Source: Mustelus asterias
Lineage: Eukaryota
Assembly: GCF_964213995.1 (NCBI RefSeq)
Contig: NW_027590140.1
Span: 1-64,000 of the forward strand
Direction: 5' to 3'
DNA: 64,000 nt
Part shown: positions 1 through 64,000 of the stretch, one piece after another
Numbering within the stretch: the first letter of the stretch is position 1
How the letters are laid out: the number at the start of each line of letters is the position of its first letter
The notes under the pieces: model-generated
What the model saw: only the letters and a program-made list of their open reading frames with translations
Databases searched by the model: none
What the model was told of the DNA's origin: nothing
Program-made: the position numbers and the translations under genes

Positions 1-465
1 GGGAAGCTGTAAACCAAGGAAAGAGTGGGGCCCATTAGACACCAAGAGAGCAATCTCTGTGTGAAGCCACTGCACATTGACTGGCGGTTAAATGAATACT
101 TCTATTTGGTCTTCGCTCTGGAAAAGGAGAACGGAGGTATGGAGTTCAAGAAAATGGATTATGAGGAACTTACACAATTCGACATAGGTATTGGAGAAGC
201 TGACGGGGTTGAACGTTAACAGACCCCCTCGTCTGGATAAATTTCACAAAAGGCTGCAGTGGGGGGGGGGGGGCAGGAAATTGCAGGAGTGCTGAGACAT
301 TTCTTTTTTTATTCCTCTCTGTCGATAGTGGGAGGTGCCAAAGGACTTGCGGACGGCTCTTGGGGTTCCATTATTTAACAGGGTAGTAGACTTGAACCAG
401 GAAATTACCGACCGGTAGTCACACGTCAGTGTTAGGGGAATGATGGGAGAAAATTCTTGAAGGAA
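1..465 (+). mobile_element. Decayed CR1-clade LINE ORF2 fragment
   Basis: GPIR..NLCV..LNEYF..VF (ORF 25-219), followed by a degenerate match to the PEDW...PGNYRP region of the better-preserved CR1 copies at 21.4-21.9 kb and 38.9-39.3 kb. Confidence 0.7.
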
Positions 466-559
466 AGTATATATTTATATATGCTTCACGTGAAATTTTA
501 ACGGAGACCGACAGGCAACATGCAAATTGCAGTTGCCAATTTATTTATTTTCCAAGTTC

Positions 560-1310
560 CAGGAGACAATATGTGCATTCCTGGGAGTGACGGGGTGAAC
601 GAACCAAATAAAACAAGATCCAAATTTGCCCTTTAACAGGCCTCAGTGATAGTATCCCGTAATTACCATGATTACTTGGTATTACTTGATATACAAATGA
701 AATTGGTGAGAGAGGATCCAGTTTGTAATGGCACACTTTCTACGAATGGGCTAGATTTCATGGGCATCTATATAAGATAATGGCATGGGTTGTATCAGAT
801 TATTAATATTTTTGCTCAAAAACACTATTTGCCTGAGATTAGTATGTGCAGTTGTCAAAACTTTCCTGTGTGGTATTGAATTAGTATTATTCAGGTGAGT
901 TTGTACATTTGAGATAATGGATGGTATTTTGATTGTACAAGATTAAGCTGCTGGTGGTAAAGTATTAAGGATCTAATGAAATCTGTTCTGGATTTGGCTG
1001 ATGGAGCGTCCGTACTGAGAAATTATCTCATATGGTATGGGTTCAGTACTGCAGTGGCAAATATAATTGTACAGGTGCTATACAATAAGGATGTTAATTA
1101 TTTAAGGTGAATTTATATGTCATATCTGCGGCTTCGAACTGTTGGTTATATCATCAGCGTTCTGATCAATTAATCTTTGTCTGTTGGCAAGAGTGCAAAG
1201 AGGATTATTTTACTGGCAGGACAGGCCTATATATTGTGTTGTGTGAAATGAATTTTTGAGTGGCAGCACATACATAATATAACATGTTGAAAGGCCTGAC
1301 AGCGAAAAAC
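560..1310 (+). mobile_element. Possible highly decayed L1/Tx1-like LINE 3' fragment
   Basis: Only fragmentary peptides, such as 'AKRIILL' near 1190-1220, resemble fish L1 ORF2 C-termini. No long ORF. Confidence 0.25.
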
Positions 1311-1507
1311 ACACTTCAGGAGGTATTTTATGATCCTCAGAGAAGTTATATACGTTCAAAATATAATTTATTTTACAAGTACAAGCTTAAAGGCAGAGAC
1401 TTGGAGCGGAGTGGAAACGCAGACATCCACCAATGCTGGAATAAAACTGGAAGAGTCAGAGATTTCAAGGACAGAAAGATGCAATTCGGCCGTGGTTTCA
1501 GCACCGT

Positions 1508-2040
1508 CCATTAAGATACTCTATTCTAATCCAATTTCCCAGCACTGAGCCCGTCGCCTTAGTTCTGATGGCGTTTCAAGTTTTCATCTGAGTGCTTCTT
1601 AAATATGGAGACAGTTTCATGTACATTTCCCACCACTCCATGGGAGAAACATTTCTTTCCTCAGATCCCCTCTAAATGTCTTGCATCTTATGGTAAATCT
1701 ATGTCTCCCCCAGTCCACCCAGACAACTTCGCCGCCGCCCCCCCCCCCCCCACACACACACACACACAGACACACACACACATCCACAGTTATTGACCCC
1801 TCTGTTGAGGGAAAACATTTTTTTCTACCAACTCTCACTAGTTCCCTTGGAGTTTTGCACACATCAGTTAGATCTCCACTCAGCTTTTGCTGCTCTAAGG
1901 AAAACAATCCAAGACTAACCAGCCTCCCTTCATAGCTGAAACCCACAGGCAACATCCTGGTGAATCTCCTCTGCACACTTTTTTGTGCAATCACGTGCAT
2001 CCTATCATGTAGCGATGAGAAATGCACACGATACTCGGCC
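1508..2040 (-). mobile_element. CR1 LINE 3' end, with a poly-C/(CA)n microsatellite at about 1730-1785
   Basis: ORF 1617-2075 contains VQRRFTRMLP..SYEGRL..LGLFSLE..GDL, the CR1 ORF2 C-terminus. Confidence 0.8.
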
Positions 2041-2472
2041 CGGGGCTGACTGTGCGTTTGATACAGAACCGGCAAAATGTGCGTTTGATCAGAACTTCTC
2101 TGCTATGCCTCGGCTATGAAATGAATGTATCTCATGAGCCTTCCGAGCTAGCATATTTTTGGGGGAAACTCTCTGGACATGGAACCCAATGTATCGCAGC
2201 TTTTCTGGACTGCCTGGTGTCCTACCATTCGTGCAATCACGTCCATCCTATAGTGTGGCGATCAGAAATGCACACGATACTCGCCCTGCGGCAGAATGCG
2301 CGTTTGATACAGAACCGACAGAATGCGCTTTTGATCAGAACTTCTCTGCTGTGACTCGGCTATCAAATGAATGTATCTCATGAGCCTCCCGAGCTACCAT
2401 ATTTTTTGGCGCTCTCTGGACATGAACCCCAATGTATCCCAGCTTTCCTGGACTGCCTGGTGTCCTACCATT
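1985..2472. repeat. Tandem duplication of two ~245-bp units (1985-2230, 2231-2472)
   Basis: Both units begin gtgcaatcacgt and end ctggactgcctggtgtcctaccatt. The unit start derives from antisense CR1 sequence. Confidence 0.9.
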
Positions 2473-2542
2473 GCGTTGTTAATCCTTCTCAAAATGCATC
2501 ACCTTACACTTTTCAAGGTAAAATTCAATTTTCCACACTTCC

Positions 2543-2858
2543 TAGAATCCCTACAGTGCAGAAGGAGGCCATTTGGCCCATCGAGTCTGCACCAACCACA
2601 ATTCCACCCAAGATCTATTCATGTAACCCCATATATTTACACTGCTAATCCTCCTGAAACTAGAGTCAATTTAGCATGGCCAATCAACCTAACCTGCTCA
2701 TCTTCAGACTGTGGGAGGAAACCGGAGCAGCCGGAGGAAACCCACGCAGACACGGGGAGAACGTGCAAACTCCACACAGACAGTGACCCAAGGCCGGAAT
2801 TTAACATGGGTCCCTGGCGCTGCAAGGCAGCAGTGCTAACCACTGTGCCACCGTGCCG
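2543..2858 (-). mobile_element. HE1-type tRNA-derived SINE
   Basis: Reverse complement reads ggcacggtggcacagtggttagcactgctg (A box), then the core gtcactgtctgtgtggagtttgcacgttctccccgtgtctgcgtgggtttcctccgg, then a CR1-like tail. Confidence 0.9.
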
Positions 2859-5800
2859 TCCCTTCTGCCCATCTATTTAGCCCTTCTATATTGTGCTGCA
2901 GTATCCTAAATTGTCCACCTTGCTCTGTAACAAACCAATAATTTTCTTGTCATCTGCAAACTTCCTGCTAATGCCTCACATGCGCACCTGAAGTACATTG
3001 ATTTACACCAGAAACAGCCAGAGTCCCAGTACCAATCCCTCCAGTATATCAATGGACGCAGTCTTCCAGTCACAGTAAAACATTGGGCCATCAAACTCTG
3101 CCTCCAGAGATAAGGCAATTTTTTATCTAATTTTTCCCAATTGCCCTGGGTCTCACCTGCTTCAACCTCCTTGATCAGTCTCCCAAGCGGTTCTTATCAA
3201 ATACATAGAAGCAAGGAAGGACAGAAACGTTCCAACCCAGGCAACATCCTGGTCAATCTCCTGGGCACCCTTCCTAATGCAAGCATTTATTTCCTATCGT
3301 GTGACAATCGAAATTGGACGCGACACTCTATCTCTGGGCTAACGAATGTTACACACAGCTCCATCATAACCTCCCTGCTCATATGGTTGTGAATATCTGA
3401 GAGTGTAATGACTCAACGGACTGGAACAGATTCACAATGTGAAAGATGATTGATACTGTTCATGTGTGCACCACTGCTCAGGTCGAGATGTCAAATGAGA
3501 GTGGTCGGATGGGCATGTTGCCCACAGAGAGTTTTGCCAGTCATTCCCCCTCTCTATTTTGCAGATAGGTTGCGAAAAGGATCCAGGTGACAGAGGGTTT
3601 CCCATTAATGAACAATAGGGCATAGATTGTGATATCATTTTGGGTGTTGGCTGTTGTGGATTTCTTGGCTCAGTCTGTGAACGTGAACAAAGCGGATGAT
3701 TGCAGGGTCAGGTGTGATTCGATTCAGTGCAAGAAAATCCGTTGTGTTGCCATTGAACACGGGAATCTCATGGGCGATAATACTATGGTCGCATGTGCCT
3801 CCCAACTTATATCTCAGTTACGAAGCGACAGAAAACTACATGGGAATATTTGCCTTTGACCTTTGCAACAACCGAATGCCTGATATTGTGGAAAACCCGT
3901 TAAAAAGATTTGTGAACATGTCATTGACACATTAAGCTTTTAAATGTAAATCTGTCGCTATAGTTTTATATTGAATTAAATTTGTGTGAATTATTCAAAC
4001 CACTGCCCATAGCTAAAGGACGAGACATTGTACAAAACAGATCACACTTTCTTGCAAATATATTTATGGTAAAACTGTAAACGTTACCAATATAAAATCC
4101 GGAGCCTGAAATGTTGAGATTTTCTCTTGGTTCGAATATTCATTTGAAAAGTAAAGTCTCCAGGACAAAGTGAACCTACTCTAACCTAGAAACTGCTTGC
4201 GAACAGAAATGTAGCACTGATCATTGAGCTGCATTTCACCGCCTTGCATTTCATTATGTTCCTTAAAACTTATTATTAACTGGACTTTGTGAAGGGTACA
4301 GGAAATGATTAAGTTGTTCTTGAAATGGGCAATAGAAACTAATGTTCTCAGATAAAAACATTGCAGATGTTGTGATGGATAGCGACGAGAAAAGCAAAGG
4401 GGTCGCTGTCGCTCAATTGAAGAGGAATTCAATTCTGAGCTAGGGATGTTTTGCGAGACTATCATATATTTTTATGAGAATGCATGTGGAATTTTGAACA
4501 TACTTGTCATGCTGCTCAAAGCAATTTGATAAATGTAACAGAAGATGTTCAGGGAAGGATAATCAACAGATTCACTCGATTAAACACTTATCTTATCGTG
4601 AAAGTTTGGAAGGTTTGACATGCATTCATTTGAATTTGGAAGAATGGGTGATGATCCTATTAAAAATATATGATCACGAGGGGCTAGATAGGTTGATGCT
4701 GTTTCTCTTTGCGCGCGTGATTGCAAGTCACAGATTCAAATAATCCTCTCGATGCAGATGGAATAAATTTGTGTTGGTATTACTGGACTGGCTCCCCAAT
4801 CGAGCAAGATGGTTTACCCTGCCTTTTCCCCGTAGTCCAGCCCAGTGTTTCTATTCAAATAATCATCGAATGCCTCGATTAAAAATGCCTCCATCACACT
4901 TCCACAGTATGATGCAATGCATTCTACAGCGTGTGTTTTTTCTTCACATCGCATTTGCTTCTGTTGCAAATCACTTTATATCTGTGCCCCTTTGTTCTTG
5001 CTTCTGTGATGAGCTTGAACATATTCCTGCTTCCTATGTGACCTGCCCATTCCCCTCATGGTTTTGAACATCTCTATCAAATGCCATCTAAGCCATCTTC
5101 CCCAGAAGGAAAATTCGAAAACACTCCAATCGATCGTCATAACTGACGTTTCTCATCCCTCTTCTGCACTCTCTTCAATTCGCTCACATTCAGTTTTGGT
5201 ACCTGTGTCCAAAATATACAGTGGTATCGAAGGACTACAGAGATGTGCCTACAAGTATCTGTCACTTGTCATTTGTCTGTGAAATTCCCTTTCCAAGAGA
5301 GCAGTGGAGGAAGGAAAAGTTGGGATACTTTACGGCTAAATTGGATAGATTCTTGACTGACAAGAGATTTGAAGCAGTAAACCAGAAGGGAGAGGCCATA
5401 GTTAGATCATTAATGATCTAACCAAATGAAAAGCAGACTCAATGTGCAGCATGACCTCCATGTGCTCCAATTTTTTTATTATCTTTCTCTTCACTGACAT
5501 GAATTAATTTTGAAGGGGCAGAGACACTCTGCGGGTTCATGGAAGTCTAAAGTTGCAAAGAGTGAGGAAACAGAAAGGCTAATCTTTAGAATTTACCAAT
5601 GCCTCTCCAGGAACAGCAGTTTAGAATGTTACCACTCCTTGTTTAATCGACTGAGGTAGGTTACACGGAGACATGAAACAAGTAGATGCACTTAAAAGCA
5701 CAACTACAGATCTGTTGTTACACTGTTTGAAAAGAGCTGCAGTGCAATGAGATGGTTCATTTTTGGGAGAAGGGACCATATTAATTTAAAAGCTTTCAAT

Positions 5801-8102
5801 GAACCCTAAAAGATTACATATCATGGAGAAGGATGGGATTTTAGAAAATTCACTCACATGCAACTTATTCGTGTGTTAGCTAGGCGAAGTGGTGTTCTGA
5901 AAGAGGCAAAGGCATTATACATAAATGATGCAGCTGTTAGGTGGCTCCAGGAACCTCGACCTCAAAGAAGCAGAGGTACCAATTGCTACAGTTGTCATTA
6001 ACAATTTGTGTGCTTTTCTGCTTGTGTAGATGCCTTGGCAACAGTTAATGGCAATTGAGCTCAAGGGAAGTCCTGGATGCCCTGTTTGGCTATGAAGAAA
6101 GGTACAACTCCGAAAAGAGGTGGCAGACAGTTATAATCCGACACAGGCGACGGACTGCATGTCGCAGAGACGCCAGCGGTTCAAGAAGGAATGTCAGCAG
6201 CACCTTCTCAAGGGCAGCTCGAAATAGACAATAAATGATGTTCTGTCCAGCGACACCCATAAACCACATATGAATAAAAACAAGGCAACATGTCAACTGA
6301 ATGAATTAAAGTCTTTCGAAAATTGTAATGCTGCCGACATCAAAAGGAAGGAGATCAATCTTCGGAAAGCCTTGGAACAGAGATCCTGGAGAGGAGATTA
6401 AACCATCGGAAGTGAGCAGACATTGAGGTAGTCCCAGTCGGAATACTTTTCAAGGAAATCAGAGGTTAGATCTTAAATAATGAAAATCTGAAGTTGCTCA
6501 CAGCGGAGACGCAGTTTTCACGAGATCTTTGGACACCACGTATTCACTGACATCTGGGTGAGTTGCTGACAAAACCTCACAGTTGCCTGTGTTATTTGCC
6601 ATTCACTAGATAGTGAAGTGTTTTCGGAAAAGACACTGGTCCTTAATTCACATCATGAAAATTCTGATTCTCAGAATACATATAAGATTTTATAACTTAT
6701 TTTACGTTTTCACACTTTGTAAATAACACTCTTGGCTTTACGTTTGCGCTGCTCTGACATCATTCCAGTGAGAACTGAGGTTTCAAACTTTGCCCAATTC
6801 AGAGGAAACATTGCTCGTCCTTAACTGGCTGGCAACAATATGTACATAGAGGCAAACCATATAAAGACATAGACAACGATATATAACTACGTAAATACAC
6901 AAAGTTTTTATATTTTATATACCTAGATTAAAACACAAAACGTGACGTACAAGATGCCAAATGTAAGTTGCTGATTTAAATAACGCATGGCTACCAAAGT
7001 TGGCAACAAGACACAATTGTCAGGATTTGAAGAGGAGGGAATTGGGCAGAACGGACAACATTCATGACGGCATCACGAACACCAGTGCTGGCATTGCAGC
7101 TGCTCCTCGACCAGCTCAGTTTCAGATTAACTCCACAACCATTTAGGCGCCAATCACTTCGCAAGGCCACCATGATCCAAAGACCACCTGAACTACTGCC
7201 TAACCTTTCACAAATAAAGCCCACAAAATTGTTAAATTGCTCATACAAATATATCGCTGTATCAAGACTATGATCAAAACGAACATCCATTATTCTTTGC
7301 TCATTTAACTAATCAAATTTTCCAGACAAAATAATCCTTCATAAATAGTAGCGTTTCCTGGCAGGCTAACTTAGTCAAAAGGACGGTATCTAGAGAGAAG
7401 CATTAACGTTCAACAATAAATGGCGAGTGCAATTATCAATTTAGATATTCTATGAAATATAAAACACAAGAGTCTAAATACAGAGCAGAACTTTTCAGTA
7501 CCTTTCCAGTCGAGGCACACGAATAATTTACTGAATTGTGTCCAGTCTAGCTTTGCCAGCATAATTTCAACGTTACACAGACAATCGCTTCTTCCTGGCA
7601 CTGGCTTATTTTTGTGGTCGCTAACTTTATGTCAATGACAGTTAATTTCAAAATCAATTATGTTATTTTCAGTAATCAGGCAATTGACATAAAAAAACGC
7701 ATTTAGCAGGTGGTCAGGTCAAAATAATTCAGAAAACATTTAATTAGCATCACATAAATAGTTGTAAATTCCAACGTGTCTATTTCGGGTAAGTTCCATA
7801 ACGTGTCAATCTGAATCCAGATAAAACTGCAAATGCTATTTTATATTATTTCTCAGTGAAATTTGGGGAAACCATCGTTTTTTGGTGGACTCTTCACATT
7901 AAGAATGTCAATCTCTCAAGCTTTTGTGGAATGAGGTGCGTGAACGTCTGCCACAACATTCAGAGATTGTTGAGTCCATGCAGTTTATGAACAAAGCCAG
8001 GACTCTGACTCGAGAACGGGAAGTAGTGATGCACAACGAATGCAGTCTTTGTCAGCGATGGTCACAGCCCATGAAACATAGCTTAGAAACGAAAAAAACA
8101 TT

Positions 8103-8152
8103 GAAGAAGAAGAACAAGAAGAAGAAGAAGAAAGGGGAGGAGGAGAAGAAGA
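8103..8152. repeat. (GAA)n-rich microsatellite
   Basis: gaagaagaagaacaagaagaagaagaag run; explains the poly-K in ORF 7924-8274. Confidence 0.9.
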
Positions 8153-8553
8153 ATATTGCCTACACTTTGCTTCCTCGGGCTTTTGTCCTCCAGCGCCCTC
8201 GAGGCAGATGGGAATGCACAAATATCAAATCAGCACTGGTAAGGGAGCTGGATATTAACAGATCAAATTATTGAACTGGACAGTCAGCTCTGATGAATGG
8301 TCATCTAGACTCGTACCTTTGGCTCTATTCTCTCCCCACAGCTGCTCTGAGACCTGCTGAGATTTTACAGCATTTACTGGTTTTCTTACTGCACTTGATG
8401 CTGTGTTGATTTAGATTTCGTTATATGATCTTCAATTCAGACATTGGAACAGAATTTAAAAGAAAATGCACTTTGGAAGCGATTTTGTGAGTGGCATGGA
8501 CGAATTAGGTCATTCTGCCATATACAATTCAGCTAACGTTGAATTGCACTATT

Positions 8554-9464
8554 TCAAGACATAAATATTTTTACAAATACGTTCAGTGGATATTTCATCC
8601 CATTCTTTAACTCATCTCTGATTTTATTCTGGGTCACAGCATAAATAAAAGGGTTGATACAAGAACTCAAGAGCTGGAGCATATATCCAGTCTCAGAGAG
8701 AATGAACGTGGAATTACTGAAATTCGAACCCGAGAAATAAGTAACTTTAGCAATTCGCACAAAGAGGATGTTTATAAAAAATAACAAATAAGATAGGATG
8801 AAACTGCCCGAGATGGCGAAGAGTAAAACAATGGACTTTCTCCTCTTCTCCACCTCTGGGTCACTCTGATTCTCTCCATTGCTCTGGGTCCGGAGTCTCC
8901 TGCGGGCTCTATTAGCCGCTAGAATGTGTTTGACAGTCAGAGCATTGAGCAATGCAATCAGAATGAAAGGAAGAAAAGGGGTTAAAGTGGAACGGATCCA
9001 GTCATACGCTGCCCAAGCTGGTGATGTATAAATTATTCCTCTTATCATGCAGAACCAGGGTACGTTATTAATGATGTACCGAGGTTCAAATTGTAAATAT
9101 AGGAAGATATTTTTTACACAGGCCAGAATGGACACGATTCCTATTACACGCATCGCTCTCTTTTCTGTGCAATATTTTAATTTCAGCTTCTGACAGGAAA
9201 TGGACACAAATCGATCAAAGGTGAAAGCGACCGTTAACCAGGCAGAACTGTCCATTGCTGTGATATTCAGGACAGCACGAATACCGCAAACTGGTGTGAT
9301 AGACAGGAAACTAGAGGGGAAATAGATGCCAGCAATTCGGTTTAATATTACAGCCGTGAGCATCACCAGGAGATCCGTTACCGCCATGGAAACCAGGTAA
9401 TAAGTGACACATCCAGAGAGACCGCATCTTCTTCGAGACAGGATCACAATCACTGCCAAGTTGG
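8554..9464 (-). CDS. GPR139/GPR142-like class A GPCR, paralogue A, exon 2; join complement(8554-9464,10998-11067), 326 aa
   Basis: Open 7TM frame with YYLVSMAVTDLL (TM2), AFTFDRFVSISC (DRY-like), LPFILI (TM5), KSIVLLF (TM6) and INPFIY (NPxxY). Acceptor tctccctttcttacag|CC; the phase-1 join to exon 1 reads ...GVP-A-N-L-A-V. Confidence 0.9.
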
Positions 9465-10997
9465 CTGTAAGAAAGGGAGAGAGAAAAAAACAGAGAGAGT
9501 TAGTTTTTCGAATGGCAATAAAATCAACAGTGTTTTAGTATTGTGTGTGAAATGTAAAGCATTATGACTTGATATTAGGTTGGATGTGAGTCATTCCGCT
9601 CTGGACAATTCCTTACTTGTTTTGAAAAAGTCATCTTTATTAGATAATTAGATAGGGCAATAGAATAATCATGCAAAATTCTCCATGATGCCCAAATAAA
9701 CGATTAGAAGAAATCAAATTTATATCACTACTGACAGAGCAGGATTGAACGCGGCCGACAGAATGCAAAGAATAAAAAGGGAGGTGTACCAAAATATCCA
9801 CAACAAATAAAAGAAGAAAAAAAATTACAGTAGATAAACAGCAAACCAGCCAAAAATGAGATTGGAAAGTAACAATGTCACGGATTATATCTCACAGTCG
9901 ATGTAAAGCAGGTCCTATCAATTAAGTAATGTAAAATCATTCACTTGTTTTCGAAAGGTTGGGAATAAACTTGCACAAAAATACCATCCCAGGGAAGAGA
10001 ATGAACAATGAAAATTTCTGTGAAATTGCCGGGGACATTTTATGTGCTATGCAGGGGCAAACTGGAGCTCTCTTCATGAGAAATCCAGTGTCTATAAGCG
10101 TTAGCGGCTGAGAATACGAGCACTGAGTTCGGTGAGTGAAGGGTAATATCAGTCATCCATTAGAGGGCAACAATTATATTGCTTACATGTCTGTCAACCG
10201 CCATGCCTCCTAACGTTCCTTAAATAAACGATTTGATACAATTCAATTTGGGATTATTCAGTGGTTCAATCTTCTCAATTGTTGAATTATTTGAGGGAAT
10301 TATTGCTTCACTACACGTGTCAACAATAAATCTACAAAAACAACGTGATACGAAAGTTTAAAAGTCACTGCAAGTAACCGCACCGAGAATACAATGCCAG
10401 TCCATTGACTCTGTGATAGCCGTGTCAGAATTGACTATTTGGGACAATCACAAGGGATCTAAATAAAACCATAATAACGTCTACAGTTCTGAAAATAAAA
10501 AAAATGAATTGCATTTATACGGTGTTAATAGTAAGCTAATTAATCCATTCTAGCGGTTCTATTAAACAATAACATTGAAGATACACACTGAGATCTGAGA
10601 AGTAAATTGGTGAAATTCTATAAGTGCCGCGATTAAATAATAACTATCGGAGGAAGATGGTGTCAGTGAAAAGTGCATTCAAGTGAAGAAACTATGTGGG
10701 GAAATAGGTCCAATGAAAACATTCAAGGTTTGAAACTTTAACGTTAATTACGCTAAACTATATTCACAAACGTCCGATAATGTACTTTTAAAAAGACGAG
10801 TTAATGCAGTTACATATAAAGAATTGTACTTAAAAAAATAATGTATATCCTTCAAATAAAACAATTTATATCGCTGGAGGGATTAAACACAAGCAAATAC
10901 GTATGTAACTTGAAGAAGTGATGTGAATACAAAGACAGCATTGATGGAGCTGAACGATAATTAGCTATTAACTAACTGCAAAATTACAATATCATAC

Positions 10998-11067
10998 CTG
11001 GAACCCCTATAGCCCCAAGGACAGGATAGTAAATGGCAAACACCAGACCTTTCGGTATTGCGTGCAT
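10998..11067 (-). CDS. GPR139-like paralogue A, exon 1 (MHAIPKGLVFAIYYPVLGAIGVP)
   Basis: 70-nt exon ATG..CCAG|gtatg, homologous to exon 1 of paralogues B and C. Confidence 0.88.
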
Positions 11068-11116
11068 TTCTGTCAAAACTCTGAGCGTTTTCTGCAATTC
11101 CCTGAAAATAGTCGCA

Positions 11117-11176
11117 ATTATACTCCATAACAGGCTCTAGAGATTTAATTAGTCGTCTTAACTTTTGTCTTAATTG
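11117..11176 (-). promoter_or_regulatory. Putative core promoter of paralogue A (CAATTA, TAATTA, TCTCTAGAG, TATAAT)
   Basis: Motif order and spacing are shared with the two paralogues; the TATA-like box is 55 nt upstream of the ATG. Confidence 0.55.
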
Positions 11177-11865
11177 AAGTTATTGTAACAAACAGATGAG
11201 TCCAGCTCCTGTTTATTTGGTGTTTTTGTTTTATGGGGTTGAATTGAGACTTAACAGAGCTCTAATGCGAATTGTCAAGAAAGTAAGAAGGATCTCAGTT
11301 ATACTTGTTTCGATAACCATTAGCATCTTAATATTGGGGTCAGGCCAACAGAACTGGAAATGTTCTTAGCAAAATGATGCCAAATTCATGCTTTGTTAAT
11401 TATCATGTCCCTGCGATCACTGATCACATGTACGCACGTTGTGAATCTCCCCAAGAATTTGCACCCTTTGTATTCACTGTGGTCAGGTACAGTTAAGTAA
11501 TGTTACACTCGAGGTATAGTGACTTATTCAACAATTAATGCGATGCAGACTTACAATCTAAAACCGGGGGACTTAATCTCAGGATAACGGGGTAAATAAT
11601 TTGACACTGAGATTATGGGACGTTTCTTCACTCAGAGAGTGGATCATAGAATATATTTCATAGAATCCGTACAATGCAGAAGGAGGCCATTCCGCCCATC
11701 AATCTCCACCAACAACAATTCCACCCAGAGCCTTTCGCGGTATATACTCCACTATTCTAGATTTCTCCACTACAGAGTTGTGGAAACTTAACAGTTGGGC
11801 AGATAAATCGGTTGATTTCTGGGAGTTGATGACATCAACTAATATGGAAATGGCGTAGGGCTGTG

Positions 11866-12365
11866 TTTTTTTAGCGCAAGCGCAGCAACGAGTAGCACAG
11901 TGGTTAGCACTGCTGCTTCACAGCTCCAGGGTCCTGGGTTCGATTCCCGGCTCGGGTCACTGTCTGTGTGGAGTTTGCACATTCTCCTCGTGTCTGCGTG
12001 GGTTTCCTCCGGGTGCTCCGGTTTCCTCCCACAGTCCAAAGATGTGCGGGTTAGGTTGATTGGCCAGGTTAAAAAAAAAGATTGCCCCTTAGAGTCCTGG
12101 GATGCGTAGGTTAGAGGGATTAGTGGGTAAAATATGTGGGGGTAGAGCCTGGGTGGGATTGAGGTCGGTGCAGACTCGATGGGCCGAATGGCCTCCTTCT
12201 GCACTGTAGGGTTTCTATGATTCTATGAGTACTACAAATGTTTCAGTCGAGTATACCGCATCTGGGGGCATCGTAGGTGTCAGTACACCTTAATTGAAAC
12301 GGGCTAGCCTCGTCCTGGGCGAACCACCTGCATGATCATGGTTTCACCCCTGCCAGGAAGGTGAT
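11866..12365 (-). pseudogene. U1 snRNA pseudogene split by an HE1 SINE
   Basis: Reverse complement of 12227-12365 (cctggcaggggtgaaaccatgatcatgcaggtggttcgcccaggacgaggctagccc...actcgactgaaacatttgtagt) aligns to U1 nt ~1-138. A 3' stem remnant gctgcgcttgcgct plus A7 lies at 11866-11890. Confidence 0.85.
11895..12226 (+). mobile_element. HE1-type SINE (well preserved)
   Basis: A box cagtggttagcactg, B box ggttcgattcc, central core, tail ttctatgattctat. GAGTA occurs on both sides. Confidence 0.92.
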
Positions 12366-14087
12366 GTTGATGTAAATAATTGCCCATGATCTAATTGAAT
12401 GGCGGAGCAGGATAACGAGCCGAATGACCTACTCCTGTCCGTATGTTGATATTGCCCTGGAGGGTGCCATCATATTGGACATATACCAGTGCAATTCATA
12501 GTGACCAGCTCGATGACAGCACAGTTGAATTCAGTGCAAACATGTCCAGCTGGTACTTATATTTTTGTTGCCGACATGTACTATTCACTATCTGTCAGTT
12601 CAATCTTCTAATTTAAGTTGGTGAAATTCGATGTACACAATTTCAGGCTCGTATTTTTCTATTCAATGTTGGCAAAATCATACCAGGCAAGACCGCATCG
12701 AATATGGGCAGGACACTTTCTGCTATGCTAACGTAATGTGGTCAGGTGTGTTTCAATGCAATTACATCGAGTACAACAGACTCAGTGTCCGTTTCTGGCA
12801 CCTGTGTTTCTTGTTGTGAGGTCTCGGTTGTCACGTTTCATTGAAATGTGGACAGATGAGGTTCAACATCTTAAAGTCTATGTGGACTGAACAGGTCAGC
12901 ACGGTTATAGGATACGTTGGTATCCATTCGCCAATGGTAATTGGGGTAGATTATTATCCATTAACTAATTGAGTGGCGTAGCAGGCTGGACAGGATCAAA
13001 TGATCTACTCCTGTCGCCATGTTTCCAAAGACCTGGAGCGTGCTGTTATATTCAATACAAACAACACCAATTTACAATGAGCAGCTCCAACAAAACACAG
13101 CTGGGTTCATTCTACTAATGCCCATTTCAGCACCGTTATTTTGGGTGCCGACTTCTTCTCAATGCCTGTAAATTCCATGCATACTTATCTTCTTCAGCAT
13201 AATGATATTTCGCAATTTTGGCCAATTCATTCTGGATCAAATACATTCAAGGATAGTGGCATAGAGTGGCATTAATAGCAGGTTGCTATTAATTATGATT
13301 AATTCCAGTTCGGTCACTTGCAGATTATTACAGCAACTCTCAGTGCAGCTAGATGCAACATGAGTTGCGTCATTTTCTGTTCTGTGTACGGAGATCCGGA
13401 TTGTAACAATTAATTTACATGCAGGCAGTTAAGATTCATCAATTTTAAAGTGCGCTTCAGAGTGGTCAGCGTGGTCACAGGCTTTTGAGAACTCTTCCAC
13501 TAATTGTGGTTATCGCTGCGTAAGTCATCAGTTTTATTGACCATTTAGAATTGCCTTACAGAAGTTGGTGGTTTGTTTTCTTCTTAAACTGTTGCTGTCG
13601 ACGTGGTCTAACTACACGCGCAATGCAGAAAGAGCAATCCGTCCCTCAAAGGCCTGTGTGTCTATGGGCTCCAGCTTTTCGAGAAAGTGGCTCATTGCCC
13701 CCTTCCCAAGAACAATCAGGTGCGGGTGACAAAACTCCAGGCCTGGACATCGACACCGAGGTCCTGAAAGAAATGAAACAAGCATCACTGTTTTAAGGGC
13801 CTTGTGGGATTTTGATTCAACAGCCATGGAGAACGACAGATTTCCAAGTCAGGATCATTTCTGGTTCATGTCCAATTCTGCAGGTGGTGCTGTTTTCATT
13901 TGTCCACAACCCATGTCCTTCTTAGTGCTAGCGATCGCTGGTTTACATTGTGTTGTCGAAGGAAGCTTGGCGAATGAATGCAGTGCATGTGGGAGCTAAC
14001 ACACAGTGTTCTCGTGTGCGACACTTGTGAAGGATATGGGTCATAAGATGTTGGATAGAGAGTTTTGTCCAACAACTTATTTTAAGT

Positions 14088-14300
14088 TTATTTATTATTG
14101 TCCCAAGTGAAAATGTCCGAGTCGCCACACCGCGGTGCCTGTTTGGATTCACTGAGGCAGAATTTAGCACGGTCAATGTACCTTATCAGCACGTCTTTAG
14201 GAATGTGGGAGGACTCCGGAGCACCCAGAGGAAACTGACGCAGACAAGGAGAACGTGCAGACTCCGCACAGACAGCGACCCAAGCTGGGAGTCGATGGTG
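14088..14300 (-). mobile_element. HE1/V-SINE-core SINE variant
   Basis: Core gtgggaggactccggagcacccagaggaaactgacgcagacaaggagaacgtgcagactccgcacagacagcgaccc, with a different tail (tttatttattattgtcccaag). Confidence 0.7.
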
Positions 14301-15059
14301 TTGACATTTATGAGCTTGGTTGGAGCTGCATGCGTCAGACATGCGCACTGCATCACAACCATTGTGCCTCATAGATTGTGGACTTTAATTGTGGAAGGAA
14401 GAGTTGAGTTACTGGCCCGGAAGTTTTCTCATCTCTGACCTGCTCTTTAGGCCACCGTTTTTCTCTGACTAACAGTGTCTGTTCAGTACATTTCATTCTG
14501 TTTTGCAAAGCGCTGTTCAGTTTAAAGGAGTTAGATTCTCTATGAATTGATTCAGTTCAACATGGTGACATTAAATGTAGACCAACACATCAGACATTGT
14601 TTACACCCACTGTACATTGGTCCGATTACAAAATTCATTACTCTGGTTTGATGAGTTTTTTTTTTCCAAAGTGGCCAGTGGTGCAGAACGCCATCATTGA
14701 CTGAATGGTTTGGTTCATGTCACTGAGATTATACATATCTTCTGAAATTAAAGACAAAATTGCTGGGATTCTCAATCAAACGGACACGAAATATTTTGCC
14801 ACAGTTATTATCCATCCTCCTGAATGCTTCCGGCATTTTGTCTTTCAAATTCAGTTTATGGAATCTACTAATGCCTCCTGTTGCATTCAGTTCTCACGGG
14901 ACCGTTAGAACAAGTTACCAATGATTGTGCAAATCAGCTTTATGAGCTCAAATATATTGCATTTCAACAGCGATTTTTCTGTATTGCTGTATTCAGTTAA
15001 GGTGCGTCTTGTTCACAGTGGTTACATGTAGGTTGAAACAAGTCCAATTATTAATTTAT

Positions 15060-15240
15060 AAAAGCAAATTATTGGGGACGCTAGAATCTGAAACCAAAAG
15101 AGAAAACGTTGGAAAATCTCAGCAGGTCTGGCAGCATCTGTAAGGAGAGACAAGGGCTGACGTTTCGAGTCCAGCTGACACTGTGTCAAAACTTTACAGA
15201 TGCTGCCAGACCTGCTGAGATTTTCCAGCGTTTTCTCCTC
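15060..15240. mobile_element. Palindromic non-autonomous Penelope-related repeat
   Basis: Inverted arms ggaaaatctcagcaggtctggcagcatctgtaa / ttacagatgctgccagacctgctgagattttcc. Related copies lie at about 8288-8385, 34660-34770, 35522-35680 and 53757-53966. Confidence 0.7.
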
Positions 15241-16599
15241 TAACTATTAATTTCCCAGTTCAATCATGACTCTGCTGATGACCAGCCCCAGGAGTATTGG
15301 AAGTAAATGTCACATTGAAGATCTTACCCTTTAAAAAAAACACTCAATTGATTGAATAAATAGGCATTGCTATGTGTAAGGACATAGCTATATCTGTGCT
15401 ATATCTGTTTTATTTCATTCCTGTTCTAGCCCTGCTCAACATTTCCTTCACGCTGTGTTTAAAATATCCTTAACTCAGTGTTGTTTCCCACTCTTACAAA
15501 CAACACTGAAATATTGCTCAATTGCATCCAAAATATTCCCTTTCCAATCCTTCCAAATGTCGATCTCTAAAGTTTCCGCACTTTCGATTGATTTTGCCTT
15601 GTATATTTCTTGCTAGAAGTTGGTAATTATTATCCACTAAATCGCCCTGTAAATCCGACAGCTTCCTTAGCTGCACTTTCTCCCATTCTTTTTCCACTCG
15701 CATTTTATGTTCTCTGCTCGCATTTCCTTCATTTAGGTAGTTATTGGGCCGATTAGACAGCCACCGTTTCCAACAGTTCAATATTTATCGAAGCCACGAG
15801 TGTTCATCCCACCCTGCTTGATGGACACCAGAGCTGTGGAATCCCCACCCTACTTCGCATATTAATATTCTCCGTTTTTCTTCCTCTTACAAGGACAGGA
15901 ACTTTTGCCTTGTCTTGGGAAGCACTCCACTATCTTCCACAAACAATGGGTCATTCAGTATAATTAACACCACAGCCAACGCGCTTCCAATGAAACCATT
16001 TATCCAACTTCCTTTTCAAAATTAAGAAGCAATAGTTTACCTAATATTTTTGGTCTCCTTCTCAATTGAGATAACGTGATAAATTACTTTTCGGAAGAAG
16101 CATTCCCATGAAAGTGGAGGAAATATAACTATAGACAATTTACCAATTACATTTTAACTTTTAAATTTAAATTGAGGCGGAACAGTGATTTATTTGCAAT
16201 TTCTCACTGTATTATACTGCATTGGATACACGAGATTTTCTCTGTTCCGACTCCCGCGGATTGCAGCATCATTAGTTTCAAACTTCTGCGAATATTATTT
16301 GGTCCACATGCTATCAACAAACGGTTGAGGGCTCTGTGTACAGAAACGACTATGGGACGTGGTTGCATCTGGGCAGCGATAATGCAGACCGTTGTCTCCG
16401 AAGTAGCCAGACAAATGTACAAGCAATTCCATTCCTGACACAAAAGAAAATGTGGAAAATATTCCAAGTATGTCCTGTCCACGAGAAAAAAAAAAGACAA
16501 ATCCTGTTCTCCAAATTACTGCCCCTTCAGCCTACCGTGCATCATTTGAAAAGTGTTCTAATATTTCGTCGGCAAGATTTTCAGGCCTTAATTTCAAGC

Positions 16600-17160
16600 A
16601 GTTGTGAGATTCATTGCTATCGAAATAGAATATAAAAGTTATGAAGGATTGCTGATATTGGACAAAGCATTAGTGAGACCACAGTTAGAATATAGCGTAC
16701 CGTATTAATCCCCTCAATTGAAGAGGGATGTAGTTAAATTGAGGTCATTCAGAGCTGGTTTGCCAGATTGATTCCACAGTTGAGCGCATTGTCTCCTGAA
16801 GGCTGATTTGGAAGTTTAAGCCTATAGTCCTTGGAATTTAAGAGAATGCAAGGAGATCTAACTAGGGTCTACGAGGTGAAAATGGCGATTGACAAAATAG
16901 ATTTAGACAGGATGTTTCATCTTGTCGGACAATGTAGAACGAAAGGTCATAGCTTCAGAATAAGGAGTTGGCGATTTAAAACAGAGATGATGAGAGATGA
17001 TAGAGAGATTTTTAATTAGCAAGGGTTGAAAGGACGAGATTGAGCGCGTCGGAAAATGTTGTTTATGCCGAGATAAGATCAGACATAACAGTATTAAATG
17101 ACAGAGCAGTCTCGGGGGCTGAATTGCCTGTTCCTGCTCCTGGTTCCTATGTTCTCATGT
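16600..17160 (+). mobile_element. Decayed CR1 LINE 3' end
   Basis: LVRPQLEY-like and EFKRMQGDL..GHSFRIR peptides; tail cctgctcctggttcctatgttct. Confidence 0.7.
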
Positions 17161-17714
17161 GACCTACACCAGCACATTCTGCTTTTATTGTTAAATTGGT
17201 AACGGCGGCAGCCGATTCCTCATGACATAAGTAACTTGTTAAACCTTGCTCTTATCATGCGAGCAGCAAAATTAGAAGCGTTAGAAGTTCATGATACTCG
17301 GGGCAGATCAAGTGACGAAAGTGTTGACTGTCATTGGGCAGACACATCAACATTTCATATAGTATGTTAGATAATTTAATGTGTTTATTGCAACATATAA
17401 ACATTTTTATTCACCATCTCATAGAGTGACTAGGAGTGATATGGGCTCCTTAAACATGAGAGCACACATAATTAAACATTATTAAATATTGATGGCCGAA
17501 CAAAAACCTGGAAGGGTGTTGTAATGTTTGGAAAGAGGTGCAGCTAATAAGTGGAAGATGGGAATGATGTTATTGATGATTGAAATGAATGCATTGCAAT
17601 TTTAGGAATACTGCACGTTAATTACATTCTGCAGTTTGTAATTTTGGAAAAGCTAAAGCACAAGATGTAAAACAACATTCGCCTCACTAAATTTTGGAAG
17701 ATGGCTCACTGTGT

Positions 17715-17787
17715 GTCTTTTGAACTCAGTCAGTAGACCATACGACTGTCAATCGCAGAGTCCGGTGTTCGAGCCCCAAATTGGGCG
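17715..17787 (+). pseudogene. tRNA-Lys-derived pseudogene
   Basis: 73 nt aligning to vertebrate tRNA-Lys(CTT) (ctcagtc.gtaga.cat..gact...aatc.cag.gtc...gttcgagcccca..ttgggcg). The acceptor stem is broken and the anticodon reads GTC. Confidence 0.7.
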
Positions 17788-18128
17788 CAATTGTTTTAGA
17801 CTTCGCTGTTTTCACAGATGAACTCCACCTCCCAATTCCCAATTTGAGGCTGGCAAAAGTCTGAGGAAGGTGCTCTATAATCCCTCAAAAGAGAAAGGAT
17901 TGAAAACTTTTGTGAGGTTAAAGAAGGCCATACACAATGATTGATGCTGTTCTCTGCATTCCTCTTGTCGTTAGCGTGCAGTGAAGCTCATGCCCATTGT
18001 GCCCCCTAGTGTGTGGAATCCGCATTGGGTTTCCAGAAGGAACTCTTCGGTCAGTTAGGAAAAAAATCACATCGATCACGAGTATTCAGTGGAAAATGGA
18101 ATCAAACCAAATCGTGGCGGGTTCATGC

Positions 18129-18198
18129 GCTCCGGTGACGCAATCGCTTAGCGTGTGGTACTTATAGAGCAATGCAGCCAACGGGCTCATCCAGAGCA
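18129..18198 (+). pseudogene. tRNA-Ile(TAT) pseudogene with intron remnant
   Basis: gctccggtgacgcaatcgcttagcgtgtggtacttata-gagca-atgc...ctcatccagagca matches the intron-containing tRNA-Ile(TAT). The T arm is largely deleted. Confidence 0.65.
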
Positions 18199-20149
18199 GA
18201 TACTTTACTGATCCTGAGGACCAAGCTGATTTTGTACAGGTTCTGCGACCCCAGCACCTTGTCGTGCGACTGTGAAACATTGAAGATTCATAGATCTCAG
18301 AAAATAAGCTCAATCATTTCCATATTCGCAGTGTTTGCGGTGCATTGTGGGTACCTACTGGCTGGATAAATTTAGGATTGATTCTGTCCTCAGCTTCCAT
18401 GTCTGTTAAATAGATGCATTTTCAGTGGCTATGCGCCGCCCCGCCCACGGGATGGAAGATTGTCACAAATACAACGACTTCCTGCATAGTGAGGCAGATG
18501 GGTACAAGAAGCCAATGAGACGCTCATAGTTCTTGCTTTTTCATGCCTGTGAGTGTGATACAGATATCCACGGTATCGATTTTCGTACCGGAATTACACT
18601 TACTGACCCCAGACAGAATGGCGACACTTCCATTGGGGTGCAGTGCATCACCAAGATTGGCAGTGGTTACAGTGGTTTGCAAAGAGATACCAAGGAAAAA
18701 GCATTAACCCACAAACACATCAGGCAGCTTCATTCCAGCACTTGTGTCAGAATCGGCATCCCAGGATTATCCTCCTCAGCCATCAGCAAGCTGCGCAGTA
18801 TGGAGACACCCCCTTGGACATTGACAGATTTCTCGCGAATTTCTAATTTTCGCAAAAGAAGGAAGTCGATGTGTTGGATGTTGAAGTGGATCTGATTTGA
18901 AAATGAGGTCACAATGCAAGAAAATATTAAATGCAAGAACAAACTCTGAGTAAAATAGATCAAAATGTTTGGGAAGGGTTACAGCTAAGAAGTGGAAGTT
19001 GCGAATGTTGGTTTTGATGATTCACTGGAAAGCATTGGAGCCAGAGGCTCCTGGTGGTCAATTTATTGAGATTAGGGGAGTATATTCGGGACATCCTCCT
19101 GAAATTATTCACGTCACAATGGACTGCGACAAAACACTGGAACGCAGCAGACGAGCTCCTGCTGAAAACATCCATCCCTAACGATGCATTTCAGTATTCA
19201 AATTTCAGGAACCGCTTGCAGATGCAACCATGGAGTCACTGAACTTCTCTGAAACTCAAAAAGGCCCGATCCTGCAATAGCTGTGAGCCGCCAGCAGGTG
19301 GTAGCATTCTCTCACTTCAATCACAAACCTGGGAAACAGATTTGAGGAGTTTTTCGTCCAAATTTAATTCAGTTCTTCGTCAGACAGGAAAGAGTGAGAA
19401 AAACAGTGTCATTAATAAATCTGCCAGTCGTACTGACAGGAATATCTGGCCCGACGAATGTGAATTTACTACTTGCATTGATATTCATCTTCCTGCTAAT
19501 AAATGTGCTTGTTTCCAGCTCATTGCTGCATTACATTGTCATTCATTGCTTTAAAGAGTTATCTATTTTCACGTACACTTTGTTAAATATTATTTCATTA
19601 TCATCGACACCAATTTATTTTTCTCTGATTTTTTTCATTTTTCAGCTTTCGTTTGTTGTTCACATCTCGCTCATACCTATAGCACATTCTGCATTTTCGA
19701 TGGGTCATTTTATTGTGCAAGTTTCTTTTTAGTGATGAGCAAGTTTAACCGATTGCATTGTCGAATGCTGGCGCAGGATTTTATTCAATGTAATCGCCGC
19801 CATTCCAGTCTCCCGTCCCGAGCTGCAATCTGTCCCTGAATGTAGCTCCCTGGAAGTTTAAGTTTAATATTTTATGGTGAGTATTGTCTTCTTATTTCCC
19901 TCCTACTCTTATTCCTTTATTCACTCGGGTTAATTCTCCATCATAACATCCAATAGTTGATTTTCACTTCCTGGGATGTTATTTTTAAGTGAGTTAGAAC
20001 GTTATCCTGCACACATTTTGAGAACTAAATCCCTTTCCCACTTTAGCTGCCTCCTCTGTCCAAATTTCCAATGTTAAACATTCCAAGTTTATTACACAGT
20101 TTTCTCATTTGTCGACACATGGTACTAAAATCTGGAATTGAAAGTTGGT

Positions 20150-20370
20150 CGCAGGGATGGTAATTATGAAATTATCATTCGTTGTTATAAAAACGCACGA
20201 GTTTCACTAATCTCACTTAGCGAAGGAAATCTGCCATCCGCAATACTCTGTTCGCCAGTGACTCCTGAGCCATCACAATGTGCTGGGTTGTTACTTTCTG
20301 ACAAGCGTAATTAGGGATGGGCAGCAGATTCTGGCCTTGCCAGCGATTTTCACATTGTATGAACGAATGG
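20150..20370 (+). mobile_element. Decayed shark SINE with L2-type tail
   Basis: Core ttcactaatctcacttagcgaaggaaatctgccatcc and tail tagggatgggcagcag..ctggccttgccagcga. Related pieces lie at about 6150-6280, 56850-57015 and 62750-62820. Confidence 0.55.
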
Positions 20371-20549
20371 AAACGGAACTTCTCGAACTACAACATTCTT
20401 TTGCAGCGAAGTTGACGCTTCATACATTTTTGGCAAGAGTACAATCACCCTTTATTTAGACCAACATTGTTCTAAAGAGCTCGGACAGTCGCTTCTGAGG
20501 AAGAAAGCAATTCGAAGTAACCACCTGACGAAGTTACTTTGCAGCAGCC

Positions 20550-23165
20550 ACTGGTAGGATAACGGTTGCGCATTGACCAAGGCGGGAATCACAGCTGTAG
20601 AGAAGGTGTATGCTGTGGAGGGATTGTCTACAGAGTCTCTGTGGGTGGAAGTTCGGAGTGGGAAGGGGTCGATCACTTTGCTGGGAGTTTTCTACAGGCC
20701 GCCCAATAGTAACAGGGAGGTGGAGTAGCAGATCGGGAAACAGCTCCTGGAGAGATGCAGTAATAGCAGAGTTGTTGTGATGGGAGACTTTGATTTCCCA
20801 AACATAGATTGGAATATCCCTCGGGCAAGGGGATTGGATGGGGAGGAGTTCGTTAGGTGTGTTCAGGAGGGTTTCCTAACACAGCATGTGGACAAGCCTA
20901 CAAGAGGAGAGGCTGTACTTGATCTGATACTGACCAATGAACCTGGACAGGTGTCAGATCGCTCATTGGGAGAGCATCTTGGGGATAGCGATCATAACTC
21001 TATCATTTTTATGCTTGCATTGGAAAAGGAGAGGATCAGGTTAGCTCAGAAAACGTTTATATGGAGTAAGGGGAAATATGAAGACATAAGGCCGCAAATT
21101 AGAGGAGTAAATTGGAAGGAGGTATTCCCGGGGAAATGTACTGAAGAGAGGTGGCAGTTTTTCAAGGAATGTCCGTCTAGAGTTCTGCAGGACAATGTTC
21201 CGAGCAGACAGCGAGGTGTTGGTAGGTTAAAGGAACCGTGTGGCACGAAAGCTGTGCGGGACCTAGTCGCAAAGAAAAGGAAAGCGTACAAAAGGTGCAG
21301 AGAGCTTGGCGAAGATAGGGATCTAAATGAGTATACGGCTTGTAGGAAGGGACTAAAGAAGGAAATTAGGAGAGCCAGAAGGCGTCACGAGAATGCCTTG
21401 GCAGGTAGGATTAAGGAGAACCCTAAGGCGTTCTATAAATATGTGAAAGGTAAAAGGATGAGACGTGAAGGAATAGGGCCGATAAAAGTTGAAGGTTGGA
21501 AAGTCTATACGGAACCAGTGGAAATGACAGAGGTGCTTAATGAGTATTTTGCCTCGGTTTTCACAGAGGAAAAGGACTTGGGTGGATGTACTGCGGGCTT
21601 GCGGTGGACTGAAAAGATTGAGTATGTGGACTTTAAGGAAGAGGTTGTGCTGGAATCTTTGAATGGCATCAAGATAGATAAGTCGCCGGGTCCGGATGGG
21701 TTGTACCCCAGGTTACTGTGGGAGGCGAGGGAAGAGATCGCAGAGACTCTGGTGATGATCTTTGCGTCATCGATGGAGATGGGAGAGGTGCCGGAGGATT
21801 GGTGGATTGCGCATGTGGTTCCTATTTTCAAGAAGGGGAATAGGGATAGCCCAGGAAATTACCGGCCAATGAGTCTAAACTCAGTGGTTGGTAAACTGAT
21901 GGAGAAGATGCTGAGGGACGGGATTTATGAGCATTTAGAGAGGCTTAGTATGCTCAAGAATACTCAGCATGGCTTTGTCAAAGGCAGATCTTGCCTTAGG
22001 AGCCTGGTGGAGTTCTTCAAAAACGTGACTAAACACATTAACGAAGGGAAAGCGGTAGATGTGGTTTATATGGATTTTAGCAAGGCGTTCAATAAGGTCC
22101 CCCATGCAAGGCTTCTAGCAAAAGTGAGAGGGCATGGAATCCAAGGTGCTGCTGCCCTGTGAAGCCAGAACTGGCTTGCCCAAAGGAGCCAGAGAGTGTG
22201 TATGGGTCTTTTTCTAAATGGAGGTCGGTCACCAGTGGTGTGCCCCAGGGATCTGTTCTGGGACCCTTGCTGTTTGTCATTTTCATAAATGACTTGGATG
22301 AGGAAGTGGAGGGATGGGTTGGTCAGTTTGCCGACGGCACGAAGTTTGGTGGGGTTGTGGATCGTCTGGAGGGATGTCAGAAGTTACAGAGGGACATAGA
22401 TAGGATGCAAGACTGGGCGGAGAAGTGGCAGATGGACTTCAACCCAGATCAATGCGTAGTGGTCTGTAGAGGATCAGAATGACCTTGGGGTCCGGGTCCA
22501 TTGGACTCTAAAATCGGCCCCGCAGGTGGAGGAGGTGGTGAAGAAGAAGGCGTATGGTGTGCTGGCCTTTATCAATCGAGCTTAGGAGTCCGGGGATAAT
22601 AATGCAGCTATATAAGACCCTCGTCAGACCCCACTTAGAGTACTGTGCTCAGTTCTGGTCGCCTCATTACCGGAAAGATGTGGAAATGATTGAAAGGGTG
22701 CAGAGGAGATTTACAAGGATGTTGCCTTGATTGAGTTGCATGCCTTATGAGGATAGGCTGAGGGAGCTCGTTCTTTTCTCCTTTGAGAGACGTAGGAGGA
22801 AAGGAGACCTAATAGAGGTGTATAAGATGTTGAGAGGCATAGATCGGGTGGACTCTCAGAGGCTTTTTCCCAAGAGTGGAAATGGCTGCTACGAGAGGAC
22901 ATAGGTTTAAGGTGCTGGGGGGTACGTACAGGGGAAATGTTAGGGGGACGTTTTTCACACAGAGGGTAATGGGCGAGGGAATCGGCTGCCATCAGTGGTG
23001 GTGGAGGCAAACTCAATCGGGACTTTTAAGACACTCCTGGATGAGTACATGGGACTTAATAGGATGGAGGGTTATAGGTAGGCCGAGAAGGTAGGGATAT
23101 GTTCGGCACAATGTGTGGGGCCGAAGGGCCTGTTTGTGCTGTAGCTTTTCTATGTTTCTCTGTCT
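20550..23165 (+). mobile_element. 5'-truncated CR1 LINE (APE endonuclease C-terminus plus RT), frameshifted
   Basis: GDFDFPNIDW, LGDSDHNSI, PGPDG, YRPMSL, QHGF, YMDFSKAF, GVPQGSVLGP, FADG (ORFs 20777-22162, 22159-22482); 3' tail ttctatgtttct. Confidence 0.95.
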
Positions 23166-23559
23166 AAACTGCAATTGAACGTGAACATTAAATTAAAGGT
23201 GGGATGGAAATCAGGGTTTGAATGGTGAACAAAATCACTCCTTAAAATTCCTAAATTCAGCTAATTAAGATATGAAGTGAACAATTTCTCCTGTACTTTC
23301 AGGTCCGGCTTTCTCTGTGCTTCTTATAATAAGTTCATTTGGAGTGTGTGTGGATCATTATATATCCTGTGAATCACTGTATTGTCCAGAATATTTTCAA
23401 AGTCAGAAGCACTAAATGAATAGCAAGATGCATTTCTCTGCTTTGCAACATATGAGTTTGGAATATACAAAGTGAGACAGGAACATAACAAAGTTTCCAT
23501 TCTCTAAAATTTCTAAGTGAAATTTTATCGCAGAATTTTACAGGAGCAGAATCGCTCAG

Positions 23560-25322
23560 GGTACCCAGGCAAAGAATACGGCCTGTTAAGGATAAATGGG
23601 AAAATCCGTTGGTGGAGGCAGAGGCCAGTTGTTGGATGTTAAACGAATATTTCACATCGGTCTTCACCCACGAGAATGAAGAGGTAGTTATGAAACTCGG
23701 GGAGAGAGACTGTGAGGTTCTAGAGCAAATTATCATATGGAGTGACAAGGTATGGAAGGAATTGGCGGGCTAAAAGTGGACAAGTCAACAGGTCCATATC
23801 AATTGTGACCCATGCTGTTGTGGGAGGCGACGCAGGAAATTGCCCGCTAGCCACCGGAGAGGTCTCAGTGGACTGGAGAAGAGCTAATGTGGTCCCACTA
23901 TTTAAAAAAAAGACGAGCAGGGGGGAACGACAGACCAATGAATCTTACGTCTGTGGTTCGGAAACTGCTGGAGAAGATTTTGAACGAGATCATCCATCTC
24001 CATTTGTAGAGGTAACGTACGATTAGAGATAGTCAGCATGGTTTTGTCAGAGCGAGGTCATGCCTAACAAATGTGATTGAATTGTTTGAGCATGTAAACA
24101 AGTGTGTAGTTCAGGATAGCGTGGTTGATGTAGCTTACATGTATTTCAGCAAAGCCTTTGCCAAACTCCGACATAGGTAACTTATTAAGAGTGCACACGG
24201 GATACACAGTGATCTGATAAGGTGGATTCATAATGGGTTAGCGATAGGAGACAGAGGGTGATGACAGACGACTGCTTTAGTGTGGGGAGGCCAGTGAACA
24301 GTGACGTACCACAGGGGTCCGTGTTGGCCCCCCAATCGTTAGTCATTGATATAAATGACATAGATTGATATATGGGGGATAAAATCAGTAAGTTTGCTGA
24401 TGACACAATGATTGGCCGGGTGGTTAGCAGTGAGGTTGAGTGTCTTGGGGGACAGCAAGATATAGACGAGATGGCCAAATGCGCTGATTAGTGGCAATTG
24501 GAATTTAACCCTGAAAGGTGTGAGGTGATACACTTCGGAAGGAGTAATTTGACAGGGAAGTGTCCTATGAAAGATCTGACACTGGGAAGTTCCGAAGAGA
24601 AAGCGGCCTTGCGTATTTGTCCATAGATTTCTGATGGCGGAAAGGCAGGTTCATAGGGTGATGAAAAAGGCATGTGGCACCCTCGCCTTGATCAATCGCG
24701 GTATAAATTACAAAAGTGGAGAGGTCATGATGGAGTTGTATAGAACTTTGGGGAGACCGCAGCTGGAGTACTTTGTGCAGTTCTGGTCGCCACCTTATAG
24801 GACGGATGTGATCGCAATGGAAAGGGTGCAGAGGAGATTCACGAGGATGTTGCCTGTGATGGAGCATTTAAGTTATAAAGAGAAGTTGGACAGGCTTTGA
24901 GTTTTTCTCTCTGCAGCAGAGAAGACTGAAGGGCGACCTGATTGAGTTGTTCATAATTATGAGGGACATGGACGAGGTGGATAGAAGGCTGCTATCCCCC
25001 TTTGTTGAAGGGTTTGTTACGAGAGGACGCAAATTAAAAGTGAGGTGGGAGGTTAGGGGGGAATTTGAGGACCATTTATTTTACCCAGGGCGTGATGACG
25101 GTCTGGAATGCACGGCCTGGGAGGTTGGTAGAGGCTGGAAGCCTCACATCCTTCAAAACAAAATATTTGCATGTGGACATGGCACTCCATAGCATACAAG
25201 GCTATGGGCCAAGTGCTTGCAATTGGAATTAGATGGGCAGGTCAGGGCCTTTCATGCGTCTGTACACACTCGATGGGCGGAAGGGTCTTTTCTGCACTGT
25301 ATTATTCTGTTGTTCTGTGATT
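23560..25322 (+). mobile_element. Older 5'-truncated CR1 LINE
   Basis: DWRRANVVPLFKK, KFADDT, RPQLEYFVQFWSP, ERVQRRFTRMLP; many stops; tail ttctgttgttctgtgattc. Confidence 0.9.
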
Positions 25323-25773
25323 CCGGGTCGAGGTTTCAGATAGATCTGGGCCCACATTGCAGTTTGATCGGTGATTACGCTCTGTCAATAATGATCGGGA
25401 TCTCGAACTTGGTTACATCTGCCTTTCGGACTTCTGGTCAGTTATACCTTCAGCTGAATTGGTTTGAGTTACCCTTGATGGACTCCTTATGCATAACTCT
25501 CTATTTCACTTTTGCAACGGCCTGTTGGGCTATACGTTATCACCTAGCAATCATACAGTACAATATGTTGGTTCCACATCAGAGTTGTTTCGACAAAAAA
25601 CGTTCCACATTGCTCGTATAACTTTATTTTTGAAGTGGAGTTTTATCTAGTTGTTTACTCTACCTGGCAACTGCTGGATGAACTTTTCAATAAAATGTCT
25701 ATTAAATTAAAAGGAAAACACCAGCAATTTCGGCAGCATCATAGGGTGATGTTGGATATTAAACGAACATGTG

Positions 25774-25834
25774 CAATTAATGTGCAACATCAAACCATGT
25801 AATTATGTCCGCTGAGACTGAGATCTGGTATAAA
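25774..25834 (+). promoter_or_regulatory. Putative core promoter of paralogue B
   Basis: CAATTA at 25774, TAATTA at 25800, TATAAA at 25829 (57 nt before the ATG). The string tataaatgtgacaat is identical in paralogue C. Confidence 0.55.
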
Positions 25835-25885
25835 TGTGACAATCTTTCGGGGTTGTGCAAAACACATTCTCAGTTTGTGCTTGAA

Positions 25886-25955
25886 ATGCATGGAATACCA
25901 AAAGGTCTGCTGTTTGCAATTTACTATCCTATCCTTGCAGCTGTTGGGTTTCCAG
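25886..25955 (+). CDS. GPR139-like paralogue B, exon 1 (MHGIPKGLLFAIYYPILAAVGFP)
   Basis: 70-nt exon ending CCAG|gtacag. Confidence 0.88.
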
Positions 25956-27295
25956 GTACAGTAATTTTACTACTTATTCATTGTGAATATAATTGTCTAA
26001 TATTTTCTCTCATATCTGACGTTACTCTATCACTTCTGTCATATATAAGAACTGCTTCTAGACAGCAGGTATATTCTTTTCCCTCATTAATCGGGCAATA
26101 TTTGGCTTTTAATGGGACACTCAATGCAGCTGAGATAGTATCATTTTCCCACTTCAATCGTTTTCACGCTCTGAACAACAACATAACTTATCCCTTTTAT
26201 TGACACAATTACACTACATTATTAGTGACTTTTCTCCACTTTTATGGTGTAATTTCTTCACTGAACCACAAAGGTTGCTTAACGTGCTGTTATACTATCG
26301 TCCCATGATGAGTATCATTGTATCCTTGCAATTGTGTATTTCTTCTATTTATTACTTCCAGCTCAAGGTATAAAGATAATTCTTTTATATTGGCGACAGA
26401 ATTTCTCTCGGTGAACTATTGGTGGTCATTGAAGTTTAATTGAGTTTCAATTGCATACTTGTCATTGTTGCTATGTGGGCGTTGTTGCACCTGCTCAATG
26501 TTACCATCGCGCACCTTGGTCCCAGCGCTTGAATGTGGAAGCTTTCTGCCAAATAGCTGAAATTGTCCATGACTATTTTATTAATTGGCTTCTGGCTTAA
26601 TTATCATGGCTCAAATATGGCAGCCTTGGAAGTGCAACAATGTTATATTGCTCGAGCCCTGGAAGAGCACATGAAACTAGAACCTTCCAGGTCTGAAGCG
26701 AGGGTACTGCTGACTGACCTGCAATGAGATATTTACATGTTGAGTTTCTTTATTGGTTTATGCAAATTATTGATATATTAGTTTGTGATCATTATCAATC
26801 AGGAGTCGAGCTCTTCCCAAGCAAATGGGTCGTTTATATTTCAGTCATCGTTTCTTTCTGTTTTTATTTTGTGTGAAACATTTCCCTTCTTTAACACTCA
26901 ATGTCATATATTGTCTTTCTGCCCAATTCCTTGGTCAATATAGTAATAGAGCCCATTCGAATTCGCAATGATTCGCAATGACTCTTCTTATCTTTGTTCT
27001 TCTCTACAATTTGAGACAGATGATAATTAATTGTATTTCCTGCCAATGATCTGCAAAGTACCAAGTTCAGTGTCCGCCATATGAGAGAAACAAAAATCTT
27101 CCTAATATTGCAGCAACATGCCAGCAGCTGTGTGCATTGAGTGGTTTTATTTCCTCCAGTTACGAGGCAGGTAATCCACCTGATATGCTAAAACTGCTCT
27201 CTCTGCGATGATTTCCCGACTTCTGAGTCATTGCAATATTTTATGTTCTGTCCTTATTTTCTAGCATTATTCACATGCTGTTTTTCCTGTCACAG

Positions 27296-28203
27296 CTAAT
27301 TTGGCAGTGACTGTGATCCTACCTCGAGGAAGATGTGGCCTTTCCAAATGTATCACTTATTACCTGGTATTCATGGCTGTAACGGATCTCCTCGTAATCA
27401 TCACTGCTGTGATAGTTAACCGGATTATAGGTATTTATTTCCAATTCAGTTTCCTGTCCATCACTCCGGTCTGTCGTGTTAGTCTTATGCTGATTTATGG
27501 GGTCAGGGATTCATCTGTCTGGGTCACCGTCGCGTTCACCTTTGATCGATTTGTTGCGATTTGTTGTCAGAAACTGAAAACCAAATTTTGCACAGAAAAA
27601 ACAGCAGCTGTGGTTATTGGAACTGCCTGCGCTCTGAACAGTGTAAGAAATATCCCGCTGTACTTTATCTATGAGCCTGCATTTTTCATCGATGAGACAC
27701 CATGGTACTGCAACTTAAAAACAACATATTACACAACAGCTGCTTGGGTCTCATTTGACTGGATTTTCGTCATCTTAAATCCTTGTCTTCCATTCATTTT
27801 GATTTTACTGTTTAATGCACTGACCGTAAGGCACATCGTTATAGCCAACAGAGCCCGGAGCAGACTCTTGGATCAAAGCAATGCAGAGAATCAGAGGGAC
27901 CCTGAAGTGGAGAAGAGGCGAAAGTCGATTGTTTTACTCTTCTGTGTCTCTGGAAGTTTCATCTTGTTATATTCGTTAGTAATTACAACTTTTCTCTGTG
28001 TCCAAATTGCGAACGTTAGCTATTACTCGGGCACCAATTACAATCAATCGAATTTTATTCTGGACGAAGGTGGGTATATGCTTCAGCTGTTGAGTTCCTG
28101 CATTAACCCATTCATTTACGCAGGCACCCAGAGTAAAGTAAGGGAGGAGTTAAAGATTTGGCTGACATACCCATTCTGTCTGATATTTAAACGATTGAAA
28201 TAA
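27296..28203 (+). CDS. GPR139-like GPCR paralogue B, exon 2; join(25886-25955,27296-28203), 325 aa
   Basis: Acceptor tttttcctgtcacag|CT. Intact frame with YYLVFMAVTDLL, AFTFDRFVAICC and INPFIY; AATAAA about 25 nt after the stop. Confidence 0.9.
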
Positions 28204-28237
28204 TCCTAATAGACATAGAAATAATGCGAATAAAACA

Positions 28238-28555
28238 TGAATCATACAGTGCAGAAGGAAGCCATTCGGCCCATCGAGTCTGCAGGAACACAATTCCACC
28301 CAGGCCCTATCCCCATAACTCTATGCATTTACCCTAGTTAGCCCTCCTGACACGAAGAGGCAATTTAGCATGGCCAATTTGCCTAACCCGCACATTTCTG
28401 GACTGGGGAAGGAAACCTGCGCACCCGGAGGCAACCCACGCAGACACGAGGAGAATTTGTAAACCCATGCAATCAGTGACCCAAGCCGGGATTCGAACCC
28501 AGGCCCCTGTTGCTGTGAGTCAGCACTGCTAACTTCTGTGTCACCGTGCTGCCCA
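28238..28555 (-). mobile_element. HE1-type SINE just 3' of paralogue B
   Basis: Same head, core and tail as the other HE1 copies. Confidence 0.88.
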
Positions 28556-31277
28556 ACATCATGTGACATTCATTGCTTTTGCTGTTCATTTTACACGTGA
28601 CCTCTACAATGGGCTGTGTTCTTGCTCTCTCTCGCTTTTTCTTTCCTCTGTGGTCCAAGGTGCCTGAATTGGCGGCGGTTCATGATGTCCATGAAGGCAA
28701 GACATCAGAAAGGCAAGTACTCATTAAAGAAGGGAAATGTGTTGGGAAACATGGGGGCTATGCTCTCACCATCTGAAACTAGCACATCATGCCACATGCA
28801 TTAATTCGCACGACCTGGAATTTGGGAAGGTGCCTAAAATTCTAACTTACGGTAATCTATCTGAATCTCACCAATGTCAAATGCCACAAACTCACTCGTC
28901 TTTAATCCCATCATTCTTCAAGGCTCAGTGAGGTTTACAAACTGCAGGTTGCCCTTTTCCTGCTTTGCTGCCCCCGGCAGATTTTCTCTTGGAAAGAGCG
29001 CGATGAACTATGATGACGAAGGAGAGAGTAAAATTAATGCAGAGAGTAACAGTGAGACAGTGAGGAACAGCGACCAATTCAGGATAGATAGTGAGTGCCG
29101 GGAGAGTCCTCGTCACTTTATAAACAGGGCAGAGATCTGTAAATGGAGATGTGTTCCTTATCCACATTTAAAACATAGTTCTCATTGCCACCAGTTACAG
29201 CTCACAATCTCTGTTCAGTCCTATGTTTGGGGGGAGGGCGGGGACAGGGGGTTGGAGTTGAATGGTATTTAGTGTGGGATCGGTGTTTATCTTTTCTAAA
29301 ACAACAGTGAGATTTCCAACAAGAGTAACAAGGGCAAGATGTGATAGTTCTTAAAAATGTAAAAAAAATATAAACAGCAGCAGGTAGAAGTGATCAGGCC
29401 TCGCAACTTCAAGTTAGTGATTTTCCAGTATTTCTCACTTTATGAATTGCTTCTTTCACGTTCCTGAAATATTGGAGGCAATTCATTGTCTCGGGCCCTT
29501 CACTGTAAATAGCATCTGTAAACAAATTGACACTACAATCAGCCAAAAACCTGAATGTCCATTCAAACCTCTCCCTCACATATGCTTGCAAAGCTTACTC
29601 AGGTTTCCAGAGTCATTTATCAGATAGAAACATCTTCCCCCAGCGTCTTATGAACAACACATTTTCCACAGACCAAACTGTTAAAAACATTCCCAAGAGT
29701 TTTTGTTTAACTCTCTTATTAAATTCTTTGCAGGTCCTGTCACTGCATGAGAGAGAAACACAGTTCAGGGAGAGAGGCTTTCACCGTTTTTCAATCGTAA
29801 CCCCAAACGGAAGTTTCCCATTGCAGACAAAGATAATACAATGGCTTATACACAGAACGACATATAGAGAGAGGCACACTGGCACACAACAACTGTCATA
29901 AACGAAGAGGTATACAGCGAAAGAGATACAAACGGAAATACAGAGAGACATGCAGATAAAAAAGTAGAAAATAGGAACAGAAGAAGTCTATTCGGCCCTG
30001 TGATCCTGCTCCGCCTGCATCAAACTAAGTAAAACCTGCTCCCCAAACGCCCCCCCCTCCCCTACCACCATTTACCCTTTGATTCCAAGGTTGTATACAA
30101 CTCCTTCGTGATGACAAGAAAGGCTTTAGCCTCGACGGATTACTGTCGTCGTGAATTGCATCGGCTCACCAATCTATTGGTGAAGGAGTATTTGCTCGTC
30201 TCAGTCCAAAATGTTTTTATCTGGCATCCTTCAACATTGATCCGTGGTTCTGGATGACCTTGCCATGGGAGCATCCTTCCAGCCTGTACCATGTCCAGCC
30301 CTGTTAGAAATTTACAGATTTATACGGCATCCTCCTCTCCCAGTCTACATTCTTCTGAACTCCCATGAATGTAATCCTGACCGATTTTTTTATCCACTCG
30401 TGGGACATGTGGGGGAGTCCGGATCCACGTGTCATCCTCTAAGGATAATGGGTAAACATTTTAGTACTGAGATAAGGAGAAATCTTTTCACGCAGAGAGT
30501 GGTAAGCCTGCGGATTTCGTGGTGGAGGTGATGACATTATATGTTTGCAGGAAGGAATTAGATATACCAACTATGGCATCGTTACTGAAGTGTCGTCGTT
30601 GTTGCATTTACTTAGCATGCAAAGGATGCTCGTTCAAAAGTGGGTTAACAAATTAACATGCGTGATTTTAAATTCAAAGGGGGTTAAGCAACACTAATCA
30701 TAAATATAATCACATTCCTGAATCAGCTCTACGGTGAGTGAGACAGAGACAAGCATCAGAATGTTACCCCGCAATCTCCAATCACCCACTGCCACCAGAT
30801 AGCGGCGACTGCAGCTTCAATCAGCGGGTGGCTCCCCATCCCTGCGACAACAGCAACCCAGGACAATCCTCTCAATACACCGAGCACAGGCTCAGGAAAA
30901 CACAGGTAGATGATAAAACGGCTCACTGAACGTCCGAGCTGCATTTACACAATACCGGAGTGTGTGAGTCACAAAAAAAAGCCACAACAACTTTCTTAAA
31001 ATTTTCGGTGTAAAATTCCTCAATTTGATTTAAAAGCTGAGTGTTGTGAATCTGCAATGAGCGCCAATGAATCTGTCTTACCCAGTGATTTGTTTCCCAT
31101 TGGTTTTCCGCCTGGTTTGCAATTCGATTTTTGTTGGAGATTGAAGTGAATCTCATTTCAAAATGAGAACACAAAGGAGGAAAATATGAATCCAGGAATA
31201 ACTCCTGAGTAAAATGGTTCACAATGCTTGGAACAAGGTGCAGCTGTGAATGATGTTATTGATGATTGAGTTGGAAG

Positions 31278-31482
31278 TACAGTAAGTAGTCTCACAACAC
31301 CACGTTAAAGTTCAACAGGTTTATTTGGTGGCACGAGCTTTCGGAGCTCTGCTCCGACATCAGGTGAAGGAGTTGCGCTCCGAAAGCTCTTGCTGCCAAA
31401 TGAACCTGTTGGAATTTAACCTGGTGTTGCGAGAATTCTTACTGTACCTACCCCAGTCCAACGCTGGCAACTCCACATCATG
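31278..31482. mobile_element. Inverted (palindromic) Penelope pLTR pair with mutated minimal hammerhead motifs
   Basis: Arms 31278-31362 and 31363-31446 are reverse complements and match the 3' repeat of the Penelope copy at 55121-55210. Confidence 0.8.
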
Positions 31483-31958
31483 ACTTGAAGGTCCTGTAGC
31501 CTTGGGCTTCTGGTGGTCAATTCTATTCTCTACCGTTTAATTTCTCCCTGCCGTAAGAGGCATGGATTCATTTTACTTTTTCGTAGGAGAAAGGGAATAC
31601 CCCCCACACACAGCAACCATGTGGAAACAAAATAACGGAAGGCACTTGTATGGAATTGTAAACGATGTGGTCATGCTGTCGTTCTGGATCAGCTTTTGCA
31701 GCAATAGAATTTGCTCGAATCTGTAGAGAAATGATTAACGCCCTAATTTAAGATACCTGTTGCAGCTCGGCTATTGAAAGAACGATTGGTAGTTCGAAAT
31801 AATCCAGGGACGGAAATTCTACTGTTTTCTCCCCAGCAGCATTCATACGCAAACATTTGCGGGTTGGTAATGGGTCCGTGGCCGCCCTTAAAAATGTCTC
31901 CCAGCGTTACCAACGTTATTTAATTCATAAATGTTCATTGTATACATGTTAAATGAAG

Positions 31959-31987
<29 letters not shown>
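31959..31987. repeat. (TA)n microsatellite
   Basis: Direct inspection. Confidence 0.95.
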
Positions 31988-31991
<4 letters not shown>

Positions 31992-32029
31992 TATGCTATT
32001 AAACGTAAGATTCAGTGTTGAAACATTAA

Positions 32030-32960
32030 TTCGTGGCTGAGCATTTGTTTAAGTTCGATATTCCCGCCTGCTTCCCTTCGTTGCTGGACAGAAGAAATCT
32101 GTCTATCGCACAATGAAATGTGTTCAATGATGGAGCATCCAGAACCTTCTGGAAGAGAAAATGCCAACGATTCCCAACATTTTGAGTGGAGTAATTTCTC
32201 GTCATCGCTTCTCAGCCTTTTGGCTAAGATCAAGTGCAGCATCGACATGCTGTACTTGGTTGAAGCCACAAGGTTACATTGTAGCTTCATTTGAAGCATT
32301 TTTTAAAAGCAGCATCTCGGCCTTTTGGCTGAGATGCAAATGAGATCAAGCCTTGGAGCAGGTGCAATGCCTACTCCAATCAGCTTGGATCCTATAGATC
32401 AAGTCCAAGATAGGAGGTGAGATCCCTGTCTTGTCAGCTTGGACCGGGTATGTATCACTTGCTGCGACACTGAATTGGACTTTGATTGGATTGAATTGGA
32501 TATATAACCAACAAAACTATTCTCCTCATCTCAGTCCTAAATGTCCTAAAGTCTTTGTCCCTTATCCTGAGACTGTGTCCCATATTTTAAATCATTTGAG
32601 AATGCGAATGACATCTCAGAATGCATCCGATTTATTCCATTCATTCTTGTGTATGTTTCAATGAGATAGTATATCATTTTGCTGAACTCCAGAGAAATTG
32701 AGCCCAATTTACCCGATCTCGCATGATAGGACAACCCCTTCATCTCAGAGAATAGCCCAGTGAAGTTTTGTTGTACTGTCTCCATTAGATGCACATCCTG
32801 TCTTAAATGTAAAACACCAAAAATGCACACAATATTCCAAATGAGGGATTGGCAATACCCGGAGCAAATGCAGCAAGGCTTCAAAGGTTACGAAACTTGA
32901 CTCCGTACAAAAGACTGAAAGGAGAGCGTGACTGCGAATAATTGGCACTGTGCAACTTCC
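32030..32960 (-). mobile_element. Decayed CR1 3' end interrupted by the U2-headed element
   Basis: PHLEYCVHFW and METVQQNFTGL..MKGLSY peptides. The host sequence resumes at 32520. Confidence 0.75.
32204..32519 (+). mobile_element. U2 snRNA-headed SINE-like retroposed element
   Basis: U2 nt 1-40 at 32204-32243 (37/40 identical); second U2 head at 32312-32335; two hairpin units; (TGAAT/TGGAT) repeats; A-rich tail; flanking direct repeat ttctc(g/c)tcatc at 32196-32206 and 32520-32530. Confidence 0.7.
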
Positions 32961-33522
32961 TGTAATCTGCATCTTGGAGAATTAGGAAGATAAGATCCTG
33001 GTGTCTCTATCCCCTGTCATCTGTGAACTCCCTCTCTTCACACAACGTTGTGTCCTATAATCCCCGATCCTCCCTCCAACTATCTGGGTCTGCCACAAGA
33101 AGCTAATTGATCCGAGGAGCTGGACGGTCAGAGGGAGCAGAAGGAGAGGCAGCAACAGAAACGTAAAGAGATGTGACATTAAAATGTTTAACATATGATC
33201 TGCGTCAATTGCTTTCAGTGACCGATGTCTGCCTTGTGTTGCCTCATACGTATCACATGAGCTGCAATGATGAGGTTGGTGAGACTTAGAAATTGAAAGT
33301 TACATATCAGCAGCTTATGGGACTATTTCATCGCACTGCTAATTTCATGTTCCAGTTAACAGCATTCGTGTTTCCACTGGCTAAGAAGTCAATTTTGCTC
33401 AGCTTAAACTTGACAATTTCAAGGAGAAACTTGTTTCTGGGGAAAAAAAGTCTGAAAAGAAAATGAAAGTCAAAGGTTTCAATTATCAATTAGATATTCG
33501 AAAAAATCAGCACCTCGTATTT

Positions 33523-33594
33523 TACCTAGTGGTCTCGTGGTTAGGATGCAGCGCTTGCACCGTTACTGCTTGGGTTCGATTTCTTGTCAGGGCA
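33523..33594 (+). pseudogene. tRNA-Glu pseudogene
   Basis: 72 nt, tacctagtggtctcgtggttaggatgcagcgcttgcaccg...gggttcgatttcttgtcagggca, aligns to tRNA-Glu. Stems and anticodon are mutated. Confidence 0.75.
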
Positions 33595-34047
33595 AGCAAC
33601 TTTATTATTGTGCATCAACCATTATTGATTTTGTGGTCAGTACCAGTAAGGGAGATGCACGACTTTGTGCTTGAGTTGGAAATGTCACGTTCAGAAGATC
33701 AAGAACAGGAAAAGGACAGTGATCGGCTGCAAAGCGCTGACGATAGAGATGGCAATACAAGGTAAAATCTGGCCAATAATGCGTAGATTTTATTTTTTCC
33801 ACTGACAGAAGTATAGCACAGATCTCGGTCCAAATATGATGCTAAATGATTTAAAAACAAACCTCTAGCTGAATTAAGCACCAAACATTTCGGCTTCCAA
33901 TGGAGGACAGGCAGTTTTCATTCAGAAACCAGTAACTGAGGGTTTCACAAAGCAGCACGGGGAAATACCCAGTTTGAGTGGTGACACTGCCGGAGGAATG
34001 GAGAGCTGGAATTCACACAGGAAAACAGAAAAGTTTAAAAACACTGA

Positions 34048-34119
34048 CGCCCAAAGTGGGCCTCAAACCCACGACCTTAACATTAAGAGTTTCTGCTTTA
34101 CCGACTGAGCTCGCTAAGC
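34048..34119 (-). pseudogene. tRNA-Lys(CTT) pseudogene
   Basis: Reverse complement gcttagcgagctcagtcggtaaagcagaaactcttaatgttaaggtcgtgggtttgaggcccactttgggcg. Confidence 0.8.
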
Positions 34120-35231
34120 ACATTGCGTCAGCGGCGTTTCAAAATGTGCTTTTCCATCTGGCATCTCAGATTGTTCAAATTTCAAAGTGGGGAATATGTT
34201 CCACGTAGGTTACAATGCATTCTTCTCAATTATCATTAACATTATTCACATCTTACTCTTCTATGCTGCACCTCCCTCCAAAGTTTACAAACTCCTCTTA
34301 CATAGTTCATCTTCATTATTTTTGTCAGAAACATTTTGTCAGACACATGACCTGCTGACATGAAGGGTAAACCAGCAGGAAGATTGGCAGAGGCGGGAAC
34401 TGAGGCCGAATCACCACAGACACTAGAAATTGAAAAAATACCTTAGCTCGTCCAGCCACACTGCCACCATGACATCACCTTAACCATTGTTTTGACTGCA
34501 CTGATTAGCGTATGGTTAACATGGACAGAGGTGGGTCATTTGGCCCCTCGGGCATTCTCAGCTACTTAATAAGAAATGTCCTGAACTTTTACACTGTTCT
34601 GTTTACCTTTGTATAGCATATTAATCTGAAGCTACACAACTAAGGTGAATATCCCTGAAGGATGATAATTAAGTTCTGAAACGTTAACTCTGTTTCTGTC
34701 TCGACTTGTTGAGTTGATCCAGCATTTTCTGTTTTTATTTCGGATTTCCAGCGTATGCAGTATTTTTGTTTTTTATCAGATGAATAAATAACAGCCGATG
34801 TTGATCTGGGACTATGGTGACTTTATTTGCCATGACCTCATTAAATGGTGGAGGAGGCTCAATGGGATACATGACTTTGTCTTACTCCATTAATTCTGTT
34901 TCCTGGCAGCCCAGATATGACACCATTTGCTTCCTGTGGTAGCGTTGCTGGGTCGTCTAAGGCACTGAATCCAGCGTAATAATAACGGGGAAATATTGGA
35001 ATCTAATCATATCACTTTCAAATGTTAATTTACTTTAAAAGTCATGGAATACAATTCGTTGATCAAGTCAGCAGAAAATAACGCCACAGGGTGTATCATT
35101 ATTCATTTTGATAGGAGGAAACGGGAGGACCATTGTAAATATAACTTCATGTGGACAAGAGACGGGCTTGTGGAACCAGTTTACTTTCCCCTCCAGAAAA
35201 CAGCACTTGCTTCAGGTAACAATATTGCAGT

Positions 35232-35305
35232 GCTTCTGTAGTGTAATGGTTGTCACGTTTGACTTACACGCGGAAGAACCCCCACTTCGAAACTGATCAG
35301 AAGCA
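35232..35305 (+). pseudogene. tRNA-Val pseudogene
   Basis: gcttctgtagtgtaatggttgtcacgtttgacttacacgcggaag...ttcgaaactgatcagaagca aligns to tRNA-Val. Confidence 0.75.
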
Positions 35306-35967
35306 TTTCCATACATTTTTAATGTCAATGCCATTCGGATTTCATTAATGGTCACCAACTTTACTGAGCTGCAGAGCACTTGTTGCATTTTCTAATTGTG
35401 AACTCAGGAATCACTCGGCAACAAAAATAAAACAAGAAGGAAGGTCAGTGATAGAGAGCAAGGCAAGGTAGATTAATTGTCACAAGGAATGATGGACAAG
35501 GCAAAATTGAGCTGGTGATTCAGAATAAGGAAATGCTGGAAAAACAGGTCAGGCAGCATTTATGAAGAAAGAAGAGAGCCAAGGTTGAAACGTTATTCCA
35601 CAGATGCTGTCTGCCCTGCTGAGTTATTCCGGCATTTTCTGTTTGCATTTCAAGTTCCAGCATCCGCAGTATTTTGCCTTGATCCTTTGAGCTGGTGATG
35701 GTGGAGCCTGGGCGGTCTCATGGTTCAGAGTCAATGCTTCCCCCGCAAAGGCCGCGCTCAATCACAAACTGTTAAATAAACAGTGCATTTTGAAAGTGAA
35801 AGTTGTTCTGTACCAATAGGTGAACGGATCTGAACACAAGAGGTATTTTCTGTAATTGGTTGCAACATGACAGAATGAATGTCTTACAATGTCCACAGCT
35901 CAAGAGGCTTGAACTGATGCAACGAGTAGAAAGATGTTCAACTAATTGCAAATCTCTTGCATGTGCT

Positions 35968-36030
35968 TCCCTCTGAGTCTCGTGGTCAGGATTCGGCACT
36001 GTGACCCGGGCTTAATTTCCAGTCATGGAA
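35968..36030 (+). pseudogene. tRNA-Glu-like pseudogene with internal deletion
   Basis: tccct....gtctcgtggtcaggattcggcact...cccgggctta.tttccagtcatggaa. Confidence 0.5.
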
Positions 36031-36229
36031 TTAATAACTTTTTATTTAGTTCTTCATTAAGTGGAAACACGCCTCTGCGAACGGAGTAACAAATTAATCT
36101 TCGAACTGGGGAAACGTGTATCAGAGCTGGAAAATCAGAGATGTAACATGAACAAAAAGCTCTGAAGAAGAATCACACAACAGACACATGGCAGGCAGTG
36201 ATCATTTAATGTGATTTACACGATTTGTG

Positions 36230-36505
36230 GACTTCCACACCTAGGTCCCTCTGTGTTTCTATACTCTTGATGGCTCCCCCCTTCATTAGTTCTTCCAAAA
36301 TGCACCACTTCGCATTTACCTGGATTAAATTCCATCTGCCATTTCTCCGCCCAATTTTCCAGCCTATCTATATCCTGCTGTATTGTCCGACAATGTTCAT
36401 CGCTATCCGCAAGTCCAGCCAACTTCGTGTCATCCGCAAACTTGCTGATAACACCAGTTACCCCTTCTTCCAAATCATTTATATACATCACAAATAGCAG
36501 AGTTT
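36230..36505 (-). mobile_element. CR1 RT fragment
   Basis: YINDLEEG..ISKFADDTKL..LENWAEKWQMEFN. Confidence 0.9.
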
Positions 36506-37459
36506 TCTCTGACTGAACCTTACCTGTTTAAGTAGTTAAAGTGCTGAAGTTTTAAATAATAAGACACCAGGATACGTCACCCTGTTTGATATGAAATGAA
36601 ACAAAATGAGAGTAAATCATTTCATAAAATTTTGCTGATGCAAAATATATTTCATTGCCAAGGCCAGTATTTGTTGGCCATCCCTCTTTCCCCTTCAACT
36701 GAATATTTTGCTGGGCCATTTCATAGCATATTTAACAGTCATAGATTCATAGAATCATACAGGTTTAAAATGTGGAAACAGGCCCTTCGGCCTAGCATGC
36801 CCATGCCACCCTTTTTTAATGATTAAGCTAGTCCCAATTGCCCGCGCTTGGGACATATCCCTCAACAGCCATAATATCCATGTAACCGCCTAAACCCTTT
36901 TTAAAAGGCAAAATTGTACCTTTCTCTACTGCTACCTCCGGCAGCTTGTTCCAGACACTCACCATCCTCTGTGTGACAAAATGCCCATCTGCACTCCTTT
37001 GTATCTCTCCCCTCTCACCTGAAAACTATGCTCTCTAGTTTTAGACTCCGCCACCTTTGGAAATATATATTGACTATGGAGCTGATCTCTGCCCTTCAAT
37101 ATTTTATAGACCTCTCGAAGATCACCCCGAAGCATCCTCCGCTCGAGAGAAAAAAGTCCCAGTCGATCCAGCCCGTCTTTGTAACTCAAACCATCAAGTC
37201 CCGGTAGGATCCTCGTAAATCCTTTCTGCACTGTTTCCAGTTCAATAATATCGTTTCTATGATAGGGTGACCGGGACTGTACTCAATATTCCAAGTGTGG
37301 CCTCACTTGTCTTGTACAACTTCAAGCAGACGTCCCAACTCCTGAATTCAATGTTTCGACCAATGAAACCAAGCATACCGAATACCCACTTCACCAATCT
37401 GTCCGCCTGTGACTCCACTTTCAATGAGATGTACCCCTGGATCTATTTGTTCTATAACT

Positions 37460-40400
37460 ATATATTTAACTCGCTGTAGTGATAGCGAGTTGAGGAACAG
37501 GGAGCGAGTGCAGTTAAACATGTGGTTGCAGGGATGGTGTAGGAGGGAAGGTTTCAGATACGTGGATAATTGGAACACATTCTGGGGAAGGTGGGACCTG
37601 TACAAACAGGACGGGGTGCACCTGAACGAGAGGGGCACCAATATCCTCGGAGGGAAATTTGATAAGGCTCTTCAGGGGGGTTTAAACTAATTTGTCAGGG
37701 TAGTGGGAAAAGGAGTTGTAATCCAGAAGTCAGTGTTGAGGGTGGCGAGGTATTGGGGAAGGTATCAAGGTCAAGGGTGGGTACCGGTAGCAGGAAGGTG
37801 GGTTGAAGTGTGTCTACTTCAATGCAAGGAGCATCCGGAACAAGGTAGATGAACTTGCGGCGTGGATTGGTACTTGGGACTACGATGTTGTGGCCATTGC
37901 GGAGACGTGGGTAGCACAAGGACAGGAATGGTTGTTGAATGTTCTGGGGTATATATGTTTCAGTAAGTGTAGGGAAGCTGGCAAAAGAGGTGGAGGAGTA
38001 GCATTGTTAATCAAGGATAGTTTAACGGCTGCGGAAAGGCACTTCGAGGGGGATCTGCACACTGAGGTAATATGGGCTGAGCTTAGAAATAGGAAAGGAG
38101 GGGTCACGTTGTTAGGAGTTTACTATAGGTCCCCAAATAGTAATAGAGATGTGGAGGAAGAAATTGCTAAGCAGATTATGGATATGTGTGGGGGTCACAG
38201 GGTAGTTGTCATGGGGGACTTTAACTTTTCAAATATTGATTGGAACCTTTGTAGGTCAAATAGTTCGGATGGGGCAGTTTTCGTGCAGTGTGTGCAGGAG
38301 GGTTTCCTGACACAATATGTGGATAGGCCGACAAGAGGTGAGGCCACATTGGATTTGGTACTGGGAACTGAACCGGGCCAAGTGTTAGATTTGGTTGTGG
38401 GAGAACACTTTGGAGATAGTGACCACAATTCGGTGTCTGTTGTTATTGCAATGGAGAGGGATAGGGCCGCACGGCAGGGCAAGGTTTACAATTGGGGGAG
38501 AGGTAATTATGATGCGATGAGGCAAGAATTAGGGGGCATAAGATGGGAACAGAAACTGTCAGGGAAAGGCACTAATGAAAAGTGGAACTTTTTCAAGGAA
38601 CAAATACTGGGTGTCCTTGATGTATGTCCCTGTCAGGCAGGGAGGAAATGGCTGTGTGAGGGAACCATGGTTCACGAAAGAGGTGGAATATCTTGTGAAA
38701 AGGAAGAGGGAAGCTTATGTAGGGATGAGGAAACAAGGTTCAGATGGCTCGATTGAGGGTTACAAGTTAGCAAGGAATGAGCTGAAAAAGGGGCATAGGA
38801 GAGCTAGGAGTGGACATGAGAAGTCCTTGGCGGGTCGGATCAAGGAAAACCCCAAGGCTTTTTACTCTTATGTGAGGAATAAAAGAATGACCAGGGTGAG
38901 GTTAGGGCCGGTCAAGGACAGTAGTGGGAACTTGTGTATGGAGTCAGTAGAGATAGGCGAGGTGATGAATGAATACTTTTCTTCAGTGTTCACCAAGGAC
39001 AGGGGCCATGTTTTTGAGGAAGAGAAGGTGTTACAGGCTAATAGGCTGGAGGAAATAGATGTTCGGAGGGAGGATGTCCTGGCAGTTCTGAATAAACTGA
39101 ATGTCGATAATGCCCTGGGCCTGATGAAATATATCCTAGGATTCGTTGGGAGGCAAGTGATGAGATTGCATAGCCTTTGGCTTTGATCTTTGGGTCCTCG
39201 CTGTCCACGGGGATAGCGCCCGAGGACTGGAGAGTGGCGAATGTTGTTCCTCTGTTTAAGAAAGGGAATAGAAATGACCCTGGTAATTATAGACCGTTTA
39301 GTCTTACTTCGGTGGTTGGTAAATTGATGGAAAAGGTCCTTAGGGATGGGAATACGACCATTTAGAAAGATGCGGATTAATCCGGGATAGTCTGCACGGA
39401 TTCGTGAAGGGCAAGTCGTGCCTCACAAATTTGATTGAATTCTTTGAGGAGGTAACTAAGTGTGTTGATGAAGGTAGGGCGGTTCATGTCATATACATGG
39501 ATTTTAGTAAGGCGTTTGATAAGGTCCCCCATGGTCGGCTTATGATGAAAGTGAGGAGGTGTGGGATAGAGGGAAAGTTGGCCGATTGGATAGGTAACTG
39601 GCTATCTGATCGAAGACAGAGGGTGGTGGTGGATGGAAAATCTTCGGACTGGAGGCAGGTTGCTAGTGGAGTGCCACAGGGATCAGTGCTTGGTCCTCTG
39701 CTCTTTGTGATTTTTATTAATGACTTAGAGGAGGGGGCTGAAGGGTGGATCAGTAAATTTGCTGATGACACCAAGATAGGGGGAGTAGTGGATGAGGTAG
39801 AGGGCTGTTGTCGGCGGCAAAGAGACATAGATAGGATGCAAAGCTGGGCTGAAAAATGGCAAATGGAGTTCAACCCTGATAAATGTGAGGTGATTCATTT
39901 TGGTAGGACTAATTTAAATGTGGCTTGCAGGGTCAAAGGTAGGGTTCTGAAGACTGTGGAGGAACAGAGAGATCTTGGTGTCCATATCCACAGATCTCTA
40001 AAGGTTGCCACTCAAGCGGATAGAGCTGTGAAGAAGGCCTATAGTGTGTTAGCTTTTATTAACAGGGGGTTGGAGTTTAAGAGCCATGGGGCTCTGCTGC
40101 AAATGTACAGGACCTTGGTGAGACCACATTTGGAATATTGTGTGCAGTTCTGGTCACCTCACTATAAGAAGGATGTGGAAGCGCTGGAAAGAGTGCAGAG
40201 GAGTTTTACCAGGATGCGGCCTGGTTTGGAGGGTAGGTGTTATGAGGAAAGGTTGCGGGAGCTAGGGCTGTTCTCTCTGGAGCGGAGGAGGCTGAGGGGA
40301 GACTTAATAGAGGTTTATAAAATGATGAAGGGGATAGATAGAGTGAATGTTCAAAGACAATTTCCTCGGTTGGATGGAACTATTACAAGTGGGCATAACT

Positions 40401-40656
40401 ATAGGGTTCGTGGTGGGAAATAGGAAGGATATCAGAGGTAGGTTCTTTACGCAGAGAGTGGTTGGGGTGTGGAATGGACTGCCTGCAGTGATAGTGGAGT
40501 CAGACACTTTAGGAACATTTACGCGGTTATTGGATAGGCACATGGAGCACACAAGGATGATAGGGAGTGGGATAGCTTGATCTTGGTTTCTGATAAAGCT
40601 CGGCACAACATCGTGGGCCGAAGGGCCTATTCTGTGCTGTACTGTTCTATGTTCTA
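37460..40656 (+). mobile_element. Near-complete CR1 LINE: ORF1 esterase C-terminus plus frameshifted ORF2 (APE-RT)
   Basis: ORF1 WCRREGFRY..DLYKQDGVHLN (SGNH DxxH). ORF2 YFNARSI..AIAETW..GDFN..SDHN, FADDTKIGG, RPHLEYCVQFWSP. (TTCTATG)n tail; 12-bp duplication tgttctataact at 37448-37459 and 40657-40668. Confidence 0.95.
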
Positions 40657-40889
40657 TGTTCTATAACTCTCCCCAACGCCCCACCATGAACTGAGTAAAT
40701 CCTGCCGTGGTTCGATCTACCAAAATGCATCACCTCACATTTATCTGAAGTAAATTCCATCTGCCAGTCGTCAGGCCACTGGCCCAATTGATCAAAATCC
40801 CTTTGCAGTCCTTGAAACCGTTCTTTACAGTCCACTATGCCACCTATCTAGATGTCATCTGCAAACTTACAAACTGTGCCTCCTAAATT

Positions 40890-41055
40890 GGCGGGAGTAA
40901 CTATGACTCTCTTAGAAGGGTCTCACTAGAGAGTCATCTCTGGGTAGTTACCTCTGTGAATGTTATTGGCGTGTTTTGGCATTCACAGTGAAGTTGTGCC
41001 TCCTCGCGGCCCCGTCGGTAACCTTGGTGGCTTGCCACCAAGGGCTAAACAACTT
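40890..41055 (+). ncRNA. HDV-like self-cleaving ribozyme of an R2-type retrotransposon 5' end, including 28S rRNA target-site sequence
   Basis: P1 GGCGGG 40890-95 / CCCGUC 41011-16; P2 AAGUUGU 40991-97 / ACAACUU 41049-55; P3 GCC/GGC with L3 UCCUCGC; P1.1 GG 41017-18; P4 9 bp with CUUG loop, 41022-43; J4/2 GCUAA with the catalytic-position C at 41045. 40890-40914 equals the 28S sequence GGCGGGAGTAACTATGACTCTCTTA. Confidence 0.92.
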
Positions 41056-41863
41056 TGTTAAAAACAACGCAGAGACCGTAGATAGATAGTCCACAGAGAG
41101 ATTTGTGCGATTTGATATAGGCGGTTAGCGAAATGAATAATATTCCCGAAAAGGGGGAATCCGGATGGGTTGGGTCCCGGTTAAATAACAGCCCCCCAGA
41201 TGAGTCTGTAGCCGCTCTCTGGGAAAAATTCAAAAAGTTAGGCTATACTAGAACTAGCCCTAAGAAGCTAGAGACAAGTTCCGTCTCCACTCAAACAGAA
41301 GAGACGGTCTTGAGACCCGAGTTAAACTATCGGCACTATTGGGTGGTATATTCTGGTCCCAGTCCAGGTAAGGTAGCTACCCCAGTAGTTGAGGACATTG
41401 AACCTATTGTAGAGGAGCCCGTTCGGACGGCCATCCAACGGATGACGTAGTTGAGTTAACTACAGTTACCTTCTATAATAAGGCCTATAAAGCCCAGAAT
41501 ATGGGTTTGGGAAGCTTAGAAATAAGCAAAAATACCGTAAGCGATGTTGGTACTTCTGGTACCTTCATCGAGACTGTTAGCATAGAGCCAACTCAGGACC
41601 GAACTAAGGGTAGTATAGTTAATAGTTTTTAATTTTTCAGTCTTGATTCGGCCTATTCTATCAGTCCTGAGGTGGTGGAGTTTCGTGCACTGGGTACCAA
41701 CAACTTGGCTCGGTAGCCCCAATTAGATCTTGGGAGGGTAGTACCCCTGATTTGACCTTATAATCTGGCCTCAGTTTAGATTAGTAGTCCCTTGACTGTG
41801 AATTCGCTAGAGGTAGACAAACACGTCGACGAGCGACGTAAAGACTCGAACATGGCACTCATT

Positions 41864-42089
41864 NNNNNNNNNNNNNNNNNNNNNNNNNNNNNNNNNNNNN
41901 NNNNNNNNNNNNNNNNNNNNNNNNNNNNNNNNNNNNNNNNNNNNNNNNNNNNNNNNNNNNNNNNNNNNNNNNNNNNNNNNNNNNNNNNNNNNNNNNNNNN
42001 NNNNNNNNNNNNNNNNNNNNNNNNNNNNNNNNNNNNNNNNNNNNNNNNNNNNNNNNNNNNNNNNNNNNNNNNNNNNNNNNNNNNNNNNN
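41864..42089. other. Assembly gap (226 N)
   Basis: Run of N. Confidence 1.
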
Positions 42090-43559
42090 AAATACCAAAT
42101 CACGAACATAAATGACAAAAACGGTGGACCCAACACCGATCCCTGAGACAAACCGCTGGTCACAGGCCTCCGGGTTTGAAAAACAACTTTTGGCACCACC
42201 CTTTGTGTTCTGTCATCAAGCCAATTTTGTACCTATTTGTCATCTCACCCTGGATTCCGTGAGAATGAACCTTATGCAACAACCTATCATGTGATACCTT
42301 GTCGAAGCCCTTGCAAAAGCCCATGTAGTCAATATCAACTGCATTGCTCATGTACCTTCTTGGTTACCCCTTCAAAAAACTGCATTTAATTTGTGAGAAA
42401 TGATGTTCCACTCACAATGCCATGCTGACTCTCCCTAATCAGTCCTTGCCTCTCTAAATGCCTATCGATCCTGTCTCTCAGAATGCCTTCTAAAAACTTA
42501 CCCACTACAGATATGAGGCTCATCTCCCTGTAGTTTCCAGGCTTTTCCGTGCAGCCCATTTTAATCAAATACACAACATTTGCCACCCTCCAGTCTTCAG
42601 GCACCTCACTGTGGCTGGCCATGATTCAAATATCTCTGCCAGGGGAAAGTCAATTTCCTCTTTCGCCTCTCCCCCCCCCCCCCCCCGCCTCCCACAACGT
42701 CCTGTTATACACTTCATCAGGTCCCTGGGATGTATCTAGCTTGATGCACTTTAAGACATCCAGCACCTCCGTCTCTGTTACACGCCTCAAGACATCACTA
42801 TTTATTTCCCTAAGTTCCCGAACATTTTTTGCCTTTTACAAAACTAAATACCGATAAGAAATATTCATTTATCATTTCACCCTTCTCTTGTGGATCCGCA
42901 CATAAATTGCCTTGTTGATTCTTAATAGGTCCTACTCTCTCCCCTAGTTACTCTTTTACCCTTCATACATTTGTAGAAACTCTTTTGATTCTGCTTTGCC
43001 TTATCTGCCAAAACATTCTCGTGTCCTCTTTTTGCTCTCCTGAATCCTCTTATCTCTGCTTCTACACCCTCTATATTCTTCAAGGATGCATTTGATCCCA
43101 GCTGCCGGTGTATGACATTTATCTCATTCTTCTTCTTGACCAGGGCCTCAATATCCCCAGTTATCCAGCGTTCCCTCGTTCTACCAGCCTTGCCCATCAC
43201 GGTAAGAGGAATGTGCTTGTCCTGATACCTGGTTAACAGACTGTTGAAAGCCTCCCACTTACCAGACGCCTTTGCCTGCCAGCAAATTCCCCAATTAACT
43301 TTTGAAAGTTCCTGTCTGATAACATTAATATTGGCCTTGCCCCAATTTAGAATTTTAACTTTTGGGCCAGACCTATTGTTCTCCATAGCTATCTTAAAAC
43401 TAATGGAATTATGGTCACTCGTCCCAAAGTGATCCCTCACTCTCCTTGTGTCACCTGCTCTTCCTTATTTCCCAAGAGGAGATCAAGTTTCTCCCGCTCT
43501 CTCGTCGGAACATTGACATTCTGAAAGAGAAGTTCCTCCTGAATAAACTCGAAATTAAG

Positions 43560-44860
43560 GCAACATCGCCAAATTTGCAGATGACTCAAAAATAGGCGGG
43601 ACAGTAAGTTGCAAGGAGGAAATAAAAAAACTTAATAATGAAAAAAGTAGGTTAGGAGAGTGGGCGAAAATGTGGCAGCTGGAGTTTAAGGTGAATAAGT
43701 GTGAAATCATGCATTTTGGTCAGAAAAATGGGAAGACGACTTACTATCTAAATGGGGAGAGACTTTGGGATACTCCGGTGCAGAGGGATCTGGGTGTCTT
43801 CGTTCATGAGTCACAGGAATCTGCCATGCAGACAGCAGACAAATAAAGCGAAAGGAATGTTGGCAGTTATAGCTAAAGGCATAGAATATTAAGACAAGGA
43901 AGTATTGCTGCAACTATACAAGGTATTGGTGAGGCCGCACCTTTGTTTTGTTCCGCTTATTTGAGGAAAGATGTTGTGGCATTGGAGGCAGTCCAGAGGA
44001 GGTTCACCAGATTGATTCCAGAGATGAAGTGTTTGTCGCATGCAGAGAGATTGAACAGTTTAGGCCTGTACTCTCTGGAATTGAGAAGAATGAGGGGAGA
44101 TCAAATTGAGGTGTACAAGATGATAAAAGGCATGGATAAGGTAGACGTGGAACGAATGCTTCAGCTGTTGGGGCATTCTAAGATGGGATGTCATGGACTT
44201 AGGATGAGGGGTAGCAAATTTAAACTGAGTTGAGGAGGAACTACTTCTCCCAAAGGGTTTTGAATCTGTCGAATTCGCTAACCCAAAGTGCAGTGGATGC
44301 TGGGACAGTGAGTAAATTTAAGGAGGAATGAGACAGATTTTTAATTGGTTGAAGGGTTCTGGGATGAGGACCATATCCTCCATGATTGAATGGCGGAGCG
44401 GATTCGACGGGCCGAATGACCTAATTCTGCTCCGATATCTTGTGACCTCTTATGGCAGGGAGCAGACGGTGATGGTTGTGACAGACTTTCGGAGTGGAAG
44501 AGTATGTCTCCTGAGGGCCCCAAGGGATCAGTGTTTTTGCATCTGCGGTTTGCATGAGTGATTTCGATTTGAATGTTCGAAGCTTGAGCAATAAATTGGC
44601 ATTTGATACAAACATTTGCGAGGTGGTAGATAAGGCGGAGGTAATCTTGGTTCACAGAAGGATATAGATGACCTGGTCAGATAAGCTGGGCTATTGCAAA
44701 TGGAATTCGATCCGGCTCAATGTGAGGCGATGTGCTCGGGCAGGACAAACAAGGCAAGGGAATACATGATAAACGCAGGACCCTGGGAATCTCAGAGGGA
44801 CATTAGTGAGCATGTATAGCGGTCCCTGAATGTCGCACGACAGGTGGATAAAACGGGTAA
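43560..44860 (+). mobile_element. Two decayed CR1 fragments (about 43560-44450 with 3' end; about 44455-44860 RT piece)
   Basis: KFADDSKIGG, LEAVQRRFTRLIPEMK..LGLYSLE..MRGD. Confidence 0.85.
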
Positions 44861-44920
44861 TTGAATGAAAGAGGTCAAACTATTTGTGTGTCCTCATTTG
44901 GAGCTGGTGGCCATGTTCCT

Positions 44921-44992
44921 GGGTCTATGTTGTAATGGTGAGCACTCTGGACTCTGAATCCAGTGATCCGAGCTCAAATCTCGATGGAACCT
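44921..44992 (+). tRNA. tRNA-Gln(CTG), probably a pseudogene
   Basis: Anticodon arm ctgga-ctCTGaa-tccag is intact, but there are G3:A70 and C49:A65 mismatches, G10>T and T54>C in the B box. Confidence 0.75.
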
Positions 44993-45282
44993 TGCCTTCC
45001 TTTCCCAAAGCCGATAATGATTTTGCTGAAGGGACTTTTTTTTAAAATTCTCAGAAAGTCGAAATCTAAACACTGAGGTAATTTCGGCATATTCCACCGC
45101 AATCACTTTGCAGATGATGCAACGAATGACGCCCCTGTCGTCATTGCATCAGGCCCAGAGGACGTTTGCTCGAGAAGAAAAAGCGCTGAGAGGCAGAGAA
45201 GCCACAGCGGACAGGGGTCCACCTACGGGTGCCATTCAGTCACCCACCTGTCCCAATTTAAACAATTGTTCGGACGCCGAAT

Positions 45283-45314
45283 GTCCAGAGTGTGAACCGT
45301 TACACCATAGAACC
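45283..45314 (-). pseudogene. 5' half of tRNA-Gln
   Basis: Reverse complement ggttctatggtgtaacggttcacactctggac. Confidence 0.7.
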
Positions 45315-45643
45315 GATAGCACTCTGATATAAGACACTCTGATCTCCCAAAACGCACCTATGCACAGGCACACACACACACACACACACACAGAAACTCA
45401 CAAACTTGATCAATAATTGCCGGACTCCAGCCCAATGGTTGTGGTTGTGTGACACCAACTGCCCCTTTCTTTCAACAGAGGAATTAAAGGGTAGCGAAAA
45501 GATGAAAAAAAACACTGATGGTGCAGGCATCTGTCGCCAGAGGCTCAGCAATGTGCATTGTAATAGCAGCTGAACAGGCTGACAAAATTGTCGTTGGCAT
45601 TCCTGCTTTGTGAGAAATTTAAACGAAATGTCCATCAACAAAT

Positions 45644-45985
45644 GGGGCGGTACGGTATCACAGTGGTTAGCAATGCTGCTTCACAGCTCCAGAGACCTGG
45701 GTTCGATTCCCGGCTTGGGTCACTGTCTGTGTGGAGTTTGCACATTCTCCTCGTGCCTGCGTGGATTTCCTACGGGTGGTCTGGTTTCCTCCCACATTCC
45801 AAAGATGTGCGGGTTAGGTTGATTGGCAATGCTAAAATTGCTCTTAGTGTCGTGCGATGCGTAGATTAGAGGGATTAGTGGGTAAATATGTAGGGTTATG
45901 AGGGTAGAGCCTGGGTGGGATTGTGGTCGGTGCAGACTCGATAGGCCAAGTGGCCTCTTTCTGTGCTTGTAGGGTTTCTAAGATT
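45644..45985 (+). mobile_element. HE1-type SINE
   Basis: Full head with A and B boxes, core and tail. Confidence 0.9.
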
Positions 45986-46179
45986 CAAATCAACCCTCAG
46001 CAACGTCAAAGAAAAGCAAGGATCAGTCTGGTTCAGAGTGCTCACCATTGGACCAGAGAACCTCCAACATTGGAGCCGGCTGCAAATGGCCGCTTAAAGG
46101 ATTTGACCTTCCTGCTGTTGCTGCCACATTGAATGAAAGGGGTCACGTGCTTTGAGTGACCACTTGCAGCTGGCTTCTG

Positions 46180-46251
46180 GGTTCTGTGTTGTAATGGCCA
46201 GAACTCTGGACTCTGAATCCAGCGATCCAAGTTTAGATCTTGGTGGGATCT
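46180..46251 (+). tRNA. tRNA-Gln(CTG), probably a pseudogene
   Basis: Intact anticodon arm; the T loop TTTAGAT lacks C56, the D arm is mutated and the acceptor stem has many GU pairs. Confidence 0.7.
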
Positions 46252-46449
46252 TGCTTTTCTTTGCTGAAGCCGCTGATTGTTTTTACTCAAGGGCATTTTA
46301 ATCAAAATCCTCAGAACGTGGTACACTGAGAAAAATTCACCAAATTCCACCATAATCACATTGCAGACGCTGCAGCGAATGACTCTCCTGGCGTCATTGC
46401 ATCAGCCCCAGAAGACGATTGCTCAGAATACCAAGAGCTCAGTGGCAGA

Positions 46450-46757
46450 AACATAGATAGCCTTAGAGTACAGAAGGAAGCCATTCGGCCCATCAAGTTT
46501 GCACCAACAACAATCCCACACAGGCCCTATCCCCGTAACTCCACATATGTGCCCTGTTTGCTCCCTGCCACTGCGGGCAATGCAACATGGTCAATCAACC
46601 TAACCCGCACAACTTTGCATTGTGCGCTGGGTGCTCGGTTTCTCTCCACACACGCAGACACGGGGGGAATGTTCAAACTCCACACAGACAGTGACCCGTA
46701 TTGAATTCTGCACCAATACGCTGTGAGCCAGCAATGCTACCTAATGTGCTACAGTGT
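46450..46757 (-). mobile_element. HE1-type SINE (decayed)
   Basis: Tail cagaaggaagccattcggcccatc and core acgcagacacgggg..caaactccacacagacagtgaccc. Confidence 0.8.
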
Positions 46758-47837
46758 CAGAAAAGACACAGAGGGCAGGGAGTCTCCCTACCGATGTCAC
46801 CCACTGAGTTATCGTTCACAATTTAAACAAATATTAGGTCGATGAGAGTCGTGGTTCCTGTGGATTGAAGGAACGCATCGGTTAGGTTTTTGGAGTCGGA
46901 CAGAAAGAGGACATGTCCCCTTTTCTTTGTTTTTTGCCATTTTGCTTTCGGCCCACGTCCAATCCTTGATGCCCCTTGTGATCCCTTGCCCTTATATTTT
47001 GGCTTATTGTATTCTTGTCTCCTGGACCTTTTCCTTTTTTTAAAATGAATATGATTACTCTTGTTAGTTGTGAATGGCGACGCCGACAAAGTATTTAAAA
47101 TAACGCAGTCAAATGCAATTAAAATCTCGTGTGAGTGGAATTAAGATGGGGTTGTGGGGGGAGAGGAGGAAGACAGAGTGATGGTCGAGTTCTGCCGTAT
47201 TGTAGGTGGTTGGGGGGAGGTAGTTGTTGAGGTGGTGTGTGTCGGGGGAGGGGACGGTTAGGTTGGGGTTTCTGTGTTTCTGTGGCTTTGGCGTAAATCT
47301 TAAGGTAATGTGTGCGCTGGAGAGTTTTTTGTGGCTTTCCTGGATGGGGAGGTTTGGTGCCTGTTGCGGAGTGAGACTCTGTTTTTTTTGTTTTCTGGGC
47401 AGACGGACGGGGGGTGCGGGGATTGGGGTGTGTGGTTTGGTGGTAGCAGGTGGGCTACTGAGGGCAGCTCAGGAGGTTGTGGGGGGAATTCTTGGGGCTT
47501 TCCTGATCAGAAAATTGGTGGTTATGTTGTGTTTTGAAGGGTGGTTTGTTGTCTTCCCATGCCTTGACACTTTCGCCGCCCGTGTGTGTCTCCAAGGGTG
47601 GACGGGGTGAGGGGGCTCCCGGACCACTTGGGATCGAGTGACCTGTTATTTCTGAGTGTTCAATGTTGTGGTGGTCAGGATGGTGTTGTGTGGATTCGGG
47701 TGGTATGTGTCGGATTGGTGTGGAGGCATTGGTTGGCGGAGCGAGGGAGTCTACGGGCATCCTCGTTTATTTGGGTGGTTCATGGGTTTGTCATGAGGCA
47801 AGAACTTTTGGCAGGACAAAAATGACTTCTGTTACCA

Positions 47838-48100
47838 TTTATTTATTTCTTAATTAGTGTCCCAATAGGCTTACATTAACGATGCAATTAAGTTACTGTG
47901 AAAGGGTACACTGAGGGAGAATTTATCACGGACAATCCACATAACATACACATCTTTGGAGTGTGGGAGGAAACCGGAGCACCTGGAGGAAACTCACGCA
48001 GACACGGGGAGAACGTGCAAACTCTGCACAATGGTCCAAGTCAAGCCGGGTCACTGACGCCGTGAGACAGCACTGCTTACCACGGTGCCACCGTCCCGGC
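47838..48100 (-). mobile_element. HE1/V-SINE-core SINE variant
   Basis: Core gtgggaggaaaccggagcacctggaggaaactcacgcagacacggggagaacgtgcaaactc; tail like the copy at 14088. Confidence 0.8.
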
Positions 48101-49850
48101 CCATAAATTAATGATTTCACATGTATTGTATCATTTTAAAGTGATCCAGTGGGTTAGTTGTTGCCCTTCTTAGGAGAGTTTCATCTGTCAGTTATTGTGT
48201 GTTACTCTGTGACCAGGGTTCGTTCCATTGTTCAAGGTGATTCAAAGAATATAGACATTCGCATGTTTAAGGGAGAGCCCGTTTGTTAGTTGCGACAAGC
48301 TATCCTGTGTCCAGGTTTGTCCTATTGATTCGGGTGATCGAATACTTAATGATTGATATTTTTCCGAGACCTGCCCGTGGATTGTACAGAGTCGCCATGT
48401 GGCCATTGTGTCCTCCATTTTATATCTTACATGAAAAAAATACAGATTTATATTTTGTTTTAGTGGTTTACACATCGCCGAGTCGATTATTTCTACCGTT
48501 CTTTTAGGTCCCTATGTGTTTTGGATTAGCCCCATTGGTTAAGGTGAACCTATGTCAATCCGCGGACCGTGTCCAGGGCACACGGTCTGAGAGTCTTTAT
48601 TTATGTGTGGATGTGGAAAATTCACTCACCCTAGGGCTGTAGGGTGCCAAGGCCAGATCCAGCTGAGGTTCATTTAGCTCCCATTCGTCCCACTTCCAAG
48701 GCTGGCGGTGGATAGTGTCAGGCCATTCTTGCATTTCCTCTCCAGTAGAGTCCCAACTGGGGTTTAATCTTGCTTATTTAGCTTGCATCCCGACCGGTTT
48801 CGCTGCTTCCTTACGCTTCATCAAGGGAAGGGAGAGTTGTTCTCACTGTCCTGTCCTTCGTGTGCTTTTCGTGGCCTTTTCGGATAGTGCGTCGTCCAGC
48901 AATTTTGGGGTGAGTGAGTGCTCTGTGTTCAGCTCGTGTTCCGTGCTACCTCTGCGGGTAAAGGAAGTTTCCCCTCTCCACCTGTACTGCATATGGGCTT
49001 AAGTAGCGCCAATTCTTGTCCCGGAGTGACAGGAAGCTGTTGAAACGCATTGGTTCTCTGTAGCTTTTGAATTCACCCCCTCCCAATCATTGACTGACAG
49101 GGAAACGGTGTGCTGTGTTCTCAGTTTTGTGTTCCCTCAATCTATGGTTCTGTGGTTAGGGCGGGTTGAGGATGTTTTTTGCTTGGATGGGCGGGTGTTT
49201 GTTTTTTTGGTTCTGCTTTCGAATCTCTGTTGTCCCCTTATGCCCTGTGTGGTAACCTCTTTTAATATTTTGGTTCCTGGTTCAGTCCTTGCGTTGCATT
49301 CCTGGTATTTTCCCCCTGTGATATTCTGTGCCAGTGGTGGTCTCTTGGTCTCTTTTTGGAGGCTTTGGCAGTGTCTGGCAGTCAATAAGCCTTCAAGTGT
49401 GGTTGCCTCTCGTCCTTGTATATGGTCTGGTCAGGAGCGTGGAGGGTAAGGGAGAGAAGCTTCTTCCTGGTTTTTCTTATTGATTCGTGAGGGGGAAAGT
49501 GGGAGGGTCGAGGTGAACCAAGCAGAGGGTTGGTGGGACATCTTTTGTAATGGTGTTGGGCTTGGGTAGTGGGGTTTTATTTGTGGGGCAGGGTGTCTTT
49601 TTGATGGTTTTGGGTACGTGTAGTGCTGTGGGGGGGGCGTGGGGGTGGGTGCTTCGTATCATCTGGGTGGTGTTGTGTTCTGGGGGATGCAATGAATCTT
49701 TTTGTCTGTAGCTTAGGGAGAGATTATTCTCTGTCGACGAGACTATTTGCTTTTTAAGTGGTGGAATATTTTCTTTGTTTCATTTTGGATTCTTTCCTTT
49801 CCCCTTTTTAAAGTCCGTATTCTTGTTTTTTTTATAGGCTTTATGTCACC

Positions 49851-49942
49851 GAGGGTTAGGGTTAATGTTAGGGTTCGGGTTAGTTAGTTATTTCGGGTTG
49901 GGGTTAGTTTTAGTGTCAAGGTTAGAGTTAGGGTTCGGGTTA
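49851..49942 (+). repeat. Degenerate (TTAGGG)n telomere-like tract
   Basis: agggttaggggttaatgttagggttcgggttag...aggttagagttagggttcgggtta. Confidence 0.8.
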
Positions 49943-50043
49943 CAATGTGCAAACTCCACACAGACAGTGACCGGAGGCCGGAATTGGACCCGGGTCCCTG
50001 GCGCTGTGAGGCAACAGTGCTAACCATTGTGTCACCTTGCCGT
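49943..50043 (-). mobile_element. HE1 SINE 5' fragment
   Basis: Only the tRNA-derived head and the start of the core are present. Confidence 0.8.
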
Positions 50044-50074
50044 TGTTGCAATAATCTCTTTGTTCTTCTAAATT

Positions 50075-50135
50075 TAATTAATGCGAAAGATCAAGCAACC
50101 TAATTATCTCCCTGGAGCATGACATCGCGTATAAA
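50075..50135 (+). promoter_or_regulatory. Putative core promoter of paralogue C
   Basis: TAATTA at 50075, TAATTA at 50101, TCCCTGGAG at 50109-50117, TATAAA at 50130 (57 nt before the ATG). Confidence 0.6.
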
Positions 50136-50186
50136 TGTGACAATTTTTCAATGTAGTGCAGACCACGATCAGCGCTTCTGTAAGAA

Positions 50187-50256
50187 ATGCATGGAATACC
50201 AGAAGGTCTGGTGTTTGCCATTTATTATCCAGTCATAGCAGCTATCGGAGTTTCAG
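50187..50256 (+). CDS. GPR139-like paralogue C, exon 1 (MHGIPEGLVFAIYYPVIAAIGVS)
   Basis: 70-nt exon ending TCAG|gtaaaa. Confidence 0.88.
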
Positions 50257-51979
50257 GTAAAATATCTCAGTTATTTAGTTGCTGGCGAAAAATATTGTTT
50301 GGTTGCATTAATTCCTCCACTTTATTACCACCTTATCTCAACAGCACCAAGTTCCTCCTCTCATTGAAAGGGATATAGGTTTCCCCGTCAAAGTTCTGTT
50401 TTCTGCCCTTTAACGTATTCCTCGAAAATGTCCCGTTTCTACTTCAGCAGACAATTCCTTATTTGGCATTATAATTTAACTATTCCCTGACATAATTTTT
50501 CGATGTTCATTCCATAAATTCTACAAATTTAACGGTATAATTTTACGTCCTCCCCACCGTAGTTTCTTCACATTAAATACATGATTTCACCGTGTTAACC
50601 TTATACAACCGTGCTGTGACAGGTACCATTTCATCAGTTGGTAATATAACCTGTCCCATTCACCAGTAACATCTGACAGTCGAAGTTTTACTGTGTTATT
50701 CATTCTGATTTACATTTCCGTTCTGTTATAATGGTTAAACACAATTCAATTTTGTTATTTATGTTTTGTTATTTATGTTTGTTGTTTATAAAGTTATTAT
50801 GATTGTTGTGTTGGCGTTGACAATATTCCTTTGGGCGAATTCTCAAACTGAGCAGCAGAGGTACACTGTGGTTGGCACTGCTGCCTCAGAGCACAATAAA
50901 CAGGGGGTCAATTCCAGAGATGTGTTGTCTGAGTGGAGTTTGCATATTCTTCGCATGTGTGCGTGAGGGTTTCCTCCAGGTGCCCAGAATACAAAACTGC
51001 GCAAGTTATGTAGATTTGCCGCGTAAAGAAGCACCTTAATGCCCATGGATGTGTACGTTAGTTGGATTAGCAATGGTAAATGCGCGGGATTACAGGGACA
51101 GGGCGGACAGAAGGGCATGGATGGGATGTTCTGACCGAACGTCAGGGATGGATATGTAGAAGGCTGAAATAATGCAAACAGTTACCCTTTGATGAATGAT
51201 TGTTATTTATCCCGAACTAACAACAATCTGTGCCTGCTCCCAGTGCCAAACACTCATTGGCTCAGCCCGGGAATCATATTTCACATTTGCTGCTCCTGAT
51301 TGCTTGATTCCTTTCTGTCCCAGAACCCAGCATCGTTTCAAATTGTTCTGTTCTCTGCAAAGAGTCAAGCAAAGTAACTCGTCAAATCTCTCGTTTTATA
51401 TTTCACCGGATATTTCAGATGATTATCAGGGATACAATTCAGTCTTGGCGCTGCTTCCTAAATCTGCAAGTTCCGACAACTGCTAACAATTGTCCTTTTA
51501 TTTGCCTTTGTTTGAGGATTTATTCGAGAAAATTCACTGCAAACGTTTCCAAAAGTAAATAATTTTGCTGTCATTCATGGAGCCATATTTAATACGCATT
51601 GAAATATAATCCGTGACCATATTAACTTCCGCACTTATTATTGGATATTTTCCAATTTATCTTCTCCAATATTTTTGAATTACTTGTTTACATGTCATTG
51701 TATTGTGCATTTAATTGTTCAGTTTTGGTTTTGATATTCTTTCCATTTCGCATTATTCCTCTCTCAGTTCTCATTAAAAATACAGTCACTTTCGTTAACA
51801 TTCCTCATTATTCATAAAGATATTGTTATTAAGCAGAAACAAGTGTCCCTGAGATCAGGTATAAATTTTGCATACATCACACAGAATGCAACATCATGGA
51901 TTGTTTTGTTGCGATGAATGTTCCACTTCCCATGCTTCGTCATGCACAAATTCTCACAATCTCTTTCCCTCTATTACAG

Positions 51980-52878
51980 CTAACACAGCAGTGATTTTGG
52001 TCCTCGCAAGAAAAAGTTGTGGTCTCTCCAGATGTATCACGTATTACCTTGTGTCCATAGCGGTGGTGGATCTCCTGCTCATAATATCTGCTGTGATATT
52101 AAACCGGATTGCGGGAATCTTTTTTCCATTGAGCTTCTTGTCTGTAACACCAGTTTGCAGCGTCCGTACAGTCCTACATTCTACCGCCATGGACAACTCT
52201 GTCTGGTTAACCGTCGCTTTCACGTTTGATAGATTTGTGGCTATTTGTTGCCAGAAGCTCAAAGTTAAATATTGTAATGAAAATGTGGCCACGTGGGTCA
52301 TTGGAATCGTGTCCACACTCGCCTGTGTAAAAAATGTCTTTGTGTACTTTATTTATGAACCCCTGTACATAATTAACGATGTACCCTGGTTCTGCAACGT
52401 AAAGTTAATATTTTACACATCCCCTTTCTGGGCTGCTTATGACTTGATGCGTTGTATTGTCACTCCTATCCTTCCATTCATTTTGATTTTGCTGCTGAAT
52501 GCTCTTACTGTAAGACACATTCTAGCGGCCAATAGAGCCCGCAGGAGACTCCGGGCCCAGAACAATGGAAAGAATCAGAGTGACCCAGAGGTGGAGAAGC
52601 GGAAAAAGTCCATTGTTTTACTCTTCACTATTTCGGGAAATTTCATCCTGTTATACTTGTTATTTTTTATAACTATCATCTATGTCCGAATTGCGAAAGG
52701 TACGTATTTCTCAGGTTCTGGTTTCAGTAATACATTTAATCTTGAGGAAACTGGATATATGCTTCTGTTTTTGTGTTCCTGCATTAACCCATTGATTTAT
52801 GCTGGGACTCAGAGTAAAATCAGAGCCGAGTTAAAGAATTTGGTGAAATATCCACTCAAACAATGTGTTAATTTTTAA
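51980..52878 (+). CDS. GPR139-like GPCR paralogue C, exon 2; join(50187-50256,51980-52878), 322 aa
   Basis: Acceptor ttccctctattacag|CT. Intact frame with YYLVSIAVVDLL, AFTFDRFVAICC and INPLIY. Confidence 0.9.
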
Positions 52879-52939
52879 AAATTTTGCGCATAGGCTGAAC
52901 TAATGTGAATGTTATTTATTCTCAGTCAACGAAATGTTC

Positions 52940-53330
52940 CTTTCCGTCCGTTCATTCCTCCGTCCGTCCTTCTCCCTCTCCCCATCCATCCATCCATCCG
53001 TCCGTTGGCCCGTCCATCCGCCCATCCATTCATCCNNNNNNNNNNNNNNNNNNNNNNNNNNNNNNNNNNNNNNNNNNNNNNNNNNNNNNNNNNNNNNNNN
53101 NNNNNNNNNNNNNNNNNNNNNNNNNNNNNNNNNNNNNNNNNNNNNNNNNNNNNNNNNNNNNNNNNNNNNNNNNNNNNNNNNNNNNNNNNNNNNNNNNNNN
53201 NNNNNNNNNNNNNNNNNNNNNNNNNNNNNNNNNNNNNNNNNNNNNNNNNNNNNNNNNNNNNNNNNNNNNNNATCTATTCATCTCTCTCTCTCTTCTCTCT
53301 CTCTCTCTACCTCGTTATCTATCTATTTGT
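52940..53330. repeat. (CCAT)n and (CT)n microsatellites flanking an assembly gap (53036-53271)
   Basis: Direct inspection. Confidence 0.9.
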
Positions 53331-53974
53331 CTGTCACATTTCACCATTATCGAGTGAGAGTGTGCAACCTTTTAAGAGGAGAGATTGCCTTTGAAAGCAA
53401 CGCAGTGCTTTGGATAGTGGTGCAGCGTGCTTCTGGGTGTGGAACATTTCTGGTGAATTAAGACTGCAAAGTACGAACGATTGAGATGTTGTTGCAAGGT
53501 AAAATCTGTCTGGTAATAGGTCAGATTTTACCGTTTACACTGCCAGTGATTTACGAAACTTTTCCCTCACTCCGAATTGTAAAGTACTTGGAAATATTTC
53601 TTTCCTGTTTCGAACCATCAGAGAGAAAGTGATAATTGTACTGCAACGTTCGTTGTTTGAAAATAATCCACAGGTCGGTTTCGTGACAAATGTGCGAAGA
53701 ATTCTGAAAGCCCAATCACTCTGAAATTGATAACATTTGGAAATGTTTTTGTAAAAATAAAATACTACTGATGCTGGAATCTGAAACACAAACAGAAAAT
53801 AACGGAAAATCTCAGCAGGTCTGCCAGCACTTGTGATGAGAGAATCGAGCCGTTGTGTCGAATCAGGAAGTCCGACGAAGGGTCATCCAGACTTGAAATG
53901 TTGGTTCCACTCTCTCTCCACAGATGCTATCATACCGGCTGAGTTTTTCCAGAAATTTCTGTTTTTCTGGTAAA

Positions 53975-54047
53975 TATTCCTGCCCCAGATCGAACAGGAA
54001 CCCTTTCGCGTGTAAAGCGACCGTGATACTCACTACACGACAGAAAC
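53975..54047 (-). pseudogene. tRNA-Val(TAC) pseudogene
   Basis: Reverse complement gtttctgtcgtgtagtgagtatcacggtcgctttacacgcgaaagggttcctgttcgatctggggcaggaata (73 nt). Confidence 0.75.
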
Positions 54048-55120
54048 GCTCAGATGCCCTGATATTCAGAAACTGACGCCACAAACACGTCAATTGCCCA
54101 CAGCAACTGTGATTTACATTGTGTCTGCTGGTATCTCAAATTAATCAGGTAACGGGGAAGTGGTGGAAAGGATATTGAAAGAAGGAACATTGAATTAAAA
54201 TTGTATCGAAATTAAAGACCAGTACACCATTCCTATATTACTGACTCTGAAATACAAATGAATGCCATCATTTAAGTACTTCGTTAAGGAACTAATTTGG
54301 AATTAATCTGTATTATTGCAGTGCTGTTAATAAAGTCAGTAATAGACAGTCTGTTGCTGGGAGTTTGATTATCTGCTGTCTGAAACCAAAATATTCAATA
54401 TTTCGAGTGAAAAAGATGAACAAGGAAACACGTCAGTGCCGAATATTCCAGCTGGATATTCACAGGAGAAAGTCTGTTTTCTAACACGTCCAGTAGAAAG
54501 AACAGAGAAAGATCCATCTGGAAGAAACCCTTCCATCATTTGTAAATATATTTCTAATGTTGACAGGTTCCAACAGTCAGTTTCCATCACATTGAAGTCA
54601 ACGGAAGGTGGGAGATAGAGTCATAGAGTCATAGAATCATGGAGGTTTACAGCATGGAAACAGGCCCTTCGGCCCAACTTGTCCATGCCGGCATTTTTTC
54701 TAAACCCTAAGCTAATCCAAATTGCCTGCATTTGGCCCATATCCCTCTATACCCATCTTATTTTCAACATTTTCAACAAAATATTTTCAACCAAAACAGA
54801 ATGGTTCAAAGTTCCAGAGTGAAATGTAACTTGATGTTACTTACATTCGTAGATTCAGGAAAGTCACACAAACATTTTCAGTCTGGAAACTTAAACCTGC
54901 CATTTCACTCTCAGGAACAGCCCAATTTTACACCAACCTCTGATTTTACAGCACGTTTGCAGTATTCAACATTGCTCTCCTGACTCCGAACACAGTTGTA
55001 AAGGAGCTTCTCTTCCGTGTCTCGGAGCTCTGAACCATGGAAGAGAGCGGCTCGCACACATTCCTTACACACCTCAGGATTAACCTCCAAGTTCAGTCCT
55101 GGGCGTGAGTAACTGCAGCA

Positions 55121-55712
55121 ATGTAAGAAGTCTCGCAACACCAGGTTAAGATCCAACAGGTTTATTTGGAATCACGGGCTTTCGGAGCGCTGCTTCTTCA
55201 TCAGGTGCGTGGAGGTTAGTTCGCAAGCACAGCATATATAATGAAAGACACAACTGCAAGATAGTTACAGATTGGTATGTGAAGAGTGATTTAATATGAG
55301 TCTTTATAGGTAAATATAAAGTAAATAATCAAGTTTTTATAGGTGCGAACAGTGTGAGTGGAGCGAGGGACAATTACAAGTTGAAGGGGTGTGAATTGTC
55401 TCAAACCAGGTCAGTTCGTAGGACTTTGCAAACCCAGGCAGTATGGTGAGGGTTACAAGTAGTGCGACATACACCCAAGATCCCGGTTAAGGCCGTCCTC
55501 ATGCATGTTGAACTTGGCTATCAGTTTCTGCTCGGCGATTCTGCGTTGCCATATGTCTTGAAAGCCGCCTTGGAGAACGCTTACCCGAAAACTGGAGGCT
55601 GAATGTCCTGGACTGCTGAAGAGCTCCCCAACTGGAAGGGAACACTCCCGCCTGGCGATTGTTGTGCAGTGTCCGTTCAACCGTTGCCGTCATGTCTGCA
55701 ATGTCCTCCGCT
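55121..55712 (-). mobile_element. 5'-truncated Penelope-like element (GIY-YIG C-terminus plus 3' repeat with minimal hammerhead)
   Basis: RMNGH..PVGELFSSPGHS..RRIAEQKLIAKF..HEDGLNRD is the typical PLE GIY-YIG end; cacCTGATGA..GAAA lies at 55173-55207. Confidence 0.88.
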
Positions 55713-56235
55713 CATTTGTGAACACGCTGGTGTGCCAGGAAGTGGTTGGAATCCCTTCCCACACTCAGAGAAGGTGAACGGCCTCTCCTTGGTGTGACGT
55801 TGTTGGTGTGTGAGCAGATCGGATGACTGAATTAATCCTATCCCACTATCCGGGTATATGAACCGTCTCACTCCAGTCTGAAGCTGTTGTTGTATTCACA
55901 GATCCGTCTTGTTTTAAAGCTCTTTTCACAACCAGAACATTATAAAGGACTCTGATCACTCTGATCAAGTTTATGCTTAGTGAGCTGGGATGACTAAGCG
56001 AATCCTTTCCCACAAACAGAGCAGGTGACTGCATTCTCCTCTGTGTGAACTCATTCATGTGCCAGCGGGTCAAATGAGTAAGCAAATGCCTTCGCACATT
56101 TAAAACATCAGAACAGCTTCTCCCCAGTATGAACTTGCTGGTGTGTTGACAGAAGGGACAACTGATTAAATCCATCTCCACCCTTCGCGACGGTGAATGA
56201 CCTCTCCCCAGTTTGACTGCGTTGATAATTTCCCA
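55712..56235 (-). pseudogene. C2H2 zinc-finger gene remnant
   Basis: [20 protein letters not shown] and further degenerate TGE-linker fingers, with stops and frameshifts. Confidence 0.75.
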
Positions 56236-57233
56236 GTTCAAGGAATAAAGAGTATAAATAGGGAAAATATTTTAATTTAGTATGTTTTCCTTGAAGTTCT
56301 GTCTTTTTATTACAATGCGGTTTTAAAAGGATTTCAACAAGTTTATCAGTTCATTTGTTTTACTAGTATATGAAAAATAGAAAACCGCTCTCAGACCTCA
56401 CTGATTTCTATCCAAAGTGGAACCACAGGAAGGGGAGGCTCCACAAACATCCCCACCCTCAATGATGGGGTCCAGCACATCACGGCCGTGTTTTGTGTTT
56501 ACTGACCCGGATGTGTTATCAATGCCTTCCCTGGTTCCCAAGGCTTGGAAAGACATTTTGGAAGGTATGAGTTCAAGAGAATAGCTGAAGGTCCAAGAAA
56601 TGAAATGATCTAGACAGTTAGAAAGGAGAAAATAATAAAGATGAAGCATTGAGTGACAGTCAGTGACAGGTTAGCAATTCATCTGCTCCTATCCTGGAGA
56701 AATGACTCTCTGCCTGAAACAATATTAGTTCATTTGACACATATCGGAATATTCAAAAGCAGCAAGTTATGGAGATTATTAACGTCAGCATGAAGAAACT
56801 CCAGCTCTCAGATTGAACATTTTTCAGGTTTTGATGTGATTAATCTGGAATTAAAAGTGTAATGATGACCATGAAACCATTATCGACTGTTGCAAAACCC
56901 CATCCGGTTCACTAATGTCATGGGGGAAGGAGATCTGCCGTCCTTAGCTGGTTTGGCCGACATGTGACTCCAGAGCCAGAGTAATGTGGTTGATCCTTAA
57001 ATGTCCTCTCAAATGGAGGCTCCTCCGTCTGCCGTCATGGATTGGTGAGCGAAGGCACTCTGAGCTGATTGGATGAAATGGAGGGTAATGAATTTGTGAG
57101 CTGATTGGGTGTCTCCCGCTGGCTCTGTCAGAAACGAGCCAATCGCTTGAGGCCGGATATTTCTCAACATTTTCTGAACCCTGAAATAAATATGGAGCTT
57201 GAACTCACTGAGTTCAGATCCAGCATCATCTCT

Positions 57234-57760
57234 ATGAAGACATTGTGTGTTAGTCTTTACCAGTTCCTCACAGCTTCAACTCTTTTAACTGTTCCCAAGT
57301 TGCACATTCTGCCGCTTGCTCGCGATACTGACATAGAAATCTTTCCATTGAACTGTTTTTCCATCTATTTGTAATATATTCAATTACCTAAATCCCGTTG
57401 TTTCTGACAAAGTGATAAGAAAAATTAAATTTCGTATTTCTATTCTTTTTTGCAGGTGTGAGTGCTGCAGGTTTTGTCTCCCAGGGTCCGGTTACAGCGA
57501 TAAGGTTTGAAGGAGAATCGGTGTGTATTGATTTCAGCTATTCCACCACAGCGGCTGCATATTCTTTTCAGTTTTACCACCAGGACCTGGATATAGTCCC
57601 CACATTCTTGATCTACATCCCCAGTTACGAAGATGTTGTCAGAGCAGAGGGCGTGGGGGCTCGATTTGCTGCATCTTTGAACACTTCGAAAAATCAGGGA
57701 AATTTCACCACGTGAGCTGCAGCTGTCTGACAGCGCGGTTTATTACAGCGGACTGAGAGA
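57234..57760 (+). pseudogene. TCR alpha/delta-type V segment pseudogene (leader about 57234-57291, V exon 57456-57760)
   Basis: VSQGP..EGESV..YHQ..RFAAS..(frameshift)..LQLSDSAVYYS. Cys23, Trp41 and Cys104 are all substituted and the leader donor is defective; an RSS follows. Confidence 0.82.
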
Positions 57761-57799
57761 CACAGTGACCAGAACCAGAGGAAGCCTCGTGCAAAGTAA
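57761..57799 (+). other. Recombination signal sequence, 23-bp spacer
   Basis: CACAGTG + 23 nt + GCAAAGTAA (weak nonamer). Confidence 0.8.
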
Positions 57800-58439
57800 C
57801 TACCGCAGTGTGACAAAGGGAATAGCTGGGCAGAAGGGGAAAACCTGGAATTTCCAAACCTACCTGTAGATTGCTCTGATTTAAAATGAACCCAAATTAT
57901 TAGCAAGTCGAGAGCAACAGGTACTGCACTGGGAAACGTTTCCTCTGTCCCACTTTTGTCGAATACATGAACATAACGTGAAGATGAGTTTGAAATAATC
58001 ATTGTTTTTAAAATTAAAGATATTGTTATAAAAGAGCTGTGGAAAATATCTGATATTTGACATGTCGCAAGGAGAAATACGACACAAGAATTGAAGCTAA
58101 GCAAATGGAAAGACAGTGAGTGAATCAAAAGCAGAGACCGTGGTAGATATAGGTACATAGATAGGGTGAGACGGATTGAGATTCGGGGAGGTAAAGAGGA
58201 AGCGGAATGATAGAAATGAGCGAGAAACAGAGATAAATAGTGGGACTGACACGGAGTGAAAAAAAGGCGGAGGCAGGAAGGGAATTAGATGAAGAAACGG
58301 TGAAGAAACGAAGAGAGACAAGAAGGCTGTGAACACTAGAAACAGAGAGCTATACAGTGAGATAAACGAGGGGGCGCATTGAGAAACGCAATGTCCAGAA
58401 TTGAATCAGGAATTCCAGATGGAGAAATAAAATAACATA

Positions 58440-58980
58440 ATATAGAAACATAGAAAAACTACAGCACAATACAGGAAAGTTCTGTCGAACATGTCCCCAC
58501 CTTAGCGATTACTAGGCTTACCTATAACCCTCTATCTTACTAAGTTCCATGTACTTATCTAAAAGTCTCTTAAAAGATCCTATTGAATCCGCCTCCACCA
58601 CCGTTGCTGGCAGCCCATTCCACGCACCCACCACCCTCTGAGTGAAAAACTTACCCCTGACATCTCCTCTGTACCTACTCCCCAGCACTTTTAACCTGTG
58701 TCCCCGAGTGGTAACCATTTCAGCCCTGGGAAAAAGCCTCTGACTATCCACTCGATCAATACCTCTCAACAGGTCACCCCTCATCCTTCGTCTCTCCAAG
58801 GAGAAAAGGCCGAGCTCACTCAACCTATCCTCATAAGGCATGCTCCCCAACCCAGGCAACATCCTTGTAAATCTCCTCTGCACCCTTTCTATGGCTTTCA
58901 CATCCTTCCTGTAATGAGGCGACCTGAACTGAGCACAGTGCTCCAAGTGTGGTCTGACCAGGGTCTTATATAGCTGCAAA
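58440..58980 (-). mobile_element. CR1 3' end (same subfamily as 20550-23165)
   Basis: LQLYKTLVRPHLEH..ERVQRRFTRMLPGL..RGKFFTQRVV. Confidence 0.92.
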
Positions 58981-61161
58981 TAATTATATAGTCTTATATA
59001 ACATAACACGTGTTAAGGAAAGGGTGATTTCGGAGAGCCGCTTGTCCCTCTGGAATACTAGACTAGCTGCAGAACCACAACGTTATTGTTCCCGTACCCG
59101 CTGCAGTAAACAAACAAACATGGTGAGACACCTCCATCTGGTGGCTATGTAAGGCTAATTCCTGGAAAACCACCGAATTCTCAAGTTCCTGAAATATGTT
59201 GTTCCAAGATTCTGCCGCATTATTCTTGCAAAGATTGTTATTGTTGCAATGCAATGAACGTATACATGAGAGCTAATTCCACTTTTATTTTAAAGACTGC
59301 CGATTTATTCTATTGCCTCAGCCACTCTGGATCATGAAGCTTGCTTTAGCGATATGAATCTGCCAAGATCCCAATGAAATCCAGATTTTAAAATACCAAC
59401 ACATACAAATTATGTAAATATACCCCCTGTTCATACATTTGTTCGAGATTTAAATGGTACTGTTTCAATTTTAGTTACTTCGGTTGGCAGCAAACTAGGA
59501 AAATAAGGTCGTAATTAATATTAAATAGTAAGCGTAACAAAATTGAAATAATGAAAAGGCATAAGCATCAGGAATAATAAAATCAAAACAATAACATCCG
59601 TAATAATCTGGCATAGTAATATTTTAGTATGCTGCAGTATTCGAGAATAATTGGGTTTACACAGATCATTCCACTAGGTGGCTCTCCAAAAACTTTTATT
59701 TGACCGAAAGTACGTAAAACTGCAGTTCACCGCTCTCACAGGTGACAGCTGTAAATTACAGGAAATAATGTTGTGATGTGACACTTCACTGTGAACAGTG
59801 GCATATTTAGGACAAGCACCCGTCGATGAATTGTCAATGTTATGGCAAAGGAGACTTGGAGAGTGAACTTTGCAAACCATTGCATTTCATGGTGCATGGT
59901 CACAGGGTTTACTGAAGGAAAAAATCAGCGCAATGTTTCTAATTAATAGCGTTGATCAGTGAGAAGGACAGCGAAAGAGGGAGAGGGAGGGTATGTCTGT
60001 GAGAGAGAGGTGGTGCGGGTTCCCATGCTTGTGATGTAAGATTTTGGTTACGATTGTTCACAAACACAAAGTATCCAGAAAATACAAGGACTTGCAAATC
60101 CCTTCATTTCGCTATGAGCGTCGGAGAGACAACTCTTTGTGGCGGTGATCCACAATGACCCGTGTCCTCTGTATAAATAATGTTTCAAACAGCACACACA
60201 GCGGCTGCACTGGAAATAAACTTCCATGATTTGTAAAGTGCTTTCAGATGTCCCGAATCCATCAAGGACGCGAGACCAGTAAAAAAAACGTTTATTTCCC
60301 TGGAAGAGTAATAGTTGATTCCAAAGGTTAAACATGTTATCCGTCCGCTTCCATCAGGACCCGCAAAGGTTGCTGCTTTAAATTTCCGTTTCTTTATTTT
60401 AATCCATGATTGGGTGGATGAACAGTCACTGACTCCCGGGATATCCAGGATTCAGTCTTCAGTCTATTCCGAGATTCTTTCCTCCCCACAAGACACACGG
60501 ATTCTTTCAGGAAACACAATCCCAGAAGGTACTTGGGTAACGCTGATGGAAAGTGACTGAGGCATCGAGAGGTTGCTCCAATCTATCTCTCAGTTATCAG
60601 GCTGATCACCTCGATTAACCGTTGCATCAATCCGGCATGTGTAAATATAAACTATATATTAATTTTCAAAATAGTGTAAATGCATCAGAATTAACAATAT
60701 ACGCGCTAATCTACACACAACGCTTGCCAGGCTAGGTTCCGTTGTTATTTTTACCGCCTATGAAGCAGAAGATTTGAGGAGACTCCAGTCGCATGATCCA
60801 TTCAGATGCGGCCGTGCACTCCGCAGCGGATGGTGAATTGTCAAAGGTACCGAATGAGATGTTAAATCGAGGGCACCGACTGCCTTCTCAGATAGACGTG
60901 ATAGTGCGCAAGGACACTATTTCGAAGAAGAGCAGTAGAGTTGCTCTAGTCAATAACTACCCAAGAATAAACGTCCTCAAACAGGCTATGCATAATAATG
61001 TTGTTTGAAGGACCATGGTGGGGGTCAAATTGGCTTGTGTTTTTTTCATTCATCGTATCAGTGACATTAAACACATTGTGTGACATCAGGTAAGTCGGCA
61101 TATAAATATTCTATAATGATTCACTCAACTGCCACATTGGAATGTTGAGTAATGCTCTGAC

Positions 61162-61200
61162 AGTTTTTGTACAGGTTCAGCCCATTTCTGTGTCTCTGTG
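61162..61200 (-). other. Recombination signal sequence, 23-bp spacer
   Basis: CACAGAG + 23 nt + ACAAAAACT. Confidence 0.88.
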
Positions 61201-61972
61201 GGTCTCAGTGTGCAGTAATACACCCCGGAGTCTGCCAGCTCTATCTTAGACACATTCAGCGGAATGGTGCTCTTCATAAAGTCAAACTCTGCAGAGAAAC
61301 GATCCCCTCGGAATCTTTCTGTATTCCCACTGTATCTACTTTTCTGATACAGAAACTCCATGGACCCGCTGGGATACTGACGATACCAGAATAGATTAGG
61401 GTCGTCGCTGGTTGTAGCTGTAAAGTTACAGATCAACTGACGTCCTTCACTCACTGTGAGTGCAGCTGGTGTCTGTGTAACAGAGTCTCATCCACAATAT
61501 CCTGAAAGTATTCAGAGTAACAACACATTAAACGATGTCAATCAACTACGTTTATCACACAGAATCTGCATTTTGCCCTGTGCAACAGCCGGATAAATAA
61601 CTTGGTGCAACGAAAGTGAAACATATTTCCAACATCTCAGGGATTATAACTTGATTATATTTGAATCGAATAATAAAATTTCTGGAATGCACATTTGGCG
61701 CCATCTATCGGGTTCAGTTCCCCTCTAGCGTTTCCTGCAATTTGAAGGGGAAACTGACAGCTGTCCATAGGTTTTCAAGTCCACTGTTTGTCACAGGGTG
61801 TGTGGCGGTAAAGTGGTTAGGGTTAATTTACTGATCCGTGATCAATCCATTGTTATCGATGTGATGATGCCATGTGTGGTAAATATATGAAACACAGCTT
61901 TGTGAAACTTGTGAACTGACCGGTTAACAGAGCAGCCGCTGTGAGGAATAAACGCAAAGTAACAGGAGACAT
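61201..61972 (-). pseudogene. TCR alpha/delta-type V segment (leader exon 61921-61972, V exon 61201-61501) with in-frame TGA at 61488-61490
   Basis: Leader MSPVTLRLFLTAAALLT-G|gtcagt; acceptor tttcag|; DSVTQTP..LIC..LFWYRQYP..RFS..DSGVYYC. Confidence 0.88.
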
Positions 61973-62069
61973 GTTTGCAGAGACCTCATAGCACAGTCAA
62001 CAGCAATGGGCTGAGGCTGAAAGTTTTCACTCAAGAATTGAGAAGCGGGTGAGTAACACCCACTTCTCT

Positions 62070-62100
62070 TCTCATTGGTTCTTCGCCGCGTGCGTCATCA
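62070..62100 (-). promoter_or_regulatory. CRE-like (TGACGCA) and CCAAT elements upstream of the V leader
   Basis: Reverse complement tgatgacgcacg..aaccaatg, about 100-125 nt upstream of the leader ATG. CRE motifs are known in TCR V promoters. Confidence 0.4.
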
Positions 62101-62334
62101 GTTGACATTGAATCATCTAAAACAAATAAGCTAACGATTCAACCAATAATATCAAACTCCTTGGATCTTCAATTCCTAACCTCGACACGGAGTGGAAGGT
62201 GATTTTATTCATCTTAACCTGAGTACTTTCTGTGGAATAATTCCAACGTTGGTCCTTCAGCAGCTCAATCTGTACAGCGGAGTCAGAGAAGGAAAACAAT
62301 GAATGAAACAGTGAATGTATGGCCACATTCCCCT

Positions 62335-62645
62335 ACAACTCAATTTTCAAGTTTGCTGATGACACCACCGTGGTGGGTCGGATTTCAAATAATGATGAGG
62401 CAGGAAAGAGATGGAGAATCTGGTGAACTGGTGCGAGGACAGTAGTCGCTCCCTGAATGTCAGTTAAACGAAAGAGATAGTCATCGACTTCATTAAGCGT
62501 AGTGGAGGACATGCCCTATCGACATCAACGGGGATGAAGTGGGAATGGTCGAGAGCTTCAAGGTTTCTCGATGTCCAGATCACCAACAACTCGTCCTGAT
62601 CCGTCCACGCCGGCGCTATATATAAGAATGCCCACCAACACCTCT
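62335..62645 (+). mobile_element. Rex1/Babar-clade LINE RT fragment
   Basis: IFKFADDTTVVGRISNNDE..LVNWC..SLNVS.TKEIVIDF. Confidence 0.8.
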
Positions 62646-62819
62646 CAAGAGGCGCAGGGCTAGAACTTAGAACTATAACGTTTTCCTTTCACTGTCTCTA
62701 GGTCGAAATGCGGAGCTCTCTCCCGAATAGTTTTGTGTATATACTTACAACACATGGACTGCAGCAGTCCAAGACGGCAGCTCACTATCACTTTTACAAA
62801 GGCAATTAGTGATGGGCAA

Positions 62820-64000
62820 TCATAGAGTCATAGAGATTTGCAGCATGGAAAAAAGGCCCTTCGAAACAAATTGTCCATGCCGCCCATTTTTTTAAACCTC
62901 TAAGCTAATCCCACTTGCCCGCATTTGGCACATATCCCTCTATACCCATCGTACCCATGTAACTATCTACATGCTTTTTAAAAGGCAAAATTGTACCCGC
63001 CTCTACTACTACCTCTGGCAGCTTGTTCCAGACACCTACCATCCTCTGTGTGAAACAATTGCCCTTCTGAACACTTTTATATCTCTCCCCTCACACCTTA
63101 AACCTATGCCCTCTAGTTTAAAAAAAACACCTACCTTTGGGAAAAGATATTGACTATCTAGCTGATCTGTGCCCCTCATTTTATAGACCTCTATAAGATC
63201 ACCCCTCAGCCTCCTACGCTCCAGAGGAAAAAGTCCCAGTTTATCCAGCCTCTCCTTCTAACTCAATCCATCAAGTCCCGGTAGCATCCTCGTAAATCTT
63301 TTCTGCACTTCTTCTAGTTTAATAATATCCTTTCTATAATAGGGTGACCAGAATTGCACACAGTATTCCAAGTGTGGCCTGACCAATGTCTTGTACAACT
63401 TCAACAAGACATTCCAACTCCTGTATTCAATGTTGTGACCGATGAAACCATGCGTGCCAAATGTCTTCTTCACCACTCTGTCCACCTGTGACCCCACTTT
63501 CAAGGAGCTATGAACATGTACCCCAAGATCTCTCTGTAACTCTCCCCAACGCCCTACCATTAACTGAGTAAGTCCTGCCCTGGTTCAATCTACCTAAATG
63601 CATCACCTCGCATTTGTCTAAATTAAACTCCATCTGCCATTCATCAGCCCACTCGCCCAATTGATAAAGATCCCGTTGCAATTGGAGATAACTTTCTTCA
63701 CTGTCCACTATGCCACCAATCTAAGTGTCATCTGCAAACTTAGTAACCATGCCCCCTATATTCTCATCCAAATCATTAATATAAATGACAATAACAGTGG
63801 ACCCAGCACTGATCCTTGAGGCACACCGCTGGTCACATGCCTCCAGTTTGAAAAACAACTCTCTACAACCACCCTCTGGTTTCTGTCAATGAGCCAATTT
63901 TGTATCCATTTAGATACCTCACCCTAAATCCCGTGAGATTTAACCTTATGCAACAATCTGCCATGCGGTTCCTTGTCAAAGGCCCTGCTAAAGTCCGTGT
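62820..64000 (-). mobile_element. CR1 LINE 3' part (continues beyond the window)
   Basis: WADEWQMEFNLDKCEVMH, RPHLEYCVQFWSP, RFTRMLPGL; tail ctctatgactctatga. Confidence 0.93.

Follow-up and report, generated by a model that had tools for sequence, protein, structure and literature searches.

Positions 32204-32519 of the window, which is the whole 64,000-nucleotide stretch of Mustelus asterias DNA analysed here, hold one copy of a family of non-coding retroposons about 310 nt long. Members of the family are short, non-coding and multicopy, have a shared structure and end in a poly(A) tail. The reading favoured here, with a probability of about 0.72, is that they are U2-headed, A-tailed SINEs that use the target sites of a Keno-type LINE, are likely copied by the enzymes of that LINE and likely take their RNA from U2 promoters.

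Architecture of the window copy

The copy is a mosaic of pieces, all on the forward strand, inserted into an older repeat that lies on the opposite strand.

32196..32206, plus strand: left target-site duplication of 11 bp, whose last 3 bases are U2 nt 1-3
32204..32243, plus strand: head of U2 snRNA nt 1-40 with the branch-point recognition sequence (from identity to genomic U2 and Rfam U2)
32247..32276, plus strand: fold-back strand, whose predicted partner is U2 nt ~7-40
32262..32310, plus strand: probable U4-derived segment (nt ~20-69) that includes a T-run as well as a small hairpin (from the oldest-subfamily consensus)
32312..32335, plus strand: second U2 head (nt 4-27), which closes its own hairpin
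32344..32446, plus strand: two related hairpin units, with conserved stems and loops that vary between subfamilies
32430..32500, plus strand: 3' region with a short hairpin and TGAAT/TGGAT repeats, with a weak colinear likeness to the LINE end
32501..32519, plus strand: decayed A-rich tail
32520..32530, plus strand: right target-site duplication, the 11-mer TTCTC(G/C)TCATC
32092..32846, minus strand: host repeat, a decayed antisense LINE 3' region interrupted by the element (from uninterrupted copies)

The head is identical to the genome's own U2 at 37/40 positions, and the identity ends at nt 40. An earlier note on this DNA had described this nt 1-40 head, a second U2 head, two hairpin units, TGAAT/TGGAT repeats and an A-rich tail, and all of these are present where it placed them. 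The hairpin units occupy 32344-32391 and 32397-32446, and a 10-bp repeat is found in three copies at 32471-32501. The 11-bp duplication that the note reported is also genuine, with a single 11-mer in the empty host-repeat copies L090, L084 and L143, and the flanks match the uninterrupted copies L090, L084, L124 and L087, as expected for the insertion into an antisense LINE that had been proposed. The host repeat is presumably CR1-like, from the resemblance of its translation. A body of about 270 nt that is not U2 is common to all copies, in agreement with the view that the element is not a plain truncated U2 pseudogene. Nor is it a U2 gene, because there is no identity past nt 40; the head and generic hairpins account for the Rfam match to full-length U2 (48.6 bits).

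The window copy lies inside a stretch of at least 19 kb (window 23064-41863) that is segmentally duplicated; its duplicates on C90, C71 and C138 are 97.8-99.7% identical, and the SINE is present in six copies in total. Because the insertion sits in this duplication, the five other genome matches of 98-100% identity were rejected as separate insertions and are regarded as segmental duplicates of the whole region. Elsewhere in the window, stretches of N occupy 41864-42089 and 53036-53271, outside the element. Rfam tRNA matches lie at 44921-44992 and 46180-46251, and a decayed-looking tRNA-like copy is seen by eye at about 33525-33596; ARAGORN called no tRNA within the window.

The family and its subfamilies

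Genome searches with parts of the element return thousands of matches, and the concern that it might exist as a single copy has no basis. The tail motif has 5,827 genome matches (control 0), and all 30 tail-motif loci that were fetched belong to the SINE family; the head-junction 25-mer has 712 matches (control 0). A DNA search of the genome with the element gives 3,131 candidates, 40 of which were scored, and the older subfamily has 2,414 candidates. The family has the U2 head as its constant 5' end, and this head is not an incidental U2 fragment. In a sample of 30 copies, picked by the head junction and hence uninformative on deeper truncations, 19 begin within U2 nt 1-5. Target-site duplications, which had been proposed as a check on other copies, reach a score of at least 9 in 8/27 tailed sampled copies and in 0/27 controls. 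The flanks of the sampled copies are mostly unrelated to one another.

The family comprises three subfamilies of graded age, and successive subfamilies differ by 12% or more. The old subfamily has a mean divergence from its consensus of 8.1% (28 copies). The middle subfamily, to which the window copy belongs, has a mean divergence of 4.1% (58 copies), and the window copy itself diverges by 7.5%. The third subfamily is heterogeneous, with about 1% between its closest pairs, and it takes the most derived position when the tree is rooted on the oldest copy. Contigs of four runs, with four organism labels (X1, X3, X8 and X22), cover 30/30 body bins and show the SINE to be present in related organisms; three of these runs are only guessed to be RNA. 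In X8, one high-depth contig carries younger-subfamily variants, and contig depth cannot rank expression.

Two kinds of unusual copy were seen. L202 and L205 have the same foreign insert of about 26 nt where part of the second head should be, which hints at one more small subfamily. At L088 (1463-1700) a SINE continues from its second U2 head into true U2 nt 4-94, an arrangement that recurs within the locus; this element is a SINE-U2 recombinant.

Predicted fold and snRNA origin of the body

The predicted RNA of the element is a chain of hairpins. The window element has a fold z-score of -6.67, and 0/100 shuffles are as stable. A structure of 70 pairs, examined over 31 chosen copies, is paired in 97.8% of cells, a score that kinship of the copies can inflate; the loops vary freely, and two-sided changes occur at only 2/70 pairs. 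In the first helix, which has 17 pairs, U2 nt 18-36 is predicted to pair with the strand directly after it; this helix is 98.7% paired over the 31 copies, with one-sided changes only. According to this model, the fold-back would mask the U2 branch-point recognition sequence.

The segment of about 70 nt between the two heads, which the earlier note had taken as unrelated sequence, actually consists of the fold-back strand and a U4-like piece. The snRNA tests used the genome's own U4 and U1, with 24 comparisons in the U4/U1/U2 set. In the oldest consensus, alignment of the inter-head segment with U4 nt 20-69 scores 41, against a maximum of 34 in 500 shuffles, and for a second U4 copy the score is 29 against a maximum of 28. 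The youngest subfamily gives p values of 0 and 0.022, the middle subfamily gives 0.14-0.18, and the window copy alone is not significant; the U4-like segment is clear in the oldest subfamily and eroded in the window copy. These alignments suggest that the segment between the heads was probably derived from U4. The two large hairpin units resemble each other, and they have no match to U1, U2 or U4 and nothing convincing in Rfam. Several other origins for parts of the element were rejected: the alignment of the body to U2 nt 41-191 is not significant, there is zero match of the body to U1 and of the 3' half of the element to U4, and no ribozyme or other Rfam family is credible.

The heads of SINEs normally provide an internal Pol III promoter, and the genes of U1 and U2 have upstream promoters only. 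Runs of T4 and T5-6 inside the element may argue against transcription by Pol III, and Rfam searches give no tRNA, 5S or 7SL match in it. A perfect ATGCAAAT octamer lies at window 32334-32341 and is kept in all three subfamily consensus sequences; it stands about 180-190 nt before the 3' end of each copy. By eye, no PSE-like element is found inside the SINE.

Copies inserted in U2 genes

The insertion point of the SINE in U2 is nt 37/38, which is the site of the Keno-type LINE described below. A U2-targeting site at nt 37-38, close to the end of the U2 homology, had been pointed out in the earlier note, and the SINE junctions fall there. Nine exact junctions of the SINE tail to U2 nt 38 are present in the genome (control 0). 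Two of them (L080 and L081) lie in arrays, three (L073, L077 and L078) in composites and four (L074, L075, L076 and L079) beside short or decayed U2 pieces; L074, L076 and L079 are of the window-subfamily type, with U2 nt 38 at the 3' end and without a promoter. With nine exact junctions against at least 5,827 copies, about 99.8% of the copies are away from U2 genes.

When the decayed junction L072 is included, three SINE copies lie in true U2 arrays, where the earlier note had suggested looking, and two of these stand directly at +1 behind U2 upstream DNA that is 99-100% identical to that of intact units. This DNA is labelled as the putative promoter because it precedes intact U2 genes. The true U2 arrays are on C24 and, as 448-bp units of a variant type, on C21. 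On C24, the upstream region is followed by U2 1-40 and the SINE, then by U2 38-55 and a truncated LINE, and next by U2 38-55, a SINE and U2 38-191. On C21, inside the array, an intact upstream unit is followed by the SINE and U2 38-185. A second type of U2 upstream DNA has 19 matches, of which 10 lead into the SINE, 5 into the LINE and 4 into an intact U2. A search with exact or one-mismatch patterns placed no middle-subfamily copy immediately after either type of upstream DNA. The promoter-linked copy on C24 has a private deletion with one genome match, and it was rejected as a source since its deletion occurs nowhere else. In the tree, the copies from the arrays fall within the most derived clade, where dispersed copies 2.6-3.1% away are their sisters.

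The variant U2 type on C21 (G000:C21:28045000-28082000, L161-L165) is about 85-90% identical to the main type, and its 448-bp units are nearly all invaded by the Keno-type LINE, with inversions. At L061 (G000:C24:44838000-44847999), a tandem unit of 8,035 bp, made up of an intact U2 gene, a broken Keno-type LINE and a U2 without its 5' end, is amplified about 15 times.

The partner LINE and the sharing of target sites

The partner LINE has an ORF1 with a ZCCHC3-like RBD and zf-CCHC, and an ORF2 with APE, RT and zf-RVT domains. It thus has the domain set of Keno: an APE endonuclease, an RT and a Tx1-type ORF1. In the C24 and C21 arrays the LINE ends at U2 nt 38, and at its start, behind the U2 upstream region, stands U2 nt 1-33/35. 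The label of Keno-type Tx1 element rests on these domains and this site. Of the two links that the earlier note had offered, to Keno or to Utopia, the former stands and the latter falls, as the endonuclease of the partner is of the APE type. Many copies of the LINE are dispersed outside U2 genes. In the first 30 LINE tails listed, U2 nt 38 never follows, and exact U2 junctions are few, so that targeting is loose. No intact full-length ORF2 of the LINE was seen in the roughly 110 kb scanned, where the longest open frames, both unannotated, have 1,144 and 1,087 codons.

The LINE and the SINE share off-target sites as well as the U2 site. A SINE lies within 1.5 kb of 6/30 of the first-listed LINE 3' ends, for which the probability of co-insertion by chance is about 7e-7 if 12,000 SINE copies are assumed. 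L137 has the order SINE-LINE-SINE, with four copies of one 13-nt target setting the pieces apart, and L139 is similar. Judged from the shared targets, the SINE appears to be mobilised by a LINE of the Tx1 clade. The flanks of dispersed SINE and LINE copies have only a weak common A-then-T bias.

In the comparison of the SINE with the LINE, which had been suggested for both the body and the 3' end, the body has no match to the 5' UTR or the interior of the LINE, and the last 75 nt or so show a weak resemblance only. The oldest consensus has 13 identical bases with the LINE 3' end (p 0.005); across subfamilies, LINE variants and gap settings, p for this resemblance ranges from 0.001 to 0.98. In a profile search for this resemblance, no hit rises above shuffles.

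Other Tx1-like tails occur in the genome. The older SINE copies L008, L014, L074, L220, L227 and L234 adjoin 3' ends of the Keno-type LINE, suggesting a long partnership. Pieces of the Keno-type LINE are also found inside a U1 array (L265-L267, C8) and, together with old SINE copies, in U4 clusters (L177, L178, L180, L218, C1418).

A-to-G changes

Each of 115 copies was compared with its five nearest neighbours. On the sense strand, A>G changes (152/8499) exceed T>C changes (95/10345; p = 2e-7), and C>T and G>A changes are balanced (p = 0.2). In three copies A>G makes up a large share of the changes (15/19 in L190, 13/19 in L213 and 10/10 in L129). The rate in these copies is highest after T (12/33) and lowest after G (6/65), and with respect to the following base it is highest before G (18/62), a neighbour pattern that we take to fit the preference of ADAR. 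A>G is not enriched in predicted stems, with 23/134 paired and 19/107 unpaired positions changed. The clusters are likely to reflect ADAR editing fixed by reverse transcription. The window copy has one A>G among 23 changes and is thus not hyper-edited.

Source of the RNA and alternative readings

Several dispersed copies that are flanked by duplications carry U2-locus DNA 5' of the SINE (L125, L112, L122, L113, L124, L071 and L129/L130). In L125 (18 bp duplication) and L112 (10 bp duplication), this DNA comprises the whole U2 spacer and part of the previous U2 gene. In L122, L113 and L124, it is 36-153 nt of U2 spacer, and in L071 and L129/L130, the latter being one event that was duplicated, it is 7-13 nt. 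At L115 spacer DNA is present and no duplication was found. These composites fit read-through RNA from SINE-bearing U2 arrays, and template jumping could also form them. In ordinary copies, the 5' ends cluster at U2 +1 and no upstream DNA is shared, and no 5' extensions other than U2-locus DNA were seen to recur. Together with the copies at +1 in the arrays, these features make the borrowing of U2 promoters probable.

The same family and the same LINE could also be combined with another source of RNA, in which most transcripts come from tandem arrays, with the upstream copy providing promoter elements, or from host transcripts, and the insertions into U2 genes are a by-product of LINE preference. 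SINE tandems are common, at 7/25 sites (24 in the accompanying computation), a second copy lies within 1.5 kb at 10/30 loci, and each copy has a perfect ATGCAAAT octamer; moreover, the middle subfamily lacks a promoter-linked copy and the promoter-linked copy on C24 is sterile. Even so, such a source is unlikely, as it does not account for 5' ends that cluster at U2 +1 without common upstream DNA or for 5' extensions that recur from the U2 locus only, and the SINE has no PSE-like element that can be seen by eye. A different LINE (L1, CR1 or another Tx1 element) might instead mobilise the SINE, with the Keno link due to chance or secondary. The weak A-then-T bias of the dispersed flanks and the further Tx1-like tails in the genome would allow this, yet the identical U2 junction and the duplications shared with the LINE at L137, L139 and C24 leave it scarcely credible.

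The remaining alternatives concern the nature of the element itself. If it were a deletion derivative of Keno, in the manner of the R2 SIDEs, its U2 head would be co-transcribed target; it has the same site and the same U2 head as the LINE, and the oldest subfamily has the 13-nt identity and a colinear similarity (p 0.001-0.13, depending on scoring and LINE variant). Against this, the body matches neither the LINE's 5' UTR nor its interior, and it includes another U2 head as well as a U4-like piece; for the partner LINE family this origin, which is improbable overall, is largely refuted. Of the two options in the earlier note, a U2-SINE that works with a U2-targeting LINE and probably with U2 promoters is supported, and a non-autonomous derivative of Keno or Utopia finds mostly no support because the body is unlike the LINE. 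It is very improbable that the element is a functional host small RNA, a remodelled U2/U4 variant with thousands of retropseudogenes. A strong conserved fold, the alignment by the U2 model of a hairpin and U-tract to the positions of stem IIb and the Sm site, and the occurrence under several organism labels would suit such an RNA, but no single conserved gene was found, the subfamilies differ by 12% or more, and the copies linked to a promoter interrupt U2 genes as insertions whose junctions are of the LINE type.

Under the favoured reading, that of a SINE at Keno-type target sites with U2-promoter RNA, a copy that lands in a U2 gene would replace the start of the gene with its own U2 nt 1-40. 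The full-length element would thereby stand at +1 behind an snRNA promoter and could become a source. Transcripts reading through from U2 arrays would carry spacer and promoter DNA away together with the element, and the enzymes of the Keno-type LINE would copy and insert the SINE RNA. Most insertions would fall elsewhere and hence be silent, with the window copy probably among them. The fold-back strand may hide the branch-point-binding sequence, and older U2-resident sources would have been lost by array turnover. The complete scenario is put forward tentatively, at slightly less than even odds: an independently evolved U2/U4-mosaic SINE would re-insert into U2 genes, where its head rebuilds the 5' end, inherit the external promoter and have it exported by read-through, be recognised by the LINE at least partly via the U2 head and hide the branch-point sequence from the spliceosome by its fold, with ADAR editing feeding the subfamilies.

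Comparison with known systems

In the cited part of Kojima 2015 (PMC4494074), SINEU-1, -2 and -3 are reported from crocodilians only, with Tx1-Mar as the partner and Mariner-N4_AMi as the target, and the way in which SINEU is transcribed is left open. SINEU and the present family both have an snRNA-derived head, repeated snRNA pieces, a poly(A) tail and internal T-runs, and they are also alike in duplications of about 10-20 bp, a length below 500 bp, tandem insertion and a Tx1-clade partner deduced from shared targets (PMC4494074). Unlike SINEU, as far as it is described there, the present family has the U2 gene as its target, copies behind U2 upstream DNA, a probable U4 piece and a fold-back of the head. 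The element works like SINEU; its membership in crocodilian SINEU-1, SINEU-2 or SINEU-3 is unlikely, given the published description of their target and body. No mention of a shark snRNA-headed SINE was found in the cited portions of a review (PMC5381603) and of a paper on shark and chimaera SINEs (PMC5499810), and a family of this kind is not described in the literature searched; because the search did not extend to Repbase, Dfam or most subscription papers, an entry may already exist.

Keno is described in passages of two papers (PMC4494074, PMC4640811) as a U2-specific member of the Tx1 clade with an APE endonuclease. The flank of both Keno and Utopia is U2 nt 38/39, and Keno carries the APE domain (excerpts of PMC4640811). 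The partner LINE is like Keno in having APE and RT and in ending at U2 nt 38/39 (PMC4640811), and it departs from the site-specificity of Keno in that most of its copies are dispersed. The SINE, compared with Keno, encodes nothing and has little sequence in common with it. Utopia, according to the same excerpts, has a restriction-like endonuclease and the same U2 insertion site, where the partner LINE has an APE domain instead (PMC4640811).

If the favoured reading is true, snRNA-headed SINEs extend beyond crocodilians, U4 is added as a probable source of them, and Keno-type LINEs gain a parasite. The family would offer an answer, with named loci, to the question of how snRNA-headed SINEs are transcribed, in that the target is the gene whose promoter is needed. 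In the edited copies, the genome would preserve traces of RNA editing that acted on retroposon transcripts. This analysis contributes the probable U4 origin, which subfamily age helped to resolve, an editing signature, and the finding that speaks against the C24 copy as a source.

The nearest mechanistic precedent, to judge from the cited sections of PMC3414825, is provided by the R2 SIDEs of Drosophila, which are LINE deletion products with a ribozyme that are confined to rDNA. Neither kind of element is autonomous; both exploit the target that a site-specific LINE has in a multicopy RNA gene, and they rely on transcription of the host gene, in the case of this SINE presumably (PMC3414825). 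A body of the SIDE type, with the 5' and 3' ends of the LINE, is absent from the SINE, which has only the weak 3'-terminal resemblance. Unlike the SIDEs described there (PMC3414825), the present element is an snRNA mosaic, has no match to a ribozyme family and is spread genome-wide.

What the first reader, a model, noticed from the sequence alone, without database searches (positions are those of the whole stretch)
40890..41055. Intact HDV-like ribozyme beginning exactly with the 28S rRNA R2 target site, stranded far from rDNA
Seen: 40890-40914 is the conserved 28S sequence just upstream of the R2 insertion site, with no other rDNA around it. Every element of an HDV-type double pseudoknot pairs: P1 GGCGGG/CCCGUC, P2 AAGUUGU/ACAACUU (7/7), P3 GCC/GGC, L3 UCCUCGC, P1.1 CC:GG, a 9-bp P4 with a CUUG loop, and J4/2 GCUAA with C41045. 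J1/2 carries two extra hairpins. One pairs the rRNA-derived sequence with element sequence (GUAACUA/UAGUUAC; AUGACUCUCU/AGAGAGUCAU); the other is CUGUGAAUG/CAUUCACAG. Known: R2 retrotransposons are co-transcribed with 28S and free their 5' end with an HDV-like ribozyme, which in several lineages cuts about 28 nt upstream inside the rRNA. G40890 is that -28 position. Inference: a ribozyme-processed R2-type RNA was reverse transcribed to its exact 5' end and integrated off-target. This records the in vivo cleavage site of a shark R2 lineage and leaves a probably active ribozyme that would cut any plus-strand read-through transcript here.
Basis: partly seen in the sequence, partly recalled or inferred. 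Interest (0 to 1): 0.92.

Follow-up and report, generated by a model that had tools for sequence, protein, structure and literature searches.

The report
Shark R2 ribozyme on short stray copy
This is the self-cutting RNA motif at the front of a shortened R2 jumping gene that landed inside another repeat instead of in a ribosomal RNA gene, still carrying the 28 ribosomal letters that mark where the RNA cut itself free.

Summary
40890-40914 equals the 28S sequence from -28 to -4 of the R2 site as printed in two papers. It occurs once in the window and 0 times in 100 shuffles. A strict HDV-like descriptor hits only here, with 0 hits in 300 shuffled windows.

The ribozyme is not alone. It heads a roughly 1.2 kb insert, 40890 to about 42094, whose last 226 nt are masked. 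The insert interrupts an antisense LINE reverse-transcriptase region; an uninterrupted copy of that repeat lies at 63533-64000.

Downstream of the ribozyme are the first 160 codons of an R2 protein, in two frames. They are 59% identical to the N-terminus of a 1296-aa protein that matches solved R2 structures at E 3.5e-218. Zinc fingers, reverse transcriptase and endonuclease are absent. It is therefore an internally deleted, non-autonomous R2, like a Drosophila SIDE, lying outside rDNA.

An independent contig from another sample bridges the 5' junction.

Cutting at -28 is the commonest known R2 mode (PMC3774820), so this is a new member of a known kind. Cleavage activity and the 3' end are untested.

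Unchecked notes of this scan report similar 28S-headed copies on other pieces of the same genome.

The parts
40890..40919 (+). 28S-derived head: 28S positions -28 to -1 of the R2 site. The first 25 nt are exact; two extra letters lie within the last five.
40890..41055 (+). Complete HDV-like (R2-type) ribozyme. The predicted cut is 5' of G40890.
   Evidence: Descriptor scans, pair counts, fold, weak Rfam RF00094 alignment of the core at 40981-41057.
40890..40895 (+). P1 5' strand (GGCGGG), made of 28S sequence. It pairs with 41011-41016.
   Evidence: 6/6 pairs. PMC3774820 section 16 gives P1 as 6 or 7 bp.
40896..40990 (+). J1/2, 95 nt, with two hairpins. Hairpin a (40897-40912 with 40928-40951) pairs the 28S head with built-in antisense segments. 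Hairpin b is 40954-40962 with 40980-40988.
   Evidence: 10/10, 6/6 and 9/9. The MFE fold keeps both hairpins. The variant at 40928 seen in contigs keeps that pair as G-U.
40991..41010 (+). P2 5' strand (40991-40997), P3 (40998-41000 with 41008-41010) and L3 UCCUCGC (41001-41007).
   Evidence: L3 aligns to the Rfam consensus. 10 of 11 letters match the CCUCCUCGUGG motif quoted for fly and zebra finch R2 in PMC5035012.
41011..41018 (+). P1 3' strand (41011-41016) and the P1.1 GG (41017-41018), which pairs with C41002 and C41003.
41022..41043 (+). P4, 9 bp, with a CUUG loop.
41044..41055 (+). J4/2 GCUAA, with C41045 at the position of the catalytic cytosine, followed by the P2 3' strand (41049-41055).
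   Evidence: The Rfam alignment places GGCUAA on the consensus.
41133..41608 (+). Remnant of the R2 open reading frame, homologous to residues 1-160 of a full-length R2 protein (P0004). It lies in two frames, with the frame broken near 41430.
   Evidence: phmmer, cluster look-up, tblastn at 59-60% identity. P0004 matches solved R2 proteins at E 3.5e-218. No Pfam family reaches threshold for the 105-aa ORF.
41609..41863 (+). Visible part of the 3' region beyond the internal deletion. The deletion junction lies between 41608 and 41615. This stretch has no protein homology to R2.
   Evidence: tblastn stops at 41608. Contigs of three runs stop matching the window at 41614, and one contig bridges 41585-41721 (table 8). 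The stretch is not unusually structured: z +0.61.
41864..42089 (.). Masked run of N, 226 nt, inside the insert. It was neither read nor filled.
42090..42094 (+). Five letters after the mask that match none of the 5 host letters expected here. They are either the last letters of the insert or filler, and imply a small loss of target.
   Evidence: Alignment to the uninterrupted repeat copy.
40664..40889 (-). Host repeat, left flank: antisense LINE reverse-transcriptase coding region.
   Evidence: 83% identical to 63533-63762. tblastn of the window's own RT ORF hits 40880-40653 on the minus strand.
42095..42415 (-). Host repeat, right flank: the same antisense LINE copy resuming.
   Evidence: 80% identical to 63768-64000. 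tblastn of the RT ORF hits 42415-42095 on the minus strand.

Best explanation
The 166 nt are the 5' ribozyme of an R2 retrotransposon of the type that cuts 28 nt upstream, inside 28S rRNA. They form the front of a roughly 1.2 kb internally deleted, non-autonomous R2 copy, comparable to the SIDEs of Drosophila.

This copy keeps the 28S head, the ribozyme, the rest of the 5' UTR, the first 160 codons of the R2 protein and a 3' region of about 480 nt. It has lost the zinc fingers, Myb, reverse transcriptase and endonuclease.

Shown: the motif, the 28S head, the R2 protein homology, the deletion, and the position inside a LINE rather than in 28S.

Inferred mechanism:
1. An R2/28S co-transcript, or a read-through transcript of an earlier copy, folded. 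P1 was formed by 28S positions -28 to -23, and the RNA cut itself 5' of that G.
2. The processed RNA was reverse transcribed right to its 5' end.
3. The copy was joined into a nick in a LINE copy, most likely by R2 protein supplied in trans acting off target.

Because the head travels with the copy, the ribozyme here is self-contained. If it is active, it would trim any plus-strand read-through transcript back to G40890.
For: 28S head:
- It is exact for 25 nt and begins at -28.
- -28 is the commonest R2 cleavage site. P1 of 6-7 bp and a P1-to-P1' distance of 23 to over 700 nt are normal for R2 (PMC3774820 sections 15-17).

Motif:
- All helices are intact.
- It is unique in the window and absent from 300 shuffles.

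R2 origin of the body:
- 41133-41608 matches residues 1-160 of P0004.
- P0004 matches solved R2Tg and R2Bm proteins.
- There is no match beyond residue 160.

Clean insertion into a repeat:
- The uninterrupted copy aligns up to 40889 and again from 42095.
- The first inserted letter differs from the host's next letter, so the 5' boundary is unambiguous.

The junction is real:
- The 425-nt contig of run X2 covers 40772-41196, with 118 letters on the left of the junction and 307 on the right.

Possible relatives in the same species' runs:
- Contigs stop matching the window at 41614, as a full-length parent would (table 8).
- One contig joins 40914 to 41826, as a 5'-truncated copy in 28S would. 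This is weak: side 22 (table 5).

Precedents:
- R2 SIDEs (PMC3414825).
- R2 copies outside rDNA, and R1 copies outside rDNA that carry 28S heads (PMC2718515).
Against: - Self-cleavage was not tested.
- Rfam's HDV model scores 16.4 bits against a gathering score of 50.
- The pair at the cut site is G-C, not the G-U wobble of HDV. That comparison is recalled, not from a call.
- The long structured J1/2 could favour misfolding.
- The 3' end is masked, so no tail, no 3' UTR match and no target-site duplication can be seen.
- The visible 3' part is not unusually structured.
- The parent R2 and its presence in 28S were not read directly. Only contig coordinates point to them.
- No relatives were fetched, so there is no covariation test. 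The protein scan found none, and 0 of 120 pattern loci carry a 28S head.
- None of the 22 listed runs is on record as RNA.
- Who supplied the reverse transcriptase is unknown.
Confidence: 0.78

Rival explanations
1. This is not an accident but a lineage that has left the rDNA. The shark has an R2 family, autonomous copies plus this short derivative, with relaxed or lost 28S specificity. It keeps the 28S head only as a built-in half of P1, so each dispersed copy can be trimmed out of any host transcript.
For: - Unchecked notes of this scan list further 28S-headed, ribozyme-capped copies on other pieces of the same genome. Two have similar lengths (1201 and 1072 letters), and there is also a 4.9 kb R2-clade relic outside rDNA.
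- Several variant contigs, 5-10% diverged, cover the element.
- Non-target-specific R2 families exist in flatworms (PMC5035012).
- The head deviates from 28S by two letters, as expected if it is copied from element to element (PMC3774820 discussion).
Against: - I verified only one copy.
- The notes are AI leads, and several may describe the same locus.
- Element depth in the runs is low compared with the flanking LINEs.
- One contig suggests a copy joined to a 28S-like head, as in rDNA.
- No target-site pattern could be compared.
Confidence: 0.3
2. The ribozyme-processed R2 RNA was copied into the genome by another LINE's machinery, as a processed pseudogene, rather than by R2 protein.
For: - The window is full of LINE reverse-transcriptase copies.
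- The target is not 28S.
- The letters after the mask are A-rich.
Against: - No tail or target-site duplication can be seen because the 3' end is masked.
- The right flank shows a small loss of target rather than a duplication.
- Two other copies of similar length are noted (1201 and 1072 letters), which fits a defined 3' end recognised by its own partner (unchecked).
Confidence: 0.12
3. A piece of R2-inserted rDNA was moved here as DNA, by recombination or repair, with no RNA step.
For: - The 3' end is unreadable, so 28S sequence on that side cannot be excluded.
- Displaced rDNA fragments are known (PMC2718515).
Against: - The left boundary falls exactly on the first base of P1, at -28, with no further 28S upstream.
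- The host repeat is otherwise continuous, with only 5 letters replaced.
- The internal deletion and the similar lengths noted for two other copies (1201 and 1072 letters) fit a transposing unit.
Confidence: 0.05
4. Chance resemblance or an assembly chimera.
For: The Rfam score is below threshold.
Against: - 0 hits in 300 shuffles for the strict descriptor.
- 0 of 100 shuffles contain the 25-mer.
- R2 protein homology lies directly downstream.
- A contig from another sample bridges the junction.
Confidence: 0.01

Closest known systems
R2 HDV-like ribozymes that cut at -28 in 28S (earwig, Nasonia giraulti, silkmoth and Tribolium A tested; zebra finch predicted): PMC3774820, PMC11331408
   Same: - P1 is made of 28S positions -28 onward.
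- P1' lies directly after P3/L3.
- The L3 and J4/2 letters are conserved.
- J1/2 is long and holds the rest of the 28S head.
- The cut leaves 28 nt of rRNA on the element RNA.
   Different: - This one is found outside 28S, so the head is part of the DNA copy.
- J1/2 contains antisense segments that pair with the head.
- Activity is untested.
R2Dwi_SIDE, the short internally deleted R2 of Drosophila willistoni (PMC3414825)
   Same: - The 5' ribozyme is kept and the coding body is deleted.
- The element is short: 529 bp there, about 1.2 kb here.
- It presumably depends on R2 protein supplied in trans.
   Different: - The fly SIDE sits in the 28S R2 site and cuts at the element boundary.
- This one lies in a LINE, cuts at -28 and still holds 160 codons of the ORF.
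- Its 3' end could not be compared.
R2 and R1 copies outside the rDNA in Drosophila (PMC2718515)
   Same: - R2 copies not inserted in 28S occur in 5 of the 8 species for which that passage gives a result.
- Full-length melanogaster-type R1 copies outside rDNA carry 7-28 bp of upstream 28S at the 5' end.
   Different: - Those R2 ribozymes cut at the junction, so no 28S head is expected on them.
- Here the length of the head equals the ribozyme's cut position.
Tandem 13-28 nt duplications of 28S at R2 5' junctions (PMC3774820, Figure 5 legend and discussion)
   Same: They are a genomic record that cDNA reached the ribozyme-cut 5' end and was joined without annealing to the target.
   Different: Those are inside 28S. 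This one is at an unrelated target.
R2NS families without target specificity in flatworms (PMC5035012)
   Same: They are R2-clade elements dispersed outside rDNA.
   Different: - They are autonomous families in invertebrates.
- Whether they carry 28S heads could not be checked, because the supplement was closed.

Membership tests
HDV-like self-cleaving ribozyme | Nested double pseudoknot in the order P1, P2, P3, L3, P3', P1', P1.1, P4, J4/2, P2' | tested here: met
   Pair counts. Unique descriptor hit.
HDV-like self-cleaving ribozyme | Catalytic cytosine in J4/2 and conserved L3 letters | tested here: met
   C41045 lies in GCUAA, and L3 is UCCUCGC. Both align to the Rfam consensus. 10 of 11 letters match the R2 motif quoted in PMC5035012.
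HDV-like self-cleaving ribozyme | Reaches the gathering score of an Rfam HDV-type model | tested here: not met
   RF00094 scores 16.4 bits against 50, E 8.6, and there is nothing at gathering threshold. No Rfam family named for R2 appeared in either scan. I attribute the low score partly to the 95-nt J1/2, which that model cannot span; that is my reading.
HDV-like self-cleaving ribozyme | Self-cleavage 5' of the first P1 base | not testable with these tools
   This needs an in vitro transcription and cleavage assay. The only indirect support is that the DNA copy starts at that base.
HDV-like self-cleaving ribozyme | Helices supported by compensatory changes among relatives | tested here: inconclusive
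   No relatives could be fetched. The only variant listed inside the motif, at 40928, keeps its pair as G-U.
R2 retrotransposon | 5' end joined to 28S sequence upstream of the R2 site | tested here: met
   The 28S head covers -28 to -1.
R2 retrotransposon | Encodes an R2 protein (zinc fingers, Myb, reverse transcriptase, restriction-like endonuclease) | tested here: not met
   Only residues 1-160 of the R2 homologue P0004 are matched, and the frame is broken. The copy is therefore not autonomous.
R2 retrotransposon | Inserted at the R2 site of a 28S gene | tested here: not met
   The host is an antisense LINE RT region. There is no rRNA model hit in the window.
[quoted passage not shown] | R2 5' ribozyme kept and coding body deleted | tested here: met
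[quoted passage not shown] | 3' end of the parent R2 kept for recognition by R2 protein | tested here: inconclusive
   The last 226 nt are masked. The parent was not read. Contig break points at 41614 and the joint 40914 to 41826 are only suggestive. There is no excess structure.
[quoted passage not shown] | Several copies with junction variation that show propagation | tested here: inconclusive
   Variant contigs exist. Other copies are known only from unchecked notes.

The most novel reading that the evidence does not exclude
A cartilaginous fish harbours a family of short R2 derivatives that multiply outside the rDNA. The 28-nt rRNA head has become a permanent, copied part of the element and supplies half of P1. 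Every dispersed copy therefore carries a complete ribozyme and can be released from any host transcript. This would be an R2 lineage caught escaping its 28S niche in a vertebrate.
Probability: 0.3. Interest if true: 0.72.

Novelty: new member of a known kind. Interest (0 to 1): 0.5.

Why it matters
R2 is the model site-specific retrotransposon and is now used for gene insertion.

- A natural off-target copy whose first base is the predicted -28 cut site is a genomic record of three things: the ribozyme cuts there in vivo in a vertebrate lineage, cDNA synthesis reaches the very 5' end, and joining can occur without 28S homology.
- It shows an internally deleted R2 outside insects. My two searches of the held library found short internally deleted R2 elements only for Drosophila.
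- It gives concrete loci for asking how often R2 machinery acts off target.

Tried and rejected
Steps that led nowhere:
- Rfam at gathering threshold found no ribozyme or rRNA. At E up to 10 there was only a weak HDV hit and a chance L19-leader hit.
- Pfam on the 105-aa ORF gave nothing significant: BcsQ at E 0.12.
- The metagenome scan with protein P0001 matched 205 pattern stretches, none confirmed.
- The metagenome scan with a degenerate L3/P1' pattern gave 120 loci, and 0 of 120 have the 28S head within 400 nt. I take them for chance matches.
- The search for homologous proteins with P0001 returned only P0001 itself.
- The fold of the visible 3' part gave z +0.61, with 147 of 200 shuffles as good.
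- The bacterial promoter and terminator scan is irrelevant here.
- The search of earlier findings by sequence was blank.
- I considered that the mask hides 28S-like sequence. The other mask in the window lies in a simple repeat, so nothing can be inferred, and I did not look.
- I considered a shared CCAAAT just 3' of both the 28S nick and this target. By my rough count p is about 0.01. It is untested, so I did not build on it.
- Copy number from contig depth could not be calibrated, because there was only one read-laying run.

Limits of the sources:
- Supplements were closed. Figure S2 of PMC3774820 (ribozyme structures, including vertebrates) and S1 Fig of PMC5035012 (flanks of non-specific R2) may bear on novelty.
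- Papers read: PMC3774820, abstract and sections 11, 12 and 14-16 in full, section 17 part 1 of 2. PMC3414825, abstract and section 5. Passages only of PMC5035012, PMC13188248, PMC2718515, PMC11331408, PMC4370867 and PMC13000458. All others were seen only as search listings.

Full report
**What is there**

The 25 nt at 40890-40914 are identical to the 28S consensus printed upstream of the R2 site in PMC4370867 Table 3. They also match the 28S target oligonucleotides of PMC13000458 Table 1. In both, the run beginning GGCGGG starts 28 nt before the R2 nick. In the window the head continues to 40919, with two extra letters inside its last five. With up to three mismatches the 25-mer occurs once in the window, and 0 of 100 shuffles contain it. 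No rRNA model hit lies anywhere in the 64 kb.

**The ribozyme**

A script counted every proposed helix:
- P1 40890-40895 with 41011-41016, 6/6
- P2 40991-40997 with 41049-41055, 7/7
- P3 3/3, with L3 UCCUCGC
- P1.1 2/2
- P4 9/9, with a CUUG loop
- J4/2 GCUAA, with C41045

J1/2 is 95 nt and holds two perfect hairpins. The first pairs 16 nt of the 28S head with antisense segments built into the element (10/10 and 6/6). The second has 9/9 pairs.

Chance was tested with my own descriptors:
- A relaxed HDV-like descriptor hits only this site in the window. It hit 6 times in 100 dinucleotide shuffles of the window, with 4 of 100 shuffles having any hit.
- A strict descriptor that also asks for a 7-bp P2 and a 6-bp P4 hits only here, and 0 times in 300 shuffles.
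- The nested part folds at -68.2 kcal/mol, z -4.08, with 0 of 200 shuffles as good.

Against this, Rfam's HDV model gives only 16.4 bits (E 8.6, gathering score 50), although it aligns L3 and GGCUAA to its consensus. No Rfam family named for R2 appeared in either scan.

**Comparison with known R2 ribozymes**

From PMC3774820 (sections 11, 12 and 14-16 in full, section 17 part 1 of 2):
- Many R2 ribozymes build P1 from 28S sequence.
- -28 is the most frequent cut site and occurs in divergent lineages, including zebra finch.
- P1 is typically 6 or 7 bp.
- P1 and P1' lie 23 to over 700 nt apart.
- Variation at the 28S/R2 junction is propagated when the cut lies upstream.

PMC5035012 quotes CCUCCUCGUGG as the most conserved R2 ribozyme stretch in fly and zebra finch. 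The window has 10 of these 11 letters. The motif is therefore a typical -28-type R2 ribozyme.

**What it belongs to**

The left flank 40660-40889 is 83% identical to 63533-63762. The right flank 42095-42326 is 80% identical to 63768-64000, in one uninterrupted copy. So an insert runs from 40890 to about 42094, roughly 1.2 kb. Its last 226 nt are masked, and I did not read or fill them. The five letters after the mask match none of the five host letters expected there.

The host is an antisense LINE reverse-transcriptase region. The window's own RT ORF aligns to 42415-42095 and to 40880-40653 on the minus strand. The host's next letter after the break differs from the insert's first letter, so the insert starts exactly at G40890.

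**The body is R2**

- The 105-aa ORF at 41133-41450 has no Pfam family.
- A search of 1.84 billion representative proteins found one clear relative, P0001 (152 aa, 59% identity, E 8.3e-26), and two repeat-like weak hits that I disregard.
- P0001's 90% cluster also holds P0004, 1296 aa.
- P0004 has an RVT_1 domain. It matches the solved R2 proteins R2Tg at E 3.5e-218 and R2Bm at E 4.6e-88.
- tblastn places P0004 residues 1-100 on 41133-41432 and residues 100-160 on 41429-41608, in a second frame. Nothing in the insert matches any later residue.

So the copy keeps the R2 5' end and 160 codons, with a broken frame. It lacks the zinc fingers, Myb, reverse transcriptase and endonuclease. This matches the idea of a short internally deleted element, described for Drosophila R2 in PMC3414825 (abstract and section 5).

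The visible 3' part, 41609-41863, has no protein homology and no unusual structure (z +0.61).

**Reads**

All 22 listed runs are kept as contigs, and none is on record as RNA. Four runs of organism A from two studies were laid on 40300-41850.
- One contig of run X2 (425 nt, another sample) covers 40772-41196. It bridges the 5' junction with 118 and 307 letters on either side and two letter differences.
- Element depth is far below that of the flanking LINEs.
- Diverged variant contigs exist, so there are several copies.
- Three contigs stop matching the window at 41614, and one bridges 41585-41721. This fits a full-length parent plus the deleted form.
- One weak joint (one contig, side 22) links 40914 to 41826. 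That is what a 5'-truncated copy in 28S would give.
- Contigs cannot show RNA ends or expression.

**Mechanism**

Shown: the motif, the head, the R2 homology, the deletion and the non-rDNA host.

Inferred: self-cleavage at -28 of a co-transcript, reverse transcription to the very 5' end, and joining at a nick in a LINE by R2 protein supplied in trans. The head now makes the ribozyme self-contained at this locus.

Rivals:
- A lineage that has truly left the rDNA (0.3). It rests mainly on unchecked notes of this scan that list further 28S-headed copies of 1201 and 1072 letters and a 4.9 kb relic elsewhere in the genome.
- Copying by another LINE's machinery (0.12).
- DNA-level relocation (0.05).
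- Chance or chimera (0.01).

**Novelty**

Already in print:
- The -28 ribozyme and SIDEs.
- R2 copies outside rDNA, and R1 copies outside rDNA with 28S heads (PMC2718515).
- Non-specific R2 families (PMC5035012).
- R2 in sharks (PMC13188248 and PMC5035012).

My searches for short internally deleted R2 elements returned only the Drosophila work. Supplements were closed.

I rate this a new member of a known kind. It has moderate interest as a natural record of the in vivo cut site and of off-target integration in a vertebrate.

Noticed in passing
window 32204-32395 (+): U2 snRNA-like sequence just above Rfam's gathering score (48.6 against 46 bits), with much of the middle of the model unaligned.
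   Followed up: no
window 44921-44992 and 46180-46251 (+): Two tRNA-like sequences, 42.8 and 33.0 bits, with near-identical anticodon arms, about 1.2 kb apart. They may be tRNA-derived repeats.
   Followed up: no
window 40897-40951: The element carries antisense copies of the 28S head, so the head is locked in a perfect 10+6 bp hairpin inside J1/2. This could help bring P1 and P2 together, or could hinder annealing of the cDNA to 28S.
   Followed up: partly
window 42095-42100, compared with the 28S target printed in PMC13000458: CCAAAT lies a few letters 3' of the break in the host LINE and also a few letters 3' of the R2 nick in 28S. It could be residual target recognition or microhomology, or coincidence (my rough p is about 0.01).
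   Followed up: no
window 53036-53271: The second masked run lies inside a CCAT/CCGT simple repeat, so masks in this window need not mark rRNA-like sequence.
   Followed up: partly
window 41133-41608 and protein P0004 residues 1-160: An N-terminal region of about 160 residues ahead of the zinc fingers is shared at 59% identity between this copy and a full-length R2 protein. It matches no Pfam family, and no solved R2 chain matched before residue 164.
   Followed up: partly
window 39404-40663 (+): A LINE copy with an intact 339-aa RT-containing ORF (RVT_1, E 1.9e-24) ends in a short ATGTTCT-type repeat directly beside the host repeat of the R2 insert.
   Followed up: no

Follow-up and report, generated by a model that had tools for sequence, protein, structure and literature searches.

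An internally deleted R2 copy outside the rDNA of Mustelus asterias and recurrent short R2 remnants in the same genome

A 64,000-nucleotide stretch of the Mustelus asterias genome (hereafter the window; RefSeq assembly GCF_964213995.1, contig NW_027590140.1, positions 1 to 64,000 of the forward strand) contains a 1,205-base insert that derives from an intact, 28S-specific R2 element. The insert is one young copy of that element with an internal deletion, placed off target in a LINE and duplicated segmentally twice more. It probably goes back to one retrotransposition event, with a ribozyme-cut rRNA co-transcript as template, in which a jump in reverse transcription from the 3′ UTR to the 5′ region probably removed the middle 4.1 kb. 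We hold the structural facts (i.e. the structure, the parent, the single site, the empty alleles and the intact coding remnant) with high confidence, and deletion through a template jump with moderate confidence. This shortened shape arose independently several times in the genome and likely marks two RNA ends that are held by the R2 protein while copying.

The template would have been RNA, i.e. an rRNA co-transcript cut at the predicted −28 position, because the 5′ end of the insert falls exactly at this predicted cut. This transcript would extend ∼220 bases into 28S and prime on a 3-base match to the target; the reverse transcriptase (RT) would then copy the 3′ piece and jump to the end of the ∼0.7 kb 5′ piece, both pieces being likely held or protected in the particle. 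The 5′ end would be joined bluntly with loss of 5 target bases, and the resulting copy, without an rRNA promoter, would be dead.

The insert, its parent and its host site

A search of the 3.68 Gb genome assembly with positions 40,880–41,863 returns matches that break at query positions 735–745, with the two halves ∼4.1 kb apart. An open frame of 1,297 codons that starts like the window ORF is present in 7 of the 16 fetched stretches. The intact R2, 5.1 kb long and encoding 1,293 amino acids, resides in the rDNA of the same genome; the insert is ∼99% identical to it and lacks 4.1 kb. In the reference copy (hereafter L031), R2 is flanked by 28S and measures 5,094 bases from leader to 3′ end. It has the defining features of R2, i.e. 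a single ORF, N-terminal zinc fingers and Myb, RT, endonuclease and the 28S site, with the zinc fingers (three) and the Myb-like stretch read by eye. The RT is recognized by Pfam and the protein matches solved vertebrate R2 structures (9dou, 9nl2 and 9nl3) at E 1e-216; the 9nl2 alignment begins at residue 163 of the intact protein.

A second intact lineage (lineage B; L281 on C1867) is also found in rDNA, with a 1,300-codon frame and 867 of 1,284 residues identical to lineage A. A chimera at the 28S site (L043 on C2708) has an intact ORF of lineage A followed by a 3′ UTR of lineage B (99%), and a third form, 85% like lineage B and with 28S on both sides, lies near tandem R2-to-R2 joints (L335; C3, 96.56 Mb). 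The 3′ UTRs of both lineages contain a segment that is repeated genome-wide (L031 6776–6950) and that we take to be SINE-like. The rDNA arrays are probably collapsed in the assembly.

The insert occupies positions 40,890–42,094, with 42,095–42,097 compatible with either 28S or target; the preliminary description had placed its start at 41,056. Its parts are, in order, a 24-base leader from 28S, 0.7 kb from the start of R2, 0.26 kb from the end of the R2 3′ UTR and ∼220 bases of downstream 28S; in alignment with L031 it keeps 2200–2925 and then 7030 onward. The leader (40,890–40,913, + strand) corresponds to positions −28 to −5 of the R2 site, provides the 5′ strand of ribozyme helix P1 and is identical to the 28S sequence 5′ of intact R2 (L031 2200–2223). 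After a 5′ UTR, R2 ORF codons 1–161, i.e. the N-terminal stretch ahead of the first zinc finger, follow at 41,133–41,614 (+ strand; 99% identity to L031 2443–2925). At the deletion junction (41,614/41,615, + strand), L031 2925 is fused to 7030 with 4,104 bases gone and 1 base of microhomology. The distal 3′ UTR extends over 41,615–41,863 (+ strand; 98% identity to L031 7030–7278), and the R2 terminal bases and the ∼220 bases of 28S over 41,864–42,097 (+ strand). The sequence is AT-rich from the ORF region to the N run of the window. At its own locus in the assembly the insert has the same length and no N in place of the gap; there and in both duplicates, 235 bases match L031 7279–7513 at 98.7–99.1%. 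The earlier estimate of ∼1.2 kb is therefore correct, and the gap hides no RT or endonuclease sequence of several kilobases, only the R2 end and 28S. Also borne out is the earlier observation that zinc-finger, Myb and RT motifs are missing from the visible part; they are missing because the deletion starts just ahead of the first finger.

The preliminary description had proposed that the ORF was decayed and that its coding capacity was lost before insertion. The 105-codon ORF (41,133–41,450) exists, and so does the second frame with four stops, but these stops are not a sign of decay: they are UTR read in frame, because all four lie downstream of 41,614, where the coding part ends, in the 3′ UTR (the first stop is at 41,630). 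Over its 482 bases, the coding part is separated from intact R2 by 2 substitutions and one deletion of 1 base, and the window differs from L031 at three of 726 5′ positions, none of them in the ribozyme. The deletion that shifts the frame (41,430/41,431, + strand) is private to the window copy, being found in 1 of 17 copies and absent from the two duplicates and 14 others; the undeleted base also occurs at this site in run contigs, which rDNA copies dominate. The duplicates on C71 and C90 have a single 166-aa frame composed of 161 R2 codons and five UTR codons. The ORF remnant is not decayed.

The host of the insert is an antisense LINE, presumably of the CR1 type, located off rDNA. Its left part (40,653–40,889, − strand) is a decayed RT region that is continuous with 42,095 onward in two empty paralogs (L195 and L196), in which the right part (42,095–42,210, − strand) is also found; the minus strand of these paralogs encodes QGSVLGP and KFADDI motifs. 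Compared with these closest two empty paralogs (97.9% and 99.0%), five target bases are replaced by the insert and there is no target-site duplication; the base to the left of 40,890 is target DNA by the same comparison.

The deletion junction, sought with a 111-base probe, is found in 3 of 34 candidates (all 34 scored). The loci on C71 and C90 share flanks with the window over 36 and 31 kb as fetched (95.5–99.7%), and all 16 paralogous segments examined are empty. The three junction loci are segmental duplications or haplotypes, and represent one insertion event either way. An assembly artefact is unlikely, since the insert is present in three contigs. Furthermore, one run contig crosses the 5′ junction (40,772–41,196) and a second contains the deletion junction with 30 bases on the short side, which is one below the tool threshold; both runs come from a single study that is possibly the source of the assembly. 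No RNA data set is listed among those that contain the sequence, which speaks neither for nor against expression.

Recurrent internal deletions

At least 10 internal deletion events, with differing junctions, are recognized over several R2 lineages. Seven of the 10 retain 650–920 bases of the 5′ end and 200–470 bases of the 3′ end: the window copy (726/264), C8 (808/264), C3020 (733/271), C11 (∼765/250), C22 (∼655/205, also 5′-truncated), C4 (917/468) and lineage B (647/305). The other three lie beyond this range, i.e. C1591 (1189/1102), a copy on C8 at 5.05 Mb (∼475/55) and C14, which has several gaps. The interval was set after inspection of the data, so that the per-event chances of 0.012, or 0.14 given a short remnant, are descriptive only. 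Microhomology at the six junctions read to base level is 0–3 bases, which fits end-to-end jumping. The 3′ breakpoints fall in or near an AT-rich stretch that follows the repeated segment at L031 6776–6950.

The nine deleted rows of a 37-row tree require seven label changes, at least five of them on starred branches, and a single clade for the deleted copies is rejected (p-AU 0.001). This tree took 37 of 41 loci (C170, C14_91M and two C8 duplicates were omitted), and covers the deletions other than those of C22 and lineage B. No junction is common to independent sites among those checked (window, C4 and lineage B), and the C4 junction occurs at 1 locus among the best 40 of 140 candidates. An R2-dependent short family, as first suggested, is thus not what the window junction represents, as it marks one duplicated segment; short forms of this kind do occur repeatedly, at scattered places in the R2 tree and with junctions that differ. 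Splicing was considered as the cause of the deletions and rejected, because in none of the window, C8, C3020 and C11 copies is the joined sequence what splicing would produce (judged by eye); donor- and acceptor-like motifs occur near the window junction.

An explanation to which we give lesser weight is that the deletion arose first in an rDNA unit and that the short RNA was moved in trans by the R2 protein, in which case the window copy would be the one known daughter of a nascent short internally deleted element (SIDE). Such short forms do exist in the rDNA. A 966-base deleted lineage-B R2 that retains a complete ribozyme and the 3′ end lies at the 28S site (L277 5822–6787) and occurs in four rDNA units, three on C347 and one on C1591, at 99% identity to its parent. 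Four of the five near-identical lineage-B 5′ ends in rDNA belong to this short form, which is the best SIDE candidate of this genome and has what a SIDE requires. Two further deleted forms are present in rDNA contigs. Moreover, the deleted copy on C8 has the same 3′ breakpoint as the window, together with the four preceding bases, and the study that described a Drosophila SIDE favoured recombination in rDNA over jumps in the text consulted (PMC3414825). Against this, the window junction is in no rDNA copy (34 of 34 candidates scored). The four lineage-B units are 99.97–100% identical over ∼8 kb and have one odd 5′ junction in common; three of them are adjacent, between empty units, so that array expansion of one event is the simpler reading. 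The C8 copy carries ancestral alleles at 2529, 2734, 2819 and 7127, at which the window has modern ones, so that the two most likely come from different full-length parents; on this allele order we reject the C8 copy as the source of the window copy.

Two complex arrangements were also noted. On C3020, a 5′-truncated R2 and a deleted R2 with its start at the leader stand back to back in an inverted rDNA joint (L044), which is either a true twin insertion or an assembly chimera. On C1591 (L036), a deleted R2 is followed by 630 bases of 28S and then by a full R2 beginning in the leader, which may represent a large target duplication that was reused.

Ribozyme and ends of the dispersed copies

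An HDV-like ribozyme is predicted at 40,890–41,056 (+ strand), with helices P1 (40,890–95/41,011–16), P2 (40,991–97/41,049–55), P3 (40,998–41,000/41,008–10), P1.1 (41,002–03/41,017–18) and P4 (41,022–30/41,035–43) and a predicted catalytic C at 41,045; the helix names are our assignment by analogy with HDV-like ribozymes. P1 uses the 28S leader, all pairs are complementary in the window and the folding z is −3.2. Manual pairing and a table of 24 copies (24 of 37 rows, near-identical young copies and two tandem joints having been removed) both give the nested double pseudoknot of P1, P1.1, P2, P3 and P4 with the J4/2 C. Pairing over the 24 copies is 114/144 in P1, 144/162 in P2, 65/68 in P3, 40/44 in P1.1 and 199/206 in P4 (79–97% per helix). 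P2 and P4 include changes on both sides of a pair, all copies have the J4/2 C (24/24), and the first P1 pair is G–U in 14 of the 24 rows. The earlier description of a perfect ribozyme holds for the HDV-type fold, but Rfam returns no match for it, either at the gathering threshold or with E relaxed to 10. Rfam and ARAGORN contribute nothing on the insert as a whole. The further claim that selection preserved the ribozyme is not supported: the window and intact R2 differ at 0 of 168 ribozyme positions and 3 of 482 ORF positions (Fisher p = 0.57), and the perfect state of the window ribozyme reflects the young age of the copy.

The genome has at least 41 loci with an R2 5′ end, of which at least 23 are insertions of independent origin that carry the leader but no upstream 28S. 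To obtain this number, duplicates were collapsed and several classes of locus excluded, namely rDNA units, two odd rDNA joints, three 28S fragments and two tandem joints. Among the matches listed outside rDNA, the 5′ start is exactly at −28 in 13 of the 23 and 1–8 bases inside it in the other 10, and is upstream in none. These 13 starts are evidence for an RNA template and offer indirect genomic support for the predicted self-cleavage at −28, a position of tested cuts in other R2 ribozymes (PMC3774820). A T precedes 12 of the 13 copies that start at −28 (binomial 3e-6 at the window T content, calculated post hoc), and is demonstrated as target DNA for the window and C4 only. Identity of the dispersed copies to the current element ranges from 99% down to ∼70%. 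Separately, four duplicated segments (L063–L066, on C170, C132, C107 and C71) carry a ribozyme-only fragment of 156 bases that is 100% identical to current R2.

These ends also bear on whether the cDNA or RNA was captured in some other way, i.e. by a LINE or Penelope RT or by DNA break repair, instead of R2 target-primed insertion, which we regard as unlikely. The window copy fits such a capture in having no target duplication, a loss of 5 bases and a 3′ end that lies 220 bases into 28S, beyond the usual R2 end, at a 3-base match to the target. For many old dispersed copies, only 5′ parts are seen within 10–20 kb, and on C15 (81.3 Mb) a lineage-B R2 5′ piece (34–685) lies between inverted arms (L327 9248–9899) and was apparently captured by another element. 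However, where a dispersed copy has a 3′ end, in most cases it is the normal R2 end, and the bases after it are TA, TAG or TAGCC-like. A target-site duplication is found in 1 of the 11 two-ended dispersed copies examined: the old deleted copy on C4 (L108) has one of 105 bases that starts with the 28S-like TAAGCC. The T that precedes copies starting at −28 likewise speaks against other capture, since R2 in this genome joins 28S after TT. The C15 piece ends close to the deletion hotspot.

SIDEs, other R2 systems and the retained 5′ region

SIDEs are characterized by an internal deletion that brings a 5′ ribozyme next to the R2 3′ end, one junction at several independent insertions, location at the 28S site with co-transcription, and divergence from the parent with RNA structures kept. 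The window copy has the first of these features. Its junction marks a single insertion, it lies off the 28S site, where the lineage-B short element is located and would be co-transcribed, and it is ∼99% identical to its parent. As first described, it is indeed a non-coding derivative of R2 that lies outside rDNA and is short through an internal deletion, and the breakpoint is common to the three copies of the duplicated segment, but the frameshift is found in the window copy only. It resembles the first step of a SIDE, yet is not a member of a SIDE family, being at one site, off target and undiverged. That it belongs to an established vertebrate SIDE family with decayed coding and a retained ribozyme is very improbable: two-ended short copies recur (10 events, most off rDNA), but independent sites have no common junction, the coding part shows no decay and identity to the autonomous element is ∼99%, compared with 64% and 81% in the R2 SIDE of Drosophila.

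The latter, R2Dwi_SIDE of Drosophila willistoni, resembles the window copy in that its 5′ ribozyme is fused to the R2 3′ end by an internal deletion and it has no RT coding capacity; as described in the text consulted, it is 529 bp long and multi-copy at the 28S site, with varied junctions and 64%/81% identity to its parent (PMC3414825). In contrast, the window copy is one off-target insertion with 99% identity that keeps 161 codons and a 28S tail. The parent resembles the lineage-A, three-zinc-finger vertebrate R2 elements, including those of sharks and rays, in its zinc fingers, Myb-like stretch, RT and canonical 28S site; the vertebrate copies covered by the consulted text of that work are embedded in rDNA, whereas the window copy is dispersed and deleted (PMC13188248). 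Extra-rDNA R2 copies of Drosophila are likewise often incomplete and 1–2% diverged, and non-28S R1 copies carry upstream 28S bases (PMC2718515). The present genome differs in having at least 23 leader-bearing insertions with ∼1–30% divergence and one marked cut site, and in showing clustered breakpoints, for which the consulted part of PMC2718515 gives no counterpart. Engineered avian R2 (PRINT) also yields gapped inserts, its off-target sites share little beyond downstream bases complementary to the primer, and its 5′ ends are end-joined with little microhomology (PMC11371274, PMC11331408). PRINT products are, according to these texts, cell-culture events at 0.1–1%, whereas the copies described here are germ-line fossils left by a native element.

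Shark R2, extra-rDNA R2 in flies, and gapped and off-target products in cells are therefore already known. Among the main texts listed in the literature searched, none describes a vertebrate R2 SIDE or a record of dispersed shark R2. The window copy itself is ordinary, and the set of copies around it is useful. As R2 underlies site-specific gene insertion tools, this genome provides a long natural record of R2 off-target insertions, of the ribozyme cut site and of internal deletions. The set also shows possible beginnings of SIDEs and why SIDEs rarely persist.

The 5′ part that the deletions retain has properties of its own. Between lineages A and B, fourfold sites are identical at 26 of 41 positions in the retained 5′ ORF part versus 96 of 295 elsewhere (p = 2e-4). 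Protein identity is 47% over codons 1–161 and 77% in the RT, and third positions of residues common to both lineages are identical at 44 of 70 and 166 of 423, respectively. Recombination between A and B, of which C2708 is an example, could be an alternative source of this low synonymous divergence. In lineage A, the folding z of the first 750 bases is −3.8, −4.2, −3.0, −1.0 and −4.8, versus 0 to −1.5 for the next 750 bases; in lineage B it is weak (−2.0 to +1.7), and covariation contributes only −1.6 kcal/mol to the 5′ ORF fold. These patterns hint that both R2 RNA ends may be held or protected, with the RT jumping between them.

The Bombyx R2 protein binds a 5′-ORF RNA (323 nt) and a 3′-UTR RNA (249 nt), and these match in position the parts kept by the deletions here, the likeness being one of position and binding in the shark element being predicted (bioRxiv 10.1101/2023.04.07.536001). 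The consulted text of PMC12180492 reports that a 5′ region like that of Bombyx was not found in other R2 elements and describes a functional 5′ ORF RNA in A-clade R2 as open; the retained 0.7 kb is a defined piece for testing this. We tentatively suggest that vertebrate lineage-A R2 RNA might, like that of Bombyx, contain a structured, protein-held module that spans the initial 0.7 kb and takes in the codons ahead of the zinc fingers, that RT jumps to or from the 3′ UTR might keep spawning 1-kb SIDE-shaped elements, and that the lineage-B form in four units might be a nascent vertebrate SIDE.

Elsewhere, the window has a degenerate U2 match (32,204–32,395) and two tRNA-like matches (44,921–44,992 and 46,180–46,251), and the whole window region is duplicated on many small contigs.

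What the first reader, a model, noticed from the sequence alone, without database searches (positions are those of the whole stretch)
50075..50145. Olfactory-receptor-like promoter grammar conserved upstream of all three GPCR genes
Seen: (C/T)AATTA, then 25-26 nt later TAATTA, then 29 nt later TATAA, then 55-57 nt to the ATG in all three genes (A 11176/11151/11122 minus strand; B 25774/25800/25829; C 50075/50101/50130), while intervening bases diverge. The proximal TAATTA is followed by TCCCTGGAG in C, TCTCTAGAG in A and a weaker TCCGCTGAG in B. Known: adjacent homeodomain (Lhx2) and O/E (Ebf) sites characterise vertebrate odorant receptor promoters and enhancers. Inference: these receptors may be expressed in olfactory sensory neurons, which would make them an unrecognised chemoreceptor family in sharks. 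Shared ancestry alone could explain part of the similarity.
Basis: partly seen in the sequence, partly recalled or inferred. Interest (0 to 1): 0.7.

Follow-up and report, generated by a model that had tools for sequence, protein, structure and literature searches.

The report
Olfactory-style promoter on shark orphan receptors
Three intact shark receptor genes share a conserved, rigidly spaced control element resembling the switch of smell-receptor genes; they belong to a huge, little-studied receptor family that is likely, but not shown, to be an overlooked set of smell or other chemical sensors.

Summary
The genes are intact two-exon class A GPCRs of the elasmobranch 'probable GPR139' expansion, not odorant receptors; 1,675 genomic matches to one family motif against 3 strong OR hits. 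The core is homeodomain site + 2 bp + EBF-type palindrome + 10-13 bp + TATA. On a gene tree, the EBF half-sites and TATA change 3-4 times less than neighbouring promoter bases; the distal TAATTA does not differ significantly. EBF-TATA spacing holds in 60 of 68 scored promoters, including distant subfamilies (background 5%); the homeodomain site holds in 28 of 68. New here: this genome's V2R promoters, its known olfactory family, are also enriched for EBF-like sites (16 of 27 vs 4.1 shuffled; crystallin control 0 of 8). Spacing differs from the mouse Lhx2/Ebf composite (2 vs 1 bp). Expression is untested. Best reading: olfactory-neuron chemoreceptor repertoire, about 0.5. The scan noted this promoter before in this and other shark genomes.

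The parts
50075..50080 (+). Gene C distal TAATTA (homeodomain-like; not significantly conserved family-wide)
50101..50106 (+). Gene C proximal homeodomain site TAATTA
50109..50118 (+). Gene C O/E (EBF/COE)-like palindrome TCCC-TG-GAGC, 2 bp after the homeodomain site and 11 bp before TATA
50130..50135 (+). Gene C TATA box
50160..50162 (+). Conserved AGA 30 nt after the TATA start; predicted transcription start region (inferred)
   Evidence: 2, 3 and 2 changes at -27 to -25
50057..50064 (+). Degenerate copy of the family's upstream forkhead-like word (label recalled)
50187..50256 (+). Gene C exon 1 coding part (N-terminus and most of TM1), GT donor
51980..52878 (+). Gene C exon 2; spliced ORF 322 aa, 7tm_1
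25774..25779 (+). Gene B distal CAATTA
25800..25817 (+). Gene B homeodomain site + 2 bp + weaker O/E-like site (25808-25817)
25829..25834 (+). Gene B TATA box
25886..25955 (+). Gene B exon 1 coding part
27296..28203 (+). Gene B exon 2; spliced ORF 325 aa, 7tm_1
11171..11176 (-). Gene A distal CAATTA
11134..11151 (-). Gene A homeodomain site + 2 bp + O/E-like site (TCTC variant, 11143-11134)
11117..11122 (-). Gene A TATA-like box
10998..11067 (-). Gene A exon 1 coding part
8554..9464 (-). Gene A exon 2; spliced ORF 326 aa, 7tm_1

Best explanation
The element is a conserved, rigidly spaced proximal promoter of a very large shark GPR139-like receptor family, which likely binds an EBF/COE dimer next to a homeodomain factor (Lhx2/Emx2 type) just upstream of TATA and would thereby switch these receptors on in olfactory sensory neurons, where they likely act as a diversified chemoreceptor repertoire. 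Shown: the motifs, their spacing, their excess conservation, the family's size and clustering, the variable predicted binding pocket, and EBF-like enrichment in the same genome's V2R promoters. Inferred: the identity of the bound factors, the transcription start, the tissue, and the sensory role.
For: Purifying selection has an EBF-shaped footprint: left half-site 2,1,3,2 changes, centre 11,9, right half-site 4,4,2, against a promoter background of 9.2 and fourfold-degenerate sites of 10.4. It holds with genes A-C masked (2.4 vs 8.5, p=3e-5). An EBF-like site lies 10-13 bp before a TATA-like box in 31 of 33 near, 9 of 11 divergent and 20 of 24 distant-subfamily promoters, against 70 of 1,410 background zones. 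The 17-mer fits the published Greek Island Lhx2/Ebf pattern (PMC11643329 methods passage) with at most 1 mismatch in 25 of 37 promoters; about 1% of window positions do so. V2R promoters of this genome: EBF-like score >=6.7 in 16 of 27 vs 4.1+-1.7 in dinucleotide shuffles (0 of 100 reach it), and 9 of 18 among promoters not seen before the weights were set vs 3.0+-1.5; flanking windows 2 of 28, 4 of 28, 1 of 22; crystallin promoters 0 of 8. V2Rs are the main shark olfactory family (PMC11979771 passages). The family looks like a chemoreceptor repertoire: 1,675 motif matches in clusters; predicted pocket entropy 2.28 bits vs 1.60 for other extracellular-half positions (p=6e-4) and 0.64 for the cytoplasmic half, 65 paralogues.
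Against: No expression evidence of any kind. The homeodomain site is not universal (19 of 33, 5 of 11, 4 of 24), and 8 of 24 distant promoters carry an RFX-like word instead. Column conservation puts the EBF site 2 bp from the homeodomain site, whereas the mouse composite has 1 bp; in mouse that composite marks enhancers and is depleted from OR promoters. V2R promoters share only the EBF-like site and TATA, not the rigid layout (1 of 22 at 10-13 bp, none with the adjacent homeodomain site, none with the forkhead-like word). My EBF score is ad hoc and paralogues are not independent samples. EBF factors also act in B cells, fat and many neurons (recalled). The catshark sensory transcriptome paper does not mention the family (0 occurrences of GPR139), and even some V2Rs are expressed outside the nose.
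Confidence: 0.5

Rival explanations
1. The promoter is a real EBF/homeodomain module, but it drives the receptors in non-olfactory sensory or neuroendocrine cells (taste buds, solitary chemosensory cells, gill or gut cells, lateral-line or ampullary cells) or in brain neurons.
For: Forkhead-like words occur in 27 of 71 family promoters and 0 of 27 V2R promoters; RFX-like words occur in 8 of 24 distant ones, suggesting inputs not shared with V2Rs. Shark OR, ORA and V2R-like genes are reported in ampullae, gills and other tissues (PMC11979771 passages). The nearest solved relatives, GPR139 and TRHR, are neuronal or endocrine receptors (tissue recalled).
Against: The EBF + TATA combination is shared with the genome's V2R promoters, and repertoires of over a thousand clustered GPCRs are otherwise typical of olfaction (established knowledge).
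Confidence: 0.25
2. The family is an immune or other non-neural receptor repertoire whose EBF site is read by EBF1 in lymphocytes.
For: EBF1 is the B-cell factor (recalled); large variable receptor families are also typical of immunity; a conserved OR-like gene is reported as immune-cell specific (PMC13113109, search listing only).
Against: The adjacent conserved homeodomain site and the match to the Lhx2/Ebf pattern fit olfactory neurons better; no immune-type motif was looked for or noticed.
Confidence: 0.1
3. The similarity is inherited sequence of duplicated promoters; only the TATA box matters and the olfactory likeness is a coincidence of short words.
For: Whole promoters remain alignable in the near clade (mean pairwise identity 0.53 vs 0.42 for intron starts; B-C 69%). 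Other blocks are conserved too, and the distal TAATTA is not special. The mouse pattern is degenerate.
Against: O/E half-sites are as constrained as TATA and as second codon positions (2.6 vs 2.8 vs 2.9 changes), with an unconstrained centre. The site keeps its distance to TATA in subfamilies where the rest looks unlike the near clade by eye.
Confidence: 0.15

Closest known systems
Mouse Greek Island Lhx2/Ebf composite motif (PMC5608512 passages and supplements 2, 7; PMC11643329 passages; J element PMC7804114 passages)
   Same: Homeodomain site immediately 5' of an O/E site in the same orientation; the shark 17-mer fits the published degenerate pattern with at most 1 mismatch in 25 of 37 promoters.
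   Different: The spacer is 2 bp here and 1 bp in mouse. Here it is a TATA-proximal promoter element in single copy; in mouse it marks intergenic enhancers and is depleted from OR promoters.
Mammalian OR and V1R proximal promoters with O/E-like and homeodomain sites (PMC3247230 passages)
   Same: O/E-like and homeodomain sites close to the start of clustered receptor genes.
   Different: Rigid O/E-TATA distance of 10-13 bp; a short 5' leader with a coding first exon; the genes are not ORs or V1Rs.
V2R (OlfC) promoters of the same genome
   Same: TATA box close to the start codon (19 of 27) and an enriched EBF-like palindrome upstream.
   Different: The site lies mostly 46-103 bp before TATA at variable distance, with no fixed adjacent homeodomain site.
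GPR139/GPR142 and the fish-coelacanth orphans named GPR210A/B (PMC6504862 passage)
   Same: GPR139 is the best PDB hit (E 2.4e-12); database names are 'probable GPR139'; low-copy relatives exist in teleosts, coelacanth, amphibians and turtles.
   Different: TRH receptor scores almost equally (3.2e-12); the family is multiplied over a thousandfold. A conserved low-copy relative in this genome is only 30% identical to a family member and has no TATA or O/E directly before its ATG. Equating those relatives with GPR210 is my inference.

Membership tests
Odorant receptors (OR) | Match to Pfam 7tm_4 | tested here: not met
   Only 7tm_1 is matched, even at E<=10; the genome's 7tm_4 search gives 3 strong hits elsewhere.
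Odorant receptors (OR) | Intronless coding region (recalled feature) | tested here: not met
   All three genes have a GT-AG intron at the end of TM1.
Olfactory-type (HD + O/E) promoter | O/E (EBF) palindrome near the start, conserved above background | tested here: met
Olfactory-type (HD + O/E) promoter | Homeodomain site near the O/E site | tested here: inconclusive
   Met in the window's clade (p=0.009), but present in only 28 of 68 promoters overall and 4 of 24 distant ones.
Olfactory-type (HD + O/E) promoter | Binding by Lhx2/Emx2 and EBF; activity in olfactory neurons | not testable with these tools
   Needs EMSA, ChIP, a reporter or expression data.
Greek Island composite motif | Fit to the published 17-position pattern | tested here: met
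   At most 1 mismatch in 25 of 37; the pattern is degenerate (about 1% of positions).
Greek Island composite motif | 1-bp spacer between Lhx2 and Ebf sites | tested here: not met
   Conserved columns define the palindrome 2 bp after TAATTR (also L160).
Greek Island composite motif | Location in an intergenic enhancer | tested here: not met
   It lies 11 bp before TATA and about 70-85 bp before the ATG.
GPR139 orthologue | Single-copy, highly conserved gene | tested here: not met
   1,675 motif matches; only a weak profile match to human GPR139 (E 2.4e-12). No tree with true GPR139/142 was built.
Chemoreceptor repertoire (works like) | Large clustered family with variable ligand pocket | tested here: met
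   pocket positions numbered approximately from motifs.
Chemoreceptor repertoire (works like) | Sparse expression in sensory neurons and response to external chemicals | not testable with these tools
   Needs tissue RNA, in situ hybridisation and ligand assays.

The most novel reading that the evidence does not exclude
Sharks and rays have a fifth, previously unrecognised olfactory receptor family, derived from the GPR139/peptide-receptor branch and numbering over a thousand genes. It independently adopted the homeodomain-EBF code of olfactory neurons and hard-wired it into each proximal promoter, so the 'tiny' shark olfactory repertoire is in fact one of the largest known.
Probability: 0.45. 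Interest if true: 0.9.

Novelty: new variant of a known kind. Interest (0 to 1): 0.62.

Why it matters
Sharks are described as having very few olfactory receptor genes (catshark: 2 canonical ORs, 32 V2Rs; PMC11979771 passages) despite large olfactory organs. A family of over a thousand clustered, pocket-variable GPCRs with an EBF-based promoter code, partly shared with the genome's V2Rs, would resolve that mismatch. It would also show a separate recruitment of the Lhx2/EBF logic by a new receptor lineage. The claim is directly testable with existing catshark tissue RNA-seq.

Tried and rejected
Expression: no RNA holder listed; the four listed runs cover intron and flanks evenly and show no exon joint, so they read as DNA. 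This is no evidence either way. A first genome pattern had one letter too many and found nothing; the corrected one is. A single-sequence PDB search was uninformative; the profile search was used instead. The distal TAATTA was rejected as a core part. A rigid HD-O/E composite in V2R promoters was not found. Literature: no paper on this family's promoter or expression turned up in searches (open library only; subscription papers are not covered). The supplement of PMC11979771, which holds catshark tissue expression, could not be read and may bear on the claim. The supplements of PMC11589584 hold no 'receptor 139' (5 files held, one picture-only PDF not searched). Rows dropped: 11 of 60 near loci (10 with no exon 1 within 6.5 kb, 1 with a partial match), 1 of 20 divergent loci and 10 of 40 distant loci gave no usable exon 1. 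The low-copy relative L182 was set aside; near-duplicates were removed (52 to 37 to 34; 19 to 13; 29 to 24; V2R 47 to 27-28). Two promoters (L162, L170) duplicate near-set members. Crystallin exon 1 was found in few loci (8 after de-duplication, one doubtful, two nearly alike), so that control is small. No structure or complex prediction was run; it would not bear on the question.

Full report
Observation. Each precedes a 70-nt coding first exon that splices GT-AG to a long second exon, giving intact ORFs of 326, 325 and 322 aa.

What the genes are. Pfam finds only 7tm_1 as a significant match, never 7tm_4. The nearest 120 of 1,749 homologues are shark and ray proteins where named, mostly 'probable G-protein coupled receptor 139'. 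A profile reaches human GPR139 and TRH receptor about equally weakly (E 2.4e-12 and 3.2e-12). Low-copy relatives exist in teleosts, coelacanth, amphibians and turtles, probably the orphans called GPR210 in PMC6504862 (passage; the equation is my inference). In this genome a 26-base degenerate pattern for the family's TM3-end motif matches 1,675 times against 0 for the control. That count includes broken copies and possibly uncollapsed duplicates, and misses variants such as gene A. The genome has 3 strong OR hits and 47 V2R-type first exons. Among 65 paralogues, predicted pocket positions are more variable (2.28 bits) than other extracellular-half positions (1.60, p=6e-4) or cytoplasmic-half positions (0.64) (numbering approximate).

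Is the promoter more than shared ancestry? I fetched 60 paralogues chosen by exon-2 similarity, not by promoter, found exon 1 by a peptide profile in 49, and kept 37 genes including A-C after removing near-duplicates. Parsimony changes per column on the exon-2 tree were: O/E half-sites 2.6, TATA 2.8, proximal homeodomain site 5.5, distal site 6.8, other promoter columns 9.2, fourfold-degenerate sites 10.4, second codon positions 2.9. Masking A-C leaves the result intact. The profile across the O/E word is four conserved columns, two free, three conserved, the footprint expected of an EBF dimer site. The distal TAATTA is borderline (p=0.05) and not part of the core. A strict genome-wide pattern for homeodomain-O/E-TATA gives 63 matches and 0 for the control; 61 lie outside C1 and C2 and read as this family's promoters, and two on C1 and C2 were not followed.

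Deeper clades. In 19 of 20 more divergent loci and 30 of 40 loci picked with a distant query, exon 1 was found (one of the 30 is the low-copy relative, set aside). After de-duplication, an EBF-like site (score >=5.5) lies 10-13 bp before a TATA-like box in 31 of 33, 9 of 11 and 20 of 24 promoters, against 70 of 1,410 background zones. The homeodomain site at 2 bp holds in 19, 5 and 4 of these. In 8 of 24 distant promoters an RFX-like word is present, by eye in the homeodomain site's place, and a forkhead-like word lies further upstream in 27 of 71 (both labels recalled). So O/E-TATA is the family-wide constant, and the homeodomain partner is clade-dependent.

Comparison with the mouse code. 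The published composite pattern (PMC11643329, methods passage) fits the shark 17-mer with at most one mismatch in 25 of 37 promoters, against about 1% of window positions. The usual mismatch is at the spacer. Read by conserved columns, the shark spacer is 2 bp; mouse has 1 bp (Sfaktiria probe in PMC5608512 supplement 7), and a 2-bp insertion impairs binding of the composite-specific fusion protein (passage). In mouse the composite marks enhancers, not promoters. It works like the olfactory code but is not the same element.

In-genome controls. For V2Rs, the established shark olfactory family (PMC11979771 passages), I located first exons on C3. In the proximal 190 nt, an EBF-like palindrome scoring >=6.7 occurs in 16 of 27, against 4.1+-1.7 in dinucleotide shuffles and 16% of random windows. 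More distant or intronic windows give 2 of 28, 4 of 28 and 1 of 22. The score weights were set by hand after I had seen 14 of these promoters; in the 18 not seen, 9 pass against 3.0+-1.5. Crystallin promoters give 0 of 8. V2R sites sit mostly 46-103 bp before TATA and lack a fixed homeodomain neighbour. A few of the 47 hits may be V2R-like or related class C genes; I did not sort them. This is the best indirect support for olfactory use: two unrelated receptor families of one shark both put an EBF-like site and a TATA box close to a coding first exon.

What is missing. There is no expression evidence; see Tried and rejected for the runs. The catshark sensory paper (passages read; supplement unreadable) took a candidate-family approach and does not mention GPR139. 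EBF also acts in B cells and many neurons (recalled), and shark chemoreceptor genes are often expressed outside the nose.

Verdict. The promoter module is real and under selection, on a huge orphan GPCR family that is not OR. Most likely an EBF dimer, helped by a homeodomain factor, activates a TATA promoter in olfactory neurons (0.5); other sensory or neural cells 0.25, immune cells 0.1, mere inheritance 0.15. Earlier notes of this scan report the same module in this and other shark genomes; they are leads, not support. The tree-aware test, the distant-subfamily survey and the V2R control were done here.

Noticed in passing
L186, L187, L193, L197, L200, L204, L206, L213, L221 (G000 C8, C16, C73, C75, C85): A distant subfamily keeps O/E-TATA but carries a GTTGCAAC-type word (RFX or C/EBP-like, recalled) where the homeodomain site lies in other clades, hinting at a different cell type.
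   Followed up: partly
G000 C3:3.8-10.4 Mb, V2R first exons (L109-L155): Shark V2R genes have a TATA box about 50 nt before the ATG and an enriched EBF-like palindrome further upstream, several with a 4-bp rather than 2-bp centre.
   Followed up: partly
window 50057-50064; 11194-11187 (minus strand); many family loci: A forkhead-like word upstream of the O/E site is shared across all clades sampled (27 of 71) and absent from V2R promoters; an E-box lies just upstream of it in the near clade.
   Followed up: partly
L182 (G000 C25:56.72 Mb) and L177 (G000 C5:28.70 Mb): Two conserved low-copy relatives of the family; L182 is 83% identical to a catshark protein of the lineage shared with teleosts and coelacanth and lacks the promoter module directly before its ATG.
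   Followed up: partly
G000 C16:100.8-102.3 Mb: Genes with two beta-gamma crystallin domains in one open frame are interleaved with family receptor genes.
   Followed up: no
window 27373-28200 and L002-L008: Gene B has seven copies at 97-100% protein identity on C71 and small contigs, and gene C's promoter recurs identically many times: recent segmental duplication or uncollapsed haplotypes.
   Followed up: no
window 20780-22162, 38178-40423, 42922-43386: LINE-type endonuclease/reverse transcriptase fragments lie between the receptor genes (class recalled from the translation).
   Followed up: no
L172, L175: Two family members keep the homeodomain site but appear to have lost the O/E site and most of the spacer before a weak TATA.
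   Followed up: no
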